Assembly: GCA_965200155.1 (NCBI GenBank)
Contig: CBDATR010000024.1
Span: forward strand, 1-64,000
Direction: 5' to 3'
Length of the DNA stretch: 64,000 nt
Source: Nitrosopumilaceae archaeon
GTDB taxonomy: Archaea; Thermoproteota; Nitrososphaeria; Nitrososphaerales; Nitrosopumilaceae
Shown: piece after piece, positions 1 to 64,000 of the stretch
Position numbering within the stretch: position 1 is the stretch's first letter
How the letters are laid out: the number at the start of each line of letters is the position of its first letter
Translations under genes and position numbers: made by a program
Notes under the pieces: model-generated
Seen by the model: the letters and a program-made list of their open reading frames with translations, nothing else
Told to the model about the DNA's origin: nothing
Databases searched by the model: none

Positions 1-706
1 TCATACATCCGATTATGTCTATAATAGAGCGGTGTCCGAGATCAGTCTTGGTGGCTACTACATACCCGGAACCACTCTTGAATTGAGGCATGATTCGGCC
101 AAGGTCAAGAATAAGAACGAGTCCGCCAAGTCACCATATGGTCTGTGATTCATTGTGCGTGAATCAGCTACCACGTTCTAAAACGGTTATCAAGGGACGG
201 TTTACCCGTCCAACAAGAATGGTTTGTTCCTGGAATTGTCAAAGTGGCGCCGTGATCTGGAGTGGGTGCGCGAGTTACCGGCTAACTATGGCCGGGGTGC
301 CATACTACAGGCCTCTGTAGCGTGCAGGCGGGCGTACGAGGACTTGATGCCGGCTACCAACCTTTACAGAAACTAGTACCAGATGAATCTTGTTCATCAT
401 TATGCAATTCTTGTGTTTTGCTAGATGACACGACCTGAGTCATGGCTCGTTGCTACTTGATTAATTCCGGGATCATATAAGCACATCAAGAGCAGTGCGC
501 TCTAGTCTGTAGTCGAACTTATCACAGATATAGCAGATACCATAAGTCTCTGGGCAACATATCCCCCATTTATCACACAGAATTCCGGTCCTGGATGTCA
601 CAGACTTGTGGAGAATGCAGTACTTGAGCGCCCTCCTCCCCAAATGAGATCCTGGATAACCTAAGCGGTTACCCCATAATAAAAAACAAGGTTTTTTAAG
701 GAAAAA

Positions 707-889
707 ATGACGAGACATGATGTGAGTAGCAAGAACAAGGGTGCACCGCTTCCAGCCTCTAGCGGAGGCCTGATGAGGTTCTTTGAGGATGAGACTAAAG
801 GTTTCAAAATTGACCCTCGTATAGTTGTGATCATCCCTGCCGGTCTGATCATAATTTCATGGATGCTGGACATTATGCTTGCTCCCTGA
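707..889 (+). CDS. secG: Preprotein translocase subunit Sec61beta (SecG-like)
   Basis: PASSGGLMRFFEDET..KIDP motif followed by one C-terminal TM helix; true start may be GTG at 722. Confidence 0.9.
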   Translation: MTRHDVSSKNKGAPLPASSGGLMRFFEDETKGFKIDPRIVVIIPAGLIIISWMLDIMLAP

Positions 890-895
890 TCTAAC

Positions 896-2617
896 ATGGA
901 AGAATCAACAGATGATGTGTCTAGGCTACAGGGCCGTTATGTCCTGACACTTCTAAGTCCATCTTCCAAGTACTTTTCACTATGCCTTTCACTGGGCATG
1001 GCCGCATTGGTGTCAATGGTAGTGATTACAGGGTATCTAGACTCGACAGAATATTGGCGCATAGGTGTAACGGTAGCAGTCCTAGCAGCTACTCAGTGGG
1101 TCGATACAAGATACATACGAAACAAGGAGTACTCAAAGTCCCTGCATTCCTCTGCCTTTGGCTGTTCTGTATGGATGATATCGCTAATGATGGGACTGAC
1201 TATTGCGACTATTCTGTCACAAGAACCTGTCTTTTTCTTTGTCTCCCTGGGAATGTTTCTGCTGGCAAGCTTTCGTATTAGTATATACACTACAGTATTA
1301 GGCTGCAGCATAGGTCGAGCTTGGACCATCTGTTTTATCCAGCCAGCAGCCATGTTTGTAGTGATGGTGCCCATGGCACAGTGGGAGATGTTGTTGGATC
1401 CCATAACCCTGATGTATGGCATAGTGTATCTGGGGTGCGCTACTGCATGGTCAGTGTTGACTGATCGCTCAGGCAGGCCAGAAGTAAAAAGCGCGCATGC
1501 CATGGTGCAGGCATACATAGCATCACAGGGAGGCAGGCAGCAGGAGATAGAGGAGATCATGGAGCAGAGCTCCAAGGAATCCATAGTACAAACCACCATC
1601 TTGTGGTTTGGTGATAAAAGATTTGGATTGGTTCTGCCCGGCGTGCACCCTGGCCCATATCACCCGGTAGGTGGAAGCAACATACCATACATGATACACC
1701 AGATGATGGATTCCAGAGTCATGGTCATGCACGACATATCAGATCACGCATTGAACATACCCTCACAGTCACAGGTACAGCAGTATCTAAAGAGTCTAGA
1801 GCGCACTACCGCAAAGACCAGTGGCAAAACCTGTACGCGACCGGTAGTGTATATAGAAGGCCATGCAAGAGTCACAGGCATTGCATTAGGTAAAAGCATC
1901 ATTCTATTCATGTCACTCTCACCTCACGGCATGGAAGACTTGCCGGGTAGTATAAAATCCAGTACTGTTGAATATGCGCAAAAAAGTGGTTTTGGCGAGG
2001 TGCTTTTGGTGGACTGCCACAATGCCATGGGACCGGAGATATCCAGGGATAACCATACTCGCATGCTACAGGCAGCAAAATTATGCATAGAGGATCTTGC
2101 TTCACAGAAGCAGTACCCCATGGAAGCCGGATATTCAGGCATGAGTGTAAAGTGCGAAGATGTAGCCCAGGGAGGTTTGGGACTGGCATGTATCAAGATG
2201 GGCCATTCCAGATACTACATTGGATGGGCAGACGCCAATAACATGGAAAATGGGGTTCGAGAGGCGGTGGTTACTGAGTTTGCAAAGACAGGTCGCACAT
2301 TGTTAGAGATATGTACTTCAGATACACACTACAATCCAGTCAAGCCCAAAAACCGTAACGGATACTACCAGTTTGGACTCATGTCTAAGAAGGACAAGAT
2401 ATGCAAATGGTATCTGGACATGGCCGAGGAAGCAGATTCTACCACATCGCCATGTTCCTACGAGGTATTCCACAGTAATACTAACATGCGGCTCATGGGC
2501 TCACGAATATTCGAGACATACTCACGAGCCATGGATCGCTCCATGAATCTAGTCAAGATATTCATGACCGGATGTGCTGCCCTGTTCCTCTCTACCCCGC
2601 TGCTATTACTCTCATGA
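896..2617 (+). CDS. DUF2070 family membrane protein
   Basis: N-terminal TM helices, HPGPYHPVGGSNIP, DCHNA, DANNM and TSDTH motifs typical of archaeal DUF2070. Confidence 0.8.
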   Translation: MEESTDDVSRLQGRYVLTLLSPSSKYFSLCLSLGMAALVSMVVITGYLDSTEYWRIGVTVAVLAATQWVDTRYIRNKEYSKSLHSSAFGCSVWMISLMMGLTIATILSQEPVFFFVSLGMFLLASFRISIYTTVLGCSIGRAWTICFIQPAAMFVVMVPMAQWEMLLDPITLMYGIVYLGCATAWSVLTDRSGRPEVKSAHAMVQAYIASQGGRQQEIEEIMEQSSKESIVQTTILWFGDKRFGLVLPGVHPGPYHPVGGSNIPYMIHQMMDSRVMVMHDISDHALNIPSQSQVQQYLKSLERTTAKTSGKTCTRPVVYIEGHARVTGIALGKSIILFMSLSPHGMEDLPGSIKSSTVEYAQKSGFGEVLLVDCHNAMGPEISRDNHTRMLQAAKLCIEDLASQKQYPMEAGYSGMSVKCEDVAQGGLGLACIKMGHSRYYIGWADANNMENGVREAVVTEFAKTGRTLLEICTSDTHYNPVKPKNRNGYYQFGLMSKKDKICKWYLDMAEEADSTTSPCSYEVFHSNTNMRLMGSRIFETYSRAMDRSMNLVKIFMTGCAALFLSTPLLLLS

Positions 2618-3242
2618 CATCCAAATTGCCAAAAAAACAGTCCATAAAAGAGTTCAAGGTGTGCACCGGGATCACCGGAGTCCCCTGGACATAGTACTGG
2701 TCCTCACACAGAGTAACTATTGCAGGTACCGTGTCGATGTGATGTGTAATGGCATAACGATGGGCGCGTGCCACCTGTTTTGACACTGCCCTAGATATGG
2801 ATGAGTGTGAAGTTCTGCCCCAGTGTTTGCAGTCTATGGCAATGGCCGTATTCAGGCGAACGCCTACCACATCCAGTTCCATGCGGGGTTGTACCATTAT
2901 GTAATTGAGAGTTACTTCAAATGAATGAGACTGCAGTATACGCCCCGTCAGTCCTTCAAAGTCCCTCCAGTGAAGATATGGGGTCACCTGCTGGGTATTA
3001 TGACCCAAACGTAACAATTCCATGGCCGCATCTAGTCTTTGTCCGGCAGCATATTGGTATGAATCGCCTGTTCGCTTGCCTATACCCCTAGCATGCCACC
3101 ATTCTAGTATTTCCTCCGCAGCTACCTTGCTACAGTTTATGTGGACTGCTAGCTCTGGTGGACTTGTAGTGCCAAGCCCCAAACGAGACAAGCTAGCAAA
3201 CAGGTATCGTTCCACAGCACATGCATGTACAGTGAGCCGCAT
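2592..3242 (-). CDS. PD-(D/E)xK restriction-endonuclease-like (Mrr/NERD-like) protein
   Basis: WRDFE...ELDVVG...IAIDCKHW motif. Confidence 0.7.
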   Translation of the reverse strand: MRLTVHACAVERYLFASLSRLGLGTTSPPELAVHINCSKVAAEEILEWWHARGIGKRTGDSYQYAAGQRLDAAMELLRLGHNTQQVTPYLHWRDFEGLTGRILQSHSFEVTLNYIMVQPRMELDVVGVRLNTAIAIDCKHWGRTSHSSISRAVSKQVARAHRYAITHHIDTVPAIVTLCEDQYYVQGTPVIPVHTLNSFMDCFFGNLDVMRVIAAG

Positions 3243-3302
3243 AACTCTTTGTGTATTATTCCGGAATTAAACACAAGCAGATACCCGGCTTGATGATTGG
3301 CC

Positions 3303-4250
3303 TGGACCCCATAGAATTGAGAATAGATCTCAATGCACACCTTTTAGATTCAAGAGAGCATGGTTGACAAAAAGCACCAATGGAGTCGGGAAGAGAAGGT
3401 CTGGATTATTTTAGAGACGTTAGACTCGGCAGCAGTCACCGCAGAGATCTGCAGGCGGCATAACATATCACCGCGCACACACGTGGAGGGAGAGATTCCT
3501 AAAGGCCGGTTCTGAGGGATTGGACAGGAATGCAAGAACCCAAAACTCCGAGATGAAAAAGATGTTACAAGAGAACGATAATCTAAGTAGGTGAGCTAAC
3601 GCTTGCCAACAACACATTTAAAAAAACAATGGTGGAGAGGGACCAAACTGAAGGTCCTCAAGGAGATCAATGACACTACCGGGGTAGTTCGTGCACTGGA
3701 GCTCTGCGGGGTGTCCAGAAACAAGATGTACTACAAAAAGAAGCCAGAAAGGAAAGAGCGCAGACAGATAAAGAATGACAACACCACATGAACCCAGATA
3801 CTCAGTATAGCCCATAATCGCCCCTCCTATGGAACGCGCATGATGGTCGCCTAGCTTACACGGGACAATAACACACCCATAAACCGCAAGAGAATCCAGG
3901 TATGAGTTCATGTCTTCAGGAATCTTATGCACAAATGACATTAACTGTCGCGATCAGTTATGCGTAAATTTAGACGCAGGTGAACTCATACGAATCCAGA
4001 GACTATACCGTATCAAGGGCTGGATCACGCAAAAAAAAAGACCAAATCGCAGATAATACAATCCAACAAGAGTCTCCCAAAGCCGACCGGCCCCGGCCAG
4101 TTCTGGGAGGCGGACATGTCAATGGTGCGGCCAGTCTGGCGGGTGTTACTGCTTCAACGTACTGGATGTCTACACAATGGAATGGCTATCATACCACTTT
4201 GAGAGAACGGCCATGACTGATCACGCCATCACGGCACTAACTGACACAAT
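3303..4250 (+). pseudogene. IS3-family transposase remnant (OrfA HTH plus integrase core), frameshifted, interrupted by a MITE and truncated by an IS5-type element
   Basis: MVDKKHQWSREEKVWIILE..AEICRRHNIS from 3360; downstream PSYGTRMM, FWEADM..CFNVLDVYT.EW; multiple stops and frameshifts. Confidence 0.7.
3900..3991 (+). mobile_element. 92-bp MITE copy
   Basis: TIR GTATGAGTTCA..TGAACTCATAC; TSD GAATCCAG. Confidence 0.95.
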
Positions 4251-4447
4251 AGACCTTATGCGCATGATTGACAGTAACATCCCATATTGCTTCAAACTGG
4301 GGTGTATTTTATGGCACACAATCAGTCAAGCATGAACAAACCAATGTTAATGGCATCTGCCAGCACTAACGTATGCCGTGATTGCAAATGTCATGTAGTG
4401 GGGTGACCGGATCTTGATGACGTATATCATGAGTGAGCTAAACGGTT

Positions 4448-4582
4448 GTATGAGTTCACGTCTTCCGGAATCTTATGCACAAATCACATTGTATGAGTTC
4501 ACGTCTTCCGGAATCTTATGCACAAATCACATTAACTGTCGCGATCAGTTATGCGCAAATTTAGACACAGGTGAACTCATAC
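4448..4582 (+). mobile_element. MITE with tandem-duplicated 43-bp left end (4448-4490 partial plus 4491-4582 full)
   Basis: TSD AAACGGTT outside the whole unit; empty site seen in the paralogue near 55425-55450. Confidence 0.9.
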
Positions 4583-4720
4583 AAACGGTTACCACAAAAC
4601 CCATTAATTTAGTGGATTTTCTGATGAGTAATATTCGAATTATAATATCACGGAAATTATGGACAGATATTTTTCAAGAATTTCTTGTATCTGGTATGCT
4701 TGTGCATAATGTGTAAATTA

Positions 4721-6433
4721 GTATGAGTTCACGTGTTTTGATCACATAATAAGATAGAATGCATCCCAGTTTTTTTAATTATAACTGCATTCTGACAGCA
4801 ACCTCGTTCATAACAGAAAGGCCCTGAGCCCTCCATGTCTGAACACATGATACGAATGTGGACATGCGGCGCATTGCCCTTTCGCCACCCTTTATCTGGC
4901 CACTAATCTTGCGGAATACCACTGCGTATCGCAAAGCCTGCTCCGCTGGATTGTTGGTGGGCTCTACACAGTCATATTCTAAGAATACGAACATGCATGG
5001 TATGGCCTTATTCAATCCTTTTACCTTCTTTTGTAGTTCAGTATCATCAACATCACAGTACTGATGCAGAATGGATTCTGCTCCTGTCTCAAATGAGTGT
5101 CGTAATTGCGCGGACGGCCCGCAGTGATTCAGGGATTCCCGTGCGCTCCGGAACAATCCTTTCAGGTCGTTGTCAAGTTTGATCCGGGCGTCCTGAGCAC
5201 CGGGATCAATATAGAATCCTGCATGTAATGCCTGGGTATCGCGCAATAAATGCGCCCAACACAACTGGTGCTTCCCACCGTCATCAAACCGGCGGTACAC
5301 AACGTACCTGTCTGTGACTATCGCCCCCTGGTAACCGTTCAGGTATTTGTTCACTACATTTGAACTCCTACTTTTGTCATATATGGACATCATCCACTCT
5401 TCGGCTCGCATCCCCCATACCCAGCCACGCCTACCCGCCAGTGATATACCAGTTTCGTCCACATGAATGCTGGGTGATTTTATTATATTCTCATGAATTG
5501 TTTCCATAAATGATTCACATGCATCGGCGGCCCTGGCAATTATGTTGTTTACTGCACCCACCGATATATTTAGGCCGAAGAGATCCCTCGAAATTACAGG
5601 TATGCGTTTTATTGGAATCTTTTCTGCGCGTAATGCGGTGATGGCACCACATAATTGAACCCCAAAACTACCACTCTTTGGGACGCCCGCTGCTGGGGCC
5701 AGTTGTTTTTTGCCGCACCCACACGCAGCCATTTCTATCACATGAAGGGTCTCCTCTATTTTGGCTGGTATTAATTCCGTTATGTGTCGTTGTTTCCAAC
5801 CAATTTTTGTCATTATATTGCCGCACTCACATATTGGTGTGTACTCAAAGGTGTGATGCACTACTCTGCCGGGGTTGTGGGAACGGGAAACCCCCTTGTG
5901 TCCCTTTTGAGCGCCAGCCTTTTTGGCTGATTTCGTACTGGCTTCTTTCTGTTGCTTATTATCTCCCTGTTTTCGCTTCTGCTCCTCCTGTTTTCGCTTC
6001 TTGTACTGGAGGGATTGAAAGGATGGTGGCGAGTGAGCATTCTCATAATATTTAAGTCGCGTTGTGAGTACCGCAATTTTCCTGTCTTTTTCTTCTAATT
6101 TCTCATTCAATTCACTTACATAATTCCTAATAATTTGGAAATCTTGTGTGAGATTTCGTATTTCTTTTGTGGTGTGTGACGTATGTGCTTCCAATACTCT
6201 CACACGTTCCTTGTAATGTGCAAGATCTTTCTCGGTAGACGCAAGGGTATCCTGAAGAAGTTTATTTTCCAGTTCCAATTCCTTATAGGACCGGCGTCTT
6301 CTCATTAGATTCTTATTGCAAATTTGGTATTTAAGTAAAATATTACCATACCAATCTATATCTTAGTGAATGATCAAAACACGTGAACTCATACCTATAT
6401 CTTAGTGAATGATCAAAACACGTGAACTCATAC
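4721..6433 (-). mobile_element. Intact single-ORF IS66-family element (ISBst12-like), probable autonomous partner of the MITE
   Basis: TIR GTATGAGTTCACGTGTTTTGATCA at both ends, 8-bp TSD GTAAATTA, 39-bp tandem duplication of the left end (6395-6433). Confidence 0.92.
4779..6305 (-). CDS. IS66 family DDE transposase (TnpC-like)
   Basis: Coiled coil, SPPS, GAQKGHKG, CxCG..CxCG zinc finger, IHVDETG, TDRYVVY, QLCWAHLLRD, PTNNPAEQALR. Confidence 0.92.
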   Translation of the reverse strand: MRRRRSYKELELENKLLQDTLASTEKDLAHYKERVRVLEAHTSHTTKEIRNLTQDFQIIRNYVSELNEKLEEKDRKIAVLTTRLKYYENAHSPPSFQSLQYKKRKQEEQKRKQGDNKQQKEASTKSAKKAGAQKGHKGVSRSHNPGRVVHHTFEYTPICECGNIMTKIGWKQRHITELIPAKIEETLHVIEMAACGCGKKQLAPAAGVPKSGSFGVQLCGAITALRAEKIPIKRIPVISRDLFGLNISVGAVNNIIARAADACESFMETIHENIIKSPSIHVDETGISLAGRRGWVWGMRAEEWMMSIYDKSRSSNVVNKYLNGYQGAIVTDRYVVYRRFDDGGKHQLCWAHLLRDTQALHAGFYIDPGAQDARIKLDNDLKGLFRSARESLNHCGPSAQLRHSFETGAESILHQYCDVDDTELQKKVKGLNKAIPCMFVFLEYDCVEPTNNPAEQALRYAVVFRKISGQIKGGERAMRRMSTFVSCVQTWRAQGLSVMNEVAVRMQL

Positions 6434-7383
6434 GTAAATTATGCAACCCGGATACTACGAGTAGATCTTCCCTGAATTCCTCACGACTGCCATCATATAC
6501 CTGACTTAATCTACGATATACCTTTAGCATTCGAATTACATGCTCGATTAATGTGCGCCTTTTTGATACATATTGGTTGTATTTCCTTTCAGTGTTAGTG
6601 AGTGATTCCCTACCCCTGTATGGAATTATGACCTTTGCGCCGGGTAGAAAGTCTTTCATTCCCTGGTATCCTGCATCTGCTATTACTGTTATTTTATCGG
6701 ATGGTGGCGTGGTTGATTCTTTTAGGGACTTGCCCCATTTGCCGCCAAGGGGAATATCATTCTTGAATATGCCATAATCGTGTCTTTTTCCCTCATATAC
6801 TCCACTGACGTGAATTATCAGTCTTGTTTGATGTTATCTGTACGTTATACGTGTGGGTTTTTTGTTTACCAGAGTACATTGCCTCCTGATTTTTTTCAGG
6901 ACGTTGTACGCGTACATGTGTCCCGTCAGTCTTTATCTCCCCTCCGGCTCGGCCTGGAACAATTTCCTTAAAGTCCGATGCTGACTTGATTTGTGATATT
7001 GCTTTTGCAACGGTATCGGCCGTTGGGAGTATCTTGATCAGTCCCTGCTTTGTAAACTGGATGTAACGGCATATGTTTGACTGGTTTATCTTGAGTATTG
7101 CAGCAAGAAGCTCCTGCTTTGTGTTGCAGCGCAGGCGTATCAGTGTAACTAAGAGTACATGCCTGACCGGAAATTTGTTCACATGGCCGCGATCATTTGT
7201 AAGTTCTAAGAATCGCCGTGCATCATCGCCTTCCAGGGACTCTACGTATTCTGTGAATCTGATTAGTATCCATTTGAACTCTTCCGGGGTGCATCCGGTC
7301 AGGGAATGAAGCTGATCCTTGCGTTCTATGATGTCATCAAGATTTGGAACGAGGGCATTCTTTGTGAGCTTCAAGTTTGCCAC
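6434..7383 (-). pseudogene. IS5/ISL2-type transposase, frameshifted near 6823 and interrupted by IS66
   Basis: SLTG, HTH region, TDGT...YSGK, ADAGYQG, RTLIEHVI; lacks 5 bp present in the paralogue at about 55950. Confidence 0.8.
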
Positions 7384-7612
7384 GCAGGTTTGTTACTTCG
7401 GCCTCGGTGCGTAGCCGGTATTACTCTGTGACTAACTTCTCCTTGGTGAGTTCTTCTGCTTTTAGCATACCTGGTACTACAAAATTAGGTCTTAACTTTT
7501 CTGTTTCACACGAGTCTGTGTGGGAAAACCCATGATACTAGGTCAATTGTTCGTATCTAACAACTTGGTTTAGAGGTGCAGGGTGGGAGAAGTGATTCTG
7601 CGCATACGGTCT

Positions 7613-8492
7613 AATGGTACGGGAATCTCATGGAACTGCTTGGGTAACAATTCAGAACCACTGGGTATGTCCTTGGTGTATGTAAAAGGCCCGGTTTTGT
7701 AACAATGTCTCTTTGGATATTGTAACTTTTTTGGTGGCCAATTTCGAGTTTTTCCGATCATACGTACTCCTGATACTAATCCTTCGTATGAGTTCACCTG
7801 TGTCTAAATTTACGCACAACTGATCGCGACAGTTAATGTGATTTGTGCACAAGATTCCGGAAGACGTGAACTCATACAATCCTTCTTTGCTGACCGATTT
7901 TGACAGATATTTGGACATATATGCAGCCGCACCACCGTGAGTTTTCATTTCCTCGCAATGATATATGCCGAATCCATGTCTTTGCAGCAGGTTATACGTT
8001 GCTAATGCAGCAGGTGATAACGTTGATTTCCATTGACGGAGAGACATCTTATTTGCCTTCTGGCATGTAGCGAATGGGTGATCTCCAGCAATGAGCATGT
8101 GGATATGAAAGCGAGATGTACGTGAGCCATATTCGAAGACTGACCCAGGGCATGTTGGGAGCAGTAAGATAGTTTTTACGTAATTGACCGAATTGTTTGA
8201 TACCATATCGTGATATTGTTTCAGGATCTGATGATTGTATATGCTTAGGATCCAAGGTAAGGGTGACAAATGATACGGGTTGATCGATAGGGAGTAATTT
8301 TACGGTGCCTATATATGCAGAAAGGGATCTGACTCGTTTTTGTTGACATACATCACAGCGGTTATTAGATTTACAGGGCATGTGCATTTTGTAATATTTA
8401 CCATCGGATGAGTATAGTGTTCTCCATAATTTGGATTCACACATGGGAACTTGTTCTTGAATTCCAAAAATGTTTGTAATTTGACGGGTCAT
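7613..8492 (-). pseudogene. Rolling-circle replication initiator (HUH endonuclease Rep), frameshifted near 8141, MITE-interrupted, 3' truncated by the IS5 element
   Basis: PCxxxxxCxxC zinc motif, motif I FVTLTL, motif II RFHIHMLI, motif III AAAYMSKYLSK, split over three ORFs. Confidence 0.8.
7786..7877 (-). mobile_element. 92-bp MITE copy inside rep
   Basis: TSD AATCCTTC. Confidence 0.95.
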
Positions 8493-8644
8493 CCTAGTTG
8501 CTTCGCAGTAAGTTCATTGACTTGACGTTTAAGTTGATTGATCTGGATTTTGAGATGTTGGTTTGATTCATTGAAATCGCGTTCGAGTTCATCCTGGCGG
8601 ACTCCTATTCGGGCTACTACATATGCGGTGGTAACACGCGTCAT
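8489..8644 (-). CDS. Small coiled-coil protein (51 aa) translationally coupled to rep
   Basis: MTRVTTAY...LKIQINQLKRQVNELTAKQLG; ATGA stop/start overlap with rep; below the ORF-track cutoff. Confidence 0.55.
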   Translation of the reverse strand: MTRVTTAYVVARIGVRQDELERDFNESNQHLKIQINQLKRQVNELTAKQLG

Positions 8645-8762
8645 GAGCTAATTTACCTCGAAGAGATTATAAATTTAACCAAATTGTTTAGACCTTTAAT
8701 TAGTATAGAACAAGGGCTGTCATCATAGTCAAATCGTACTATAACCGGATACGTCCTGGCCA

Positions 8763-9173
8763 TTATATCCCACCTGCATATTTAGGGTGAAATGCCGGAA
8801 TTCCCACCATGGTGGCCACCTTAAGCATTCCCCGATCAAGCGTAATCAGGCCAATTCCATGTATGCGGCACGTGGCCAGAATGCGGTGATCACCATTATG
8901 TGCATAGTGATACTGGTTACGTAGCATTTGGGCGGTATCCTCAAGATCTGTGGGATCCGATATTATGCCGACGCGTCTCTCACCAAATATCTTGCGCAGG
9001 CTACCAAGAATTGTATCAACTGTCAGGTTACGTACCCGTCTGAGCTCCCATAATACTTGGCGACACAGCACTATCTTGTATTGCTTGCCCTTAAGCTTGT
9101 ATCGCAGTTTACTGACGACCAAGGCGCCCTCCATTATGCCTATTACAACGCATGTGTCAACGGCTATTTTCAT
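8763..9173 (-). CDS. PIN domain (VapC-like) ribonuclease
   Basis: IAVDTCV, VLWEL, GDHRILA, LITLD acidic PIN motifs. Confidence 0.85.
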   Translation of the reverse strand: MKIAVDTCVVIGIMEGALVVSKLRYKLKGKQYKIVLCRQVLWELRRVRNLTVDTILGSLRKIFGERRVGIISDPTDLEDTAQMLRNQYHYAHNGDHRILATCRIHGIGLITLDRGMLKVATMVGIPAFHPKYAGGI

Positions 9174-9383
9174 GATAATGGTATGCTAATATAGTTATTA
9201 TTAATTACTTACATAGTATTGTTAGTATCCATAGTATTAATAATATACTAAATAATTAAAAATCACTCAACAAGATGGCACTGCAAGACCCCACAGAGTG
9301 ATGGAGTGCGTGTACCAATAGCACCCGTTCCATATGATATCACTCATAATCATATTTGTGGGCAAATGGTAGCGATTCAGTTT

Positions 9384-9855
9384 TACAAGGCGGGGACGTG
9401 GTAATGGGGAGTATAAGTGAAAAAGAAGTGAACCCTGGTGATGCTCACAGTCCAATGCTTGCCGCGTCTATTACTGAACTCATTATGCATACCCCCCAAT
9501 ATCGGCATATTGGCTGCGTCTTATCGCCCTGGCCTCATCTTCTAAGAGCGACTCACCGTATCGTGCTAATAGCACACCACGCATGAATCGACTTAACGCG
9601 ATTTCCTTCCTTTTGGCTTCTTTCTGGTATGAGTTCACCTGTGTCTAAATTTACGCATAACTGATCGCGACAGTTAATGTGATTTGTGCATAAGATTCCG
9701 GAAGACGTGAACTCATACTCTTTCTGTGCCCATTGATGTACATCATTATCAATTGATATTTTGACTTGTACAATATTTTGCAAATGTGTTCCGATCGCAT
9801 CAATATTGAAATCATTATCGAATGATAAAATCACGACTTTCTTTTTTTTGAACAT
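9384..9855 (-). pseudogene. Ribbon-helix-helix protein disrupted by a MITE
   Basis: Removing the MITE and one TSD joins VQVKISIDNDVHQWAQKE to AKRKEIALSRFMRGVLL, an RHH pattern; 3' end approximate. Confidence 0.6.
9627..9718 (-). mobile_element. 92-bp MITE copy
   Basis: TSD TCTTTCTG. Confidence 0.95.
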
Positions 9856-10091
9856 TATGGCCCCTCTATTGTCGCTTCATATGGCAATATTTTATCATAA
9901 TTAGCCAAATATGCAATTTTATTAGCGGCGCGCGCATATACGTATTGTATACAATTATCATCGTCATCTTTTGTTGATAAATTTTCAGCATATGATCTTA
10001 TTTTATACCATTTATCGATATTTCTGATTTTAACAATATCTCTTATTTGGGGAAATTGACCCTCTGTAATAATTAATTTGAGTAATGTCAT
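9855..10091 (-). CDS. Hypothetical protein of the integrated element
   Basis: AT-rich ORF whose stop overlaps the next start (TAATG). Confidence 0.5.
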   Translation of the reverse strand: MTLLKLIITEGQFPQIRDIVKIRNIDKWYKIRSYAENLSTKDDDDNCIQYVYARAANKIAYLANYDKILPYEATIEGP

Positions 10092-10560
10092 TTCATGTCC
10101 CCCTCACTCGGCAGCCATAATCGTAAATCCTTGGCAATATCCTGCAATTTCTTGTGCATCCGGGGATGATATACCATAACTATTTGCCAGCGCCACGAGC
10201 ATGGAATGGGTATCATATGTCGTGCAGCACAGACTAACTTGTTTCATTATACTACCTACTATTGACATATTAAAGACCATATCGGTTTATTTTCTGAAAA
10301 ATTCTATATACAAACTTGGACAGCTTAACGCGAATATTACAGCTATGTGATTCAAATTGACCCTGTGGGCATGGACTTATGCACAAAATAAACTAATGTG
10401 TAACATGAACTTATGCACATAGATTTCTGAGTTGAAATTTTTTTCCAGCGCGATCCATACATACACCTAGTATATTCCCCTCTTTACTGCTTATACCAAT
10501 TTGTAATTTGTGCTTATTATTACCTAGATCCTTCCCATTGAACCAATTTTGTTATACATC

Positions 10561-10800
10561 TTAGATAAAATGGCCATTCCTTGTCATGCGTGGTCTTGAT
10601 TCCTTTTTGGGCGGTTCTTTAACCTCCTTAGTTACCTGCACTTCTATTGACTCTATAAGAAACCTGAGATATTCGCTTATGGACATGTTACATATCTGGC
10701 GCATGTCATCCAGTCGCTGTCTTTGCCACTTAGTACATCTCAGTGCAATACACTCCTTATACTCATTTGACCGCCTGAACGGTAACTTCTGCCTGCCCAT
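10561..10800 (-). CDS. Ribbon-helix-helix (CopG/MobC-like) DNA-binding protein
   Basis: IALRCTKWQRQRLDDMRQICNMSISEYLRFLIE fits the beta-alpha-alpha pattern. Confidence 0.7.
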   Translation of the reverse strand: MGRQKLPFRRSNEYKECIALRCTKWQRQRLDDMRQICNMSISEYLRFLIESIEVQVTKEVKEPPKKESRPRMTRNGHFI

Positions 10801-11081
10801 ACTACATATCTGATATTATATGCTATATTAGTACTGCCTGCTCTTATGATATCCATATGTCATACGCCCCCGCCCCTGGGCTTACTATTGATCACATATC
10901 CGCCATACTCCTTATGGCGCCCAGAATGCCGAGACTCCTTATGCCGGTTACCTAGTGAGTTAAATTTTCAAGTGCCTTACTATAATACGGAACGCTTCAA
11001 AAGACTGATCATTCCAACTCATGTTAACACTATTCTCTATGTACCTACTTAACAGCGCCCCATATACGCTAGACAAATATC

Positions 11082-14000
11082 CTAGGGAATAGGCGCCTTG
11101 TAGTACTTGTCCAGGCCGGTTGGTTCTGTCTTGATATCATCCATCTTGAATTCAGTTGGGAGATTAGCTATGATCCTATCGGATTCTAGACCGACATGTA
11201 CTAGTCGTTCTAGCATGGCTCGGATCTGTTCTCCTGTAAAGACCCGGAATGGGTACCTATCTATCCCACTCTTTGCCTTCTTTGGTATGAAGGTTAACCA
11301 CCCTACAGGTGTGCGGCCATTCACTTTGTAATTGATTAATGGTATGTTATTGTATATCTTTTGGCCGTCTATTATGATGGTTGACGGATCCGGTTTGTCT
11401 TTGGGGCCCGGGGAACCGGTTCTATTTGGTTTCTTACCGAATCTAATCGTTCTTGGGTGATCAGGTATGGAGTGAAGCGGCTCACCCAAGTCATAACGTG
11501 GGCATGTCTCATAGTTCAGGTGTAAGTCAGCTAGTTCTCGGCCTGCTCTCATGATTCCATGGAAGTCAGGCGCCATGGGAATATTCGACAATCCTCTAAC
11601 AAGGAATGCTTGATACTTGGAACGATAACCACTATGATGTAGGATGCCATAGGTATAGTAGAATATGTCCTCTTTAGTTATGGAGTCATCATTATATCGT
11701 TTCTGGTATAGTTCCAGGGAATAGTCGGTGATGTTATCCTTTTGCTTCATCACCTCCGGTGACTGTGTGAACATGGGGAATACCTGCCCGTGATGCACCA
11801 CTTCCAGATCCGGTGCTATTCCCGTTATGAATACTGAGAATTCACCCTTGATCTTGTCCGGGACTATTATCGCCAGGTTCTTGATGGCTGACTGGCTGAC
11901 TGGCTGACTGGCTGACTGGCTGACTGGCTACCTACCACATGTCTATTCTTGTCCTTTTGTTTCTTGACTCTCATGGGAAAGCATTGGGATGCCTCGTGGA
12001 TGTGAAGGTCAGGCGTGATATCCGTGACAAACGTAGAGAACTCACCCTTTATTTTATCCGGCACCATAATAGAATGATTCTTGGAGTCGGGGTGTGGGTA
12101 GAATGAGGGGATATTAGAGGGTGTGGATACCATTACTTCATAGTCTGCATATAGATACTGTTTCAGGAATGGTCTATACAGTGCTGTCCTGATCTTTGTT
12201 TTATTGAACCTGGGTTTGCTTGGCGCCATCTTTTTTAGATCTCGCGTCATCTCTTTGGACCATGCAACATATTTTACATCTTTGTCAAAATCATCCAGAT
12301 CCTGCACAGCACAATGTTCTATGGTTCTTCTCATATTCTCTTCCAGGTCTTGGGGCGATGCGTTGTATACCCAATCATCTCTACGTGTTGTCAACCCCAT
12401 AGAATACATTACAAACATTACATCATTGGTCTTACCACGCTTTCCCTCTTTACTTCCCATTGAAGTCATGGAATCCCACTCATCACTGGATTCACCCCGC
12501 TGATCCAGCCAGTCGTGATAACGGTCTGGTGTTATAATCTGCCAGTCTTGTATTCCGGCGATGGAGCCGTATTCTTTTATCTTTTCTAGTTTCTTATCTC
12601 TGTCCAGATAATCACCAATGTCGTGGTAGTGGATGGTGCAAGATTGTTTGGCCGGGTTCTTGACTAGTATGGTTATAGCGGTGCCCACAGTTGAGCCACT
12701 CCCAAATATCTTGCCGCCCTCTCGTCTCCAATCCTGTTTACCCTTTACATCACCTCGTAAATTGAAACAGTAGACATCCGTGAACTCCATTCCAAGACAG
12801 GCGCGTATACCAGCTTCACTATTCCCAGTGATATATGCGGATGGTGTGATTAAACCGATAACCCCGCAATCACCAATTCTATCAGATGCCCAACGAATAG
12901 CCTTGATGTATGAGTTATTTGGTTTCAGTATGGCTCCCTTGAAGCCAACGTTACGCGCCTTACTCGTATAGGTGTTCTTTATGCGAGTCTCAAGTTTAGA
13001 GTGGGAATCATTCTTGTTATCATCACTAGCTGTCTCCTGCCCACTAGAGTATGGTGGATTACCTATAATGATATTTACACAATCCATGTTCTGCCGTTTC
13101 ACCCTAGTCATGGCTTCCTCCAGGGAATCATCTGTAATCTTGATCTGCTTCTTACGCTGTTCGGCATCCAGCCTGTATGAGGGGTGCTGTGTGAATGTAT
13201 CTGTGTATGATATCCCGCCAAACGGAACATACTCCCCGCTCTTTTTCTGATATGATGCCTCAATATTGGACATGGCAACATAGAATGCCGGCAACATTAT
13301 TTCATTCGCGTAAATATCATTCTGGTACTTGTCAGGTAGTGCATCATCACTGATCATTCCTCGCTCTATTAACTGGGCAAGGAATATCCCGGTACCGGTG
13401 AACGGGTCCAGCACCTTTACTGCTCTATCATTGAATGTCTTTCCAAACTCCGATTCTAGTACATGTCTAACTGATTCCAGTATGAAGTTAACGATTTCAA
13501 CTGGTGTGTGTACGATTCCATGTTTGTCCGCGGACTTTTTATCCGAGCCAATGAAGAATGCGTCATATATGGCGCGCAGGAAATCCTGCTTGGCATCCGG
13601 CTCCTTGAATAGTTCAATGTCTGCCTGTATACCAGTATAGAATGCCTCGAACTGTTCTAGTTGTCCCTGTATGTTTAATCGTTGCATGGTATTATCGAAT
13701 GCAGATGCCACCGGGTTAGCATTCTTGGGGAACATTACATTGAATACTCTGGACATTACAGCATGCTGTGATAATGCACGAATGGTCTGCTCATATGTCA
13801 ACGTGAATCCGACTATATGTTTCAGGTTCTCGTGTAATTGTTTAATGATGGGCGCAGTTTCCGGCTCAATTTTGATTCGCTGTTTCAGTTTGGTCTCTAT
13901 TATGACGGCTTGCTCCCCTAGTCGCTTGCCCATGTTGGCGTGGTAACTGGCATCGCCAAGACTCAGTATGACATTCTGTACATCCTTTAACAACTTGTCA

Positions 14001-16078
14001 CTGAGTCCTGCCCCCAGTGTACGAATAATCCAGTCATTCAGTCTTGGTGGTATTTCTGACGGATCCGGTGGCTCATGTTTACCACTCTTTCCTGACTTGG
14101 ACAGTACATACTTGTTCAGTAGCTGTTGCAGTTTATCATCATGTGCTGTGATCGCACGTAATATCTTGCTTATCTGCTCGTACCGTGTGTTCCTTTTCAA
14201 CACATGATGTGGATCATCACCCTTCAAGACTGGGATGGGGACTATAACGTAACCTGTTTTCTTTCCCTCTGATTTTCGCATTACTCTACCAATACTTTGT
14301 ATTATGTCGATGGGTGAGTTCTTGGGCTCCATGAATACAACGGCATCCAAGGCTGGAACGTCCACGCCCTCCTGCAAGCACCTGGCATTACTGAGTATAC
14401 GAATCTCCTTTGGATCACTATCGCTATTTCGTAACCAGTCTATCCGCGCTCCCCTGTCCAGTGAGTTGGTAGAGCCATCAACATGCCTCGTTACAGTCTT
14501 GTAACCGTCCAGATCGGGATCAGTCTTTAGTAGTCTCTCGCTTAAATTATCAAAGCTTAATGTTTCCTTTGTGATTTTATCAAGCTTGAGTTGTTTCTTT
14601 GCCTTGTCCATGTTCCTGCCATGATTGGAGAACAACTTTGACGCTTTTATGGTGTTGAAGAATACCATCACCCTCTGTAAGGGCCGGAATTCCTTAGTAT
14701 CACCATCATATGTGATCGCCTTACAGATACTGTTCACTTTTGACATGTAGTCTATGTCCATATCCTCGTAATCCTTGAGATCATCACCATGTTCCCTTGC
14801 AGCCTTGATGATTTCACCATACGCATCAGTCTCATCAACCTCTGGTAGTACTATTTTGAAAGGTGTGAGTAGTCCAATATCGACCGCTTTTGAGAATGGT
14901 AAGTCATATAGTACATCGCCATATTTCTCATTATCCATGGAGTATACTTCCAGTCCTTGATCCGTGGCATCCTTTCTACCCTTTTCTGTATAGACACGGG
15001 GGGTGGCAGTCATGTAGAGCCGCCTCTTGGCTGGAACCTCGCTATTCTTGTGTGCAGTCAAGTAATAGGATTCCTTGATTTTCTCGGCGCCAGTGGTGCG
15101 GTGAGCCTCATCGAATAGAATTAGATCAAATATACCATTTCTGTCCCGTATGGCTTTTCCCACACGCTCCACGGAATTATACGTGGAAAATACGACACGC
15201 ATACCTTTTCGGTTCTCCATAGAATGTAGTTGCTCCTTTATCGTTTCCACATCTGTGGATGGTTGTATGGGACACTCAGTGATGGAACCTGCCTCATCTG
15301 TACCGGACGACTTGTCAGAGCACACTGCCATGTACTGATGTTCTATGGAACGGTTATCTGCCCACTCTCTCATCGCCTGCGGTATCAGTGATATTGACGG
15401 TACCAAGTATAGAACAAGACCGTCTTTCCCTAGAATGGTTTCTGCGATATGGAGTGATGTTATGGTCTTGCCAGTTCCACATGCCATGATGAGCTTCCCG
15501 CGATCTGCACCATGTAGTCCGGTGACTACTCTTTGAACTGCTTCCTTCTGGTGATCTTGTAATGTCTTTGGTTTCACTGCTCTCTTCATTCCACTCCAGT
15601 CAATCCCACTCTGGCGGAGATCAGCCTTCATGAGTATTGGGTAACCGGATTCTTCGAACGGTTTTACAATATTCCTGCTTACGTGCGCCCCTGTGAATAC
15701 AAGAATGAGTCTGTCCATCTTTTTGCTCTCCTTTACGACAAACATGTTTGAGATCTGATTCTCGTGGATACTGGAATCATCATTCCAGCACTTGCACTGA
15801 ATGCCAACTAACTTGTCATCCTTGTCTCTGGCAACCAGATCAATTCCAATGTCCGGTTCACGATACCAGTCATGGAATAGTTTTACTTCCTTGAACTCAT
15901 TCTTGTATATGCTGTCATTCTTGAAGTAGTGTAGCATTAGTTTCTCAAATCGGACACCGCGTTCAGTCTTGCTAACTTTACTGCCCTTACGGCTGATATC
16001 CTTTTCATCATCGGTCTCCGCACGTAGCCTTGCTAATGCTTGATCAAAAGTTTCCACTATTCCTGGAATGATTCCCAC
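11082..16078 (-). CDS. Type ISP (LlaBIII/LlaGI-like) single-polypeptide restriction-modification enzyme, currently frameshifted at an 8-bp repeat tract
   Basis: Mrr-like nuclease DIGIDLV..IQCK; SF2 motifs MACGTGKT, DEAH, TAT, QSIGRVMRK; N6 methyltransferase LDPFTGTG and GNPPY; TRD YRPF; the C-terminus (DIFYYTYGILH..GRELADLHLNYE) is in another frame at 11082-11884. Confidence 0.9.
11885..11929. repeat. Simple sequence repeat (TGGCTGAC)5 plus TGGCT, i.e. (AGCCAGTC)n on the coding strand
   Basis: Read directly; encodes SQSASQPVSQSASQP. Confidence 0.95.
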
Positions 16079-16153
16079 CCTAGTATATTGTATTGGCTGA
16101 GCGACTCTTCAATAGTACGAAAAGTAAGTCCGCTTAGGATCCGGCGTACAGCT

Positions 16154-16272
16154 GTATGAGTTCACGTCTTGGAACCGGTTCCAATCTTGTGCACAAAAGA
16201 ACCGGTTACTCTTTAACTGTCGCGATCAGTTATAGAATGACCCGTTCCATTTAGACACAGGTGAACTCATAC
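16154..16272 (+). mobile_element. MITE copy (119 bp) carrying three palindromic replacement scars
   Basis: Matches the consensus except at 16171-16182, 16198-16212 and 16234-16248; no TSD. Confidence 0.9.
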
Positions 16273-16357
16273 CAGCAATACAACCGATACCTAATGATCA
16301 TGGTATACAAATGGACCAATTAGGAGGAGAACGCATTTTGGCATCAAAAAAACGCCC

Positions 16358-16449
16358 GTATGAGTTCACGTCTTCCGGAATCTTATGCATAAATCACATT
16401 AACTGTCGCGATCAGTTGTGCGTAAATTTAGACACAGGTGAACTCATAC
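16358..16449 (+). mobile_element. 92-bp MITE copy
   Basis: Consensus match; no TSD; followed by an orphan IS5-type end at about 16455-16519. Confidence 0.9.
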
Positions 16450-16576
16450 CAATAATTTGCATCTATAAACTTGGTTTAAACGTGTAAGGTGGGGCAAGTG
16501 ATTCTGCGCATAAAGTCTATTGTGCATAAATTAACACAAGTATGCTTATGCCATAATTTTATAGTAATACACAATA

Positions 16577-18085
16577 TTATCCCAAAAAAGCATCCATGCC
16601 CGTCTGCACAGGATGGTTTTTACTATCCTCCAATACTTGGTTTATACGCTCTCCCATTCTGCCTGCGGCCCTTACCTTTCTTTTACTTACCCAGTAGTAT
16701 GTTTCATCTATGGTATTTTTTGCCATAAGGACGATAAGCTTTCCCTCATTTTTACGACCAGTGCGGCCACGGCGTTGTATGTAGCGTATGGAGCTAGGTA
16801 CGTTATCGTAGAATATTACGTGATTTACCTCTGCTATGTCAAGTCCCTCTTCTCCTACTCTAGTTGCTATGAGCACCCGGTACTCTCCAGAACGAAATTT
16901 TTGTACAGTCTCAATCTGGCGTTTCTGTTTGAGACCAGTCTCACCGGATTTTCCAATCAATACGGCCGACGATATGCCTGATGCCTTTAGTTTGTCATTT
17001 ATCACTTCTACTGAGTCCCTGTAGCTGGTGAATATGAGAATCTTGCCCGGTATATCGGATAATATCTCCAATAACTTGGGTATTTTTGAGTGCTCCATGC
17101 CCCTTGCCTGTGCCTCCTGTGCCGCACGTATGGTTCTGGAAAAGCGTGGATCATCATCAAACAATGCCTTGACTCCGGGGCCTCCTTTCTTCCGGGTTCG
17201 CTCACAGAATCTGAGAAATGCAGTAATGCCATGCGCCTCTAGCATGTTTAGTGCGTGATGTGTTCGTATGGCGGCAAAAAGTGCTGGTGACAAATGACGA
17301 TACTTGCTAAGCACAATGGGACGTATTCTCAAAAGTGCCGAAAGTGATACTGATCCCAGATCTCTAAAACCTTGACTCTTGAGTATGTCATACCTGTCTG
17401 CTAGCACCTTCTTCAGACTTTTTTGCATTTGTATCATCTCCGGGGGAAGATCCACTTTTACCCACTGTGTATTGGTATCTTGCACGTATGGTACCACATC
17501 CGGACTCTGATCCGTGCGCTCAACAACCCTGCTTATACGAAGCCGTGTAAGTATCTCAGTTGCCTTCTGCATCTCGCTGGGCAGTGTGGCTGTCATCCCA
17601 AGCATTCTGGCACTACTCCCTGCAAACCAGTCTGCTATGGTAGCATACGCATAGTCTCCGACAGTCCGATGCACCTCGTCAAACACTACCAATGCAAACT
17701 GTGCTGGTCGTACTATGCCTCGATGAATGTCGTTGCGAGCTATCTCTGGAGTGGCGCATATTATGGAACTCATCCATCGTTTCTTTCGATTACTGGCAGT
17801 GTCTTCCCCTGTTACTAGGGATATGTCTTGTATGGTCATGCTATTCCGCAAGAACTCGTAGTGTTGGTTAGCCAGTACTCTTGTAGGCGCCAAAAAGAGT
17901 ACTGCTCCAGTCCCTCGTGCCATATACTCTGCTATAACCAATAAGGCAATTGCAGTCTTGCCCAGACCCGTTGGCAATACGATTACACAGTTCTCTTGCA
18001 CGGAATCCTCTGCCATGCTAATCTGATATTCTCGTGCCTCCACAGTATCCTTGACTACATACTTTTTTTCCACATAATTCATCAT
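16577..18085 (-). CDS. Hef/FANCM(Mph1)-like DEAD/DEAH helicase without nuclease domain
   Basis: REYQ, LPTGLGKT, DEVH, MTAT, GEEGLDI, QRRGRTGR. Confidence 0.9.
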   Translation of the reverse strand: MMNYVEKKYVVKDTVEAREYQISMAEDSVQENCVIVLPTGLGKTAIALLVIAEYMARGTGAVLFLAPTRVLANQHYEFLRNSMTIQDISLVTGEDTASNRKKRWMSSIICATPEIARNDIHRGIVRPAQFALVVFDEVHRTVGDYAYATIADWFAGSSARMLGMTATLPSEMQKATEILTRLRISRVVERTDQSPDVVPYVQDTNTQWVKVDLPPEMIQMQKSLKKVLADRYDILKSQGFRDLGSVSLSALLRIRPIVLSKYRHLSPALFAAIRTHHALNMLEAHGITAFLRFCERTRKKGGPGVKALFDDDPRFSRTIRAAQEAQARGMEHSKIPKLLEILSDIPGKILIFTSYRDSVEVINDKLKASGISSAVLIGKSGETGLKQKRQIETVQKFRSGEYRVLIATRVGEEGLDIAEVNHVIFYDNVPSSIRYIQRRGRTGRKNEGKLIVLMAKNTIDETYYWVSKRKVRAAGRMGERINQVLEDSKNHPVQTGMDAFLG

Positions 18086-18455
18086 TTTACAGTGTACAAA
18101 TACACCAATTAATCATTTTACATTTTGCTGCACAAAAGATCTGCTAATGCGCTTGCAAAGAAGCCTTGTCTGCAACTGTCTTGCCCGCTTCGAGATCATA
18201 CTCTTGAAGATGTTTGTGTTTGATGCGCAGTGTGGCGTCAAGCTTATCTGAATCTGCACGCGCGATAGCCACGAATGGTGCCCGCCAACAAGTCTTGACT
18301 CATCCTATACTGCCTTGAAACTATTACATAGTGATATACGGGTGGCCATGGAGAACGCATGTACTGAGCGTAGTGGCGATCTTGTCATCTCTGTTTGATT
18401 TGGGCAACCACAACTTATACCAAACCAAATATAGCATTGTCTGCACAAATCTTAC

Positions 18456-18977
18456 GTGATCGACTTTACAAGGCCGGATTGGGACGAGTACTTTATGCTA
18501 CAGGCAGAACTGGCAAGGATGCGTTCCAACTGCATATCCAGACGTGTGGGGGCGGTAATTGCCAAGGATCGTCGCCAGCTGGCCATGGGGTATAATGGGA
18601 CTCCATCCGGTATACCAAACTGTTATGCTGGTGGTTGTGAACGATGCTCCCGACGTATGCGTGGCTTGGTGGCCAGTGGTGAGGATCTAGATAGGTGTAT
18701 GTGTACCCATGCAGAAGCCAACGCCATACTTCATTGCACAATAATGGGAATAAACTCAGTTCATGGTGCTACACTATACAGTACCGACTACCCGTGCCTG
18801 GACTGCTCAAAGATGGCTATAACTATAGGGGTGCGGCGGTTTGTAGTTATGCACGACTATCCTGAGGATACACAGGACTTGATTCGCAGCGCCAATGTAC
18901 AGGTAGACCGAATTGATTACAAAAGGATAGCCTTCTGGATTAATGCCCTCTCTTCTAGTATGGAGAATGTCGGATAG
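18456..18977 (+). CDS. dCMP deaminase (ComEB family)
   Basis: RPDWDEYF, GYNG, HAE and PCLDC motifs. Confidence 0.9.
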   Translation: MIDFTRPDWDEYFMLQAELARMRSNCISRRVGAVIAKDRRQLAMGYNGTPSGIPNCYAGGCERCSRRMRGLVASGEDLDRCMCTHAEANAILHCTIMGINSVHGATLYSTDYPCLDCSKMAITIGVRRFVVMHDYPEDTQDLIRSANVQVDRIDYKRIAFWINALSSSMENVG

Positions 18978-18979
18978 CA

Positions 18980-21514
18980 ATGTGCGCAGTAACTCTACAG
19001 ACGATGCCCCCGGCCCTGTTGGTCTCTGCCACATATGACGCAGCTGCCAAGTCTGCCGTACTCAAATTCTATGAACCCGAATCTCAGCGCATACTGCTGT
19101 GGAATGATAATACTGGACACAAGCCTTACTGTTACTCCAAAATGGATCCTGATCAGTTATATGCGGAGCTTGGTTCCAGATCTGACGTACTAGACATAAA
19201 AACTACCATGCTACGAGATCTTGCCAATGACACTGATGTTCAATTCTCCAAGATAATTGTGGACGATCCACTGGCCATAGGTGGTACCTCGAGCTCCAAG
19301 AGCATACGTAACATATTGGCAGATACTTGGGAGTCTGATATTAAGTACTATGAGAATTATCTCTACGACAATGAACTGATTGTGGGTAAGCATTATACCA
19401 TACTTGACTCTACATTACATCCCTCTGATCAAGTGATATCACAAGATGTCCAGCTTGCACTCCAATCACTTCTGTTGAACAAGACGTCTGTAGAAGATGT
19501 AGTAGACAGGGATCAGTTTCAGAATTTTATATCAGAGTGGGCAAGTTTACTGAACCAGCCCATACCGGAGATAAAGCGTGTTGCAGTGGATATAGAGATA
19601 GTATCAGAAAGGGACCGCATACCAGATCCCAAAATAGCCGAGAATACCATTACTGCTGTAGGCTTTGATGGAACCGGAGGTTTCAAGAAGATACTTGTAT
19701 TGGATACCGGTGCGCAAAAAGGCGTAAACGAACTAGACGACGATGTTGAGGTCGTATTTTACAATGATGAGAAGGATATGTTGGAAGAAGCGTTTCGTAT
19801 AATATCTGACTTTCCTTTTGTTGTAACCTATAATGGCGACGAGTTTGACCTGCCATATCTGTACAATCGGGCCGATCGGTTGGGCGTGAAAGATAATCCA
19901 CTGCGCATGATGAAGAATGCCGCGACACTGCGAGAGGGTGTACACATTGATCTATATCGTACCATGTCCAATAGGGCATTCCAGATATACGTATTCTCCC
20001 ACAAATACACAAGTTACTCACTAAATGCCGTATCTGAGGCGTTACTGGATGAGCGTAAGATAGACTATGGCAAGGATCTTGGTGACCTCACACTGTATGA
20101 GACTGCCAACTATTGCTATAATGATGCCCGTCTAACGTTAAAGCTTACCACTTTTGGCAACAATCTGCTGATGAATCTACTAATCATAATATCTCGTATT
20201 GGCCGTATGCCAGTGGATGACATAGCTCGTGTGGGTGTGTCGCAATGGATACGAAGCTTGCTATACTATGAGCACAGACGAATGAAAGCCATAATACCTA
20301 ACCAAATGGATCTGACACGACGCACCGCAGAGGTTACAGGAGACGCGGTAATAAAGAACAAAAAATATCGCGGTGGGCTGGTGATAGATCCTACCGAAGG
20401 TGTCCATTTCTCTGTCACCGTTATGGATTTTGCCAGCCTGTATCCCAGTATCATAAAGGTACGCAATCTTTCATATGAGACAGTCCGGTGCCCGCATCCG
20501 GGATGTCGCACAAATACTATACCGCAGACTAATCATTGGGTGTGTCGCCAAAGAAATGGTATCACTGCCATGATAATAGGTTCCTTGCGTGATCTACGGG
20601 TAAACTATTACAAGTCACTATCCAAGTCATCGGCCATTAATGATGCTGAGCGTCAGCAATATGCAGTAATTGCACAGGCTCTCAAGGTGATATTGAATGC
20701 TAGTTATGGTGTTATGGGCGCAGAGATATTCCCGCTGTACTTTTTACCGGCGGCAGAGACTACTACCGCTGTTGGCCGACACACAATAGAAAAAACCGCG
20801 GAGATGTGTGGGCAGCGTAATATCGGCGTATTATACGGGGACACCGATTCTCTATTCTTGAAGAATCCTACAAAAGAGCAGATAGGTCAGGTAACCGAGT
20901 GGGCAAAGCAGAATCATGGAGTTGATTTAGAAGTGGACAAAGTATACCGGTATTGTGTGCTGTCCAACCGCAAAAAGAACTATTTTGGAGTTACCGAGTC
21001 AGGTAATGTAGACATAAAGGGACTTTTGGGAAAGAAGTCCAATACGCCCATATTTGTAAAAAGACTCTTCGAAGAGATAGTAAGTATACTATCCAAGGTA
21101 CAGGACATGGACGAGTTTGAGAAGGCAAAAAAAGAGATATCTGATAGTATATCTAGGAGCGCCAAGGAGATAGAGAATCAGAATGTACCTGTGAATGAGC
21201 TCGCGTTTAATGTAATGATGAGTAAGGCTCCCTCAGAGTACACAAAGACTGTACCACAGCACGTACGTGCGGCCAAACTATTGGAGAATGAGCGAGAGAT
21301 AAAACGTGGAGACATAATATCATACATCAAGACCAGGACAAAATTGGGTGTGAAGCCTGCATCCATGGCCAGTTCTGGCGAGGCGGATCCCGTCAAGTAC
21401 ATAGAGTGTATGGAATCCACCTTGGATCAGATAGTTTCCTCAATGAGCCTTGACTTTGATACCATATTGGGCAAGCCAAAACAGACCGGACTGGATCAGT
21501 TCTTTTGGGGATAA
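18980..21514 (+). CDS. polB: Family B DNA polymerase (PolB1)
   Basis: Exo DIE and YNGDEFD; DFASLYPSII, KVILNASYG, YGDTDS; C-terminal PIP box QTGLDQFF; start may be 19004. Confidence 0.97.
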   Translation: MCAVTLQTMPPALLVSATYDAAAKSAVLKFYEPESQRILLWNDNTGHKPYCYSKMDPDQLYAELGSRSDVLDIKTTMLRDLANDTDVQFSKIIVDDPLAIGGTSSSKSIRNILADTWESDIKYYENYLYDNELIVGKHYTILDSTLHPSDQVISQDVQLALQSLLLNKTSVEDVVDRDQFQNFISEWASLLNQPIPEIKRVAVDIEIVSERDRIPDPKIAENTITAVGFDGTGGFKKILVLDTGAQKGVNELDDDVEVVFYNDEKDMLEEAFRIISDFPFVVTYNGDEFDLPYLYNRADRLGVKDNPLRMMKNAATLREGVHIDLYRTMSNRAFQIYVFSHKYTSYSLNAVSEALLDERKIDYGKDLGDLTLYETANYCYNDARLTLKLTTFGNNLLMNLLIIISRIGRMPVDDIARVGVSQWIRSLLYYEHRRMKAIIPNQMDLTRRTAEVTGDAVIKNKKYRGGLVIDPTEGVHFSVTVMDFASLYPSIIKVRNLSYETVRCPHPGCRTNTIPQTNHWVCRQRNGITAMIIGSLRDLRVNYYKSLSKSSAINDAERQQYAVIAQALKVILNASYGVMGAEIFPLYFLPAAETTTAVGRHTIEKTAEMCGQRNIGVLYGDTDSLFLKNPTKEQIGQVTEWAKQNHGVDLEVDKVYRYCVLSNRKKNYFGVTESGNVDIKGLLGKKSNTPIFVKRLFEEIVSILSKVQDMDEFEKAKKEISDSISRSAKEIENQNVPVNELAFNVMMSKAPSEYTKTVPQHVRAAKLLENEREIKRGDIISYIKTRTKLGVKPASMASSGEADPVKYIECMESTLDQIVSSMSLDFDTILGKPKQTGLDQFFWG

Positions 21515-21626
21515 TGGTACTTCATACAACTCCTGTCTGGACAAACTCATGTTTTCTATATCCTGGTTTATGTGAAATTCACTACACTAATTTGTTCAGG
21601 CGCTTATGTTTGTTCATAAGTTACTG

Positions 21627-21698
21627 ATATGAGTTTACCCTTCGCCATATTGCAACATTAGTACGATTTGTGTACAGGATTGTGACGTGAACACATAC
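21627..21698. mobile_element. Degenerate older MITE copy
   Basis: ATATGAGTTTAC...GTGAACACATAC termini with a diverged interior. Confidence 0.5.
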
Positions 21699-21764
21699 GC
21701 CATGACCTACACGGTTACATCATAACCGCAAAATTGTATAAATTGGGGTTAAAAAATTAACCAT

Positions 21765-22514
21765 ATGTTGCTGGTAGTAAACTTCAAGAATTATCGCATT
21801 GACTTTCAAGACACGATTCGTTTTGCACAGAAGGCAGCCGAGATATCTGACCGGTATGGGGTGCCTATAGCTTTAGCTCCTCCACACTTTGCACTCTCGT
21901 CTATGCTTGTTACCGCTTACTTTCCATCTAGTGTATATGATATGACCACTCAAGAGATAGTGGAAAGTGGCGATGCTCCCATGGCCGGAGACAATCTGTT
22001 TATGTTGGCCCAACATGTAGATACTAATCCGCCCGGCAGCTCGACTGGATTTGTGGTTCCGGAACTTTTGAGTGACATAGGCATACAGGGCTCTATAATA
22101 AACCACACCGAGCACCCTGTTGAGCCGAGTCAAATAGCACATCTTATCCCCCGACTTCAGAATCTGACTATGATGTCCATAGTATGCGCCCGGGACGCAA
22201 GGGAGTGTGGCGAATATGCCAAACTAGATCCTACCTTTGTCGCTGTGGAACCTCCGGAACTCATTGGTACGGGCAAGTCTGTCTCAACTTATGAGCCGGA
22301 TCTCATTAAGGACGCAGCCGCGGCAGTGCGTGATGCTGGTACGTCAACTAGGCTGCTGTGTGGGGCCGGCATCACGTCCGGCGATGACGTGGTCAAAGCC
22401 ATGTCTCTTGGTTCAAGTGGTGTCCTTGTGGCCAGTGGTGTTGTTACCACTCCTGATCCGGCGGCAGCATTGGAGGATCTTGCTTCTGCAATGATCCCGC
22501 GCCGTGTGGATTAG
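21765..22514 (+). CDS. tpiA: Triosephosphate isomerase, archaeal type
   Basis: NFKNY, AQH, NHTEH, AVEPPELIGTG, CGAGI, GVLVASGVV. Confidence 0.95.
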   Translation: MLLVVNFKNYRIDFQDTIRFAQKAAEISDRYGVPIALAPPHFALSSMLVTAYFPSSVYDMTTQEIVESGDAPMAGDNLFMLAQHVDTNPPGSSTGFVVPELLSDIGIQGSIINHTEHPVEPSQIAHLIPRLQNLTMMSIVCARDARECGEYAKLDPTFVAVEPPELIGTGKSVSTYEPDLIKDAAAAVRDAGTSTRLLCGAGITSGDDVVKAMSLGSSGVLVASGVVTTPDPAAALEDLASAMIPRRVD

Positions 22515-22549
22515 ATAATATTTCCCTGATTGGTGACATCTTGATAGTT

Positions 22550-24037
22550 TTACGGCGTACTCGATATCGCATTAATGATACGATCAAAGACTTGATATGG
22601 CTGGTTTCCTGCTACACGTTCCATACCTCCGGGGCCAACCAGCACAAAGGAGGGGGTATGGTTAAAGCCAGCCTGTGTGGCTTGCTCCCTGTTAAACTGT
22701 ATTCTCTCACTATGATCTCGCTCAAGACATGAGCCAAACTCCTCCAGATCAAGGCTTATCTCTTCGGCAAATTCCATGGCTAACTCATGGGCATCTCTAT
22801 TACTTAGTAATTCCTGCTGGTTCTCGTACAATATGTCGTGAAACTCCCAATACTTTTGCTGTTCCTGGGCGCAGTATGTTGCCGCGGCGGCAGTACTGGA
22901 ATCTGGTCCTTTAAACACTAAATCCACAAAGTACAGGTTGGCCTGTCCTGTTTGTATGTGGTCCATCTCAATTACTGGCTTGGTATTATCAAACCACCTT
23001 CTACAATTGGGGCATTGATAGTCGCCAAACTCAATTATGGTTACTTCCGCATTGGGATCACCCAATAAGGGTGATGCAAATCGTAAATCAACCCCTCCCA
23101 AAATCGGTGGGAAATTTACCACAGACGCCCCTATGATATATGTAGGCGTTGCGGTTATGGCCCCCTCGAACAGGTGGTTGTCTATCTCCTGCGCTGTGGT
23201 TACAATATTGGCGTCTTGGGGATTTGTCCATGTGATGTTATGGACCAACCAATACGGAACACGGATATTATCTGCTATTACTATGTCTGGTTGGAATCCT
23301 GCACTAGGTTCACTGTTGGTAAACTGGAACATGTCTGTTGTGTAGTTACCAGCAGGTAAATTGGAATACAATACACCCAAGTTACTGGCAGCATCCATTG
23401 ATGTTGCATCCGTTATTATGTAATGGATGGGCTGGCCGTCCGAATCAAGAGCCGACCGTGTCATAAATGTGGCCATCCTCTCTTGTCTGTCCAACTCAAG
23501 CATCTGGCCCCGGCCGGCCTCCTCATTCACTATGTCCAGCTGTCCATTGGTCCATGCTATCTGGGCTATGCTGAGGGCCACTCCTGTGTCATTTAGCATT
23601 ATGTTTCCCGCAGACGCAGCGCTGCTTACTTCTGTGGCAGAACGCAATGTGGCGGGCTCACCGTTCCAAGTAACCTCGACAACCCTGCTTATGGACGTAT
23701 AATTTGTCTTTTCCGGTGTATACTCAAACACCTCGTTCTGGTACCCTCTGAGTCCGTCCCCCTCGGGGCCATTGGTGAACACATACAGTATATTTGCTGA
23801 TTCGAGAGGAATATCCTGTAGGACACCTATCTCTATGACTGTGCCCTGCTTCTGGGTCACAGCATCATTCCAAACACTGTCGCTGGCCCCGGTTACTGCA
23901 TATAGTACTTCGCTACCATCAATCAGTCCCGCTAGTAGCGGAATTGTTACATGCGTGTCACTGTATTCTTCAGCAACGGACAATGTGGCCACAGGAAGGG
24001 CCAATGCAACCATAGCAAACAGGAGTAGTCTACTCAA
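22550..24037 (-). CDS. Secreted protein with C-terminal DsbA/thioredoxin domain
   Basis: Signal peptide, two internally repeated N-terminal domains, LGDPNA..EFGDYQCPNC, cis-Pro TPSF. Confidence 0.85.
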   Translation of the reverse strand: MSRLLLFAMVALALPVATLSVAEEYSDTHVTIPLLAGLIDGSEVLYAVTGASDSVWNDAVTQKQGTVIEIGVLQDIPLESANILYVFTNGPEGDGLRGYQNEVFEYTPEKTNYTSISRVVEVTWNGEPATLRSATEVSSAASAGNIMLNDTGVALSIAQIAWTNGQLDIVNEEAGRGQMLELDRQERMATFMTRSALDSDGQPIHYIITDATSMDAASNLGVLYSNLPAGNYTTDMFQFTNSEPSAGFQPDIVIADNIRVPYWLVHNITWTNPQDANIVTTAQEIDNHLFEGAITATPTYIIGASVVNFPPILGGVDLRFASPLLGDPNAEVTIIEFGDYQCPNCRRWFDNTKPVIEMDHIQTGQANLYFVDLVFKGPDSSTAAAATYCAQEQQKYWEFHDILYENQQELLSNRDAHELAMEFAEEISLDLEEFGSCLERDHSERIQFNREQATQAGFNHTPSFVLVGPGGMERVAGNQPYQVFDRIINAISSTP

Positions 24038-24171
24038 TATCTCTGGACATCATTACACTAGTATAAAATCAATCGGGTGTGGGTTCGGGTTTTTTGCATG
24101 ACTAAATCGTGCTAATCGTAACCGTTTAGGTCGCGTAAATCTATGGGTGTATGTAAAATAGAAAAAACAAG

Positions 24172-24263
24172 GTATGAGTTCACGTCTTCCGGAATCTTGT
24201 GCACAAATCACATTAACTGTCGCGATCAGTTGTGCGTAAATTTAGACACAGGTGAACTCATAC
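24172..24263 (+). mobile_element. 92-bp MITE copy
   Basis: TSD AAAACAAG; sits just inside an orphan GTAACCGTTTAGGTCG end at 24118. Confidence 0.95.
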
Positions 24264-24400
24264 AAAACAAGAGCGTACATGTTCGCGTTCGGGGGCGGCC
24301 TGAATGGTTACAGTATCTGGCTGCCATTATTCATCTGCTGATTTGTTCCGGCGCGGATTCCTGTTGTAACCTGAATGTATAGAGTTATGGGAGTTATACA

Positions 24401-24432
24401 ATATGAGTTCGCGTCTCTAGATGAACTCATAC
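24401..24432. mobile_element. 32-bp internally deleted mini-MITE
   Basis: ATATGAGTTCGCGTCTCTAGATGAACTCATAC: only the two TIRs remain. Confidence 0.6.
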
Positions 24433-24852
24433 ATGTATGCCAAACCATCATTCCATGAATGCGACAGCCTCGCCGATGATAACATCTCCATCGAACATTA
24501 CAACCGTATAGACACCTGGACCGTGCCTCTGTATCACCTGTTCTATATCCGCTATTATGACAAAAGAGTCACTCCATCGAGTTACTTCTATGTATGGAAT
24601 GGTGACAAATTCTGTGCTTTGCAGGGGGAACCAGGTTATTGTGTTATAGTATGATGTTGAGGCAGGTGCATTTGGTGATATATCATATGGATCAGGACAG
24701 GAGGAAACAAGTACCCACGTCATTTGATCCGGGTAGTAGTAGCCGGGGGCTCTATTATAGCTGCTACAAGTGTTCCATAGTCATAACAGTATGTCCTCTC
24801 TACCTGTCCTCTTGTTAGGTTGTATTGTGGCGGATCATGATATAATGAGACG

Positions 24853-26561
24853 GTAATCGTTTAGGTCGTCCTTGGCAAAGAGAAATGTATTTCACCAGAT
24901 TGTTCTTGGCGTAATAGACTAACTTGCCCCAAGTATTGACAGGCGCATATCAGTCGTGTTGAGTCCACGCTTTCTACACGTCATCATGCAGGTCAGGATG
25001 TTCTCGACTACCTGCATACCCTTGTTCGAACCCCAAGACATGTGGTATCTTGCGGTGTATGACAAAGCGGAGCAGCATGCGCTCAGACTCGTTATTAGTG
25101 GGGGCCATACCAGGGTAGCGCAGGAATGTAAACAGATTTGGAGATGCGCCTTCCAGCTTATCGCCGAATTTTACGCCCAGCTTTTGCCACTGGGTGGCAA
25201 TGGAGAGTACGCGCATCTGAAGCGAATCTAGAATATCCGGAGCCATCTCTTCAGGATTCATGTCCCGGGCCTCGGCGTGTATTTCCTGAAGCATGTTATG
25301 CAAGGTTTCCGGTGGACCGGGCCCGGATGCATCTTTTGATTCCCTTAATATGCGTGCCCAGCACCTCTGTATTGTCAAATATGTTATATCCGGCATATCT
25401 GTCACACGTGATTGGCTTGTCCAAGATATTTGGATAACTATTTTTGATTACTGTTGATGAGCGCGATTGTTCCAGTGTATGTGCCACGCTGTCATTTCCG
25501 CTACATACCCACGCGTATGCAGTCTTGCCGTTCAGTGAGAGGGGGGTCTCATCCATCAGTATTGGATTTGGATAAATCGTCCCGGATTCCTTCCACTTCT
25601 GCCATTTTTTTCAGATACGGCTTCCAGGGCGTGCTGTATTGTTGCCTTGCATGATTGCACTCTATACATTTGCATGCTATCGGCGATACCCTGTAGTGTT
25701 GAGTCATTGTCATATGAGTTGATCATGATGGTTAGTAAGTTGGGTCCAAACTGCGTGCCTGGGTATCACTCCGGGCTCATGTGCCATATCCGTAATGGTA
25801 TGGCATTTCCCGGCACTCCTCTGTTATGTGTGCGGTAACCTTCGCTTTCGGAATGGCGGGTATGCCTGTTGTTGTGACATTGCCGGTCTTTTCGAGATTC
25901 GTAGAGCCGCATTTTGAGCATTTGTCAGGTGTCTTGCGCACTATTTTGTCCGGCTTTCTGTTGGGGGATTGGCCCTTGTGCCCATTCTTACGGCCGCGCT
26001 GGATTGGGGGTTTTCGCTGCATTTACCTTTGTGCGGCTCTTTTAGTCCTCTGCGGGATGGAGTTCTGGGATGGTGGGGTATGCGGGTTCTCATAATATTT
26101 TACTTGATTTCAATGAGCCTGCATGTCAATTACTGTCTCCAGATTCCTGATCCATGCAGTCTGTATATGGTTGAACGTCTGGTACTCGCCATTGATCCTA
26201 CTACTTGTATGCACCCATGAGATTTGTGTACTTGTCAGTGTAAGAGTTCGCCATCCGGGAGCTTTACAACAAATTAGTATTTATGCTTGCGGTCGAACCG
26301 TTCCTTTGTGCACGCTAAACGTGTTAGTTCCTTGTACTGCTCTATGGCGATTGCCTCCAGCTCCCTGATCCGTGCATCCAGTACCCGGCTGATCGTAGCA
26401 CGCTCCTCATTACTCTTGGTAAGTCTATTGATCTCATCCATGAGTCAGGCATTCCTGTCACGTAACATCTTGACTTCCGGGTCTTCCATCTGGCGTGTAT
26501 TGACGTAACCAGGATATATGGTTGGCGTAAAGCTGACCCTTCACACGACCTAAACGGTTAC
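24853..26561 (-). mobile_element. Second IS66 family element, pseudogenised
   Basis: TIRs GTAATCGTTTAGGTCG and CGACCTAAACGGTTAC; fragments YYENPHTPPS, GRKNGHKG, CSKCG, DETP, TCDRYAGY, PTNNESERMLL. Confidence 0.85.
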
Positions 26562-27211
26562 CATACGCGTGGGTGTGTAACGGAAATAACAGCGTGGCGT
26601 ACAAGCTGGAGGTATGGCGCTCAGCCGAGATGATCAGAACGCACTACCCGGACATACTTGACAAGCCAATCACGTGTGACGGATATTCCGGATATAACAT
26701 ATTTGTCAACAGGCAGAATGCTGGGCACACATACTGCGAGAATCCGAAGACTCATCCGGGCCCGGTTCACCGGAAACGTTGCATAAACTGTTACAGGAAA
26801 TATACGCCGAGGCCCGGGACATGAATCCGGAAGAGGTAACTCCGGATATCCTAGATTCGTTCGAGATACGCGTGCGTTCCATTGCCACTCAGTGGCAAAA
26901 GATGGGTGTCAAATTCGGCGATAAGCTGGAACGCGCCTCGCCGGACATGTTTACATTCCTGCGCTGCCCTGGCATGGCCCCCATCAGTAACAAGTCTGAG
27001 CGCATGCTGCGCCGCTTCGTCATACATCGCAAGATACGCATGTCACTAGGCTCAACCAAGTGCATGCAGGTAGTCGAGAATGTAAAAATGACGTGGAGAA
27101 AGTGTGTACTCAACACAGATACTGTCCATACTCGGGGCAAGCTAGAAGAACGCCGCAAGAGCAATCAGACGTAATACATTTCTCTTTGCTAGGAGCGACC
27201 TAAACGGTTAT
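26562..27211 (+). pseudogene. 3' half of another copy of the second IS66 family
   Basis: AWVC, TCDGYSGY, SNKSERMLRRFVIHRKI; right TIR CGACCTAAACGGTTAT. Confidence 0.8.
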
Positions 27212-27259
27212 GCATTTGTTATAAAAACAATTAAATCGGCAGTCTGGTGTCCTGTCTGT

Positions 27260-27442
27260 ATGGCAACTCACGGTTCGTTGACAAAAGCGGGCAAAGTACG
27301 TGGTCAGACTCCAAAAGTGGAAGGCCGCAAGCGAACAGGAACCAATTCCAGTTTGCAAAATAAGGATAACTACCGCAAGCGTATCAATCTAAAAAGATAT
27401 CCTGGCCAGAATAAGCCAAACCAGAGACGCCGAAAGCGCTAG
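27260..27442 (+). CDS. rps30e: 30S ribosomal protein S30e
   Basis: HGSLTKAGKVRGQTPKV signature. Confidence 0.95.
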   Translation: MATHGSLTKAGKVRGQTPKVEGRKRTGTNSSLQNKDNYRKRINLKRYPGQNKPNQRRRKR

Positions 27443-27818
27443 GTGTAACTAGTAAGTTTGATCCATTCCTTCTTGTATGATTCATTGACGTTTACATGCT
27501 AGACACGTAGTCTGGGTCGCCCTTTGCCATGTGGTATTGTCCGCTAAAATCGTTCATGCATCTCTCACTATTTGGATGGTTACTCATCACGCCTTTGGAC
27601 TTGGCGGGAGTCATTTCTGTGTGGCGCACTTATGATTGGCACCGAACTTGACACGCCACTTACGCTTCACAGTGATCTCTGGTATGTGTTCACACTTTTT
27701 CATTTCCTGCCAATCATAATCCACACAAAGACGGATTCACACGTTCACTGTATATCCTAAATGGTTTTCTAAAAAAACGCGCGAATAAGTTAAATTTTGC
27801 TATGTAAATCCTTGTACT

Positions 27819-29867
27819 ATGAGACTACGCAAATTTCGTGTTAGGGCTTTTCGTTGTATTCACGACTCTGGGGAAATATCCGTAGCAGATCTTGCCGCCT
27901 TTGTGGGAAAAAATGAGAGCGGAAAGACCACAATACTTCAGGCCCTCCTATTACTTAACAGAGAAGAATCCGTCTCGGATCTGGATCTCTGTGATGAAAT
28001 GTCCGACGAACTGAAATCCGAGATTACATTGGTGGAGGGCCAGTTCCAGCTTACACCCGCGGAGACCGCCATGATAAAGGAAAGGTTCCCCCAAGTCCCG
28101 GAAATCAAGACCATGAGACTGTTTCGTACAAACAAAGTTCATGACGTTCAGTACGATTTTGGCGACATAGTCATAAGTGAGGAGCCACAGCAGGATGCTG
28201 TATCTTGGAATGGATTGTCGCAACAGGTACAACTCTTTCTTGATACCATCCCTAACCATATACGCGAGAAGATGGATGCCGGTTTCTTTGAGGGTCGTGC
28301 TCCTGCCAGCAAAGCTGACTTTGATGCTGGTATGAAACACTTCAACGAGACTGTGCGCAGAATTGCCATACATGAGGAAGAGGTGGTGGGCGAGTGGTTA
28401 CTAATATACAAGGATCCTAGAAACCAGTACGAGAAACTAACCCAAGGTGTAAGTGAGAGGGATAGGCTGGTTGAGTATATTGGACGGGATCTGCATCCGC
28501 GCTTTGTTTATTTCTCTGACTACAAAAAAATCTACGGTAACATAAACCTCAATGAATTTATGCGAGAGCAGTCGGGTCCGCGGACTGACTCGGTAGAATA
28601 TGTAGAAGAGTTCGACAAGGCTGAGACTGTACGTAACCTGTTCTATTTGGCAGAGCTGGATCTTCATGCTCTAAGAGCCAGTAATGACAGTCCATCCACG
28701 CTGATAAAACTGCTTAATACGGCCAGCAACCGTCTAACAAAGCGTCTTAATCCAACATGGAAGGGGGATCCTATCCGTGTTGATCTAAGATACAACCCCG
28801 GCAATATAATGAGCTTGGTAATATCTGACGTGCATCGGGATGGCACCATAACCAATATGGGTTTGCTGAGCCGCCGTGCAGAGGGATTCAAATGGACATT
28901 CTCGTTTATAGTGAACTTTGCCGCAGAGACGCAGCGTGCAGAACTTAAGGAGGCCATACTACTTTTGGACGAGCCAGCACGAAATCTCCATCCTACCCAA
29001 CAAATGGGTATAGCTGATCTGTTGCGGGATTTGGCTGGATCAAATCAAGTACTGTATGCCACACATTCCCCGTTTATGATATTTGACTACAACCCAGGCA
29101 ATTTGTTGGCGGTGGAGTTGGATCGACGCCTACATTTGAGTAGAATATTCTCTGATTATTGGAATGCTGATGACAGTACTCTTACTCCCATAATGTATGG
29201 ACTGTCTAGGGGACTGGTTCAGTCAATGACAGATAGGTGGATTGGAGTCAATTCTAGGCCTATAATTATAGTAGAGACCATGTCCGATGCCATGTATCTT
29301 AACGCCTTTGACAAATTTCTGGAAGATCCAAACATATCAATGAATCCGCTTAACGTGATTCCCAGCTACTCAAAAGACGCAGTTCTACCACTGGCCACAT
29401 TTTACAAGAATCACGACTACAAGACCTTGGTATTGTTAGATGACAGCGCCGAATCCCATCATATAGCATCTCGCCTTACCCGCAATGGATTCTCCCCCAA
29501 TCAGGTAATATTCTATGAGGTTAGTGGCAAGAAACTAAAGACAATCGAAGACTATATGGATCCTGCCGATTACATGTATGCTGTAAATCAGACCTATGAG
29601 GTGAAGTTGCGCGCCGAGGGCTATACACCACTCTCACCGGAATTGGTTGGCGATGGTGGAATTGTGGGCTCACTACAGGGAATTTGGAAGGATCACCATG
29701 ACCGGGGTTGGGGCAAGTTTGATCCCATGGAGATTACAAGATATGTGTGCAACAAGATAGCCACCGGTAGTACTAATTTTCTGGGCGAGAATACCCGCGA
29801 CAACTTTAGAATGTTATACCGTACGATCGCGGAGCGCATACGACTGCACCACGAACACCAAGACTAG
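27819..29867 (+). CDS. OLD-family-like ABC ATPase with TOPRIM-like C-terminus
   Basis: GKNESGKT, LLLDEP..LHP..Q, ATHSPF, IIVE..SD, LLDD. Confidence 0.8.
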   Translation: MRLRKFRVRAFRCIHDSGEISVADLAAFVGKNESGKTTILQALLLLNREESVSDLDLCDEMSDELKSEITLVEGQFQLTPAETAMIKERFPQVPEIKTMRLFRTNKVHDVQYDFGDIVISEEPQQDAVSWNGLSQQVQLFLDTIPNHIREKMDAGFFEGRAPASKADFDAGMKHFNETVRRIAIHEEEVVGEWLLIYKDPRNQYEKLTQGVSERDRLVEYIGRDLHPRFVYFSDYKKIYGNINLNEFMREQSGPRTDSVEYVEEFDKAETVRNLFYLAELDLHALRASNDSPSTLIKLLNTASNRLTKRLNPTWKGDPIRVDLRYNPGNIMSLVISDVHRDGTITNMGLLSRRAEGFKWTFSFIVNFAAETQRAELKEAILLLDEPARNLHPTQQMGIADLLRDLAGSNQVLYATHSPFMIFDYNPGNLLAVELDRRLHLSRIFSDYWNADDSTLTPIMYGLSRGLVQSMTDRWIGVNSRPIIIVETMSDAMYLNAFDKFLEDPNISMNPLNVIPSYSKDAVLPLATFYKNHDYKTLVLLDDSAESHHIASRLTRNGFSPNQVIFYEVSGKKLKTIEDYMDPADYMYAVNQTYEVKLRAEGYTPLSPELVGDGGIVGSLQGIWKDHHDRGWGKFDPMEITRYVCNKIATGSTNFLGENTRDNFRMLYRTIAERIRLHHEHQD

Positions 29868-29929
29868 TGTGCCCTGCACTAGCATTAAAGATGGGTAACA
29901 GTTATTTTCTTATTTTGTATTGAGATACT

Positions 29930-31996
29930 ATGTTACCATATGTTATAGTGGCGGCGTTTTTGGTAGTAACTCTTCCTTCCGCATTCGCGGAGATTGATCT
30001 GGATGTATCCATACTGGATGATAGTATCTTGGTAGAATTCACAAACACCTCCAATATGATAGCATCCGGTATTATACTATGGACCGGTGGAGATCAAATT
30101 CTGTCATATGCCGTAGAGCCCGGGTGGAGGGCGCAGGTGGATGACACTAGTATGAGAGTGACGGGAAGCCTGTCCCCTGATCAGACACTGAGGGTTGGAC
30201 TTGTACTTAATGGTACCAAGAGTGGATTAGCTTGGCAGGCGAATTTTGGAGAGGCGCAGCACAGGGATTGGATACTGGAACCAGAGACAGATATAACAGA
30301 GCCTGAGGATGTGACCGTTAACCCATCTGGTGAAGAATCACTTCAATACATAGAGTATGGAATACTGGAGATGTCTACACTCCGTATTATTCCGGAGAAG
30401 CCCATGGCGGGCAATCCTGCTAGGTTGGTAGGTGGCAGCTTTGGAATGAATCAGGATCTGATACTTAGTATTGATGGCAGGAATATCTCAACCATAACCA
30501 CCGACAGCTCGGGAAACTTTGTAGTAACCCATACCATCCCGGAACATCTTGAGGATCGAATAGATGTAACACTACAAGACTCCCAGGGGCGCGAGACTCA
30601 GATAAGTATAAGGTTGAATGATACGCCACTGACAGATACGGCATCTCACATATTGTCAATAGAACCTATCCGAGAGCCACACTTCCGGGGTGAACCAATA
30701 ACCATATCCGGAACCGCTGAACCATACTCTGTAATATCTGCAACACTATTTGATTTGCGCGATATCCAGGTAACTTCCATACCGGTATTCGTGGGGCAGG
30801 ATGGACAGTGGAACTGGGATGTACTGGTACCTCTTGATATGCCCTTGGGCGAGTACTACATATCCATATCTGACGGCAGGACTACTGCACAGACAAATCT
30901 GACTCTCGAGTCTACAAAGACCATACTGATAAACCCCACTCACAGTACCTTCGAGAAGGGTTCGTCCTTACGCTTCGGCGGAACCGCGGAGCCAAACCAG
31001 GATATAGAGCTTATACTGCGCAACCCAGCCGGTAACGAGTTGGCTTATGCAACATTATATGTGGATATAACGGGGGAGGTATACTGGGAGTATCCTACGG
31101 ATAACAACTCCCAAGGGGGTACGTATACCCTTGTAGCCACACAAGGAGATGCTGTTGAATTTGCATATGTTGGTCTGGGTACTGCTCCTGTAATACCAGT
31201 CACTGTGCTATTGGATAGGCCTAACTATCCCATAACGGAGACCCCCGCGCTGACCATTGGCGGCGATCCTAACGCGGAGATCTCACTACTTGTGCTAAAC
31301 CCCGCTGACGTTATAGTCTTAGAAGACACTATAACACTCGAGCCCAGCGGACGCGGAACATACAATATGGATATACAAAACTTCTCCACGGGCATATATA
31401 CTATAATACTCAAGAAGGGCACGGCGCAAACTGAACAACAGTTTGGTGTAGGTCTGTCCCCTGCAACCGCTCCTCCTAAACTACAGGTACAGGAGAAGCG
31501 CATTCCAGGTGATCTGGTATTGGTACTAGGTGAGACGAGCCCGAACTCTATAATGACCATATCATTGATTGATCCTCATGGCAATGAGGTGCAACACGAT
31601 GTTGTCTTCTCTGATAGGGTGGGCATGCTAAGTAGTAATAATATACGTGTACCAATGGACGCCGAAGAGGGTGAGTGGAGTATTCGGATAATCAGCGGTT
31701 CCTCCACTTTGTCTCATCCTGTTATTGTGACTAGCGCCACTGATGACACTCTTGCCGGATCTGTCAGGGAGATTAACGGTTCTTTGACAATAGTGGTTAC
31801 CGGTTCCACGAGCACATATGTAACCATAACCATAAGTGACGGCCAGACTGATGTGACAGGCCCCATACGCTCATACATTACGGATCAGGGCATAGGGCAG
31901 TCACCTTGGCAGATTGAGATACCCGGCACGTACATTATAACAATAGATGATGGTAGTGATACAGTACAATTTACGTATGAACATATTACAAAATAG
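29930..31996 (+). CDS. Secreted/surface protein with Ig-like beta-rich repeats
   Basis: Signal peptide; repeated ISGTAEP and GxYxI beta-strand patterns. Confidence 0.7.
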   Translation: MLPYVIVAAFLVVTLPSAFAEIDLDVSILDDSILVEFTNTSNMIASGIILWTGGDQILSYAVEPGWRAQVDDTSMRVTGSLSPDQTLRVGLVLNGTKSGLAWQANFGEAQHRDWILEPETDITEPEDVTVNPSGEESLQYIEYGILEMSTLRIIPEKPMAGNPARLVGGSFGMNQDLILSIDGRNISTITTDSSGNFVVTHTIPEHLEDRIDVTLQDSQGRETQISIRLNDTPLTDTASHILSIEPIREPHFRGEPITISGTAEPYSVISATLFDLRDIQVTSIPVFVGQDGQWNWDVLVPLDMPLGEYYISISDGRTTAQTNLTLESTKTILINPTHSTFEKGSSLRFGGTAEPNQDIELILRNPAGNELAYATLYVDITGEVYWEYPTDNNSQGGTYTLVATQGDAVEFAYVGLGTAPVIPVTVLLDRPNYPITETPALTIGGDPNAEISLLVLNPADVIVLEDTITLEPSGRGTYNMDIQNFSTGIYTIILKKGTAQTEQQFGVGLSPATAPPKLQVQEKRIPGDLVLVLGETSPNSIMTISLIDPHGNEVQHDVVFSDRVGMLSSNNIRVPMDAEEGEWSIRIISGSSTLSHPVIVTSATDDTLAGSVREINGSLTIVVTGSTSTYVTITISDGQTDVTGPIRSYITDQGIGQSPWQIEIPGTYIITIDDGSDTVQFTYEHITK

Positions 31997-32044
31997 TCTA
32001 AATTCATGTAGAAAAACAGTGACGCAACGGGGGACTTTGGTAGT

Positions 32045-32338
32045 TTACAGGGATATGGTGCCTATCTCGTCCTTTGATACCCCTTTCCACAAGCCTATCA
32101 TGCCCTGTGGCTCTACCGCTTCCACGCGGGTTATGCGCTGTATCTTTATGTGATCTGGATTGTGGGGTGCCCACAACATGGCCATATAGTCTCCTACATC
32201 GCCAACCTTGTCGGGCGCCGCATCTACTACTGTACTGGACGCAAACCCAGCGCCTGTCAGGACCGCCAAAGCTTTCTCTCGCAAGTCTCTGCGGCCATGG
32301 GTAAACAGGTAGACAGGCTTGCCCTCTTCTATATCCAT
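32045..32338 (-). CDS. Hypothetical protein
   Basis: Compact ORF starting MDIEEGKPVYLF; the upstream extension runs into the IS481 TIR. Confidence 0.6.
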   Translation of the reverse strand: MDIEEGKPVYLFTHGRRDLREKALAVLTGAGFASSTVVDAAPDKVGDVGDYMAMLWAPHNPDHIKIQRITRVEAVEPQGMIGLWKGVSKDEIGTISL

Positions 32339-32372
32339 AATGTTGTCTGGATTGTGTGGTAAATCAATCTTG

Positions 32373-33480
32373 TGTATTATACAAAAATTAGGTCGCACTA
32401 ATTTTAAGGCCCTTGCAAAGGATTATGATTCATCATTCAACGCGAGTTTCAAGGAAACTTACAGATGAGTAACGGCTCTGCAAGAAAGGAGAGTCAAGCA
32501 GGAACATTACAGCAAGTATGAAGGTCTCACAGAGACATATTCAGCGCCTGTATGCAGAGTATCATAATGCCGGTACAATATACACGCACAATCAGAACCA
32601 GGCCGTCCAATCCAAAACCTGACTCAGATACAATTGATGTGGTACTGCGCCAGTGCAAGAATGAACCAGCAGGAGTGTTGCAAACAGCAAAGGTACTCCG
32701 CATCACCCAAATACAATACAGTGTACAAAATCATGAAAGACCATGATTTGTATGAGTTCACGTCTTCCGGAATCTTATGCACAAATCACATTAACTGTTG
32801 CGATCAGTTGTGCGTAAATTTAGACACAGGTGAACTCATACCATGATTTAATGGCACCACCGACACGGAAGGGACGGCGCAAATGGGTTAGTTTTGAGAG
32901 AATATATTCAAACGCCATGTGGCACGTGGACTGGCACATCGTGAAGAGCAAAAAATGGGCAGGAATGAAACCTTGTAGTATACCCGGATGATGCCTCACG
33001 ATGCGTTGTTACAGCCAGACTATTCCAGCATGTCACCTCTAAGATCGGTCCTGGCTCTGCATGCTGTAATCAGTATGTTTGGCCACCCTGCCGCCATACA
33101 ATCCGATAGCAGTTCATGCTTTGTAGGCCCAATGACACGTAAAAGAGAGAAACCGAAAAGGTACCTGGAAGCCTACAGTCTTTGAGGTGGCTCTCATTGA
33201 TCTTGGAATCCCCATGATAAACTCAATACCACAGACTAATGGTAAGATGGAGCGGTTCTTCAGGAGTCTTGGGGAAGACATGGAATACTATGGTGGCCTG
33301 TCCAAGTACATCGAGTATTGTAATGAGCGCAGACTGTACTGGTCCCTTGACATCGATAACCTGGAGACTCCGCTCACGGCGTTTCATAACAAAAGAGATA
33401 CATAGTCAATCAGGAAGAGTGACCCAAAAGGGATGGAGCGTGATGCCAATGACTAAGCGACATGATTTTTGTAGAATACA
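32373..33480 (+). mobile_element. IS481-family element remnant
   Basis: TGT..ACA TIRs (TGTATTATACAAAAAT / ATTTTTGTAGAATACA); FERIYSNAMWHVDW, IQSD, PQTNGKMERFFRSL; frameshifted. Confidence 0.8.
32750..32841 (+). mobile_element. 92-bp MITE copy
   Basis: TSD CATGATTT. Confidence 0.95.
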
Positions 33481-33532
33481 TCCAGTAACTGCTGAATAAA
33501 GATTAAATTAACAGTATGTGGTTTTGTGCATT

Positions 33533-33826
33533 GTGAGAATATTCACCGTAGGCAGCAAATCTTTTGTGACAAGTTTTCAGCTTGCTGGTGTACCTGGTCG
33601 TATAGCAGAGAACCCGGGTAATGCAATGGATCATATCAAACAACTGGTTGACGACCCCGAGGTGGGCATAGTATTGGTAAGTGATGACATTGCCGAGTCA
33701 GTGGGTGATGATCTGACATATTTGAGGGCTAAAAAGTCTGCATTGGTATTCGCATTGCCCGCAGCAGGCAGCAAAAAAGTTGATGTAGACTATCGCCATA
33801 TGCTGAAAAAGATACTGGGTGTATAG
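33533..33826 (+). CDS. atpF: A/V-type ATP synthase subunit F
   Basis: RIFTVG...FQLAGV, GIVLV, final KKILGV. Confidence 0.85.
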   Translation: MRIFTVGSKSFVTSFQLAGVPGRIAENPGNAMDHIKQLVDDPEVGIVLVSDDIAESVGDDLTYLRAKKSALVFALPAAGSKKVDVDYRHMLKKILGV

Positions 33827-33828
33827 GT

Positions 33829-34854
33829 ATGAAAGCGGCTAGGGTAGGTGGCCCGTCACAAATATCTGTGCACGAGTCTTCCCGGCCTATTCTGGGACTT
33901 GGTGACATACTAGTACGCATGCACTCATGCGGTATATGTGGCTCGGATATAGAGAAGGTATACGGAGAGTACAGTCAGCCATCCACAAAGTTGGGACACG
34001 AACCCGCAGGGGTGGTGGTGGCTACGGGCAATAACGTAAAAGAGTTTACCGTTGGAGACCGTGTATTCACGCACCATCATGTTCCATGCTACCAGTGTTA
34101 TCTGTGCCGTCATGGTAATGAGACACGCTGTGATGAATACTCAAAATCCAATCTTGTTCCTTGCGGACTGGCCCAGGAGTATGTGGTACCTGCCTGGAAT
34201 GTGGAGCGAGGTGGTGTGATACGACTGCCCGATTCTGTATCATTTGATCAGGCCGCAATGATAGAGCCATTGGCATGTTGTGTGCGATCATGGTCCCGGT
34301 GCCAGTATCAGAAGGGCGACTCAGTAGCCATATTTGGTACAGGTTCCACCGGTATGATGCATGCCATGCTGGCTATGCACTATGGACTGTCTGGTGTATA
34401 CTGCATAGACGTCAACAGGTTCCGTCTTTCCTTTGCCCAAAAGATTGGCGTAAGTGATTGTCTTGTAGCAGATATGACCGTTCCGGACACACTGCACCGG
34501 TGGACAGACGGGCGAGGTGTTGACTTGGCTGTGGTGGCCACGGGAAGCATGGTCGCCTTTCAGTCAGCCATACGCTCGGTGAGGTATGGTGGCACAGTAC
34601 TAATGTTTGGTGTTCCATCAAAAGGCCAAACTGTACAGCTGGATATGGATTATGTATATTCCCGGGAGATTAGAATACATGGTAGCTATGCAGCCTCAGA
34701 CAGGGATACAAACCAGGCACTAAAACTCATACGCGACGGGGATGTGAATGTGGGGCAGCTGATCACGCATAGGTACAACATATCCGAGTCTCAAAAGGCC
34801 TTTGATCATGCAAGATCAGGCAAAGATGCAATAAAGATAATCATAACAGGATAA
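33829..34854 (+). CDS. Zinc-dependent medium-chain dehydrogenase (sorbitol/threonine dehydrogenase-like)
   Basis: CGICGSD, GHE, CxxCxxC..C structural zinc site, GTGSTG. Confidence 0.9.
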   Translation: MKAARVGGPSQISVHESSRPILGLGDILVRMHSCGICGSDIEKVYGEYSQPSTKLGHEPAGVVVATGNNVKEFTVGDRVFTHHHVPCYQCYLCRHGNETRCDEYSKSNLVPCGLAQEYVVPAWNVERGGVIRLPDSVSFDQAAMIEPLACCVRSWSRCQYQKGDSVAIFGTGSTGMMHAMLAMHYGLSGVYCIDVNRFRLSFAQKIGVSDCLVADMTVPDTLHRWTDGRGVDLAVVATGSMVAFQSAIRSVRYGGTVLMFGVPSKGQTVQLDMDYVYSREIRIHGSYAASDRDTNQALKLIRDGDVNVGQLITHRYNISESQKAFDHARSGKDAIKIIITG

Positions 34855-34972
34855 TCTATCTCGTGCCTACATTTACGCACAGCAGATGTAGTTGGTACTT
34901 TATGTGTGGTTGGGAAAGACGTGAACTCGCGCTAATGATTTGCGAGATTGATGAATACGTAATTCGTGCGGT

Positions 34973-35064
34973 GTATGAGTTCACGCCTTCCGGAATCTTA
35001 TGCACAAATCACATTAACTGTCGCGATCAGTTGTGCGTAAATTTAGACACAGGTGAACTCATAC
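34973..35064 (+). mobile_element. 92-bp MITE copy
   Basis: TSD CGTGCGGT; a degenerate older copy lies just upstream at about 34860-34930. Confidence 0.95.
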
Positions 35065-35408
35065 CGTGCGGTAGCTGTTTGGGTCGCCTCGTGCATAGAT
35101 TACATCATACTTTCTCCATTGGTCTGTATTTTCCTGATAGTGGTATGCTATTCTGCCCTCACGCGACAATGAGGGTGCCGTAGCATGATTTATGAATTGG
35201 GGCATGAGTTCCGGGGCGTACATGTATGCATGCTTTATGGCGGCCATGAGTCTTTGTGTAGTAAATATTGCATTTGTCACAGAGTCTCCGTCTTGCATGT
35301 CAACGACTTATGGCGTTTACCATAATGTACTGTGGGCGACTTAAACCGTTACCGGAACATGTTTTGCCATATATAGCGCTTATAACATACCATTTTATCT
35401 ACAATCTT

Positions 35409-35912
35409 ATGGGATCTAGGGGTAAGATAATAACTGCATCTGCACTTGCTGGTCTAACCTTGGCATTGGCGCTGGTATTCATAATTAATCTCTCTGACTG
35501 GCTACCACAGGATACGGCCATGGTCATAATAACGGACGACTACAGTAGCCTGCTGGATGAATCACTAAACATACAGAATGCAATTCATGACTCACTGTGG
35601 GATCAATACCAGAGCATGCTAAACGGAACTATTACTACCCAGGAATACTCCGTCATGGCTCAGACCGCCTTAGATCAGACTACTGCCCAGATAAGGACGT
35701 TAGTGACAGCAGGTGCTCCTCCTCAGTGGGCAGAGAGATATAGTCAGGCAATAGAGTCTTTGCGAGCATTCAACAGCATGATCCGTGAGACTGTGGTCCA
35801 TGCAGACATCCTAGAGCGTGGTGACCGCGATGATGACACGGTACAGCGAGTGGCTGACCTACGACAGCGAGTTGCAGAGCATGCGGACTTGGCCGAGATA
35901 TCTAGGCCGTGA
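35409..35912 (+). CDS. Membrane-anchored helical hypothetical protein
   Basis: N-terminal TM helix after a TATA-like TTATAA; start 35409 preferred. Confidence 0.65.
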   Translation: MGSRGKIITASALAGLTLALALVFIINLSDWLPQDTAMVIITDDYSSLLDESLNIQNAIHDSLWDQYQSMLNGTITTQEYSVMAQTALDQTTAQIRTLVTAGAPPQWAERYSQAIESLRAFNSMIRETVVHADILERGDRDDDTVQRVADLRQRVAEHADLAEISRP

Positions 35913-35916
35913 TAAC

Positions 35917-36417
35917 TTGGAATCGAGGTCTCTTGTATCACTGCTAATGTTGCGGCAGGATGATCCCAAAAAGTGTACAGCTATGAGGATGGTAAAATTT
36001 GGACTTGCGCGCCCGGTCCGCCGCATACCCCGGAACTCCATACTATTACATCCGTACAATTCGAGGATGATACTGCCGTCGCATAGCTCCAGTACGTTAT
36101 GCGCCATAGACTGCTCTTGGAAGAAGGCTGTAGACCAGTTTACCACATATCGTGATGGTTATTGTCTTCCGCCACTCTTGGCAGGGAACCCGGTAAACTA
36201 TTCTAGAATGGGCGTGCTTAGTACCGCCGAGGCGGTAGCGGCAGCATTATACATAACGGGCAACCCAGAGGGATCTTATATGATAATGAACAAGTTCCGA
36301 TGGGGTCACACATTCTTGGAACTTAACAAGAATATTTTAGATGAATACTCACAAGCCACTACACAAGAAGACATGCTGGATATATCCTCGTCTTACGGGC
36401 TTGTATCAACTTTATAA
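35917..36417 (+). CDS. tsr3: SSU rRNA aminocarboxypropyltransferase Tsr3 (DUF367)
   Basis: QDDPKKCT, IDCSW, LPPLLAGNPVNY, LSTAEA, FRWGHTFLELN. Confidence 0.92.
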   Translation: MESRSLVSLLMLRQDDPKKCTAMRMVKFGLARPVRRIPRNSILLHPYNSRMILPSHSSSTLCAIDCSWKKAVDQFTTYRDGYCLPPLLAGNPVNYSRMGVLSTAEAVAAALYITGNPEGSYMIMNKFRWGHTFLELNKNILDEYSQATTQEDMLDISSSYGLVSTL

Positions 36418-36426
36418 TCTCACATT

Positions 36427-36518
36427 GTATGAGTTCACGTCTTCCGGAATCTTATGCACAAATCACATTAACTGTCACGATCAGTTATGCGTAAATTTAG
36501 ACATAGGTGAACTCATAC
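36427..36518 (+). mobile_element. 92-bp MITE copy
   Basis: TSD CTCACATT. Confidence 0.95.
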
Positions 36519-36597
36519 CTCACATTACCAATCCTGTCCACACATTACTATCCGACGTGTGTATTTGTTCTCACACTTTTATGTGCCTGTTTGGGAA

Positions 36598-39072
36598 CTA
36601 TTTCTTGCGCTTCTTATACACCACAGCGGCTATGATTCCGATTATCCCAAGAATTGCTGGTATTATTGCCCAACTCAACATCTGGCCCTCCTCAATAACC
36701 TGGTCAGGCTCTGCTACCTCTACTAGTGGCATTTCCGTGTCCTGAGGCGCCTCGCTTTCCTCAATAACTTGGTCCGGTTGGCTCATGCCAATGACAAAGA
36801 ACTCCCCTGAGTACAAGTCTGGTCTCATCACATCCTCAGACAGCGCAAATATCTTGAAACTGGCTGCACCTGCATCTATGTTTGAGGAGTCTATGCTAAT
36901 TGTATTCTCGCCATCGGATAACGATACCTCTTCGGATATGGCCATGTTTCCCGAGGAGTCTGTCACAAAGTACTTGGCTGACGTCGCATCCTGGACGGTT
37001 AGTCGTATGTCAAACTGTCCTGATACGGTGTCTGGAATATCTATGCTTGTTATCTGTGGCGTACTAACATTCTCAAATACGGACCATCTGTCTGGAGCGA
37101 AGGGATATGCGTCATCCTGGTTCCGCGTTACTGTTATTGTGCGTGCTTCTGGCGAGTATCCTTCCAGAACATATGGTCCATTGCTTATGGCCACGTGTCC
37201 TGTATCTACAATCCATTGCTCGGTAGCGTGATATCTGGAATCTGCATCTGCACTTGTACCCTCTAATGCATCAGGTACTGCGCCAGACTGCGCCAGCCTT
37301 GTAATGTATTCTTGTAGTATTTCCACATCGTTAGGGACAATAACCGACAGCCAGCTGGCCTCTGCACTGGTGGCTGCGGATCGGGAAAATGCGGTCTTTC
37401 CATCTATAACGGCCAATTCCATGGCATAGTATACTTCCCATGGCATATCTATTCCCAGACTGGCCCATGCGGCTATCTCTCCCTCATCAAAGTGCCAATA
37501 ATCTACGTACACCTCTATTGTATCTGAGTCAATCACTCGTACACCCTTGAGCATGTTCGCAAACTGCTCCGCTGTTGGCGTATACTCAGGATCAAATGTA
37601 CGCGATGATTCTCCCTCACGTGTGCCCCATTCTGTGGCAAAGTAGACTGCGTAAAGTATGTCATCCATACTCATGGGTATGCCATGGTGCCAGTTACCAA
37701 AGGTGTAATGAAACGTCACGGCGCTGGTGGCTTCTGCACCATCTCCCACCTCGTACCAAGTCTGCTCTGCGGGATCCCATAGTATGGCATCCGGTGGCAC
37801 TTGTAGTGCATCTCGCGGTCCTGCTGTGCTTATGTCCCAGTCAGCGATAACAGGAATGGTCTCTCCTGAGTAGGGGTGCCTGAATAATGAGGGATCTGAT
37901 AATACCAACCATATTTGTTTACTGTACACATCAGTAAGACCACCCACCGGATTCCAAGATCCTTGGTAAATTTGCTTAACTCCCACATCTAGCTTGCCGT
38001 CTTCCGTACGGGCGTTTATTGGTGTAAATCTGCTGGGTATGCCCGCGCCGAAATCATTTATCACGCCCTCTACTCCCTCGTTCACAACATACAGGTCTAT
38101 GGTACTAGCCAAGAATATGCGAACGCTCTCGTCTGCACCATGCGATAATGCCTCTTTAATTAGTGATACGCGCTCCTCGGCTGATTCAAACTCTGCTGTG
38201 TATATGGCCTGAGTAACATTATCTAGACGCGGATGCTCGTAGTTCCAGAATGCCGGATTATCAAAACCGGGCATATTAGAGTACCATGGGGCATACATCT
38301 GCGATAACCCTGTCGAGTCATATCGCACAAAACCTGTCCGCCCCCATCCTTCCGTGTACAGGTTCCATCTCATATCTGCGGGATCAGATCCATATACTAC
38401 GTTAAACGCCTTGTTGAGATCACCGTAATCTCTGTATACTACAAAACCTGCTTCTTCCAGCTCTATCGCGAGGAGCTCGCCTAGTGACTTGCGCGTGGGA
38501 TCATCACTTCGTATAAACGCCGTAATCTCTACTGGTTCTCCATTTACCACCCATACGCCGTCTTCTATAACTCCGCCCGCCGCTGTCATGGCCGTGTTTA
38601 TCATGGAACGTGCCTGTTCCGGATTGTATCTAAAATTGAAGGACTCAATATCCTCTATTACGGATATGTATTCCGGGTCAAACTGCCCATAATACGCATA
38701 CATGGGTGCCCCGTATCCGTCCATTAGCTCATTTACTACTAGATTACGATCTAGCAAGTAGTTTACGGCAAATCGTATGTCCTTTATGGAGAATGGATTG
38801 AATACGTCCGCCTCCGCAGGATTGAGGAGTATGCTAAAGGAGCCTCCTGTGGATTCGTATACCTTGAGGCCTTCCCTAGACTCTGGATCCGAGATCCTGT
38901 CAGACGGTATACTCCAGTAATACATGTCAATATTACCCTTTTTTACTTCCTCCAAGGCAGTATTCTCGTCTAGATATTGTATGAACCGTATCATGTCAAA
39001 ACCATTCTCTCCATATGCTACTCCGGTACCTAGTATTACTGTGGATAGAGCTAGAATTACATACCCACGCAT
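36598..39072 (-). CDS. ABC transporter substrate-binding protein (peptide/nickel family 5)
   Basis: Signal peptide, NPFS..IRFAVN, SNGPY, C-terminal TM anchor with basic tail. Confidence 0.85.
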   Translation of the reverse strand: MRGYVILALSTVILGTGVAYGENGFDMIRFIQYLDENTALEEVKKGNIDMYYWSIPSDRISDPESREGLKVYESTGGSFSILLNPAEADVFNPFSIKDIRFAVNYLLDRNLVVNELMDGYGAPMYAYYGQFDPEYISVIEDIESFNFRYNPEQARSMINTAMTAAGGVIEDGVWVVNGEPVEITAFIRSDDPTRKSLGELLAIELEEAGFVVYRDYGDLNKAFNVVYGSDPADMRWNLYTEGWGRTGFVRYDSTGLSQMYAPWYSNMPGFDNPAFWNYEHPRLDNVTQAIYTAEFESAEERVSLIKEALSHGADESVRIFLASTIDLYVVNEGVEGVINDFGAGIPSRFTPINARTEDGKLDVGVKQIYQGSWNPVGGLTDVYSKQIWLVLSDPSLFRHPYSGETIPVIADWDISTAGPRDALQVPPDAILWDPAEQTWYEVGDGAEATSAVTFHYTFGNWHHGIPMSMDDILYAVYFATEWGTREGESSRTFDPEYTPTAEQFANMLKGVRVIDSDTIEVYVDYWHFDEGEIAAWASLGIDMPWEVYYAMELAVIDGKTAFSRSAATSAEASWLSVIVPNDVEILQEYITRLAQSGAVPDALEGTSADADSRYHATEQWIVDTGHVAISNGPYVLEGYSPEARTITVTRNQDDAYPFAPDRWSVFENVSTPQITSIDIPDTVSGQFDIRLTVQDATSAKYFVTDSSGNMAISEEVSLSDGENTISIDSSNIDAGAASFKIFALSEDVMRPDLYSGEFFVIGMSQPDQVIEESEAPQDTEMPLVEVAEPDQVIEEGQMLSWAIIPAILGIIGIIAAVVYKKRKK

Positions 39073-39119
39073 GTTTTTGAATAATATATGTGCTATAAAA
39101 CTGTCTTGTTTTGTATAGT

Positions 39120-40290
39120 TTGTTGTATAACTCCAAACAAGTTAGATTAAAAATGTATGTGAGGAACGGTTTGAGTATTTTCGTTCATTCTGTCAGTGAT
39201 TACTAGATTGGATCCAAGCATTAATAGCTGAGATTTTTTAAACAAACTTGATGGTATTCACCGACAATGCCAGGTACGTCCAGCGGAAGGCTATTTGGCT
39301 TTGATCATACGTGGAATTGGAAAGGCTAACCATAACAAGGAGGGTGCTCCCTACCAGTATGCCGTGGGCATGTTACATGACACTGAGAACGGCATTAGGT
39401 ATGAGATACAGGCAGGTATCCGGATTCCTTGCAGGACTACTGGAAGGGCACCAAACCCCGCACTACTCCACAATATACATACGCGGAAAAGATCTTGACA
39501 TAGAAGGGGAATGGTATGATTATCGGTACAGACAAAAAGCTAACTAGAACCATGATTGTTGACTCGGCCGGCCTTGAATCGTGACGAGTGGATTAGGGCC
39601 AAATGGAAAAAGAGGCGCGGATTCATGTGCTCGCGGACTGGGTGAACATATGCATTTACGGTTACCGGCGAGTGGGTTGGGGATACGCGCATGTTAAACA
39701 ATGCAGTACTGGGCTTGTATGCAGAAGAGCCACAACTGTACAGGGGGCACACCCTGGAATTGGAAAGTTCCGGACTCATTGCAACAGTTGCCATCTCTGG
39801 CAGGACCAACAGATAAGCCACTACCCGGAAACGCGCTGACTAACGGTGTGTCCCCCTTACCGAATAATGATGAGAAGCGCACATTTAATCTGGAATTACT
39901 TGCGGATGGCGCATACGCGTCCAGGGGTAACATGAAATTGTGCAGTCATAATCGAATCCGGACAACCATTCCACTTCAGCTAAATTCCACCAAAGGAAAG
40001 GCAACTCATGGGGACTTGCAGTCTTGGAGGAAGTCCGGAATCACCCATTTTCCGCCTTTCTGATGAGGAAAAGGCCAAAAACAAGCAGTACTTGAAGGCG
40101 GCAAAAGGATACAACAGGCGATGGATAATCTAGATAATCAGAGCCGGTTCCCGTTCAAACGATTATTCGGACACGGATTAATGGCGCGGAAATGGGATAA
40201 CATACGAGTACAACGAGTGGGTGGACGCGGTAGCAACGTAGATTACGACATGGGGAACCTGTATTCTGTCAAAGTCAGTTCTGTAACAAA
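39120..40290 (+). pseudogene. IS5-family (IS903-like) transposase remnant
   Basis: GAPYQY, YRQVSGF, PHYSTI, IVDSAGL, EWIRAKW, LLADGAY, YNRRW..FKRLFG; many frameshifts; boundaries approximate. Confidence 0.75.
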
Positions 40291-40610
40291 CTCTTTGTGG
40301 CGCCTGCCCTTTAATACTCTGGAGATAACGGATCTCCAGTGATATTTCCCGGTGTTTAATATTATGAATCATAGTTCTGCCATTGGTGTCATGTAGCAGC
40401 TAAATGTTTCCCACCGGCATCCACACCCCGTGCTACACCGGTCTTGACGTGTTTTGGCGCTTTCTCCCCTATGTTGATGTGAATCTCTAATACGCGCTCT
40501 TCCGGTCTCGTTTTTTAGTGATGTGTATCAGATGGGAGTTTGAACTCCGGGGCGATCAAAATGGCCGCAGCAGGCATATACTCTAAATAGGTAACATGCA
40601 ACGTTCAGGC

Positions 40611-42047
40611 ATGAACATAAGTGTCTCCTCAAGTCCCCAAGGCGCAGATATTCTGTGCTACATGATAAACGAAAATGGCGCCATACCCTACCCTAGTACT
40701 GTTCCCGACTCTGCGCTGCGCCAAATACAAAAAGATCTGGACGGGCGTTTTAATCACACCATACACACGGCAAATCCCGAGGGAGACCCACCCCGTATTC
40801 TCCTGGCAGGGTTGGGACCAAAAGAAAAGATGGACCAGGATACCATAAGACATGTGGCAGGCACCATAGCCAAGAAGGTTGAGGAGATGCGGATACACAG
40901 ATTCGCGATACAATGCCCCGAGGGGTATGATCCTCAAGAATCCGCTGCCCAGATTGTAGAGGGCGCCATGCTAGCCCTGTACAAGTTTGATCAGTACAAG
41001 GCAAAAAAAGCTGATAAGGCGCCAGATATGACCATAGTATCTAAATCCAACATTACCGATGCGGTACGCAGGGCCGAGGCGACCTCCAGTGGCGTGATAT
41101 TGACGCGTGATGTGGCGAACCAACCTCCCAACGAGTGTCCCCCGGAAGGTATGGCATCATATGCAGAACATTTGGCCAGACATGAAAATGTTACATGCAC
41201 CGTGCTGTCTGACGCTGAACTTGTAGAGGGTGGATTTGGCGGAATCATCGCGGTCGGCAAGGGTAGTGCCAACACCCCACGTCTCATCATATTACAATAT
41301 AACGGAGGACAGGGAAATCCCGTCGCATTAGTGGGCAAAGCAGTGACTTTCGACACCGGTGGTATATCGATAAAGCCCGGTGAAAAGATGGACGAAATGA
41401 AATTTGACAAATGCGGTGGCTGCACAGTACTGGGAATAATAGATGCCGCGGCAAGGATGAAACTGCCCGTCAACATAGTGGGCGCAATACCATCGGTGGA
41501 AAATATGCCCGGAGGCGAATCATACAGACCAGGAGACATAATCAAGCTGTACAATGGAAAAACCGCAGAGATACTCAACACCGACGCGGAAGGTAGACTC
41601 ATACTTGCCGATGCATTATCGTATGTGGAACGCAAGTTTGCTCCCCGTGCAATAATAGACTTTGCTACCCTAACGGGCGCATGTATCATAGCCTTAGGAT
41701 GTGATGTTGCAGGGATGGTTTCAAACGATGATGATTTAGTAATCGCGATACAGGGATCCAGCGCACAAACCGCCGAAGGAATATGGCGCCTGCCCCTAGA
41801 CCGGGACTATATGGATATGGTAAAGTCAAAAGTGGCAGACATAAAGAATCTTGGTAGTGGCCGAGCAGCAGGAACCATAGCTGCAGCAGCATTTCTGCGC
41901 AATGCCATAGAAACTACCCCGTGGATGCACTTGGATATAGCGGGTACTGCATGGGTGCAGCCGCCATCCAAGAACAAGCCGTACAATCCACCGGGTGCAA
42001 CAGGTTTTGGTGTGCGCCTCATACTAGACTATCTTTGCAAGCTGTGA
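40611..42047 (+). CDS. pepA: Leucyl aminopeptidase (M17)
   Basis: VGKAVTFDTGG, MKFDK, NTDAEGRL, ATLTGA, HLDIAG. Confidence 0.95.
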   Translation: MNISVSSSPQGADILCYMINENGAIPYPSTVPDSALRQIQKDLDGRFNHTIHTANPEGDPPRILLAGLGPKEKMDQDTIRHVAGTIAKKVEEMRIHRFAIQCPEGYDPQESAAQIVEGAMLALYKFDQYKAKKADKAPDMTIVSKSNITDAVRRAEATSSGVILTRDVANQPPNECPPEGMASYAEHLARHENVTCTVLSDAELVEGGFGGIIAVGKGSANTPRLIILQYNGGQGNPVALVGKAVTFDTGGISIKPGEKMDEMKFDKCGGCTVLGIIDAAARMKLPVNIVGAIPSVENMPGGESYRPGDIIKLYNGKTAEILNTDAEGRLILADALSYVERKFAPRAIIDFATLTGACIIALGCDVAGMVSNDDDLVIAIQGSSAQTAEGIWRLPLDRDYMDMVKSKVADIKNLGSGRAAGTIAAAAFLRNAIETTPWMHLDIAGTAWVQPPSKNKPYNPPGATGFGVRLILDYLCKL

Positions 42048-42133
42048 GTCCACGCATGATACAATTGTCATGATTCTATCGCGTTAGTGGTAATAACTAA
42101 ACATGCTTTGTCATAAATTTTAACACGCCGCAC

Positions 42134-42262
42134 CTAGTAACCGCGGCTATTCCGATCTGGCTTTGATATATTGGGATTTCTGAATCCGTGCTTCTCCATC
42201 ATGTGGTTCAGGAATGCTATATCATTGGGAAATGATGCACCACATACAGAACAGATTGCCAT
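42134..42262 (-). CDS. Small C2H2 zinc-finger protein (42 aa)
   Basis: MAICSVCGASFPNDIAFLNHMMEKHGF = C-x2-C-x3-F-x8-H-x4-H; below the ORF-track cutoff. Confidence 0.7.
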   Translation of the reverse strand: MAICSVCGASFPNDIAFLNHMMEKHGFRNPNISKPDRNSRGY

Positions 42263-42337
42263 ACTACAGGTATGGCATCGCTGTAATATATGGGGAGCTA
42301 TGATCATAAGCCAGTGTCTAATTATAAAAAAAGGCGG

Positions 42338-42955
42338 TTATGCAGCTGATGCCAATCGCTTCTCAACCTCATCCCAGTTTACCACATTCCACCAAGCAGA
42401 TATGTAGTCGGGTCTGCGGTTCTGATACTTGAGGTAGTATGCGTGCTCCCAAACATCACATCCCAACAAGGGCACCAAGCCTTCGGTACGGGGACTGGTC
42501 TGGTTTGGCATGGACTTGTACTCTACACTCTTTGAAGATGGATTGTACACGAGCCATCCCCATCCGCTACCTTGTATTACGGCAGTGGTTGATGAGAACT
42601 TTTCCTTGAACTGTCCAAAGCCTCCGAAAGTCTTGGATATGGCATCGGCCGTGGCGCCACCGGGTTCCCCGCCACCGTTTCCGCTCATCGCGTTCCAGAA
42701 TAGGCGGTGGTTGTCATAGCCTCCACCATTGAAGTTTATGGCACCCCGTTGTTCGGTAGGAACCGAGTCCAGGTTTGCCAGTATATTCAATATGTCCACA
42801 TCCTGTACATTGGCGGGACATTTTTCCAAGGCGGCATTGAGTTTGGTGGTATATGTCTGATGGTGCTTTGTGTGGTGTATCTCCATAGTCCTAGCATCTA
42901 TGTGTGGCTCTAGTGCATCGTATGAGTATGGCACATCAGGTAATGAATATGTCAT
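42338..42955 (-). CDS. sod: Fe/Mn superoxide dismutase
   Basis: HHTKHH, NHRLFW, GSGWGWL, DVWEHAYY. Confidence 0.97.
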   Translation of the reverse strand: MTYSLPDVPYSYDALEPHIDARTMEIHHTKHHQTYTTKLNAALEKCPANVQDVDILNILANLDSVPTEQRGAINFNGGGYDNHRLFWNAMSGNGGGEPGGATADAISKTFGGFGQFKEKFSSTTAVIQGSGWGWLVYNPSSKSVEYKSMPNQTSPRTEGLVPLLGCDVWEHAYYLKYQNRRPDYISAWWNVVNWDEVEKRLASAA

Positions 42956-43325
42956 GGCACCAAACATTCTGTTAATCCATTTATAGCTTAACAAATAGTC
43001 AAATGGGGACCATTTAGATCATTGTGACATACCCACACATGACACCGGCATGCCTCGGATTAGACCAGAACCATACGAATCCTGTTGTCGCCACGGAACA
43101 GTTGTTAGGTTAGAGGTAGCCACTCCAAGATGGTACCGAACAAATCCAGGGCGTCGCGCTCAGGTCCACCACCAAACCTGATGCTTTAAACATGAATTCT
43201 GGGATGGCGCAAACATGCCTGTTATTTGACAGTGTTTGGAAATCGGCATTTCAGTGCCACGCATAATGGAGTCGCCTCAAAGTTGGAGTAATGCCATTGG
43301 AGGACATAATGTCATCAGTGTAAAC

Positions 43326-44165
43326 CTAAGCCGACCGTGTCACTGCGCATGCAACTTCGATCCATCCACTTCTTTCAGTGGGAAAATGCTGATTGGTTCC
43401 TGTGCGCTTGAGTTCCATACTTTGCATGGTGTGCCGACTCTTCATGCTGCCACCCATTGAGGTAATTTGTGATACTACAGTGTCATAGCCAAACCGATAG
43501 ATATCCATGGGATTGGACACATTCTTCACTATAATATCAAAGACGTTAGTGGCTATGTGAGACCGGGTAGACTCTACCATGTTAGGCGGTACAATGTACT
43601 CCAAGATCACATAATTGCTAGCGCCGTTGCCCAATAATGATATTAGGCCCCATAGCGTGTCAGGCCCCACATAGTATGATATTCCTTCAAATACCATAAC
43701 GGAGGGCTCCTCCTTGGACCAACCGTGAGATATTAGTTGACGTGCAACCTCACCGGTTTTATGTAAATCCATATCTATGAATTCAATGCGATCCGCAACA
43801 TCAGGTACAGAAGCTTGCACAAGTTCCCGCTTCAGGCGCATTTGGTCTTGGTCTACTTCATACACACGGACATCATCTACTTGGGATACCAGCTCCAGTG
43901 ACAGTGAGTCAACCCCACTACCCAATATCACCACCTGCTTGGTGCCGGCATGGATATAACGTAGTATCTCATTTAGGATGCAGTCTTTCCTGTTCTTCAC
44001 CAACTCGCCTAGATGCGGCCACACAGTAGAGCATTTTTGCATGAGCCACGATCCTGCGTTGAGATCCAGCATGGATCTATACTCCAATGCATGCTTACTG
44101 GTATGGACAAGTCCCTCATCAAGCATCACAACAAATGCAGACGTGTCAGATATTTCATACGACAA
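43326..44165 (-). CDS. Class I SAM-dependent methyltransferase (LCM/O-methyltransferase family)
   Basis: QVVILGSGVDS, YEVD, EGISYY. Confidence 0.85.
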   Translation of the reverse strand: MSYEISDTSAFVVMLDEGLVHTSKHALEYRSMLDLNAGSWLMQKCSTVWPHLGELVKNRKDCILNEILRYIHAGTKQVVILGSGVDSLSLELVSQVDDVRVYEVDQDQMRLKRELVQASVPDVADRIEFIDMDLHKTGEVARQLISHGWSKEEPSVMVFEGISYYVGPDTLWGLISLLGNGASNYVILEYIVPPNMVESTRSHIATNVFDIIVKNVSNPMDIYRFGYDTVVSQITSMGGSMKSRHTMQSMELKRTGTNQHFPTERSGWIEVACAVTRSA

Positions 44166-44215
44166 TAATACAAAGCATTAATAATTTTATTATATATTTT
44201 TGCAATTGATATTTT

Positions 44216-45505
44216 GTATGAGTTCACGTGTTTTGATCATTCACTAAGATATAGGTATGAGTTCACGTGTTTTGATCATTCACTAAGATATAGATTGGTA
44301 TGGCAATATTTTACTTAAATACCAAATTTGCAATAAGAATCTAATGAGAAGACGCCGGTCCTATAAGGAATTGGAACTGGAAAATAAACTTCTTCAGGAT
44401 ACCCTTGCGTCTACCGAGAAAGATCTTGCACATTACAAGGAACGTGTGAGAGTATTGGAAGCATATGTGTCCCGCACCACAAAAGAAATACGAAATCTCA
44501 CACAAGATTTCCAAATTATTAGGAATTATGTAAATGAATTGAATGAGAAATTAGAAGAAAAACAGGGGAAAATTGCGGTACTCACAACGCGACTTAAATA
44601 TTATGAGAATGCTCACTCGCCACCATCCCTTCAATCCCTCCAGTACAAGAAGCGAAAACAGGGAGATAATAAGCAACAGAAAGAAGCCAGTACTAAATCA
44701 GCCAAAAAGGCTGGCGCTCAAAAGGGACACAAGGGGGTTTCCCGTTCCCACAACCCCGGCAGAGTAGTGCATCACACCTTTGAGTACACACCAATATGTG
44801 AGTGCGGCAATATGATGACAAAAATTGGTTGGAAACAACGACACATAACGGAATTAATACCAGCCAAAATAGAGGAGACCCTTCATGTGATAGAAATGGC
44901 TGCGTGTGGGTGCGGCAAAAAACAACTGGCCCCAGCAGCGGGCGTCCCAAAGAGTGGTAGTTTTGGGGTTCAATTATGCGGTGCCATCACTGCATTGCGT
45001 GCGGAAAAGATTCCAATAAAACGCATACCTGTAATTTCGAAGGATCTCTTCGGCCTGAATATATCTGTGGGTGCGGTAAACAACATAATTGCCAGTATGA
45101 GTTCACCTGTGTCTAAATTTACGCATAACTGATCGCGACAGTTAATGTGATTTGTACATAAGATTCTGGAAGACGTGAACTCATACTACTAAACTGCAAA
45201 AGAAGGTAAAAGGATTGAATAAGGCCATACCAGGCATGTTCGTATTCCTAGAATATGACAGTGTGGAGCCCACCAACAATCCAGCGGAGCAGTGGAACCG
45301 GTTCTGATACGCAGTGGTATTCCGCAAGATTAGTGGCCAGATAAAGGGTGGTGAAAGGGCCATGCGCCGCATGTCCATATGTGTTCAGACATGGAGGGCT
45401 CAGGGCCTTTCTGTAATGAACGAGGTTGCTGCCAGAATGTAATTATAATTAAAAAACTAGGATGTATTCTATCTTATTATATGATCAAAACACGTGAACT
45501 CATAT
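44216..45505 (+). mobile_element. IS66 copy 2, with a 490-bp internal deletion at a MITE
   Basis: Same TIRs and duplicated 39-bp left end as 4721-6433; TSD GATATTTT; transposase from 44344 truncated. Confidence 0.92.
45095..45186 (-). mobile_element. 92-bp MITE at a deletion junction
   Basis: No TSD; flanks correspond to about 5534 and 5043 of the intact copy. Confidence 0.92.
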
Positions 45506-45551
45506 GATATTTTAGGCTCAAAGATAATCTAACGGTACAAGATTAATATCC

Positions 45552-45926
45552 GTGACCAATACAGAAACTGCAATGGTCGAATTTGTACTTGATGAATACA
45601 AACTCATACACGTACGAGACATGATCAGGGTGGATCTGGACGATTTTATCATTATGATGACCGCCACAGAATCAAACATTGCATATTGGGCCGATGGTGT
45701 ACTCTTTGCATGTTTTGCAATGACCGAATCAGAAGCCTTGTCAAAAATGGAGATTGCCGGCGAGACATACATTGAAAAAATAATTATTGCTAAGAAAGAG
45801 ACGTTTACACGTACAATAAAATCTGCCACAAACTTTGAGATACCCGTAGTTAATGTTCAGGATAGCGCCCTATATACAGAACTCATAAACTGGATTAAAA
45901 AACAGCGAATATGGAACCAGGATTGA
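45552..45926 (+). CDS. Conserved hypothetical protein
   Basis: Plausible ORF (YWADGVLF) overlapping the start of tag. Confidence 0.65.
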   Translation: MTNTETAMVEFVLDEYKLIHVRDMIRVDLDDFIIMMTATESNIAYWADGVLFACFAMTESEALSKMEIAGETYIEKIIIAKKETFTRTIKSATNFEIPVVNVQDSALYTELINWIKKQRIWNQD

Positions 45927-46471
45927 AACGCAGATGCTCGTGGGCCATAGGCGACGAAATGATCAAATACCACGACACCGAGTGGGGAAAACCGGAACAC
46001 AATGATAATGCACTATATGAGTTTTTGATACTGGAGGGTGCACAGGCAGGACTATCTTGGAGTACCATACTAAAGAAAAGAGAAGGATACAGAAAAGCTT
46101 TTGCAAATTTTGATCCGCACATGGTTGCCACATATACTAACCGCAATGTAGAGACATTACTCCAAAATCCCACCATAGTTAGAAATCGTAGAAAAATAGA
46201 GTCGGCCATTAATAATGCAGTTCAATTTTTACACATACAGAAGGAATATGGGAGCTTTGACAAATTTGTCTGGGAAGTGGTAGGGGAGCGTATTAAGAAC
46301 TCATTTGATGACATGTGTCTTCCTGCATTTACACCAAAATCAAAGCATCTAAGCCAGGTATTAAAGAAACATGGATTTACGTTCGTGGGACCAGTCATTT
46401 GTTATTCATATATGCAGGCAGTAGGCATGGTTAATGATCATGCTGTCTCGTGTGACCTTCACAACACATAA
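45911..46471 (+). CDS. tag: DNA-3-methyladenine glycosylase I
   Basis: RCSW, YHDTEWG, LEGAQAGLSW, FVGP, GMVNDH..C. Confidence 0.95.
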   Translation: MEPGLKRRCSWAIGDEMIKYHDTEWGKPEHNDNALYEFLILEGAQAGLSWSTILKKREGYRKAFANFDPHMVATYTNRNVETLLQNPTIVRNRRKIESAINNAVQFLHIQKEYGSFDKFVWEVVGERIKNSFDDMCLPAFTPKSKHLSQVLKKHGFTFVGPVICYSYMQAVGMVNDHAVSCDLHNT

Positions 46472-46674
46472 CTGGCACGAGTTTACATATGTCTAGATTT
46501 ACAGATCATAAATAATTAGTACAAAATAAGCACATAATTAAGAAGTAAATTTATGCCTCAATTATGTTATGGATTACAAAAATTGCTAGTATTTTAGAAA
46601 ATATCTTAGTCGTAAATAACTTAGTTGTAACAAAAACAGCGAGAGTTTTTATTATCAATGCAATATTGTAATTT

Positions 46675-47175
46675 ATGAATATATCAAAGAAGATGTCACA
46701 GACACTCAACGAACAGGTCTTACTGGAGATCGAGGCGTCCAACAAATATCTAGCTATGGCATGCTGGTGTGAAGTGAATGGTTACGAGGGTGGTGCATCC
46801 TATTTCTACGCCCAATCCGACGAAGAAAGAATGCACCTAATAAAGTTGGTAAAATTCCTTAACAATACAAATGCGCCAGCAGTAATTCCAGCATCATCCA
46901 AACCTAGTGTCGAATTTGGCGGACTTGAAGATGTCTTGAAAGCAGCACTGGCAGGAGAGCAGAAAGTGACCAAGGCAGTGACCAAGGCAGTGGAACTGGC
47001 CAAAGAAAAAACAGAGATTGCCGTAATGGATACATTACTATGGTTTGCCAATGAACAGGTTGAGGAAGAGACAAAATTCGAGGCGCTACTACAAAAATTC
47101 GATACCATAGGCAGGGATCCTATAGCGATAAACGAGATTGATAAAATACTAGCATCCCAAGCTGCACAAGAATAA
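46675..47175 (+). CDS. ftn: Ferritin
   Basis: E..AS..Y, EERMH, EQKVT, WF..EQVEEE ferroxidase residues. Confidence 0.93.
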   Translation: MNISKKMSQTLNEQVLLEIEASNKYLAMACWCEVNGYEGGASYFYAQSDEERMHLIKLVKFLNNTNAPAVIPASSKPSVEFGGLEDVLKAALAGEQKVTKAVTKAVELAKEKTEIAVMDTLLWFANEQVEEETKFEALLQKFDTIGRDPIAINEIDKILASQAAQE

Positions 47176-47290
47176 TTTTTTTATTTCTAGTATTATATGC
47201 ATAGTTTAACAGTATGCATATATTTATCTACAAGGTCATGATTACGCGAGTATATGGCATTATTACCGCGTAACAACAGCAACTATTATG

Positions 47291-47382
47291 GTATGAGTTC
47301 ACGTCTTCCGGAATCTTATGCACAAATCACATTAACTGTCGCGATCAGTTATACGTAGATTTAGACACAGGTGAACTCATAC
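47291..47382 (+). mobile_element. 92-bp MITE abutting a truncated IS66-like 5' fragment (47383 to about 47570, minus strand)
   Basis: No TSD; neighbour MVRRLTYGELRQEN has the same upstream CTTAAATACCAAATTTG as the IS66 transposase. Confidence 0.88.
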
Positions 47383-47936
47383 GTTTTATTTTGTCCTTGA
47401 GTTTGGGATCAATGTTGTTCCCGCCCATGTGGGACACAGATAAATCGGCCAGTTCTTCCCTGACTAATGCAAGGGATTCACGAAGCTGCTGGTTTTCCTG
47501 CCTCAATTCACCATAGGTCAGGCGTCTGACCATCATATGCCACTTACAAATTTGGTATTTAAGCACTCGGTCAATATTTAATTAAAACATATCAACTTTC
47601 ACAATCTTCCGGAGAGATCGACCTATTTGAATTGCCTCCCACATTTAGCTGCGCACAATACCATATTGATATGCCAAATTAACCACCCCCTTGGGGGCGC
47701 GTAAATAAGCCTGTGATAATTGTGATATTTTGATCAAATTAGTCGCCCAAAGACTTATGGTGACCGCTATAATACAGATGGCCGGGGTCTCGGATCATGG
47801 CATGCTGTATTGAACCGGACCGGTGCCAAGACGGTCTGAATATTGGAACTACCAACTCCTTTTGATACATCCAACTAAATGGTGTATGAAAAATTCTTTC
47901 CGCAGGATTAAAGATGGGGCTGTGGAAAGACGTAAC

Positions 47937-48602
47937 GTGCAATACTGGATATTTCCCATCCGATCCAGATCCTCGGTACTGCTGACTACGCTGTTTGTGG
48001 TTCTGACTTTGGTGGTAATGTCAGGCGCAACCCAGCAGTTCGACCAGGGTGCGGTGACTGCGGCACAAGATGCCGGTGGCAATCCACAGCTGGACCTGGT
48101 CATACAGCTGATCACCGAATCAGGAGATGTTTGGTACATGCTGGGTCTTGGCATAATTATGATATTACTTCGACGTACACGCCGTATAGGGATCACGCTA
48201 ATGATATTCTTGGTTGTGTCTACCATACTGGCGGGATACATAAAGTGCGGTACAGATAGGGAGCGACCTCAGGAACACTACGACCGGATACAGATTCCTG
48301 TGGAGATCAGTAGAGACACATTCGCGCTCTTCTGCCAGGGCGGCTTTGATGCCTCGTATCCTTCTGGTCACGCACTTAGAACAACAGCAATTGCCATACT
48401 ATTGGCATATGCGCTATCGGAACGATATCCACGCGGCGCATATCTTCTGTTCATATATCCTGCGCTGGTCTCTGCTAGCAGAGTGATGGTATTACAGCAC
48501 TATCCTACTGATGTAATAGGCGGTATAATACTGGGTGTACTACTAACCGGAATACTGGCACAACAAACTAAACTGTATCGTATGTTTGAGTCAAAGTCCT
48601 AG
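47937..48602 (+). CDS. PAP2 family membrane phosphatase
   Basis: KxxxxRERP, YPSGH, SRxxxxxHYPTD. Confidence 0.9.
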   Translation: MQYWIFPIRSRSSVLLTTLFVVLTLVVMSGATQQFDQGAVTAAQDAGGNPQLDLVIQLITESGDVWYMLGLGIIMILLRRTRRIGITLMIFLVVSTILAGYIKCGTDRERPQEHYDRIQIPVEISRDTFALFCQGGFDASYPSGHALRTTAIAILLAYALSERYPRGAYLLFIYPALVSASRVMVLQHYPTDVIGGIILGVLLTGILAQQTKLYRMFESKS

Positions 48603-48902
48603 TTTATTGGCCATTGCAGAATCAACCATGACTATTGCATAGTGTTTCTCGTCGTAATGATATGTCCAGTATTTGACATCCCGTGACTCGCCTTTTTTGC
48701 GTAAGCCGTATGAGACCCCAGTGGTGACTGTATATCCTATACGCTGGGCTAGCCTCTTCTCTTTTGGCATGAGTATACGAAAGCCCTTCGACTTGCCCCT
48801 AAACCCCACAGATACCATCTCCGATACCGCATTTTCTGCACTCTTTACATCCTCTATCGTGAACGTCTTGAATATGGGGATGTCTCTGGGATGTGTGGAC
48901 AT
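48591..48902 (-). CDS. Conserved hypothetical protein
   Basis: 103-aa ORF with plausible composition (YWTYHYD). Confidence 0.6.
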   Translation of the reverse strand: MSTHPRDIPIFKTFTIEDVKSAENAVSEMVSVGFRGKSKGFRILMPKEKRLAQRIGYTVTTGVSYGLRKKGESRDVKYWTYHYDEKHYAIVMVDSAMANKLGL

Positions 48903-48948
48903 ATTGCCAAATCATATACCAAGTATAAAAGGAAATATCAAGTATGAC

Positions 48949-49040
48949 GTATGAGTTCACGTCTTCCGGAATCTTGTGCACAAATCACATTAACTGTCGC
49001 GATCAGTTGTGCGTAAATTTAGACACAGATGAACTCATAC
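48949..49040 (+). mobile_element. 92-bp MITE copy
   Basis: TSD AGTATGAC. Confidence 0.95.
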
Positions 49041-49289
49041 AGTATGACCGTGCAATTTTACTCACTTTCTGGTTCGATGTCACGCTAATATGGTAATCCT
49101 TGTGCGCTAGGGCGTTTGTGCCCGAATATATACAAATTTGTATACGGTTTAGTGACATGTAAACGGGTACTATATTATAGGTGTATCAATGATGACAGCA
49201 TGTCTCATCAGTCATGGTGGGCTATTCTGCTTGGGTGTAGCCTGTATGCAAATAAAAACTAATTTTTAGCGTTACAGTAAACGTATTAC

Positions 49290-51305
49290 ATGCGATGGTT
49301 ATTTGGAGTGCTGGTAATTCCTCTCTTGGTACTGGCATTTTATGTACCAACAGATAAGGCTCATACGTACTTGGACAGGAGTGTGCCTTTTGTTGGTGCG
49401 GGCATTGAGAATACGGACTTGGATGGCGCCGGTATAGTAGTGGCGGTGATTGATACCGGTATAGACTATTCTCATTTGGATCTGTACGGATTTGGTCCCG
49501 GCAACAAGGTAATTGGCGGCTACAATTTCATAAACCCACTGACACCGCCCATCGATTACAATGGACATGGAACCCAGGTGGCTGGAATAATAGCCGCTGA
49601 TGGCGGTATCCAAGGGGTGGCACCGGCTGTCAGTCTCCTGGCATACAAGGTGTCTGAAGATGGAGAGGGTGTAAGATCCGAGTTGATTGTGGGGGCTATA
49701 GAGATGGCGGTACAAGATGGGGCGGATATAATTAACATAAGCTTGGGCATAAACAAAACCAATACTTCCATCGATGCGGCAGTAAACAGAGCAGTATCCC
49801 AGGGTGTGTTGGTAATTGCCGCTGCAGGTAATGATGGCCCCTCGCCCAGTACCATCGGTAGCCCGGGACACAATCCCATGGCGCTAACAGTTGGCGCCAC
49901 ATATAACAATCTGACATCCAGCCGAATAGCCGTTCTAGATGTGGACGGTGTCCCTTACACGGTCATGCCCATGCTTGATTCCAGTACGCCCAGGGACAGT
50001 ATAGTGGGACCTATTGTCTTTGGGGGATATGGCAGTGAGTCAGACTTGGCTGATCTGGATGCCGTCGGTACCATATTGTTGGTGGAGCGCGGCAGTATCA
50101 TGCCTGATGAACTGCTTTACTTTTCAATAAAAGAGTCCAATGCCGCAGATGCCGGGGCAATGGCTATGATAGTGTATAATAGCGAGGCGGGCATGTTCTT
50201 TGGGGAACTTGTACACAATATGAATAGGCCAGATTATGAACCGCGCATACCCACGGTCTCCATGAGTCGCGCTGATGGTCTGGAGATAAAAGATTCCATA
50301 CAGCCAGACTCCACGGCACGATTGCGATTCTTCCACAGCCCTGATTATCCTGTGCAGTTCAGTTCCAGAGGTCCGGTCTCCCCTTTTTACATTAAGCCGG
50401 ATATAATGGCTCCTGGAGTGTACATAAACACTACATCAACAAATGGATACAGTGTGGTTAGTGGTACCAGCTATGCGGCGCCTCATGTTAGCGGGGCAGC
50501 GGCGCTACTTTTACAGAGATATCCTGACTTGACACCCGAGGATATACGTTCCTTGCTGGCAACTACCGCCGTTGATGTTATTGACATGTCCGGAGATACT
50601 GCAAGTATAGATGATGCCGGATTGGGCAGAATGGATATGAGGGCAGCCCTGTCATCTGGATTGCTAATACGCCCGCATGTCATTATAGATACAGTTACGC
50701 CGAACAGCGACCCTGTTGCTGTCACTTTGGAGTTAGGGCATGCAGAAGAGCGCGGTCCTGTACAAATCGATTATGATATTCCCGGTGTAGATATACGGCA
50801 CCAGGTAGTGGATGATCTCCTCTTACTAGTTATAAATGCACCCGAAGAGGTGGATGGCCGACTGACCATATCGCATGAGGGTGTAGACCACAGCGTCCCG
50901 GTTATAATACGTCAAACAGACGGCACCATATCCACGACACAGGAGAACGGCAGGCTCTCTTTCCAGATAGATTATCCTGAGGATTGGAGTTTTGCCAAGA
51001 TAACTGCCACCGGCAGAAACGGCCAAACATATGTGACATCGGCCATACCCAGCGACACGTCCTATGTGGACATATATCTTAACGACCTGTACTATATACA
51101 GGCTGATATTGTATCTGGACTGGAGAGCTCCGAGGTCTACGATACGGTGCTTGTGAATACAGTATCTGATGATGCGGCACCCCCATCATACAACATACCT
51201 TGGAGGCCCATTGCAGTAGTGGGCTCAGTCGTATCTGTACTTATGATTGCTGGTGTAGTTATGCATCTTGCGTATAGGGGGGCCCGCGGCAGCAATCTCC
51301 GGTGA
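49290..51305 (+). CDS. Subtilisin-like S8 serine protease with PA domain, membrane anchored
   Basis: IDTG, HGTQVAG, AAGN, SGTSYAAPHV; signal peptide and C-terminal TM. Confidence 0.93.
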   Translation: MRWLFGVLVIPLLVLAFYVPTDKAHTYLDRSVPFVGAGIENTDLDGAGIVVAVIDTGIDYSHLDLYGFGPGNKVIGGYNFINPLTPPIDYNGHGTQVAGIIAADGGIQGVAPAVSLLAYKVSEDGEGVRSELIVGAIEMAVQDGADIINISLGINKTNTSIDAAVNRAVSQGVLVIAAAGNDGPSPSTIGSPGHNPMALTVGATYNNLTSSRIAVLDVDGVPYTVMPMLDSSTPRDSIVGPIVFGGYGSESDLADLDAVGTILLVERGSIMPDELLYFSIKESNAADAGAMAMIVYNSEAGMFFGELVHNMNRPDYEPRIPTVSMSRADGLEIKDSIQPDSTARLRFFHSPDYPVQFSSRGPVSPFYIKPDIMAPGVYINTTSTNGYSVVSGTSYAAPHVSGAAALLLQRYPDLTPEDIRSLLATTAVDVIDMSGDTASIDDAGLGRMDMRAALSSGLLIRPHVIIDTVTPNSDPVAVTLELGHAEERGPVQIDYDIPGVDIRHQVVDDLLLLVINAPEEVDGRLTISHEGVDHSVPVIIRQTDGTISTTQENGRLSFQIDYPEDWSFAKITATGRNGQTYVTSAIPSDTSYVDIYLNDLYYIQADIVSGLESSEVYDTVLVNTVSDDAAPPSYNIPWRPIAVVGSVVSVLMIAGVVMHLAYRGARGSNLR

Positions 51306-52898
51306 CGCATCCTTGAACTTTGCAAAATTATTTACAAATTTTTCTGCAAGTCGCTTGGCCTGTTTCTCGTAATCTTGTGTATTTTTCCAAGTATTTTTGG
51401 GATCCAATATGTCATCTGGCACTCCCGGACAGCTCAACGGAACATCTAGGTTAAATATGGAATCTTTGCGGTACTGGACTTTTGTAAGTTCTCCACTAAG
51501 CGCCGCCGCTACCATTGCTCGACTGTATGCTATCTTCACCCTCTCACCGGTTCCGTAGGGCCCGCCGGTCCATCCCGTGTTTATGAGGTATACGTCAGTC
51601 TTGTGCTTTGTTATCTTTTCTGCCAGCATCTCTGCATACATCTGCGGTTTCCTTGGCATGAATGGAGCGCCAAAACATTCCGAAAAGACGGACTTGGGTT
51701 TCTTTATGTTTCTCTCTGTTCCGGCCAGCTTGCTTGTGTATCCTGACATAAAGTGGTACATGGCCCCCTCTCTGGTCAATTTGGATATGGGCGGTAGCAC
51801 ACCCTTGGCATCGGCGGTAAGAAATATCACCACACTGGGATGGACACCCATACTGGGCACTACCGCTCCGGGAATGTGATCTATTGGATACGCCACCCGT
51901 GAATTCTCAGTCAGTGATCTGTCGCTGTAATCGGGTCTCCCGTCCTCGTCTAGTACCACATTCTCCAGTAGAGCTCCATCGCGTATTGCGTTCCAGATCT
52001 GCGGTTCATTCTTGTGGGTCAGGTCAATACACTTTGCATAACAGCCACCTTCGAAATTAAATACATCCTTATCAGACCACCCGTGTTCGTCATCTCCTAT
52101 GAGCATGCGATTAATGTCTGCTGAGAGCGTAGTCTTGCCTGTACCGGACAGTCCGAAGAATAATGCCACGTGATCATCACTATCCGTGTTGGCGGAGCAA
52201 TGCATGGGAAATATTCCTCTCTGTGGTAGCAGAAAGTTCATAACTGAAAATACGGATTTTTTTATCTCCCCTGCATAGTCGGTACCGCCAATCAGTACAA
52301 CCTTGCGACTCATGTCCACTAAAATGAAAGCGTTGGTTCTAGTTCCGTCTATGTCTGGTATAGCCTCATAATCCACAAGGCAGAGAACGGTAAATTCGGG
52401 GGAATGGTTTTCCAGATCTTGCGTGGTGGGCCGTATGAAGAGTCTACTGGCAAACAGGTTCTGCCATGCATGATCATTTATCACGCGAATTGGGATGCGG
52501 CTACTAGGATCAGCTCCTACAAATCCATCAAACACATACAAACTCTTTCCCTCGACAGATTTTTCCATCTTTTCAAAAAGTGCGTCAAATTTGTCCGCAG
52601 GGAATTTATGGTTTATAGAGTTCCAGTTTACTGCATCGCGAGTTAGATCATCGTACACGATAAATCTGTCATCCGGTGACCTTCCTGTATATTCTGTCCG
52701 CACCGCGATGGCACCGGTGGTTGTGCGAACACCATCTCCTGCCTGTATTGCATGCTCTGCCAGTTCCTTTGGACTCAGGTTCCTGAACAGCCTTGCTGCC
52801 CGTATCCCAAACTCTCTCATCTGGTTCAGTAAATTCGAATTTTCTTGCTCTTCACTCATATCCATATCTACCTCGTTTAATGATTCGAGTCCATTCAC
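51225..52898 (-). CDS. pckA: Phosphoenolpyruvate carboxykinase (ATP)
   Basis: TGRSP, YAGEIKK, GLSGTGKTTLS, LIGDDEHGW, NFEGGCYAK. Confidence 0.97.
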   Translation of the reverse strand: MNGLESLNEVDMDMSEEQENSNLLNQMREFGIRAARLFRNLSPKELAEHAIQAGDGVRTTTGAIAVRTEYTGRSPDDRFIVYDDLTRDAVNWNSINHKFPADKFDALFEKMEKSVEGKSLYVFDGFVGADPSSRIPIRVINDHAWQNLFASRLFIRPTTQDLENHSPEFTVLCLVDYEAIPDIDGTRTNAFILVDMSRKVVLIGGTDYAGEIKKSVFSVMNFLLPQRGIFPMHCSANTDSDDHVALFFGLSGTGKTTLSADINRMLIGDDEHGWSDKDVFNFEGGCYAKCIDLTHKNEPQIWNAIRDGALLENVVLDEDGRPDYSDRSLTENSRVAYPIDHIPGAVVPSMGVHPSVVIFLTADAKGVLPPISKLTREGAMYHFMSGYTSKLAGTERNIKKPKSVFSECFGAPFMPRKPQMYAEMLAEKITKHKTDVYLINTGWTGGPYGTGERVKIAYSRAMVAAALSGELTKVQYRKDSIFNLDVPLSCPGVPDDILDPKNTWKNTQDYEKQAKRLAEKFVNNFAKFKDASPEIAAAGPPIRKMHNYTSNHKYRYD

Positions 52899-53184
52899 AA
52901 TGCCTTATTATCTCTTTGCGGTCAGTCAATGTATTCTGTAATGGGCATTTATTACACAGATAACCATTTTTTCGCAAAGTCTTCGTGACACATACTAGGC
53001 GTATGGACCAGTCTGTGCTCACATTTGTTCATAACGGATTGTAACAGCACACTTGATGGACACATGATCACATGCCGACTACTATTGCAGGTTGGCGATG
53101 GATTACCCTCATACCTGCAGTTATTGATTTTATGTGATTGTACCTCTCCGGATTATTCCCGTCCTTTGCCTGCATGGTATCTTC

Positions 53185-53276
53185 GTATGAGTTCACCTGC
53201 GTCTAAATTTACGCATAACTAATCGCGACAGTTAATGTGATTTGTGCACAATATTCCGGAAGACGTGAACTCATAC
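53185..53276 (-). mobile_element. 92-bp MITE copy
   Basis: TSD GTATCTTC. Confidence 0.95.
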
Positions 53277-53642
53277 GTATCTTCTGTCATCCAGATTTAC
53301 CCTACTCCTCTAAACTGAACTTGGGTGCATACGCGAGTTTGTTTATACGCGCTTTTCTGCCGACTTAAAATTGGCATGAATTCTCCTGTGTTTAAATTTG
53401 CGCGCACCTGTTCTCGGCGATTGGTACAATTTTGACATAAAATTCAGGTACGTCAGATGGTCGCAACCTGCATGTCATGGGACGACAACATTGCTGTTCA
53501 AACGCGGTATTGTAAAATCCGTGAACCTGTACGTGTCTGCCATTATATTCTGATATCAAATTTAAATGGTAATTCATGCATCATAAAAATCGGTTAATTC
53601 ATATCATTTGTACGTACATGATGTTTGACATGCTCATAATGC

Positions 53643-53734
53643 GTATGAGTTCACGTCTTCCGGAATATTGTGCACAAATCACATTAACTGTCGCGATCAG
53701 TTATGCGTAAATTTAGACACAGGTGAACTCATAC
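53643..53734 (+). mobile_element. 92-bp MITE copy
   Basis: TSD CATAATGC. Confidence 0.95.
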
Positions 53735-53948
53735 CATAATGCTTCTGTTAACCAAGAATTTTTCATACTTATTTATATAGAATACGGTAAAATCCAAAAA
53801 AAAATCTACCATAACCGAAAAATGCGTGAAATTAAACCCAGTGCATACATGAATCACCTCTGATACATATTATCAGAAGTTGGACGCTCCATTATCTGGC
53901 CACTATGTGATAGATTTAACTTAAATTGGTTATATGTGGTTCTAACAC

Positions 53949-54584
53949 ATGCTAAGGGATCTGCCTCTCAAGCTGGAATATCGCAGTGATGTTGATGACA
54001 TACTTCGTGATTTTTTCTATCCTTGCCTCGAGCAATGTAGTTTGTATTACGAATGTATAAACAAGTTCTCGTTAGATATGCTGATGTCGCTGATAGCACA
54101 CTATAAGCATTTTGCTGCTGGTGATGTTGTAATGAAGATAGTCATGGGTTATAGATTGGATATAAAAGATATTAACACACTGGCTAATATTTATTCTGGA
54201 AATATAAGCAACTCCAAGAATGCAGATAACTTGCGTGTGATTTCAAATCTTTTACAGACAGAAACACTACGATTACGTGTCGCCATTACTGATTTACTGG
54301 ATGAAAATAGTGGCTTTGAGCGCACTGGTATAATTGGAGATAGTAATGGGGATTACGTGGTATTTATTAATGCAGGCAAAGAGTTGTTCCATAAAAAATA
54401 TGAGAATTTTGAGATCGTGGATGTGTTTACCTCGTGGTCTGATACAGACCGAGCCAACCTTAAGATGAAAATGTTTGATCAATTATGGAATAATGAACTA
54501 AAGCACGCTCAAGTGTATGATTATGATTATGCCACAAAATACAACATACTAAAATATGATTTGGATTGGGTCATAAACGATTGA
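53949..54584 (+). CDS. Stand-alone protein resembling the N-terminal PLD-like domain of SF2 helicase/restriction fusions
   Basis: LKLEYRS..DILRDFFYPCL, GIIGDSNGDYVVF, NFE..DVFTSW, FDQLWNN; the HxK position is degenerate. Confidence 0.55.
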   Translation: MLRDLPLKLEYRSDVDDILRDFFYPCLEQCSLYYECINKFSLDMLMSLIAHYKHFAAGDVVMKIVMGYRLDIKDINTLANIYSGNISNSKNADNLRVISNLLQTETLRLRVAITDLLDENSGFERTGIIGDSNGDYVVFINAGKELFHKKYENFEIVDVFTSWSDTDRANLKMKMFDQLWNNELKHAQVYDYDYATKYNILKYDLDWVIND

Positions 54585-54597
54585 CTACGTTAATTGT

Positions 54598-55247
54598 GTA
54601 TGAGTTCACGTGTTTTGATCATATAATAAGATAGAATACATCCTAGTTTTTTAATTATAATTGCATTCTGGCAGCAACCTCGTTCATTACAGAAAGGCCC
54701 TGAGCCCTCCATGTCCGAACACATATGGACATGCGGCGCATGGCCCTTTCACCACCCTTTATCTGGCCACTAATCTTGCGGAATACCACCGCGTATCGCA
54801 GAGTCTGCTCCGCTGGATTGTTGGTGGGCTCCACACTGTCATATTCTAGGAATACGAACATGCCTGGTATGGCCTTATTCAATCCTTTTGTATGAGTTCA
54901 CCTGTGTCTAAATTTACGCACAACTGATCGCGACAGTTAGTGTGATTTGTGCACAAGATTCCGGAAGACGTTAACTCATACATCCTTTTACCTTCTTTTG
55001 CGTATGAGTTCACGTGTTTTGATCATTCACTAAGATATAGATTGGTATGACAATATTTTGCTTAAATACCAAATTTGTGATAAGAATCTAATGAGAAGAC
55101 GCCTGTCCTATAAGGAATTGGAACTGAAAAATAAGCTTCTTCAGGATACCCTTGCGTCTACCAAGAAAGAACTTGCACATTACAAGGCAGGGGCCATGGG
55201 CCGCCTTGTCCTACGTCTTGCGGCTACCGATAAAGATCTTGCACATT
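54598..55247. mobile_element. Rearranged IS66 remnants: right end 54598-55001 (minus) fused to a left end 55002-55247 (plus)
   Basis: Both begin GTATGAGTTCACGTGTTTTGATCA; C-terminal PTNNPAEQ fragment and N-terminal MRRRLSYKELE fragment. Confidence 0.85.
54890..54981 (-). mobile_element. 92-bp MITE copy
   Basis: TSD ATCCTTTT. Confidence 0.95.
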
Positions 55248-56272
55248 ATACCTTATGCGCATGATTGACAATAACAGCCCATGTTGCTTCAAACTGGGGT
55301 GTATTTTATGGCACACAATCAGTCAAGCATGAACAATGTGAATGGCACCTGCCAGCACTAACGTATGCCGTGATTGCAAATGTCATGTAGTGGGGTGACC
55401 GGATCTTGATGACGTATATCATGAGTGAGCTAAATGGTTACCACAAAACCCATTAATTTAGTGGATTTTCTGATGAGTAATATTCGAATTATAATAACAC
55501 GGAAATTATGGACAGATATTTTTCAAAAATTTCTTGTATCTGGTATGCTTGTGCATAATGTGTAAATTATGCAACCCGGATACTACGAGTAGATCTTCCC
55601 GGAATTCCTCACGACTACCATCATATACCTGACTTAATCTACGATATACCTTTAGCATTCGAATTACATTCTCGATTAATATGCGCCTTTTTGATACATA
55701 TTGGCTGTATTTCCTTTCAGTTTTAGTGAGTGATTCCCTACCCCTGTATGGAATTATGACCTTTGCGCCGGGTAGGAAGTCTTTCATCCCCTGGTATCCT
55801 GCATCTGCTATTACTGTTATCTTATCGGATGGTGGCGTGGTTGATTCTTTTAGGGACTTGCCCCATTTGCCGCCAAGGGGAATATCATTCTTGAATATGC
55901 CATAATCGTGTCTTTTTCCCTCATATACTCCACTTACGTGAATTATCAGTCTTTTCTTGTTTGATGTTATCTGTACGTTATACGTGTGGGTTTTTTGTTT
56001 ACCAGAGTACATGTATGAGTTCACCTGTGTCTAAATTTACGCATAACTGATCGCGACAGTTAATGTGATTTGTGCATAAGATTCCAGAAGACGTGAACTC
56101 ATACGAGTACATTGCCTCCTGATTTTTTTCAGGACGTTGTACGCGTACATGTGTCCCGTCAGTCTTTATCTCCCCTCCGGCTCGACCGGGAACAATTTCC
56201 TTAAAGTCGGGTGTTGACTTGATTTGTGATATTGCTTTTGCAACGGTATCGGCCGTTGGAAGTATCTTGATC
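55248..56272 (-). mobile_element. Second copy of the IS5/ISL2-type element, 5' truncated at a MITE
   Basis: Near-identical to 4251-4720 plus 6434-7040; transposase C-terminus at 55506-56012. Confidence 0.85.
56013..56104 (-). mobile_element. 92-bp MITE copy
   Basis: TSD GAGTACAT. Confidence 0.95.
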
Positions 56273-56364
56273 GTATGAGTTCACGTCTTCCGGAATCTTG
56301 TGCACAAATCACATTAACTGTCGCGATCAGTTGTGCGTAAATTTAGACACAGGTGAACTCATAC
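56273..56364 (+). mobile_element. 92-bp MITE at a deletion junction
   Basis: Consensus match; no TSD. Confidence 0.9.
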
Positions 56365-56546
56365 TCAAGATGTTTGATCTGGCCTTTGAGGAAGTCCATT
56401 GTATTGCCAAGCATAATCTTGTATCAAAATGCTTTGTTTTAGAAAGTTAATTTATTGTTTAGCTTGCATAACCGCAATTGAGCTAAATGCTTAATTTATT
56501 TGAGATAACAGCAAAACTAAAATACAAAACAAGTTGTACATGTTGT

Positions 56547-56933
56547 ATGAGTACTGAAACAATGAGCATATTAGCTATTGTAAAAGAATTAGCACAAGAG
56601 TTAGAACTGCTTAAGCAAATAGTGAATAAAAATGAGGCCGAAAAATCCACGCCAAAGCGACGTGGAAGACCGCCAAAATCCCAGACTGCTGCCGCCGCTG
56701 ATACTACTGTACCAAAGCGACGTGGAAGACCGCCAAAATCCCAGACTGCTGCCGCCGCTGATACTACTGTACCAAAGCGACGTGGAAGACCGCCAAAATC
56801 CCAGACTGCTGCCGCCGCTGATACTACTGTACCAAAGCGACGTGGAAGACCGCCAAAATCCCAGACTGCTGCCGCCGCTGATACTACTGTACCAAAGCGA
56901 CGTGGAAGACCGCCAAAATCCCAGACTGCGTGA
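56547..56933 (+). CDS. HMGA-like multi-AT-hook DNA-binding protein with N-terminal coiled coil
   Basis: Five PKRRGRPPK AT-hooks; start could be 56547 or 56562. Confidence 0.8.
   Translation: MSTETMSILAIVKELAQELELLKQIVNKNEAEKSTPKRRGRPPKSQTAAAADTTVPKRRGRPPKSQTAAAADTTVPKRRGRPPKSQTAAAADTTVPKRRGRPPKSQTAAAADTTVPKRRGRPPKSQTA
56652..56929 (+). repeat. Perfect 60-bp tandem repeat, about 4.6 copies
   Basis: Unit CCAAAGCGACGTGGAAGACCGCCAAAATCCCAGACTGCTGCCGCCGCTGATACTACTGTA. Confidence 0.97.
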
Positions 56934-57093
56934 ATTGTACCTGTAAGATGTGCACTGTTTTTTAGCATAAAGTCATAGACTATGAACATTATGCAAATAG
57001 GTCCACAAAGCGATCACGAAAAAATTCATCCCAACGTGGTTCTTCTAGTATATTTGTACAATCTCTCATACTTACGCGCACACTTGTTGTGTA

Positions 57094-57185
57094 GTATGAG
57101 TTCACGTCTTCCGGAATCTTGTGCACAAATCACATTAACTGTCGCGATCAGTTGTGCGTAAATTTAGACACAGGTGAACTCATAC
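57094..57185 (+). mobile_element. 92-bp MITE copy
   Basis: Consensus match; no TSD. Confidence 0.9.
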
Positions 57186-57777
57186 TTATGATGTACTGTC
57201 TTGATTACTCTGTTATTCTCTTTACCATAGCCTTTCGTGGTTGGTGCAATCTGAAATAGTCAGCTACTGTACGCCGGATCCTAAACGGACTTACTTTTCG
57301 TACTATTGAGCCAATATTGTCAGATGTTGTGTAGATGACTTTAATATAATCAAAGTCTCTGCTGTACCATGGGTCGTCACCGTGCCTATCCACTCATTGT
57401 ACTTTGCCATCCCCAATTTGATTTCCTGCACTGGAGATTATGCACATAGGTTAGGGAATCCTCGATAGTGATGGACTTTGCGCGTGATCATTTTTAACTT
57501 AGCTATTTTACAAGCCTATTTGCATAATATCCTACGACTGTTATATAAGAATGGATAAAAATTCACAAACTGTATCTTACAGATACGATTTTTATCTATT
57601 TTTATTGAGTTATGCAACAAATTCGTATATCTTCACATGTGTCCAAATTTACGCACGATCAATAGTAGCAGTTTATACAAATACGTGAACTTGTACGTTG
57701 TGTAAGTTCGACTGTGCCTGAATGTATACATCACGATTGGTCTAAATCGAAAGCTGTGAGCTCATACAAAAACTGCA

Positions 57778-57869
57778 GTATGAGTTCACCTGTGTCTAAA
57801 TTTACGCATAACTGATCGCGACAGTTAATGTGATTTGTGCATAAGATTCCGGAAGACGTGAACTCATAC
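57778..57869 (-). mobile_element. 92-bp MITE copy
   Basis: TSD AAACTGCA. Confidence 0.95.
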
Positions 57870-58056
57870 AAACTGCATGCATAATCTATGAATTTAATTA
57901 AAAACACAGATGAAAACTCAAAGGTCTGGCGTATATGGAGACTGTTTTGCTTAACCTGGACATGTTGCAGATCACAAGAACGCTACTACTGATGGTGTCC
58001 GAATACTGCCCGCCTACGAATAATCCTAGTACTACAATCTAATCCAGTTCAGATCC

Positions 58057-58148
58057 GTATGAGTTCACCTGTGTCTAAATTTACGCATAACTGATCGCGA
58101 CAGTTAATGTGATTTGTGCATAAGATTCCGGAAGACGTGAACTCATAC
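58057..58148 (-). mobile_element. 92-bp MITE copy
   Basis: TSD TCAGATCC. Confidence 0.95.
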
Positions 58149-58244
58149 TCAGATCCTGCATTTGTCCAAAATATAAAATTAAACATAATAACAGAATTAT
58201 TGCGATGGGTGATGATTGCGTGTTGCTAAAACCACTCATAATAA

Positions 58245-58336
58245 GTATGAGTTCACCTGTGTCTAAATTTACGCACAACTGATCGCGACAGTTAATGTGA
58301 TTTGTGCACAAGATTCCGGAAGACGTGAACTCATAC
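58245..58336 (-). mobile_element. 92-bp MITE copy
   Basis: TSD CATAATAA. Confidence 0.95.
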
Positions 58337-58411
58337 CATAATAATGCTATTAGTTGTGTAGTAATTTATGCAAATTCCCTACACTATGGATTATACATAT
58401 GGGCATACAAA

Positions 58412-58501
58412 ATATGAGTTCATTACTATCTAAATTTACACACGACTGATCGTAACTATTGGTACGGTTCACGTGTGATTGGCGAATGCGTGAACTCATA
58501 C
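58412..58501 (-). mobile_element. Diverged older MITE copy (90 bp)
   Basis: ATATGAGTTCA...GTGAACTCATAC with TCTAAATTTAC and ACTGATCG internal remnants. Confidence 0.7.
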
Positions 58502-58811
58502 TAGAAAACAACAAAGTTCAAAACGTTTACACACAGAATCCATTGTGGATTTCCCGATATATTTGGATGTTCTTAACTATGGACAAAGTGCGGATCGGCG
58601 TTTTGTGTGATTTATGACAAACGGGTGGCACGAGTTTCTGTATCTCTCAATCTGGTGCTCAAATTATATTGATGGCCACGATCTGTTGCGCATAAATTTA
58701 GGCATGAATGAACTCTTACATTCTGAAATTACGTGACATTTGTATACAGCTCGTACTCTATCAACTTGTTCTAACTGTGTGATGATATTTACAACACAAT
58801 CATTGATACTC

Positions 58812-58903
58812 GTATGAGTTCACGTCTTCCGGAATCTTATGCACAAATCACATTAACTGTCGCGATCAGTTGTGCGTAAATTTAGACACAGGTGAACTCA
58901 TAC
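58812..58903 (+). mobile_element. 92-bp MITE copy
   Basis: TSD TGATACTC. Confidence 0.95.
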
Positions 58904-58935
58904 TGATACTCTACAACAATGCACTTTGTATAGAG

Positions 58936-59046
58936 ATGCATTGCCGTGCGCGGTTATAGTCAAGTCTATGTGTATATGGGATTGGTGCGACGTGTCATGC
59001 CGGTAAGTGAATGCATTGCCGTGCGCGGTTATAGTCAAGTCTATGT
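58936..59046. repeat. Two identical 36-bp direct repeats separated by 39 bp
   Basis: ATGCATTGCCGTGCGCGGTTATAGTCAAGTCTATGT at 58936 and 59011. Confidence 0.85.
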
Positions 59047-59080
59047 ATTTGGGAACTGCGTTATTACTAGCTCCAATAAC

Positions 59081-59493
59081 GTATGAGTTCACGTCTTCCG
59101 GAATCTTATGCACAAATCACATTAACTGTCACGATCAGTTATGCGTAAATTTAGACACAGGTGAACTCATACGAGCGGAAAGCTAAGGAAGGGGAGCAGA
59201 CAAGTACTGGATCCACAAGAAAGGCTGACAGTCAGGCGAGACACAAGGGCGTCTCCCGTAAACGTAACCCCGATAGAATTACGCATCACATGAGGGCGAT
59301 AACCTGGTATGCGACTGCAGTAAAATAATGACAGTAATTGGTATAAAATCGCGATACGTGACGCATTTAATACCGGCCAGGACAGGATATTCGTATGAGT
59401 TCACGTCTTCCGGAATCTTATGCACAAATCACATTAACTAGAACAACCTGTTCCATCAGTTATGTGTAAATTTAGACACAGGTGAACTCACAC
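59081..59493 (+). mobile_element. MITE-bounded composite unit (MITE 59081-59172, 220-bp passenger, scarred MITE 59393-59493)
   Basis: TSD CCAATAAC flanks the outer ends only; the passenger resembles an IS66 transposase (HKGVSRKRNPDRITHH). Confidence 0.85.
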
Positions 59494-59566
59494 CCAATAA
59501 CCGTGCTCCGTGATGGGCACAATATGCTGATGTTAATGTTTTTTAAACCCACCTGAATAGACTTGG

Positions 59567-60259
59567 GTGTTGTCAGAAGCTAATAGTGAAGATGCGCCGG
59601 TATCCCCTGAGGAGTCCGAATCCAGTACCGTGATTCCCAGTGAAGATGAGGCTCTGGAAGATGAAGATGTAGTAGGGGATGATTTGGCATATGATACGGA
59701 TGTGCCCTTGGAGGATAGCTCTGATCCCGATGCAACCGTAACAAAAGAGGTCTCCCCAGAGTTGCGCGAGAGGATAGACACAATGCTGGCAGAAAGGGAC
59801 GCGGAGATAGCCCAAGCCGAGCAAGAGCCTGATGCAAAACCCGAAAAATGGGGAATTGCACACATATTTAGCAGTTTTAACAACACGATTATTCACCTAA
59901 CTGATCTGACTGGAGCGGAGACCATAGCCATTAGTTCCGGCGGTAAGCATTCCAGCGCAGACCGTTATGAATCCTCGCCCTTTGCTGCCATGAAAGCTGC
60001 CAATGCCGTAGTAGACGTTGCCAAATCCCGCGGTTTTACCGGATTTCATATACGCGTGAGAGCAGTCGGAGGCGTAGGATCCAGAGTTCCCGGACCCGGT
60101 GCACAGGCAGCCATTAGGGCGCTTGCGCGCGCAACAACTAATAGAGAAGAAGATGGTACTGAGGGCGGTGCCTTCATGATTGGTAGAATTGACGATGTTA
60201 CCCCCATACCTCATGACACCACCAGAAAGAAAGGTGGCAAGCGGGGACGAAGGGTTTAG
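59567..60259 (+). CDS. rps11: 30S ribosomal protein S11 (uS11) with acidic N-terminal extension
   Basis: [52 protein letters not shown]. Confidence 0.95.
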
Positions 60260-60561
60260 TCTAATTTCACGCTGACTTTACAACCTTTTGCATGCAGGTA
60301 GTCCTGCATAAATTTGGCAAACTTGGTGTCAGGTTTATCCCATCTGTACTTGTTTATCATGTCTGCAAACCTGTCCTCTATACCCTGTTGCAGTTGCGGC
60401 TTGAAGGTTACCATAAAGAATGACCATCCAAACTTGTATGAGGGCTCGCTCATCACATATCCGTTATGCGCGGAGAGCAGGGTCTCCATTTGTGATAGAG
60501 CCTTCTTGAACAGCACCACATCGTTGGCATAATCCCTGCTACCTATCTGTAGTGTTACCAT
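60256..60561 (-). CDS. Conserved hypothetical protein
   Basis: [16 protein letters not shown]; plausible compact ORF. Confidence 0.6.
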
Positions 60562-60643
60562 TGTACTAATTTCACCATGCGTAACCGTATGGCGCTTTAT
60601 AAAAACGATGGATGCCGGCACAACTCAAAATCGGCCTCCTGTG

Positions 60644-60997
60644 TCACTTTTGTGAACTGCCAAGCTTCTCTGATAGTGGTAATTTCTTTCCGTCTCGCTC
60701 CACTCTTATGCTAGTCTGCATCCTGACATATATGCCCATGAGACGCAGCAGATAAAGTAACTGCCCACCGTCCACACTGCGTAGTTCCTTAGATGATACC
60801 ATGGCGGCTATTCTGGGAATAGCCTTGGCTGTCCTGTCGGGAAACTGTCTTTCCGCGTTCTCTAGAACTTCCAATCCTCGGTATCCGAGGGCTGACACCA
60901 GTATGTCCCGGGGGGTTTTGGATTCAGGCTTTGCGGCGCGTTGTTGGAGGGCGGCCAATTTTTTGGCCATTATGCGGTCCAAATCATCGTCGCTCAT
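60644..60997 (-). CDS. PDCD5-like double-stranded DNA-binding domain protein
   Basis: DDDLDRIMAKKLAALQ N-terminus; ATGA-coupled to rtcB. Confidence 0.65.
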   Translation of the reverse strand: MSDDDLDRIMAKKLAALQQRAAKPESKTPRDILVSALGYRGLEVLENAERQFPDRTAKAIPRIAAMVSSKELRSVDGGQLLYLLRLMGIYVRMQTSIRVERDGKKLPLSEKLGSSQK

Positions 60998-62436
60998 CCC
61001 TTTATCACTCCTATGGGAACCAAGCGAGCGACTTTGGTCGCAATGCCCAAATCGTGGGATACTTCCACTACCGAGTCTACATCCTTGTATGCCTGGGGGG
61101 CCTCCTCCACTACGCCGTCACGGGTCATGGACTTTACAAATATGCCCCTTGCATTGAGAGACTGGCGTATCTCAGTGTCGCTATAGTTGCGGCGAGCCTT
61201 TGAGCGTGACATGGTTCTACCCGCACCATGAGCCGTGGAGCCAAAGCTAAGGCTCATTGAATCGTTGCGCCCTAAAAGAATCCAACTTGCAGTACCCATT
61301 GAGCCGGGTATAAGTACCGGCTGCCCTATGTCGCGATATCGTTCCTGAACCTCTGGTCTATTAGCAGGAAAGGCCCGGGTGGCACCCTTGCGGTGCACTA
61401 CCACTTTGCGATCCTCCCCGTCTATTCTGTGGGTCTCAACTTTTGCAATGTTGTGCGCAACATCGTATACCATATCCATTTCAAGATCCGACTCGGACAT
61501 TTGAAATACACGTTCAAATGACTTGCGTGTCCAGTGCGTTATAATCTGGCGATTACTCCAGGCAAAGTTCAGTGCTGCAAACATAGCCTTGCGGTATGAG
61601 TCGCCCTCCTCCGAGTTGTTGGGCACACATGCCAATTCCCTGTCGGGCAGCTGTATATCGTACTTTTTCAGGGCACGCTCAGATACTCTGAGATAGTCGC
61701 TGCATACCTGATGGCCAAAGCCCCGGGAACCACAATGTATCAGAACGGTTATCATGCCTTCCCGTATCCCCATCCTCTCTGCCGCGTCTGCATCATGTAC
61801 TTGGTCCACTTTTTGTATCTCCAAAAAGTGATTCCCAGATCCCAAACTACCTAGTTGTGGGGCGCCGCGCTTTCGGGCCCGATCAGACACCTTGCCCGGA
61901 TCCGCTCCAAGAATCATTCCATTCTCCTCGCAAACATCGGCATCATTCGTGGAACCGTAACCGTGGGATATGGCCCAGTTCACTCCCTGTACCAGTACCT
62001 CGTCCAATTGGGAGCCGGATAACTTGATCGCCCCCTTGGAACCAACACCAGACGGGATGGATGAAAACAAGTCCATTACCATGTCCCTCAGTCTGGGTCT
62101 TAGTGAGGACTCGTCCAAGTTGCTTTTTAGCAGTCGCACCCCGCAGTTTATGTCATAACCGACACCGCCGGGACTTATCATGCCCTCTTCTGCATCCATG
62201 GCGGCAACACCCCCTACAGGAAAACCGTACCCTTCATGCCCGTCCGGCAGTACGACACCGTGGCTCAGTATGCCGGGTATGGATGCTACATTACAGGCCT
62301 GACGCAGAGTACGGTCTTGGGTCATTTTTGATATGAGTGCGTCATTGGCATATACTCTTACGGGCACCTTCATGTTTAGGGCCGGTTCTGCCTCAATGAG
62401 GTACTGTCCTTTCCCGATCTTTTTTGGAGTGTGCAT
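60994..62436 (-). CDS. rtcB: tRNA-splicing ligase RtcB
   Basis: PDGHEGYGFPVGG, GYDINCG, GSGNHFLE, HCGSRG, HN, HRKGAT, HGAGR. Confidence 0.97.
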   Translation of the reverse strand: MHTPKKIGKGQYLIEAEPALNMKVPVRVYANDALISKMTQDRTLRQACNVASIPGILSHGVVLPDGHEGYGFPVGGVAAMDAEEGMISPGGVGYDINCGVRLLKSNLDESSLRPRLRDMVMDLFSSIPSGVGSKGAIKLSGSQLDEVLVQGVNWAISHGYGSTNDADVCEENGMILGADPGKVSDRARKRGAPQLGSLGSGNHFLEIQKVDQVHDADAAERMGIREGMITVLIHCGSRGFGHQVCSDYLRVSERALKKYDIQLPDRELACVPNNSEEGDSYRKAMFAALNFAWSNRQIITHWTRKSFERVFQMSESDLEMDMVYDVAHNIAKVETHRIDGEDRKVVVHRKGATRAFPANRPEVQERYRDIGQPVLIPGSMGTASWILLGRNDSMSLSFGSTAHGAGRTMSRSKARRNYSDTEIRQSLNARGIFVKSMTRDGVVEEAPQAYKDVDSVVEVSHDLGIATKVARLVPIGVIKG

Positions 62437-62613
62437 AAAGGATTCAATCACATTATTCAATTTAAACAAATAGGGCCGCCCTGCATTCGCATCTTGGCTA
62501 ATCTAGGTAATTCATTGTGTAAATTTGGGAATGGATAAGCTTGTACTATACGCGAATCTAACAAGATTCAGGAATGCATGAGGTTTTTTAATCACTGCCG
62601 GGTTCACTGTACA

Positions 62614-63105
62614 GTGGCAACTAGGGCGCAGATTCTAATACCGGTGGCCGTTGCCGCAGTAGTGGTTGGCGTGGTTGGCATATTGTCCATACCAAGTGAT
62701 GCCAAGCTGGAATCTGTAGAGTTTCCGCAGGGGACAATTAAGGTGGATGATCATGTACTTCAAGTACAGATAGCGGACACAGAACCACGGCGGGTACGGG
62801 GATTAATGTTCCAGGAGGAGCTCCCATATGATCAGGGCATGATATTCGTATTTGACTCTCCATATACGTACGGTATGTGGATGCTTAACGTACAGTTTCC
62901 CCTGGATATGATATGGTTTGACGAGAATGGCGCGGTAGTACATATGGAACAGAATGTACAACCTTGCATAACGGCCGTCGAGACTATGGCGTGCCCATCG
63001 GTATCCAGCAATGTTCCTGCCCTGTATGTCCTAGAGGTGAAGGCTGGGTTCATACAAGAGTTTGGTATAACTTTTGATTCGCGTCTATCCCTGATATCAA
63101 TATGA
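62614..63105 (+). CDS. DUF192 domain protein
   Basis: TM anchor, IADT..R.RGLMF, GMIFVF, WMLNVQFPLDMIW, YVLEV.AG. Confidence 0.9.
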   Translation: MATRAQILIPVAVAAVVVGVVGILSIPSDAKLESVEFPQGTIKVDDHVLQVQIADTEPRRVRGLMFQEELPYDQGMIFVFDSPYTYGMWMLNVQFPLDMIWFDENGAVVHMEQNVQPCITAVETMACPSVSSNVPALYVLEVKAGFIQEFGITFDSRLSLISI

Positions 63106-63381
63106 TAAAATACACTTGACAATGTGACAGGGTTTTTGTCCTATACATGACTTAAAAAATTGCATGGTCTTATGTGCAGTATTCTGCCGGATTATTCACT
63201 CACCTGTGCCCAAATTTGCACACGATGAATCCAAAGATTCATGCATGACTGCTAATCCCACACAATGATGCCGATCCGGGGCAAAGTCAACATTCCTATC
63301 TGCCATGTGCGTGAACTTGAGGCACATTCCGAACAACGATACATAAGCCTCATAATGGTGTATCTGAGATTCGTATCATTG

Positions 63382-63996
63382 ATGAAACGCAATCTGGTTA
63401 TAGTGGTCGCCGGGGTGATAGTAGCCATATCTGCCGTTGTATCTGCGCTTAATACTGTAGAGGATATCATGCCCGCGTCGGATCTGGCCATGTCATATGA
63501 GGCATATGATGTTATGAGAGATGATTTGGGTTTGGCTGGAATTACCATGTCGTCTCAAATCACACTACAGAATGACAGAGCAGTGGAGTACTGCTCATTC
63601 TTTGGTGGTTACGTCCCAGAGTACTGCACGTCTACAGAGATGAAGGATGCCACTGGCGCGTTTGTGGGTAATGTACACATGATGGGTACACCACAAAAGC
63701 CGCAAGTGGCCTTGGGTGTGATACAGTCTGATGGAATAATGTCTCAGAGATCATACATGGTGGCAGTAGCCAGTACGATGATAGATACGCTGGTTTGCAA
63801 ATGCTGGCCGGATCTATTGCCGGGAGGTTTTGAGAATGTGCGCCAGTGGGTGGATACCACAATGTCGCTGCACATTGAGGAAGGAACATCTAGCACTATA
63901 TCGCGCATAGACGGGTTGCCGGTCCCAGTCCTTATGGAGGTAATAACAAATGATGCCGGATATGAGTGGAGGGTACAGGTTGGAACCGTATCATGA
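63382..63996 (+). CDS. Secreted/membrane-anchored hypothetical protein
   Basis: MKRNLVIVVAGVIV signal-like segment and paired cysteines. Confidence 0.6.
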   Translation: MKRNLVIVVAGVIVAISAVVSALNTVEDIMPASDLAMSYEAYDVMRDDLGLAGITMSSQITLQNDRAVEYCSFFGGYVPEYCTSTEMKDATGAFVGNVHMMGTPQKPQVALGVIQSDGIMSQRSYMVAVASTMIDTLVCKCWPDLLPGGFENVRQWVDTTMSLHIEEGTSSTISRIDGLPVPVLMEVITNDAGYEWRVQVGTVS

Positions 63997-64000
63997 CATT

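Follow-up and report, generated by a model that had tools for sequence, protein, structure and literature searches.

A repeat tract between two recognition modules in archaeal Type ISP restriction-modification genes: a probable switch of specificity

Host-adapted bacteria are known to switch DNA methyltransferases by means of repeats. The Type III mod methyltransferases of phasevarions are turned ON and OFF by a tract in the 5' part of the gene, and their control of a regulon has been demonstrated. Repeats have also been described in Type I specificity (hsdS) genes, including NgoAV and the hsdS gene of Mannheimia haemolytica with three target-recognition domains (TRDs) (PMC7383803), and HpyUM032XIII S1/S2 (PMC4450513). 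A frameshift-mediated switch of specificity has been reported for the Type IIG enzymes HpyAXVI (HP1353-HP1354) and Hpy99XIV (JHP1272) of H. pylori, in which a poly-C tract adds a second four-strand element that reads positions -1/-2 from the methylated adenine; this element was shown to displace the resident one, and the motif changes (PMC3936762). The Type ISP genes of the same source have frameshifts that are not due to repeats. In the Type ISP enzyme LlaGI, the base at +3 is read by residue H1368 of Loop VI; conservation within the domain is highest in its last core helices and the guide subdomain, and the re-engineering of Type ISP specificity is named as an unaccomplished challenge (PMC4872093).

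A search of the openly licensed literature turned up no Type ISP enzyme and no archaeon with repeat-driven phase variation. A 2026 review (PMC13076061) makes no mention of Type ISP, and the passages of it that were covered contain no archaeal repeat switch. A Type ISP gene with such a tract is described here. The interpretation favoured below, at better than even chances, is that slipped-strand changes switch the specificity of a split Type ISP enzyme. Gain or loss of repeat units would then probably alter the DNA sequence that is marked and cut, and not only turn the enzyme ON or OFF.

The Type ISP gene and its surroundings

The window is the whole stretch of DNA that was analysed (64,000 nucleotides). 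A gene on its minus strand encodes an Mrr-like nuclease, an SF2 helicase, a gamma-class m6A methyltransferase and an ISP TRD, in the order known for Type ISP enzymes (Pfam Mrr_cat_2, ResIII/DEAD, Helicase_C and Type_ISP_C). The protein aligns with LlaBIII and LlaGI along its full length, with E values of 8e-102 for the N-terminal part against LlaBIII and about 1e-50 for the TRD side against LlaGI/LlaBIII. The motifs DIGIDLVA/IQCK, MACGTGKT, DEAH, QSIGRVMRK, LDPFTGTG and GNPPY, which we take to be the catalytic motifs of the nuclease, helicase and methyltransferase, are intact. The assignment to Type ISP and to an archaeon, made earlier by a sequence-only reading of this DNA, holds: ribosomal protein S11, PolB and triose-phosphate isomerase of the window match best with archaeal models, and the named close relatives of the enzyme (Cenarchaeum sp., Candidatus Nitrosoabyssus and Nitrosopumilaceae) point to an ammonia-oxidising archaeon. 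A Hef-like helicase of 502 aa, comprising the helicase part only, is encoded directly upstream of the ISP gene at 16577-18085 (minus strand).

Type ISP enzymes, which cleave DNA in an ATP-dependent manner and methylate one strand, have all their domains in a single polypeptide, and in this last respect the window gene departs from them. Its large open reading frame (Table 1) terminates in SQSASQPVSQSASQPSRTWR followed by a stop codon. Positions 11929-11890 of the minus strand are exactly five copies of AGCCAGTC, followed by AGCCA to 11885 (5.6 copies, 100% matches), and at five units the tract breaks the chain. In a scan of the window for periods 1-9, this tract was the sole perfect repeat besides three A/T runs of 8-9 nt. 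Like the tracts of phase-variable methyltransferases, it is a perfect repeat within the reading frame with a unit length not divisible by three. When the gene was recomputed with 0-11 units, the frame was open to 11082 as one chain at n = 1, 4, 7 and 10 (1654, 1662, 1670 and 1678 aa, respectively), and all other unit numbers led to an early stop. The earlier reading had placed the last ~265 codons out of frame at five units (266 by the present count), with a stop at 11867 and a full frame after the loss of one unit or the gain of two; all of this was reproduced.

The likeness to the AGCC/AGTC tracts of Haemophilus drawn by the same reading is coincidental, as the unit is an 8-mer and the units of relatives have 1, 2, 7, 8, 10, 11 or 13 bases; a tract of alternating Haemophilus tetramers was rejected.

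Table 1. Features of the Type ISP gene in the window
Feature	Positions	Strand	Description
Large open reading frame	11867..16078	-	1403 aa, from the Mrr-like nuclease through SF2 helicase, coupler and N6-adenine methyltransferase to the target-recognition domain as far as module A
Module A	11972..12079	-	36 aa, beta-hairpin and Loop VI; His at the LlaGI H1368 position
Basic spacer from module A to tract	11930..11971	-	KKQKDKNRHVVG flank common to 8 proteins
Simple sequence repeat (AGCCAGTC)5 + AGCCA	11885..11929	-	Putative frame selector; from repeat scan
Module B	11772..11879	-	36 aa, second hairpin and Loop VI; Glu at the H1368-equivalent position; in frame at n = 1, 4, 7
Stops of large open reading frame	11869-11867	-	TAA, with a second stop, TAG, next
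TGA closing the third reading frame of module B	11842..11844	-	Window allele; frame open in L002, L023 and third-frame relatives
Junction of module B and C-terminal piece	11733..11757	-	GGAGGTGA motif at 11757-11750, presumably ribosome-binding-like; start Met of relatives altered; B in frame into piece
Remaining in-frame ATGs near the junction	11774 and 11750	-	
C-terminal piece	11082..11750	-	~222 aa, last TRD core helices and guide subdomain; separate polypeptide in many relatives

The tract sits between two diverged copies of a 36-residue module, A and B, which are identical at 61 of 108 nucleotides, with the mismatches mostly at third positions. Both copies align to LlaBIII 1334-1371, a constrained hairpin with Loop VI, and the doubled module corresponds to the LlaGI hairpin 1347-1358 and Loop VI 1365-1374; the offset between the PDB chain and the LlaGI numbering is assumed from residue names. 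The Pfam profile Type_ISP_C matches with positions 2-158 upstream of the tract and 111-310 downstream, such that ~45 profile positions (111-158) are doubled, with one copy on each side. By its His at the position equivalent to H1368, module A would resemble LlaGI (G at +3), and module B has Glu there. The C-terminal piece that follows B (the C-piece) consists of the final core helices and the guide, where the domain is most conserved, and a chain lacking it is therefore unlikely to work alone.

Several other features of the window were recorded. There are 20 full copies of a 92-bp miniature inverted-repeat element (e.g., 4491-4582, 7786-7877, 16358-16449, 24172-24263, 53643-53734 and 58057-58148), which has terminal repeats of 12 bp (GTATGAGTTCAC) and, in most copies, target duplications of ~8 bp. 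It is probably IS66-derived, since its ends also flank an IS66 transposase at 4779-6305. A 119-bp variant with three mutually similar insertions of 8-10 bases (GAACCGGTT-like) lies at 16154-16272, 76 bases upstream of the ISP gene. Transposase fragments (IS66, DDE_Tnp_4) are present at 6793-7383, 24974-25405, 44344-45132 and 55506-56024; long copies of them, inverted or direct, occur at other places in the window. A perfect 60-bp tandem repeat (56652-56929, 4.6 copies) lies in overlapping open reading frames, for one of which a Pfam search gave no match, and a 682-aa AAA ATPase at 27819-29867 (plus strand) matches the defence profiles AriA/OLD/GajA. The earlier suggestion that an OFF state of the restriction gene might have favoured this load of mobile elements was dropped: nothing links the two, and the enrichment of transposases as well as restriction systems reported for sponge-associated Thaumarchaeota (PMC7848895) calls for no OFF state.

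Layout and tract length among relatives

The best 120 of 7961 homologous proteins were sorted by script and then corrected by hand; the hand assignment counted 8 proteins scored X and 2 unanchored proteins as single-module and P0025 as fused, and left P0099 and P0106 unclassified. An A-repeat-B layout was present in 53 of these 120 proteins, a single module running into the C-piece in 65, and 2 were unclassified. In the family design, the large chain extends as far as module A and is followed by a repeat with a unit length not divisible by three, by module B, and by a C-piece with its own start overlapping the stop of B; this was read on DNA for the loci L002 and L023 and on proteins for the rest. 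Frame X ends just past the tract and would give A only, with the piece made separately. Frame Y includes B and ends at the overlap, and frame Z reads through B out of frame as an open linker fused to the piece, which would give A only in one chain.

All three frames are represented among the 53 A-repeat-B proteins, which comprise 13 in frame X (with module B deduced from the tail), 21 in frame Y ending at a stop (4-8 residues after B in 16), 3 with A, B and piece fused, 13 fused through a shifted B (10 in frame Z, 2 in the other frame and 1 with three modules) and 3 other forms with three modules or two tracts. None of these 53 showed an early stop in frame Z. Seven of them have 857-1086 aa and no helicase domains listed; some are of DrdV-like length and others are possibly partial. 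The repeat unit accounts for the linker in 45 of the 53, versus 2 of the 65 single-module controls (60 versus 30 residues scanned). Sixteen different units of 1, 2, 7, 8, 10, 11 or 13 bases were found among the 53, and 20 when 16 further hand-picked proteins were included; none is a multiple of three. Most of these units were deduced from the protein, and the 11-mer of L023 was confirmed on DNA. A representative search added more examples, one of them with a 5-base unit in a protein of just 33% identity. Stand-alone C-pieces (173 found) begin at the same Met in 89 of the 120 listed, and this start Met is retained in 10 of 10 frame-Z proteins. Apparent three-module arrays, two tracts per gene, or both were noted in P0060, P0063, P0080, P0122, P0199, P0249, P0300 and P0312. 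In P0029, P0037, P0039, P0040, P0057, P0058 and P0103 the C-piece is joined via the other shifted frame of B, and the conserved start Met is not evident.

A genome scan keyed on helicase motifs listed at least 80 loci, among which two strong module matches with a repeat were present only in L002 and L023, both from Nitrosopumilus and both in chromosome-level assemblies. L002 contains GA x14 and is in frame Y; L023 contains the 11-mer x88 and is in frame X. In both, the start codon of the C-piece overlaps the stop of B, with a GGTGA motif just before it, frame X leads to an immediate double stop, and frame Z stays open across B and into the piece. All three DNA copies (window, L002 and L023) have the double stop of frame X. 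Taken gene by gene, the openness of frame Z does not reach significance (P 0.18 and 0.26). A clear GGTGA-like motif also precedes an operon-internal gene of the window starting at 60997, and most of 21 upstream regions of the window lack one (by eye). In the same scan, L008 has one module, the L001 locus breaks off ahead of the TRD, and 27 further loci had no module match. L008 (near 10074), L046 and L072 (both near the module) have ISP genes with a single module that are interrupted by a nonsense codon or by a repeat-free frameshift. A plasmid search returned only ordinary distant ISP genes, all below 60% identity (33-36% in the 15 listed).

The length of the tract differs between alleles. 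The left flank of the window tract (KKQKDKNRHVVG) is common to 8 proteins. Five of them (P0002, P0003, P0004, P0387 and P0395) have five units, P0386 has one unit with B in frame and then a stop (frame Y), P0257 has about four units plus an extra 7-mer (frame Z), and P0005 has six units of a one-base variant and is fused via frame Z. P0386 is probably encoded by a second copy in the assembly that holds the cluster of the window's C-piece, and P0257 and P0395 look error-prone in sequence. The 88-unit tract of L023, a perfect stretch of 968 bp inside the ISP gene (10006-10973), compares with 2-3 units in P0021, which is 99-100% identical over 1335 aa; the gap may reflect slippage, or short-read or assembly collapse in P0021. 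The comparison of tract lengths in homologues, put forward in the sequence-only reading as a check, gave 1, about 4, 5 and 6 units behind one flank, subject to these assembly caveats; such a difference between alleles is expected of a phase-variable tract. Five units in 5 of 8 proteins suggest that the window tract may slip rarely. The proposal of a slipped-strand locus is upheld by the many different frameshifting repeats that relatives carry at the same spot and by the copies with the same flank that differ in length.

The proposed switch and its alternatives

Under the specificity switch proposed here, module B in frame Y would replace or compete with A and thereby change the base read at +3, for methylation and restriction alike, as the extra domain of HpyAXVI does. 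In relatives the C-piece carries its own start and is joined to the large chain in a single frame, so that the enzyme need not be OFF at any tract length. The best 120 of 7961 homologues include 24 in-frame cases, and in all 24 the residue equivalent to H1368 is not the same in A and B; the 4 proteins with His in B are all among the 7 without His in A (hypergeometric P 0.0033, for relatives that are not independent).

A plain ON/OFF switch, as in the earlier reading, would have the full-length chain active, the truncated chains dead and the second module a passenger; it is considered unlikely. Among the best 120 of 7961 homologues, B is in frame and followed by a stop in 21 of 24 cases, yet the mean identity of B is 76% among 17 frame-Y proteins. 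For A, the value is 46% in 17 proteins that make up nearly the same set, and for B read shifted (frame Z) it is 45% among 10 proteins. Mismatches between the three DNA copies show a third-position excess in B's own frame (14/22, 15/25 and 11/23). Module B is, by these comparisons, conserved in its own reading frame and always unlike A at the base-reading residue, neither of which would be expected of a passenger, and the conserved start of the piece would be of no use in such a design.

Structure models bear on both readings. A complex of P0013 (residues 900-1361, frame Y) with P0203 scored 0.89, with 0.00 for the best control. Of 157 solved pairs, 116 came up to the mark that this score passes, and of 215 mismatched pairs 2 did; the runs agree in at least 90% of contacts and the partner has a pLDDT of at least 87. 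The split chains are thus predicted to form one domain, a result that may owe something to likeness to LlaGI/DrdV. The confident interface includes module A (1252-1291) and none of module B. The model docked A even with B present, which fits plain ON/OFF switching and lends displacement by B no structural support, although complex models cannot weigh competition between A and B on DNA. In the fold predicted for the natural Z-state protein P0005, only a 75-residue linker (659-733) within the TRD is disordered, and the domain around it is ordered.

The ON/OFF claim retains a place for the window allele itself. The sequence of this allele shows a derived state, with B joined in frame to the piece, frame Z closed by a stop and the separate start changed. 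P0124 has a C-piece 99-100% identical to that of the window which begins at the usual Met, and the three other forms with A and B fused have no repeat and look locked. At n = 1, 4 or 7 the window gene would give a single chain with both A and B. At five units it would give the A chain, which would be OFF unless translation of the piece restarts at ATG 11774 or 11750. As the missing piece comprises the conserved core helices and guide, five units may well be OFF; an OFF state at present is plausible, and the ON state would carry an added recognition module. What does not stand is ON/OFF switching as first stated, for the tract parts two base-reading modules and the C-piece of the family is translatable in every frame.

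Another explanation, which we rate as quite improbable, is that B is a silent spare cassette for recombination between the similar starts of A and B, with the repeat a spacer or by-product and slippage minor. Modules do appear shuffled within identical flanks (P0386 and P0395 carry A and B loops other than those of the window), the identity of close alleles falls in patches within the TRD, and P0032 and P0119 resemble, by eye, single-module products that retain a B-type tail or the piece's Met. Recombination can, however, act alongside slippage, and 16 unrelated units at one position, all frameshifting, together with the frame-X double stops in three DNA copies and 13 Z-phase proteins reading through B, argue that the choice of frame is selected. 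Decay or mis-assembly, with the window copy a pseudogene and its tract an accident or assembly error, is very improbable: the junction departs from the family design and the region 76-370 bases upstream of the start contains two miniature elements of IS66 type, but all catalytic motifs are intact over 1403 codons, the five-unit tail recurs in proteins 92% and 78% identical overall, and the layout is found in 53 of the best 120 of 7961 homologues.

The specificity switch can be stated more broadly, at even chances, for a lineage of ammonia-oxidising archaea. Their Type ISP and DrdV-like enzymes would carry a three-frame dial in which no repeat length silences the enzyme: the gene is split behind a dual-coded 36-residue module, the C-piece is fused, coupled or separate, and the tract length picks the module (up to three, with two tracts) that reads +3. 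If the switch is real, these archaea would hedge against viruses by changing one base of the restriction target while defence is kept up, and dozens of apparent frameshifted pseudogenes would be working split enzymes. It would be an archaeal case of repeat-driven phase variation and would provide a natural library of swappable single-base specificity modules. The paired A and B loops offer material for testing how Type ISP enzymes recognise the base at +3.

Comparison with known systems

The archaeal genes share with the Type III mod phasevarions of Haemophilus and Neisseria a slipped-strand repeat inside a methyltransferase gene (PMC7383803). Those systems differ in being ON/OFF switches with a 5' tract and demonstrated control of a regulon. 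The Type I systems NgoAV, M. haemolytica HsdS and HpyUM032XIII resemble the proposed switch in that a repeat between recognition units changes specificity and the enzyme stays active. In Type I hsdS genes, however, whole TRDs or half-subunits are gained or lost, whereas in the archaeal ISP genes one sub-domain loop module would be swapped within a single TRD.

LlaGI and LlaBIII (PMC4872093) and DrdV (PDB 7lo5) have the same domain order, motifs and TRD fold, the module corresponding to the hairpin and Loop VI. They differ in being single polypeptides with one Loop VI and no repeat.

HpyAXVI and Hpy99XIV offer a further parallel: there too a repeat tract brings a second copy of a base-reading element. 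Two features of the HpyAXVI type, a tract that brings a second copy of the -1/-2 reading element and copies that differ at base-contacting residues, have their counterparts here. HpyAXVI is a Type IIG enzyme with the extra domain at the very C-terminus and a poly-C tract, whereas the archaeal genes encode helicase-bearing ISP enzymes and proteins of DrdV length with the copy inside the TRD core. Unlike in HpyAXVI, the rest of the domain is separate or alternatively fused, the third frame is open, at least 16 units occur, three modules with two tracts are found in some genes, and those hosts that are named are archaea. With another enzyme type, an internal module, a split domain and many units, the archaeal system would work like HpyAXVI but is not a member of that type.

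What the first reader, a model, noticed from the sequence alone, without database searches (positions are those of the whole stretch)
16154..16272. Stereotyped palindromic 'scars' (RGA...TCY, 12-15 bp) replacing 4-7 bp of DNA: candidate undescribed break-healing or footprinting system
Seen: against the 92-bp MITE consensus this copy has three replacements: CCGG to GGAACCGGTTCC (16171-16182), TCACA to AGAACCGGTTACTCT (16198-16212) and GCGTAA to AGAATGACCCGTTCC (16234-16248). The same kind of event is verifiable at 45294 and 59440. Read inward from each side, all ten arms begin RGA (nine RGAA) and meet at a CC/GG-rich junction. Insert lengths are 12 or 15, there is no target duplication, target bases are lost, the replaced sequences share no motif, and most inserts are not copies of their flanks. 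Knowledge: DDE insertion gives duplications and hairpin-type excision footprints copy the flank, so neither fits. Inference: both ends of a double-strand break are extended with a fixed RGAAC(C)GG-like oligo (by a primase-polymerase, reverse transcriptase or sequence-biased terminal transferase) and rejoined through the self-complementary CC/GG. Alternatively this is the stub left by an unknown element. Three hits in one copy while 23 copies have none suggests a clustered event. No candidate enzyme is identifiable in this window.
Basis: partly seen in the sequence, partly recalled or inferred. Interest (0 to 1): 0.92.

Follow-up and report, generated by a model that had tools for sequence, protein, structure and literature searches.

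The report
Stereotyped palindrome patches in mobile elements
Short palindromes of one sequence family have repeatedly overwritten a few bases at small hairpin tips inside this archaeon's jumping genes; the pattern is real and unusual, but it looks more like copying between repeats than a new break-healing enzyme.

Summary
The 92-bp element is an IS66-type MITE with about 600 copies. 146 of 564 parsed copies carry replacements of 4-7 bp by 12-20 bp palindromes that share one 8-bp core (window 16173-16180). Raw-data contigs from three studies hold them.

The copy at 16154-16272 is not a clustered hit. It is one of five identical members of a MITE subfamily that gained its patches stepwise.

The same kind of patch also sits in an IS66 transposase gene (window 45293-45305), an IS1595 transposase gene, a hairpin of a TnpB element, and probably a Type ISP gene family (window 11412-11423). 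That makes at least 12 events, all inside repeated or mobile DNA. In low-copy DNA the core occurs at chance level. Among 40 other genomes searched, 39 have 0-3 copies of the 12-mer pattern and one congener has 12.

No Ku, Prim-Pol, archaeal reverse transcriptase, Y1 transposase or NucS was found.

Best reading (about 0.4): template switching or ectopic conversion at hairpin tips copies palindromes between mobile elements, and transposition then amplifies them. It does not explain the strict sequence specificity. A dedicated writer remains possible (about 0.2).

The parts
16154..16272 (+). 119-bp copy of the IS66-type MITE, subfamily AB'E (three patches). It has no target duplication of its own, and its flanks are shared in part with other copies.
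   Evidence: 5 identical copies
16171..16182 (.). Patch A: a 12-bp perfect palindrome replacing the 4 central bp of a native 8-bp palindrome of the MITE (consensus positions 18-21).
   Evidence: 8 copies, plus 2 with a further nested 12-mer
16198..16212 (.). Patch B': a 15-bp form of patch B (consensus positions 37-41 replaced). Only the right arm carries a 3-nt addition. In the 18-bp form B'' the left arm mirrors it.
   Evidence: B 43 exact plus 5 one-change variants; B' 5; B'' 4
16234..16248 (.). Patch E: a 15-bp imperfect palindrome replacing consensus positions 63-68. In the predicted single-strand fold it pairs with patch B'.
   Evidence: (15 copies)
16358..16449 (+). Neighbouring 92-bp MITE copy without any patch; the reference state.
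59393..59493 (+). 101-bp MITE copy of subfamily D.
59440..59454 (.). Patch D: a 15-bp imperfect palindrome replacing the 6-bp apical loop of the MITE hairpin (consensus positions 48-53). This is the most successful patch.
   Evidence: (69 copies at 64 loci, 43 with target duplication)
45293..45305 (.). 13-bp patch replacing 7 bp in the IS66-family transposase gene, just after the conserved N-N-x-A-E motif. It creates a stop codon 6 codons later.
   Evidence: (38 patched against 28 unpatched copies)
44344..45132 (+). N-terminal ORF of this IS66 copy (zf-IS66), interrupted by a MITE at about 45095-45186.
11412..11423 (.). 12-mer of the same family inside a Type_ISP_C domain ORF (11082-11801, minus strand). 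Diverged paralogues have 6 other bp here, so this is a probable in-frame event, less certain than the others.

Best explanation
The 'scars' are short hairpin-forming patches of one sequence family. They have an 8-bp self-complementary core and arms of three kinds, here called GG, AG and GT after their first two bases. Each overwrites the tip of a small pre-existing hairpin or palindrome inside a mobile-element copy.

I think most of them arise during replication or break repair. A 3' end stalls or breaks at a hairpin tip and switches template, through a few bases of microhomology, to another palindrome of the same family in a different element or elsewhere in the same element. It copies 10-16 nt and switches back, so a few target bases are lost and nothing is duplicated. 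The likely seed palindromes are native parts of other abundant elements in this genome: the TnpB element F2 and the F5/G family.

A patched MITE or IS that stays mobile is then multiplied by the IS66 transposase. Ectopic gene conversion moves patches between copies.

Shown:
- the replacements, their direction and the order in which they accumulated;
- amplification by transposition;
- presence of each patch on several backbone haplotypes;
- arm-by-arm perfection (B' to B'');
- identity that extends beyond the palindrome between unrelated elements.

Inferred: the template-switch step itself, the donors of the first events, and the reason for the sequence specificity. That reason could be selection at the level of the element for a hairpin or a binding site.
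For: 1. Location. The MITE folds as one long hairpin as single-stranded DNA (-16.4 kcal/mol, z -4.8).
- Patches C and D replace its apical loop.
- Patch A replaces the centre of a native 8-bp palindrome.
- Patch B replaces a small loop in a bulge.
- The nested events A' and B'' replace the centres of older patches.
- In the TnpB element a 4-nt hairpin loop is replaced.
- In most events the native bases on either side continue the stem.

2. Stepwise history. The order is B, BE, ABE, AB'E, AB''E, A'B''E. In B' only one arm carries a 3-nt addition. In B'' the other arm is its mirror apart from one base. That is the classical outcome of quasipalindrome template switching.

3. Copying between palindromes.
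- The inner 14 nt of A' equal those of B'', 27 bp away in the same element.
- MITE patch C and the IS1595 patch share 14 nt. The bases just outside the shared 12-mer (2 on one side, 3 on the other, offset by one extra base in the MITE) are native in both unpatched alleles.
- Families F3, F4 and F5 share one 16-mer, and in F5 the motif is native, since diverged relatives keep imperfect versions.
- Families G and F5 show palindromes being perfected by single substitutions.

4. Spread among copies.
- Patches B, C and D each occur on both major backbone haplotypes.
- The IS66 patch occurs both with and without a nearby MITE insertion: 25 and 4 patched copies, against 9 and 10 unpatched (read from the lengths of the open frames).

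5. No sign of a general system.
- The core octamer in low-copy contexts was seen 38 times, against about 36 expected from composition (my arithmetic).
- Ku, Prim-Pol, Y1_Tnp, NucS_C and C5 methylase gave 0 matches each.
- The only RVT_1 match lies in a Ty3/gypsy-like contig.

6. Patched MITEs are mobile. B sits at 43 loci, 30 with a target duplication; D sits at 64 loci, 43 with one.
Against: - In the primary events both arms are new, and neither is a copy of present-day flanks.
- The exact 12-mer of patch A occurs nowhere outside MITE copies, and neither do the 13-nt (or inner 11-nt) cores of D and E. These three therefore have no extant donor.
- Plain template switching should give varied inserts. 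Here at least 12 events give one core, three arm types combined freely, unit lengths of 12 or 15, and a steady loss of 4-7 target bases. That looks like a defined unit or a defined enzyme preference.
- Site B has almost no homology to any donor.
- One small lineage (15 copies) collected six events while 418 copies have none. This suggests that a patch attracts further events.
- The microhomology matches could partly be chance. My rough estimate for the MITE-C/IS1595 pair is about 0.1 over all family pairs.
- The systematic search for the longest outside matches of each patch could not be run.
Confidence: 0.4

Rival explanations
1. A dedicated, undescribed activity writes a defined palindromic unit into breaks or hairpin tips. 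This is the first reader's model: both ends of a break are extended with the same short oligo and joined through the self-complementary centre. A variant would be a 12-bp self-complementary unit captured at the break. The breaks could come from a nuclease that attacks mobile elements, for example one of the roughly 20 TnpB loci, in which case patched copies would be cut-resistant alleles that spread by conversion.
For: - Uniform core, three arm types in all combinations (GG/GG, AG/AG, GT/AG, GT/GT, GG/AG, AG/GT), and unit lengths of 12 or 15.
- Steady loss of 4-7 bp and no duplication.
- A complete new 12-mer is nested in the centre of an older one (A', B'').
- 162 pattern matches in this genome, against 0-3 in 39 of the 40 other genomes and 12 in one congener.
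- Patches sit on several backbones, as a homing-like drive would produce.
- There are many TnpB loci.
- Both transposase patches fall at the conserved N..E catalytic motif.
Against: - No excess in low-copy DNA.
- No Ku, Prim-Pol, archaeal RT or NucS was found.
- None of 116 TnpB-element end flanks matched an interior MITE, IS66 or IS1595 site better than 12 of 16. The single 16 of 16 match belongs to a small derivative that abuts a MITE end and lacks the guide-RNA scaffold.
- Identity extends beyond the unit between families.
- One-armed and substitution-type intermediates exist.
Confidence: 0.2
2. The patch is itself a minimal mobile or homing palindrome, a REP-like nano-element moved by a hairpin-specific enzyme acting on single-stranded DNA. 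It prefers loops and copies itself into the same site of homologous repeats.
For: - Loop and tip targeting.
- The same patch at the same site on different backbones, and in a diverged IS66 relative.
- In congener G008 a 12-mer of this family lies where about 5 of about 30 copies of a repeat end.
Against: - No Y1/HUH transposase was found.
- At 12 bp it is far below any known REP or MITE.
- There is no conserved tag outside the palindrome.
- Target bases are lost, which peel-and-paste insertion does not cause.
- There is no spread into low-copy DNA.
- Ordinary ectopic conversion among hundreds of copies can explain the shared sites.
Confidence: 0.12
3. The patches are stubs left by nearly precise excision of a larger element whose inverted ends begin with these arms. 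The deletion would occur between the two copies of the self-complementary core.
For: - The palindromic form.
- The core would be a direct repeat in both ends, which favours slippage across a hairpin, as in nearly precise excision of Tn10 (recalled, not checked in a paper here).
Against: - A scan for such ends 40-8000 bp apart gave 53 pairs. The strong ones (at least 19 of 24 bases alike) were inverted pairs of already known repeat copies, and the weak ones (17 of 24) showed no terminal repeat worth the name. No element of its own was found.
- There is no target duplication, and target bases are lost.
- Nested and one-armed forms exist.
Confidence: 0.06
4. Assembly, adapter or sequencing artefact.
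For: None beyond the adapter-like look of a short palindrome holding a restriction-type site.
Against: - Contigs from runs of three studies hold the patched copy without differences.
- Dozens of loci have their own target duplications.
- The patches sit inside subfamilies that have their own point mutations.
Confidence: 0.01

Closest known systems
Quasipalindrome-associated template-switch mutations, and short-range template switching that creates and perfects hairpins (PMC8794818 and PMC7202029; I saw only the search listing and the start of each abstract)
   Same: One event replaces several bases, creates or perfects an inverted repeat, makes no duplication and sits at hairpins. The steps B' to B'', A to A' and the substitutions in families G and F5 fit directly.
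   Different: Known events copy the complement of nearby sequence, so each product is local and unique. Here unrelated sites receive the same core and arms, and for patches A, D and E no donor exists in the present genome.
REP / REPIN elements and other small hairpin repeats (PMC3116915 and PMC3733652; search listing only)
   Same: Short palindromic units in many copies, hairpin-forming, sometimes nested in other repeats.
   Different: REPs are 20-40 bp, carry a conserved tag, lie between genes, and go with a Y1 (RAYT) transposase. Here the unit is 12-15 bp, has no tag, lies only inside other mobile elements and genes, and no Y1 transposase was found.
Transposon excision footprints: P element, hAT, Tc1/mariner, and nearly precise excision of Tn10 (recalled, no paper read)
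   Same: Short palindromic remnants at a former insertion site.
   Different: Footprints keep the target duplication and derive from the ends or flanks of a known element. Here target bases are lost and no parent element exists.
Highly iterated palindromes such as HIP1 of cyanobacteria (recalled)
   Same: One short palindrome over-represented in one lineage.
   Different: HIP1 is spread through all DNA, genes included, mostly by substitution. Here the palindrome is at chance level outside repeats and arrives as an insertion-replacement.
IS66-family MITEs (ISBst12-like single-ORF IS66 partner)
   Same: The host element is an ordinary member: same ends as the IS66 copy, 8-bp duplication, partner transposase with DDE_Tnp_IS66.
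   Different: Nothing unusual in the MITE itself. The unusual part is what has been written into it.

Membership tests
IS66-type MITE (host element) | Terminal inverted repeats shared with an autonomous IS66-family element | tested here: met
   The same 12-14 bp ends occur on the MITE and on the IS copies (families D2 and D11). The partner ORF matches DDE_Tnp_IS66 at E 6.4e-39.
IS66-type MITE (host element) | 8-bp target-site duplication | tested here: met
   Exact 8-bp duplication in 330 of 581 full-length copies.
Template-switch (quasipalindrome) mutation | The new bases are the reverse complement of a nearby stretch, so an imperfect inverted repeat becomes perfect | tested here: inconclusive
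   Met for B' to B'' and for A to A' (14 nt identical to B''). Not met in the present context for the primary patches A, B, C, D and E. The donor may have been a neighbour at the time of the event, which cannot be seen now.
Template-switch (quasipalindrome) mutation | Replacement without target duplication, at a hairpin or inverted repeat | tested here: met
Transposon insertion or excision footprint | Target duplication kept on both sides of the remnant | tested here: not met
   4-7 target bases are lost and none duplicated, at every event.
Transposon insertion or excision footprint | A parent element with the same termini exists | tested here: not met
   53 candidate end pairs were found. The strong ones were inverted copies of known repeats and the weak ones showed no terminal repeat. 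The assembly is 87.6% complete.
REP/RAYT or IS200/IS605-type hairpin element | Y1 (HUH) transposase in the genome | tested here: not met
   PF01797 gave 0 matches, while the control genomes rang. TnpB is present (20 matches), but the TnpB element has 24-bp inverted ends.
REP/RAYT or IS200/IS605-type hairpin element | Unit of 20-40 bp with a conserved tag, mostly extragenic | tested here: not met
   The unit is 12-15 bp, has no tag, and lies inside MITEs, IS genes and one gene family.
   Ku 0, Prim-Pol 0. RVT_1 matched only a eukaryotic-type retroelement contig. LigD and terminal transferases were not searched.
   Core octamer in low-copy DNA: 38 seen, about 36 expected from composition (my arithmetic).
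Highly iterated palindrome (HIP-like) | Excess of the palindrome in all kinds of DNA | tested here: not met
   Of 233 core copies, 194 fall in 16 repeat families and 39 are singletons.

The most novel reading that the evidence does not exclude
This sponge-associated archaeon has a lineage-specific process that recognises hairpin tips or breaks inside mobile elements and writes a defined 12-bp self-complementary unit there. Further rounds are aimed at the centre of earlier units. Patched copies then spread by conversion, for instance as cut-resistant alleles against an element-directed nuclease such as one of its many TnpB loci. That would be a new kind of sequence-specific DNA writing, or a record of an arms race between mobile elements.
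Probability: 0.2. Interest if true: 0.85.

Novelty: new variant of a known kind. Interest (0 to 1): 0.6.

Why it matters
If the patches come from template switching between palindromes carried on different mobile elements, this genome is a very clear natural record of that process. It holds dozens of dated intermediates and shows how hairpins are created, perfected and passed between unrelated repeats, and how this disables transposase genes at their catalytic motif.

If a specific activity writes the unit instead, it would be an undescribed way of editing DNA at hairpins or breaks, found in an archaeal group with few known repair pathways.

Either way, annotators should know that subfamilies of this MITE differ by these patches and not by ordinary indels.

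Tried and rejected
- **Artefact.** Rejected by contigs from three studies.
- **Clustered single event.** Rejected.
- **Reverse direction (long form ancestral).** Rejected for three reasons. The unpatched state is the hub from which each patch is one step away. The old, diverged MITE copies have it. The unpatched IS66 and IS1595 genes keep conserved protein motifs that the patches destroy.
- **Target-duplication or flank-hairpin footprints.** I parsed the patches by hand against the local sequence and found no copy of local bases.
- **Full-length parent element.** None found.
- **TnpB guide aimed at the patched sites.** Of 116 end flanks of the TnpB element, the best interior match was 12 of 16. 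The one perfect match is a small derivative that abuts a MITE end and lacks the scaffold.
- **Known RNA families** in the TnpB, F5 and G regions. None at E 0.1.
- **Pfam on four F5 ORFs.** Nothing.
- **MITE and TnpB-element DNA in relatives.** The MITE was found in 0 of 30 other genomes and the TnpB-element DNA in 0 of 9 congeners. These are samples, not proof of absence.
- **C5 methylase.** Searched because CCGG point variants at site A look like deamination. Not found.
- **RNA run X6.** It holds MITE pieces but cannot show transcription.
- **Technical failures.** A fuzzy-regex search of the whole genome timed out and was replaced by BLAST.
- **Literature.** Three searches gave no description of such patches. 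I read only listings and the starts of abstracts. Supplementary files were not consulted.

Full report
**What is there.** The host element is a 92-bp MITE. nhmmer finds 620 hits in the 2.38-Mb, 51-contig assembly, of which 581 are full length. It makes an exact 8-bp target duplication in 330 of those 581 copies. It shares its ends with an IS whose 541-aa ORF matches DDE_Tnp_IS66 at E 6.4e-39. Two earlier notes of this scan said the same, and I re-tested it here. As single-stranded DNA the MITE folds into one long hairpin: -16.4 kcal/mol, z -4.8, and none of 200 shuffles folds as well.

**The catalogue.** Full-length copies are not all 92 bp. 360 are, but about 128 have 98-101 bp, and smaller groups have 107/108, 116, 119, 122 or 130 bp. 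564 of the 581 could be parsed at four sites. The 17 that failed are old, diverged copies, and they show the unpatched states.

| Patch | Consensus positions replaced | Result | Copies |
|---|---|---|---|
| A | 18-21 (4 bp) | 12-mer | 8 |
| A' | central 4 bp of patch A | a further 12-mer, 20 bp in all | 2 |
| B | 37-41 (5 bp) | 12-mer | 43 exact, plus 5 with one change |
| B' | same site | 15-mer | 5 |
| B'' | same site | 18-mer | 4 |
| C | 48/49-53 | 12/13-mer | 19 |
| D | 48-53 (6 bp) | 15-mer | 69 |
| E | 63-68 (6 bp) | 15-mer | 15 |

Copies by class: none 418, B 43, C 19, D 69, E 1, BE 4, ABE 1, AB'E 5, AB''E 2, A'B''E 2.

- The 12-mers share one 8-bp self-complementary core (window 16173-16180).
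- Their arms begin with one of three dinucleotides (AG, GG or GT), and these combine freely.
- D and E are 15-mers that match each other at 12 of 15 positions and have a mutated centre.

**The window's copy is a subfamily member.** The 119-bp form occurs five times, all identical. One copy has a perfect target duplication, and the flanks fall into three groups. Simpler forms exist at other loci, which gives the order B, BE, ABE, AB'E, AB''E, A'B''E. So the three patches were gained one after another in a lineage that kept transposing. They did not arise in one clustered event.

Patch-bearing MITEs are mobile. B sits at 43 different loci, 30 of them with a target duplication. D sits at 64 loci, 43 with one. 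The within-class diversity of B, C and D (2.2-2.4% pairwise) is close to that of unpatched copies (3.0%). The multi-patch forms are identical or nearly so, and therefore recent.

**Direction.** Three things show that the unpatched state is ancestral.
- It is the hub from which each single patch is one step away.
- The diverged old copies have it.
- In two protein genes the unpatched allele keeps a conserved motif that the patch destroys (next section).

**Beyond the MITE.** The core octamer occurs 233 times. 143 of these lie outside MITE hits, and most of those fall in a few repeat families (55 families, 39 of them singletons).

- *IS66 transposase gene.* A 13-bp patch replaces 7 bp right after the conserved N-N-x-A-E motif and brings a stop 6 codons later. 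38 copies are patched and 28 are not. Window 45293-45305 is one of the patched copies.
- *IS1595 transposase gene* (Pfam). A 12-mer replaces 7 bp at the H-T-N / G-I-E motif and shifts the frame. 2 copies are patched and 1 is not.
- *TnpB element F2.* This is about 1.29 kb with 24-bp inverted ends and 20 Cas12f1-like_TNB matches. The 4-nt loop of a G+C-rich hairpin downstream of the zinc ribbon is replaced by a 10-11-nt member of the same palindrome family. 2 of the 24 copies I could parse keep the short loop. A second motif of the family, just after the zinc ribbon, is constant in all parsed copies and so is native there.
- *Type ISP paralogues.* In a family carrying a Type_ISP_C domain, a 12-mer stands where diverged paralogues have 6 other bp (window 11412-11423). 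Because the alleles are only about 76% alike, I count this as probable only.

Together this makes at least 12 events.

**Restriction to repeats and to this genome.** In contexts with at most four BLAST hits the core occurs 38 times. Base composition predicts about 36 (my arithmetic from 47% G+C), so there is no excess in ordinary DNA. The degenerate 12-mer pattern is found:
- 162 times in this genome (reversed control 4);
- 0-3 times in 39 of the 40 other genomes searched;
- 12 times in congener G008 (control 3).

In G008 the 12-mer lies in a repeat of about 30 copies that resembles the 3' region of F2, at the place where about five copies end. The MITE was not found in 30 other genomes, and F2 DNA was not found in 9 congeners.

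**Reality in raw data.** Eleven public runs from three studies hold the 1-kb stretch.
- Contigs of run X1 cover 16154-16229 and 16200-16269 without a difference.
- A 230-nt contig of run X8, from another study, covers 16115-16272 with one other letter and no gap, then continues into the flank of another copy of the same subfamily.
- Runs X4 and X6 also show a form that lacks 3 letters at 16207, which matches the 12-bp form of patch B found at other loci.

**Where the patches fall.**
- C and D replace the apical loop of the MITE hairpin.
- A replaces the centre of a native 8-bp palindrome.
- B replaces a small loop within a bulge.
- A' and B'' replace the centres of older patches.
- The F2 event replaces a hairpin loop.
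- In most cases the native bases on both sides extend the new stem.
- E and the IS66 event lie 2-3 nt off the centre of small inverted repeats.

I did not compute a significance figure for this, because the events are few and the MITE is structured throughout.

**Signs of copying between palindromes.**
- B' has a 3-nt addition in one arm only. B'' has its mirror in the other arm, apart from one base.
- The same 3-nt addition is seen in A' and in one F2 hairpin variant.
- The inner 14 nt of A' equal those of B'', 27 bp away.
- MITE patch C and the IS1595 patch share 14 nt. The bases just outside the shared 12-mer (2 on one side, 3 on the other, offset by one extra base in the MITE) are native in both unpatched alleles, which is what microhomology-guided copying predicts.
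- Families F3, F4 and F5 share one 16-mer. F5 (about 27 copies of 1.3 kb) and its short relative G (82 spanning hits) carry imperfect versions in diverged members, so the motif is native there. Their copies show stepwise perfection by single substitutions.

**Signs of spread among copies.** The MITE has two major backbone haplotypes, 127 and 109 unpatched copies, with 30 and 22 recombinants. Each of B, C and D occurs on both: B 15 and 19, C 9 and 4, D 17 and 26, counting the third-marker variant with its parent type. The IS66 patch occurs both with and without a nearby MITE insertion. Conversion tracts shorter than about 33 bp, or repeated identical events, are needed to explain this.

**Enzymes.** In the 87.6%-complete assembly I found no match to Y1_Tnp, Ku, Prim-Pol, NucS_C or C5 DNA methylase. 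The only RVT_1 match lies on contig C50 among gag-knuckle, protease and RNase H ORFs of a Ty3/gypsy-like retroelement, most likely host DNA in the bin. No full-length element with these arms as ends was found. No end flank of the TnpB element points at an interior patched site.

**Reading.**
- I favour template switching or ectopic conversion at hairpin tips, seeded from native palindromes of other elements, followed by amplification and conversion (0.4).
- It accounts for the secondary steps and for the restriction to repeats.
- It does not account for the strict sameness of core, arms and lengths, nor for patches A, D and E, whose exact sequences occur nowhere else.
- Selection among element copies for a stable side hairpin or a binding site could add specificity, but that is untested.
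- A dedicated writer (0.2), a minimal mobile palindrome (0.12) and a stub of a lost element (0.06) remain.

**Literature.** Searches returned work on template-switch hairpin creation, on REPs and REPINs, and on mobile elements of Thaumarchaeota, but nothing describing such patches. I saw only listings and the starts of abstracts.

Noticed in passing
G000 contig C50:20800-24100 (loci L039, L040): ORFs with a gag zinc knuckle, protease, reverse transcriptase and RNase H of a Ty3/gypsy-like eukaryotic retroelement. This is probably host DNA binned with the archaeon, and it holds the only RVT_1 match in the assembly.
   Followed up: partly
flanks of 581 MITE copies genome-wide (for example window 59080-59172): The MITE prefers a symmetric target: an A/T-rich 8-bp duplication flanked by A-G-C-W on one side and W-G-C-T on the other.
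   Followed up: no
MITE consensus positions 18-21, all copies: Among point variants of the native CCGG, CTGG (9) and CCAG (7) dominate, which is the signature of 5-methylcytosine deamination. No C5 methylase gene was found.
   Followed up: partly
L028 (G000:C10:190900-192450) and about 20-35 other loci: A TnpB-only element of about 1.29 kb with 24-bp terminal inverted repeats. Many copies are degraded, and no Y1 transposase is present in the assembly. How it moves is open.
   Followed up: partly
G008 loci L011-L027: A congener has about 30 copies of a 200-380-bp structured repeat related to the 3' part of that TnpB element. A 12-mer of the same palindrome family marks the point where about five copies end. 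One copy lacks a 10-nt hairpin arm that the others have.
   Followed up: partly
G000:C10:386961-387429: Thirteen tandem 39-bp units, each containing the 8-bp core. The coding status was not examined.
   Followed up: no
window 4245-7039 and 54591-56272; window 56592-56951: A block of several hundred bp to 2.8 kb is duplicated at 94-100% identity within the window. There is also a tandem array with a 60-bp period.
   Followed up: no
window 45293-45305 and G000:C13:32603, C22:7312: Both transposase-gene patches (IS66 and IS1595) fall at the conserved N..E motif of the DDE catalytic domain and truncate or shift the protein there. Patched IS66 copies outnumber intact ones, 38 to 28.
   Followed up: partly
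window 28/61-type SNPs in MITE copies (for example window 16385 and 16418 in the copy at 16358-16449): The two common A/G polymorphisms of the MITE lie in the same hexamer context and are in strong linkage (127 and 109 copies against 30 and 22). Both changes keep a wobble pair in the fold.
   Followed up: no
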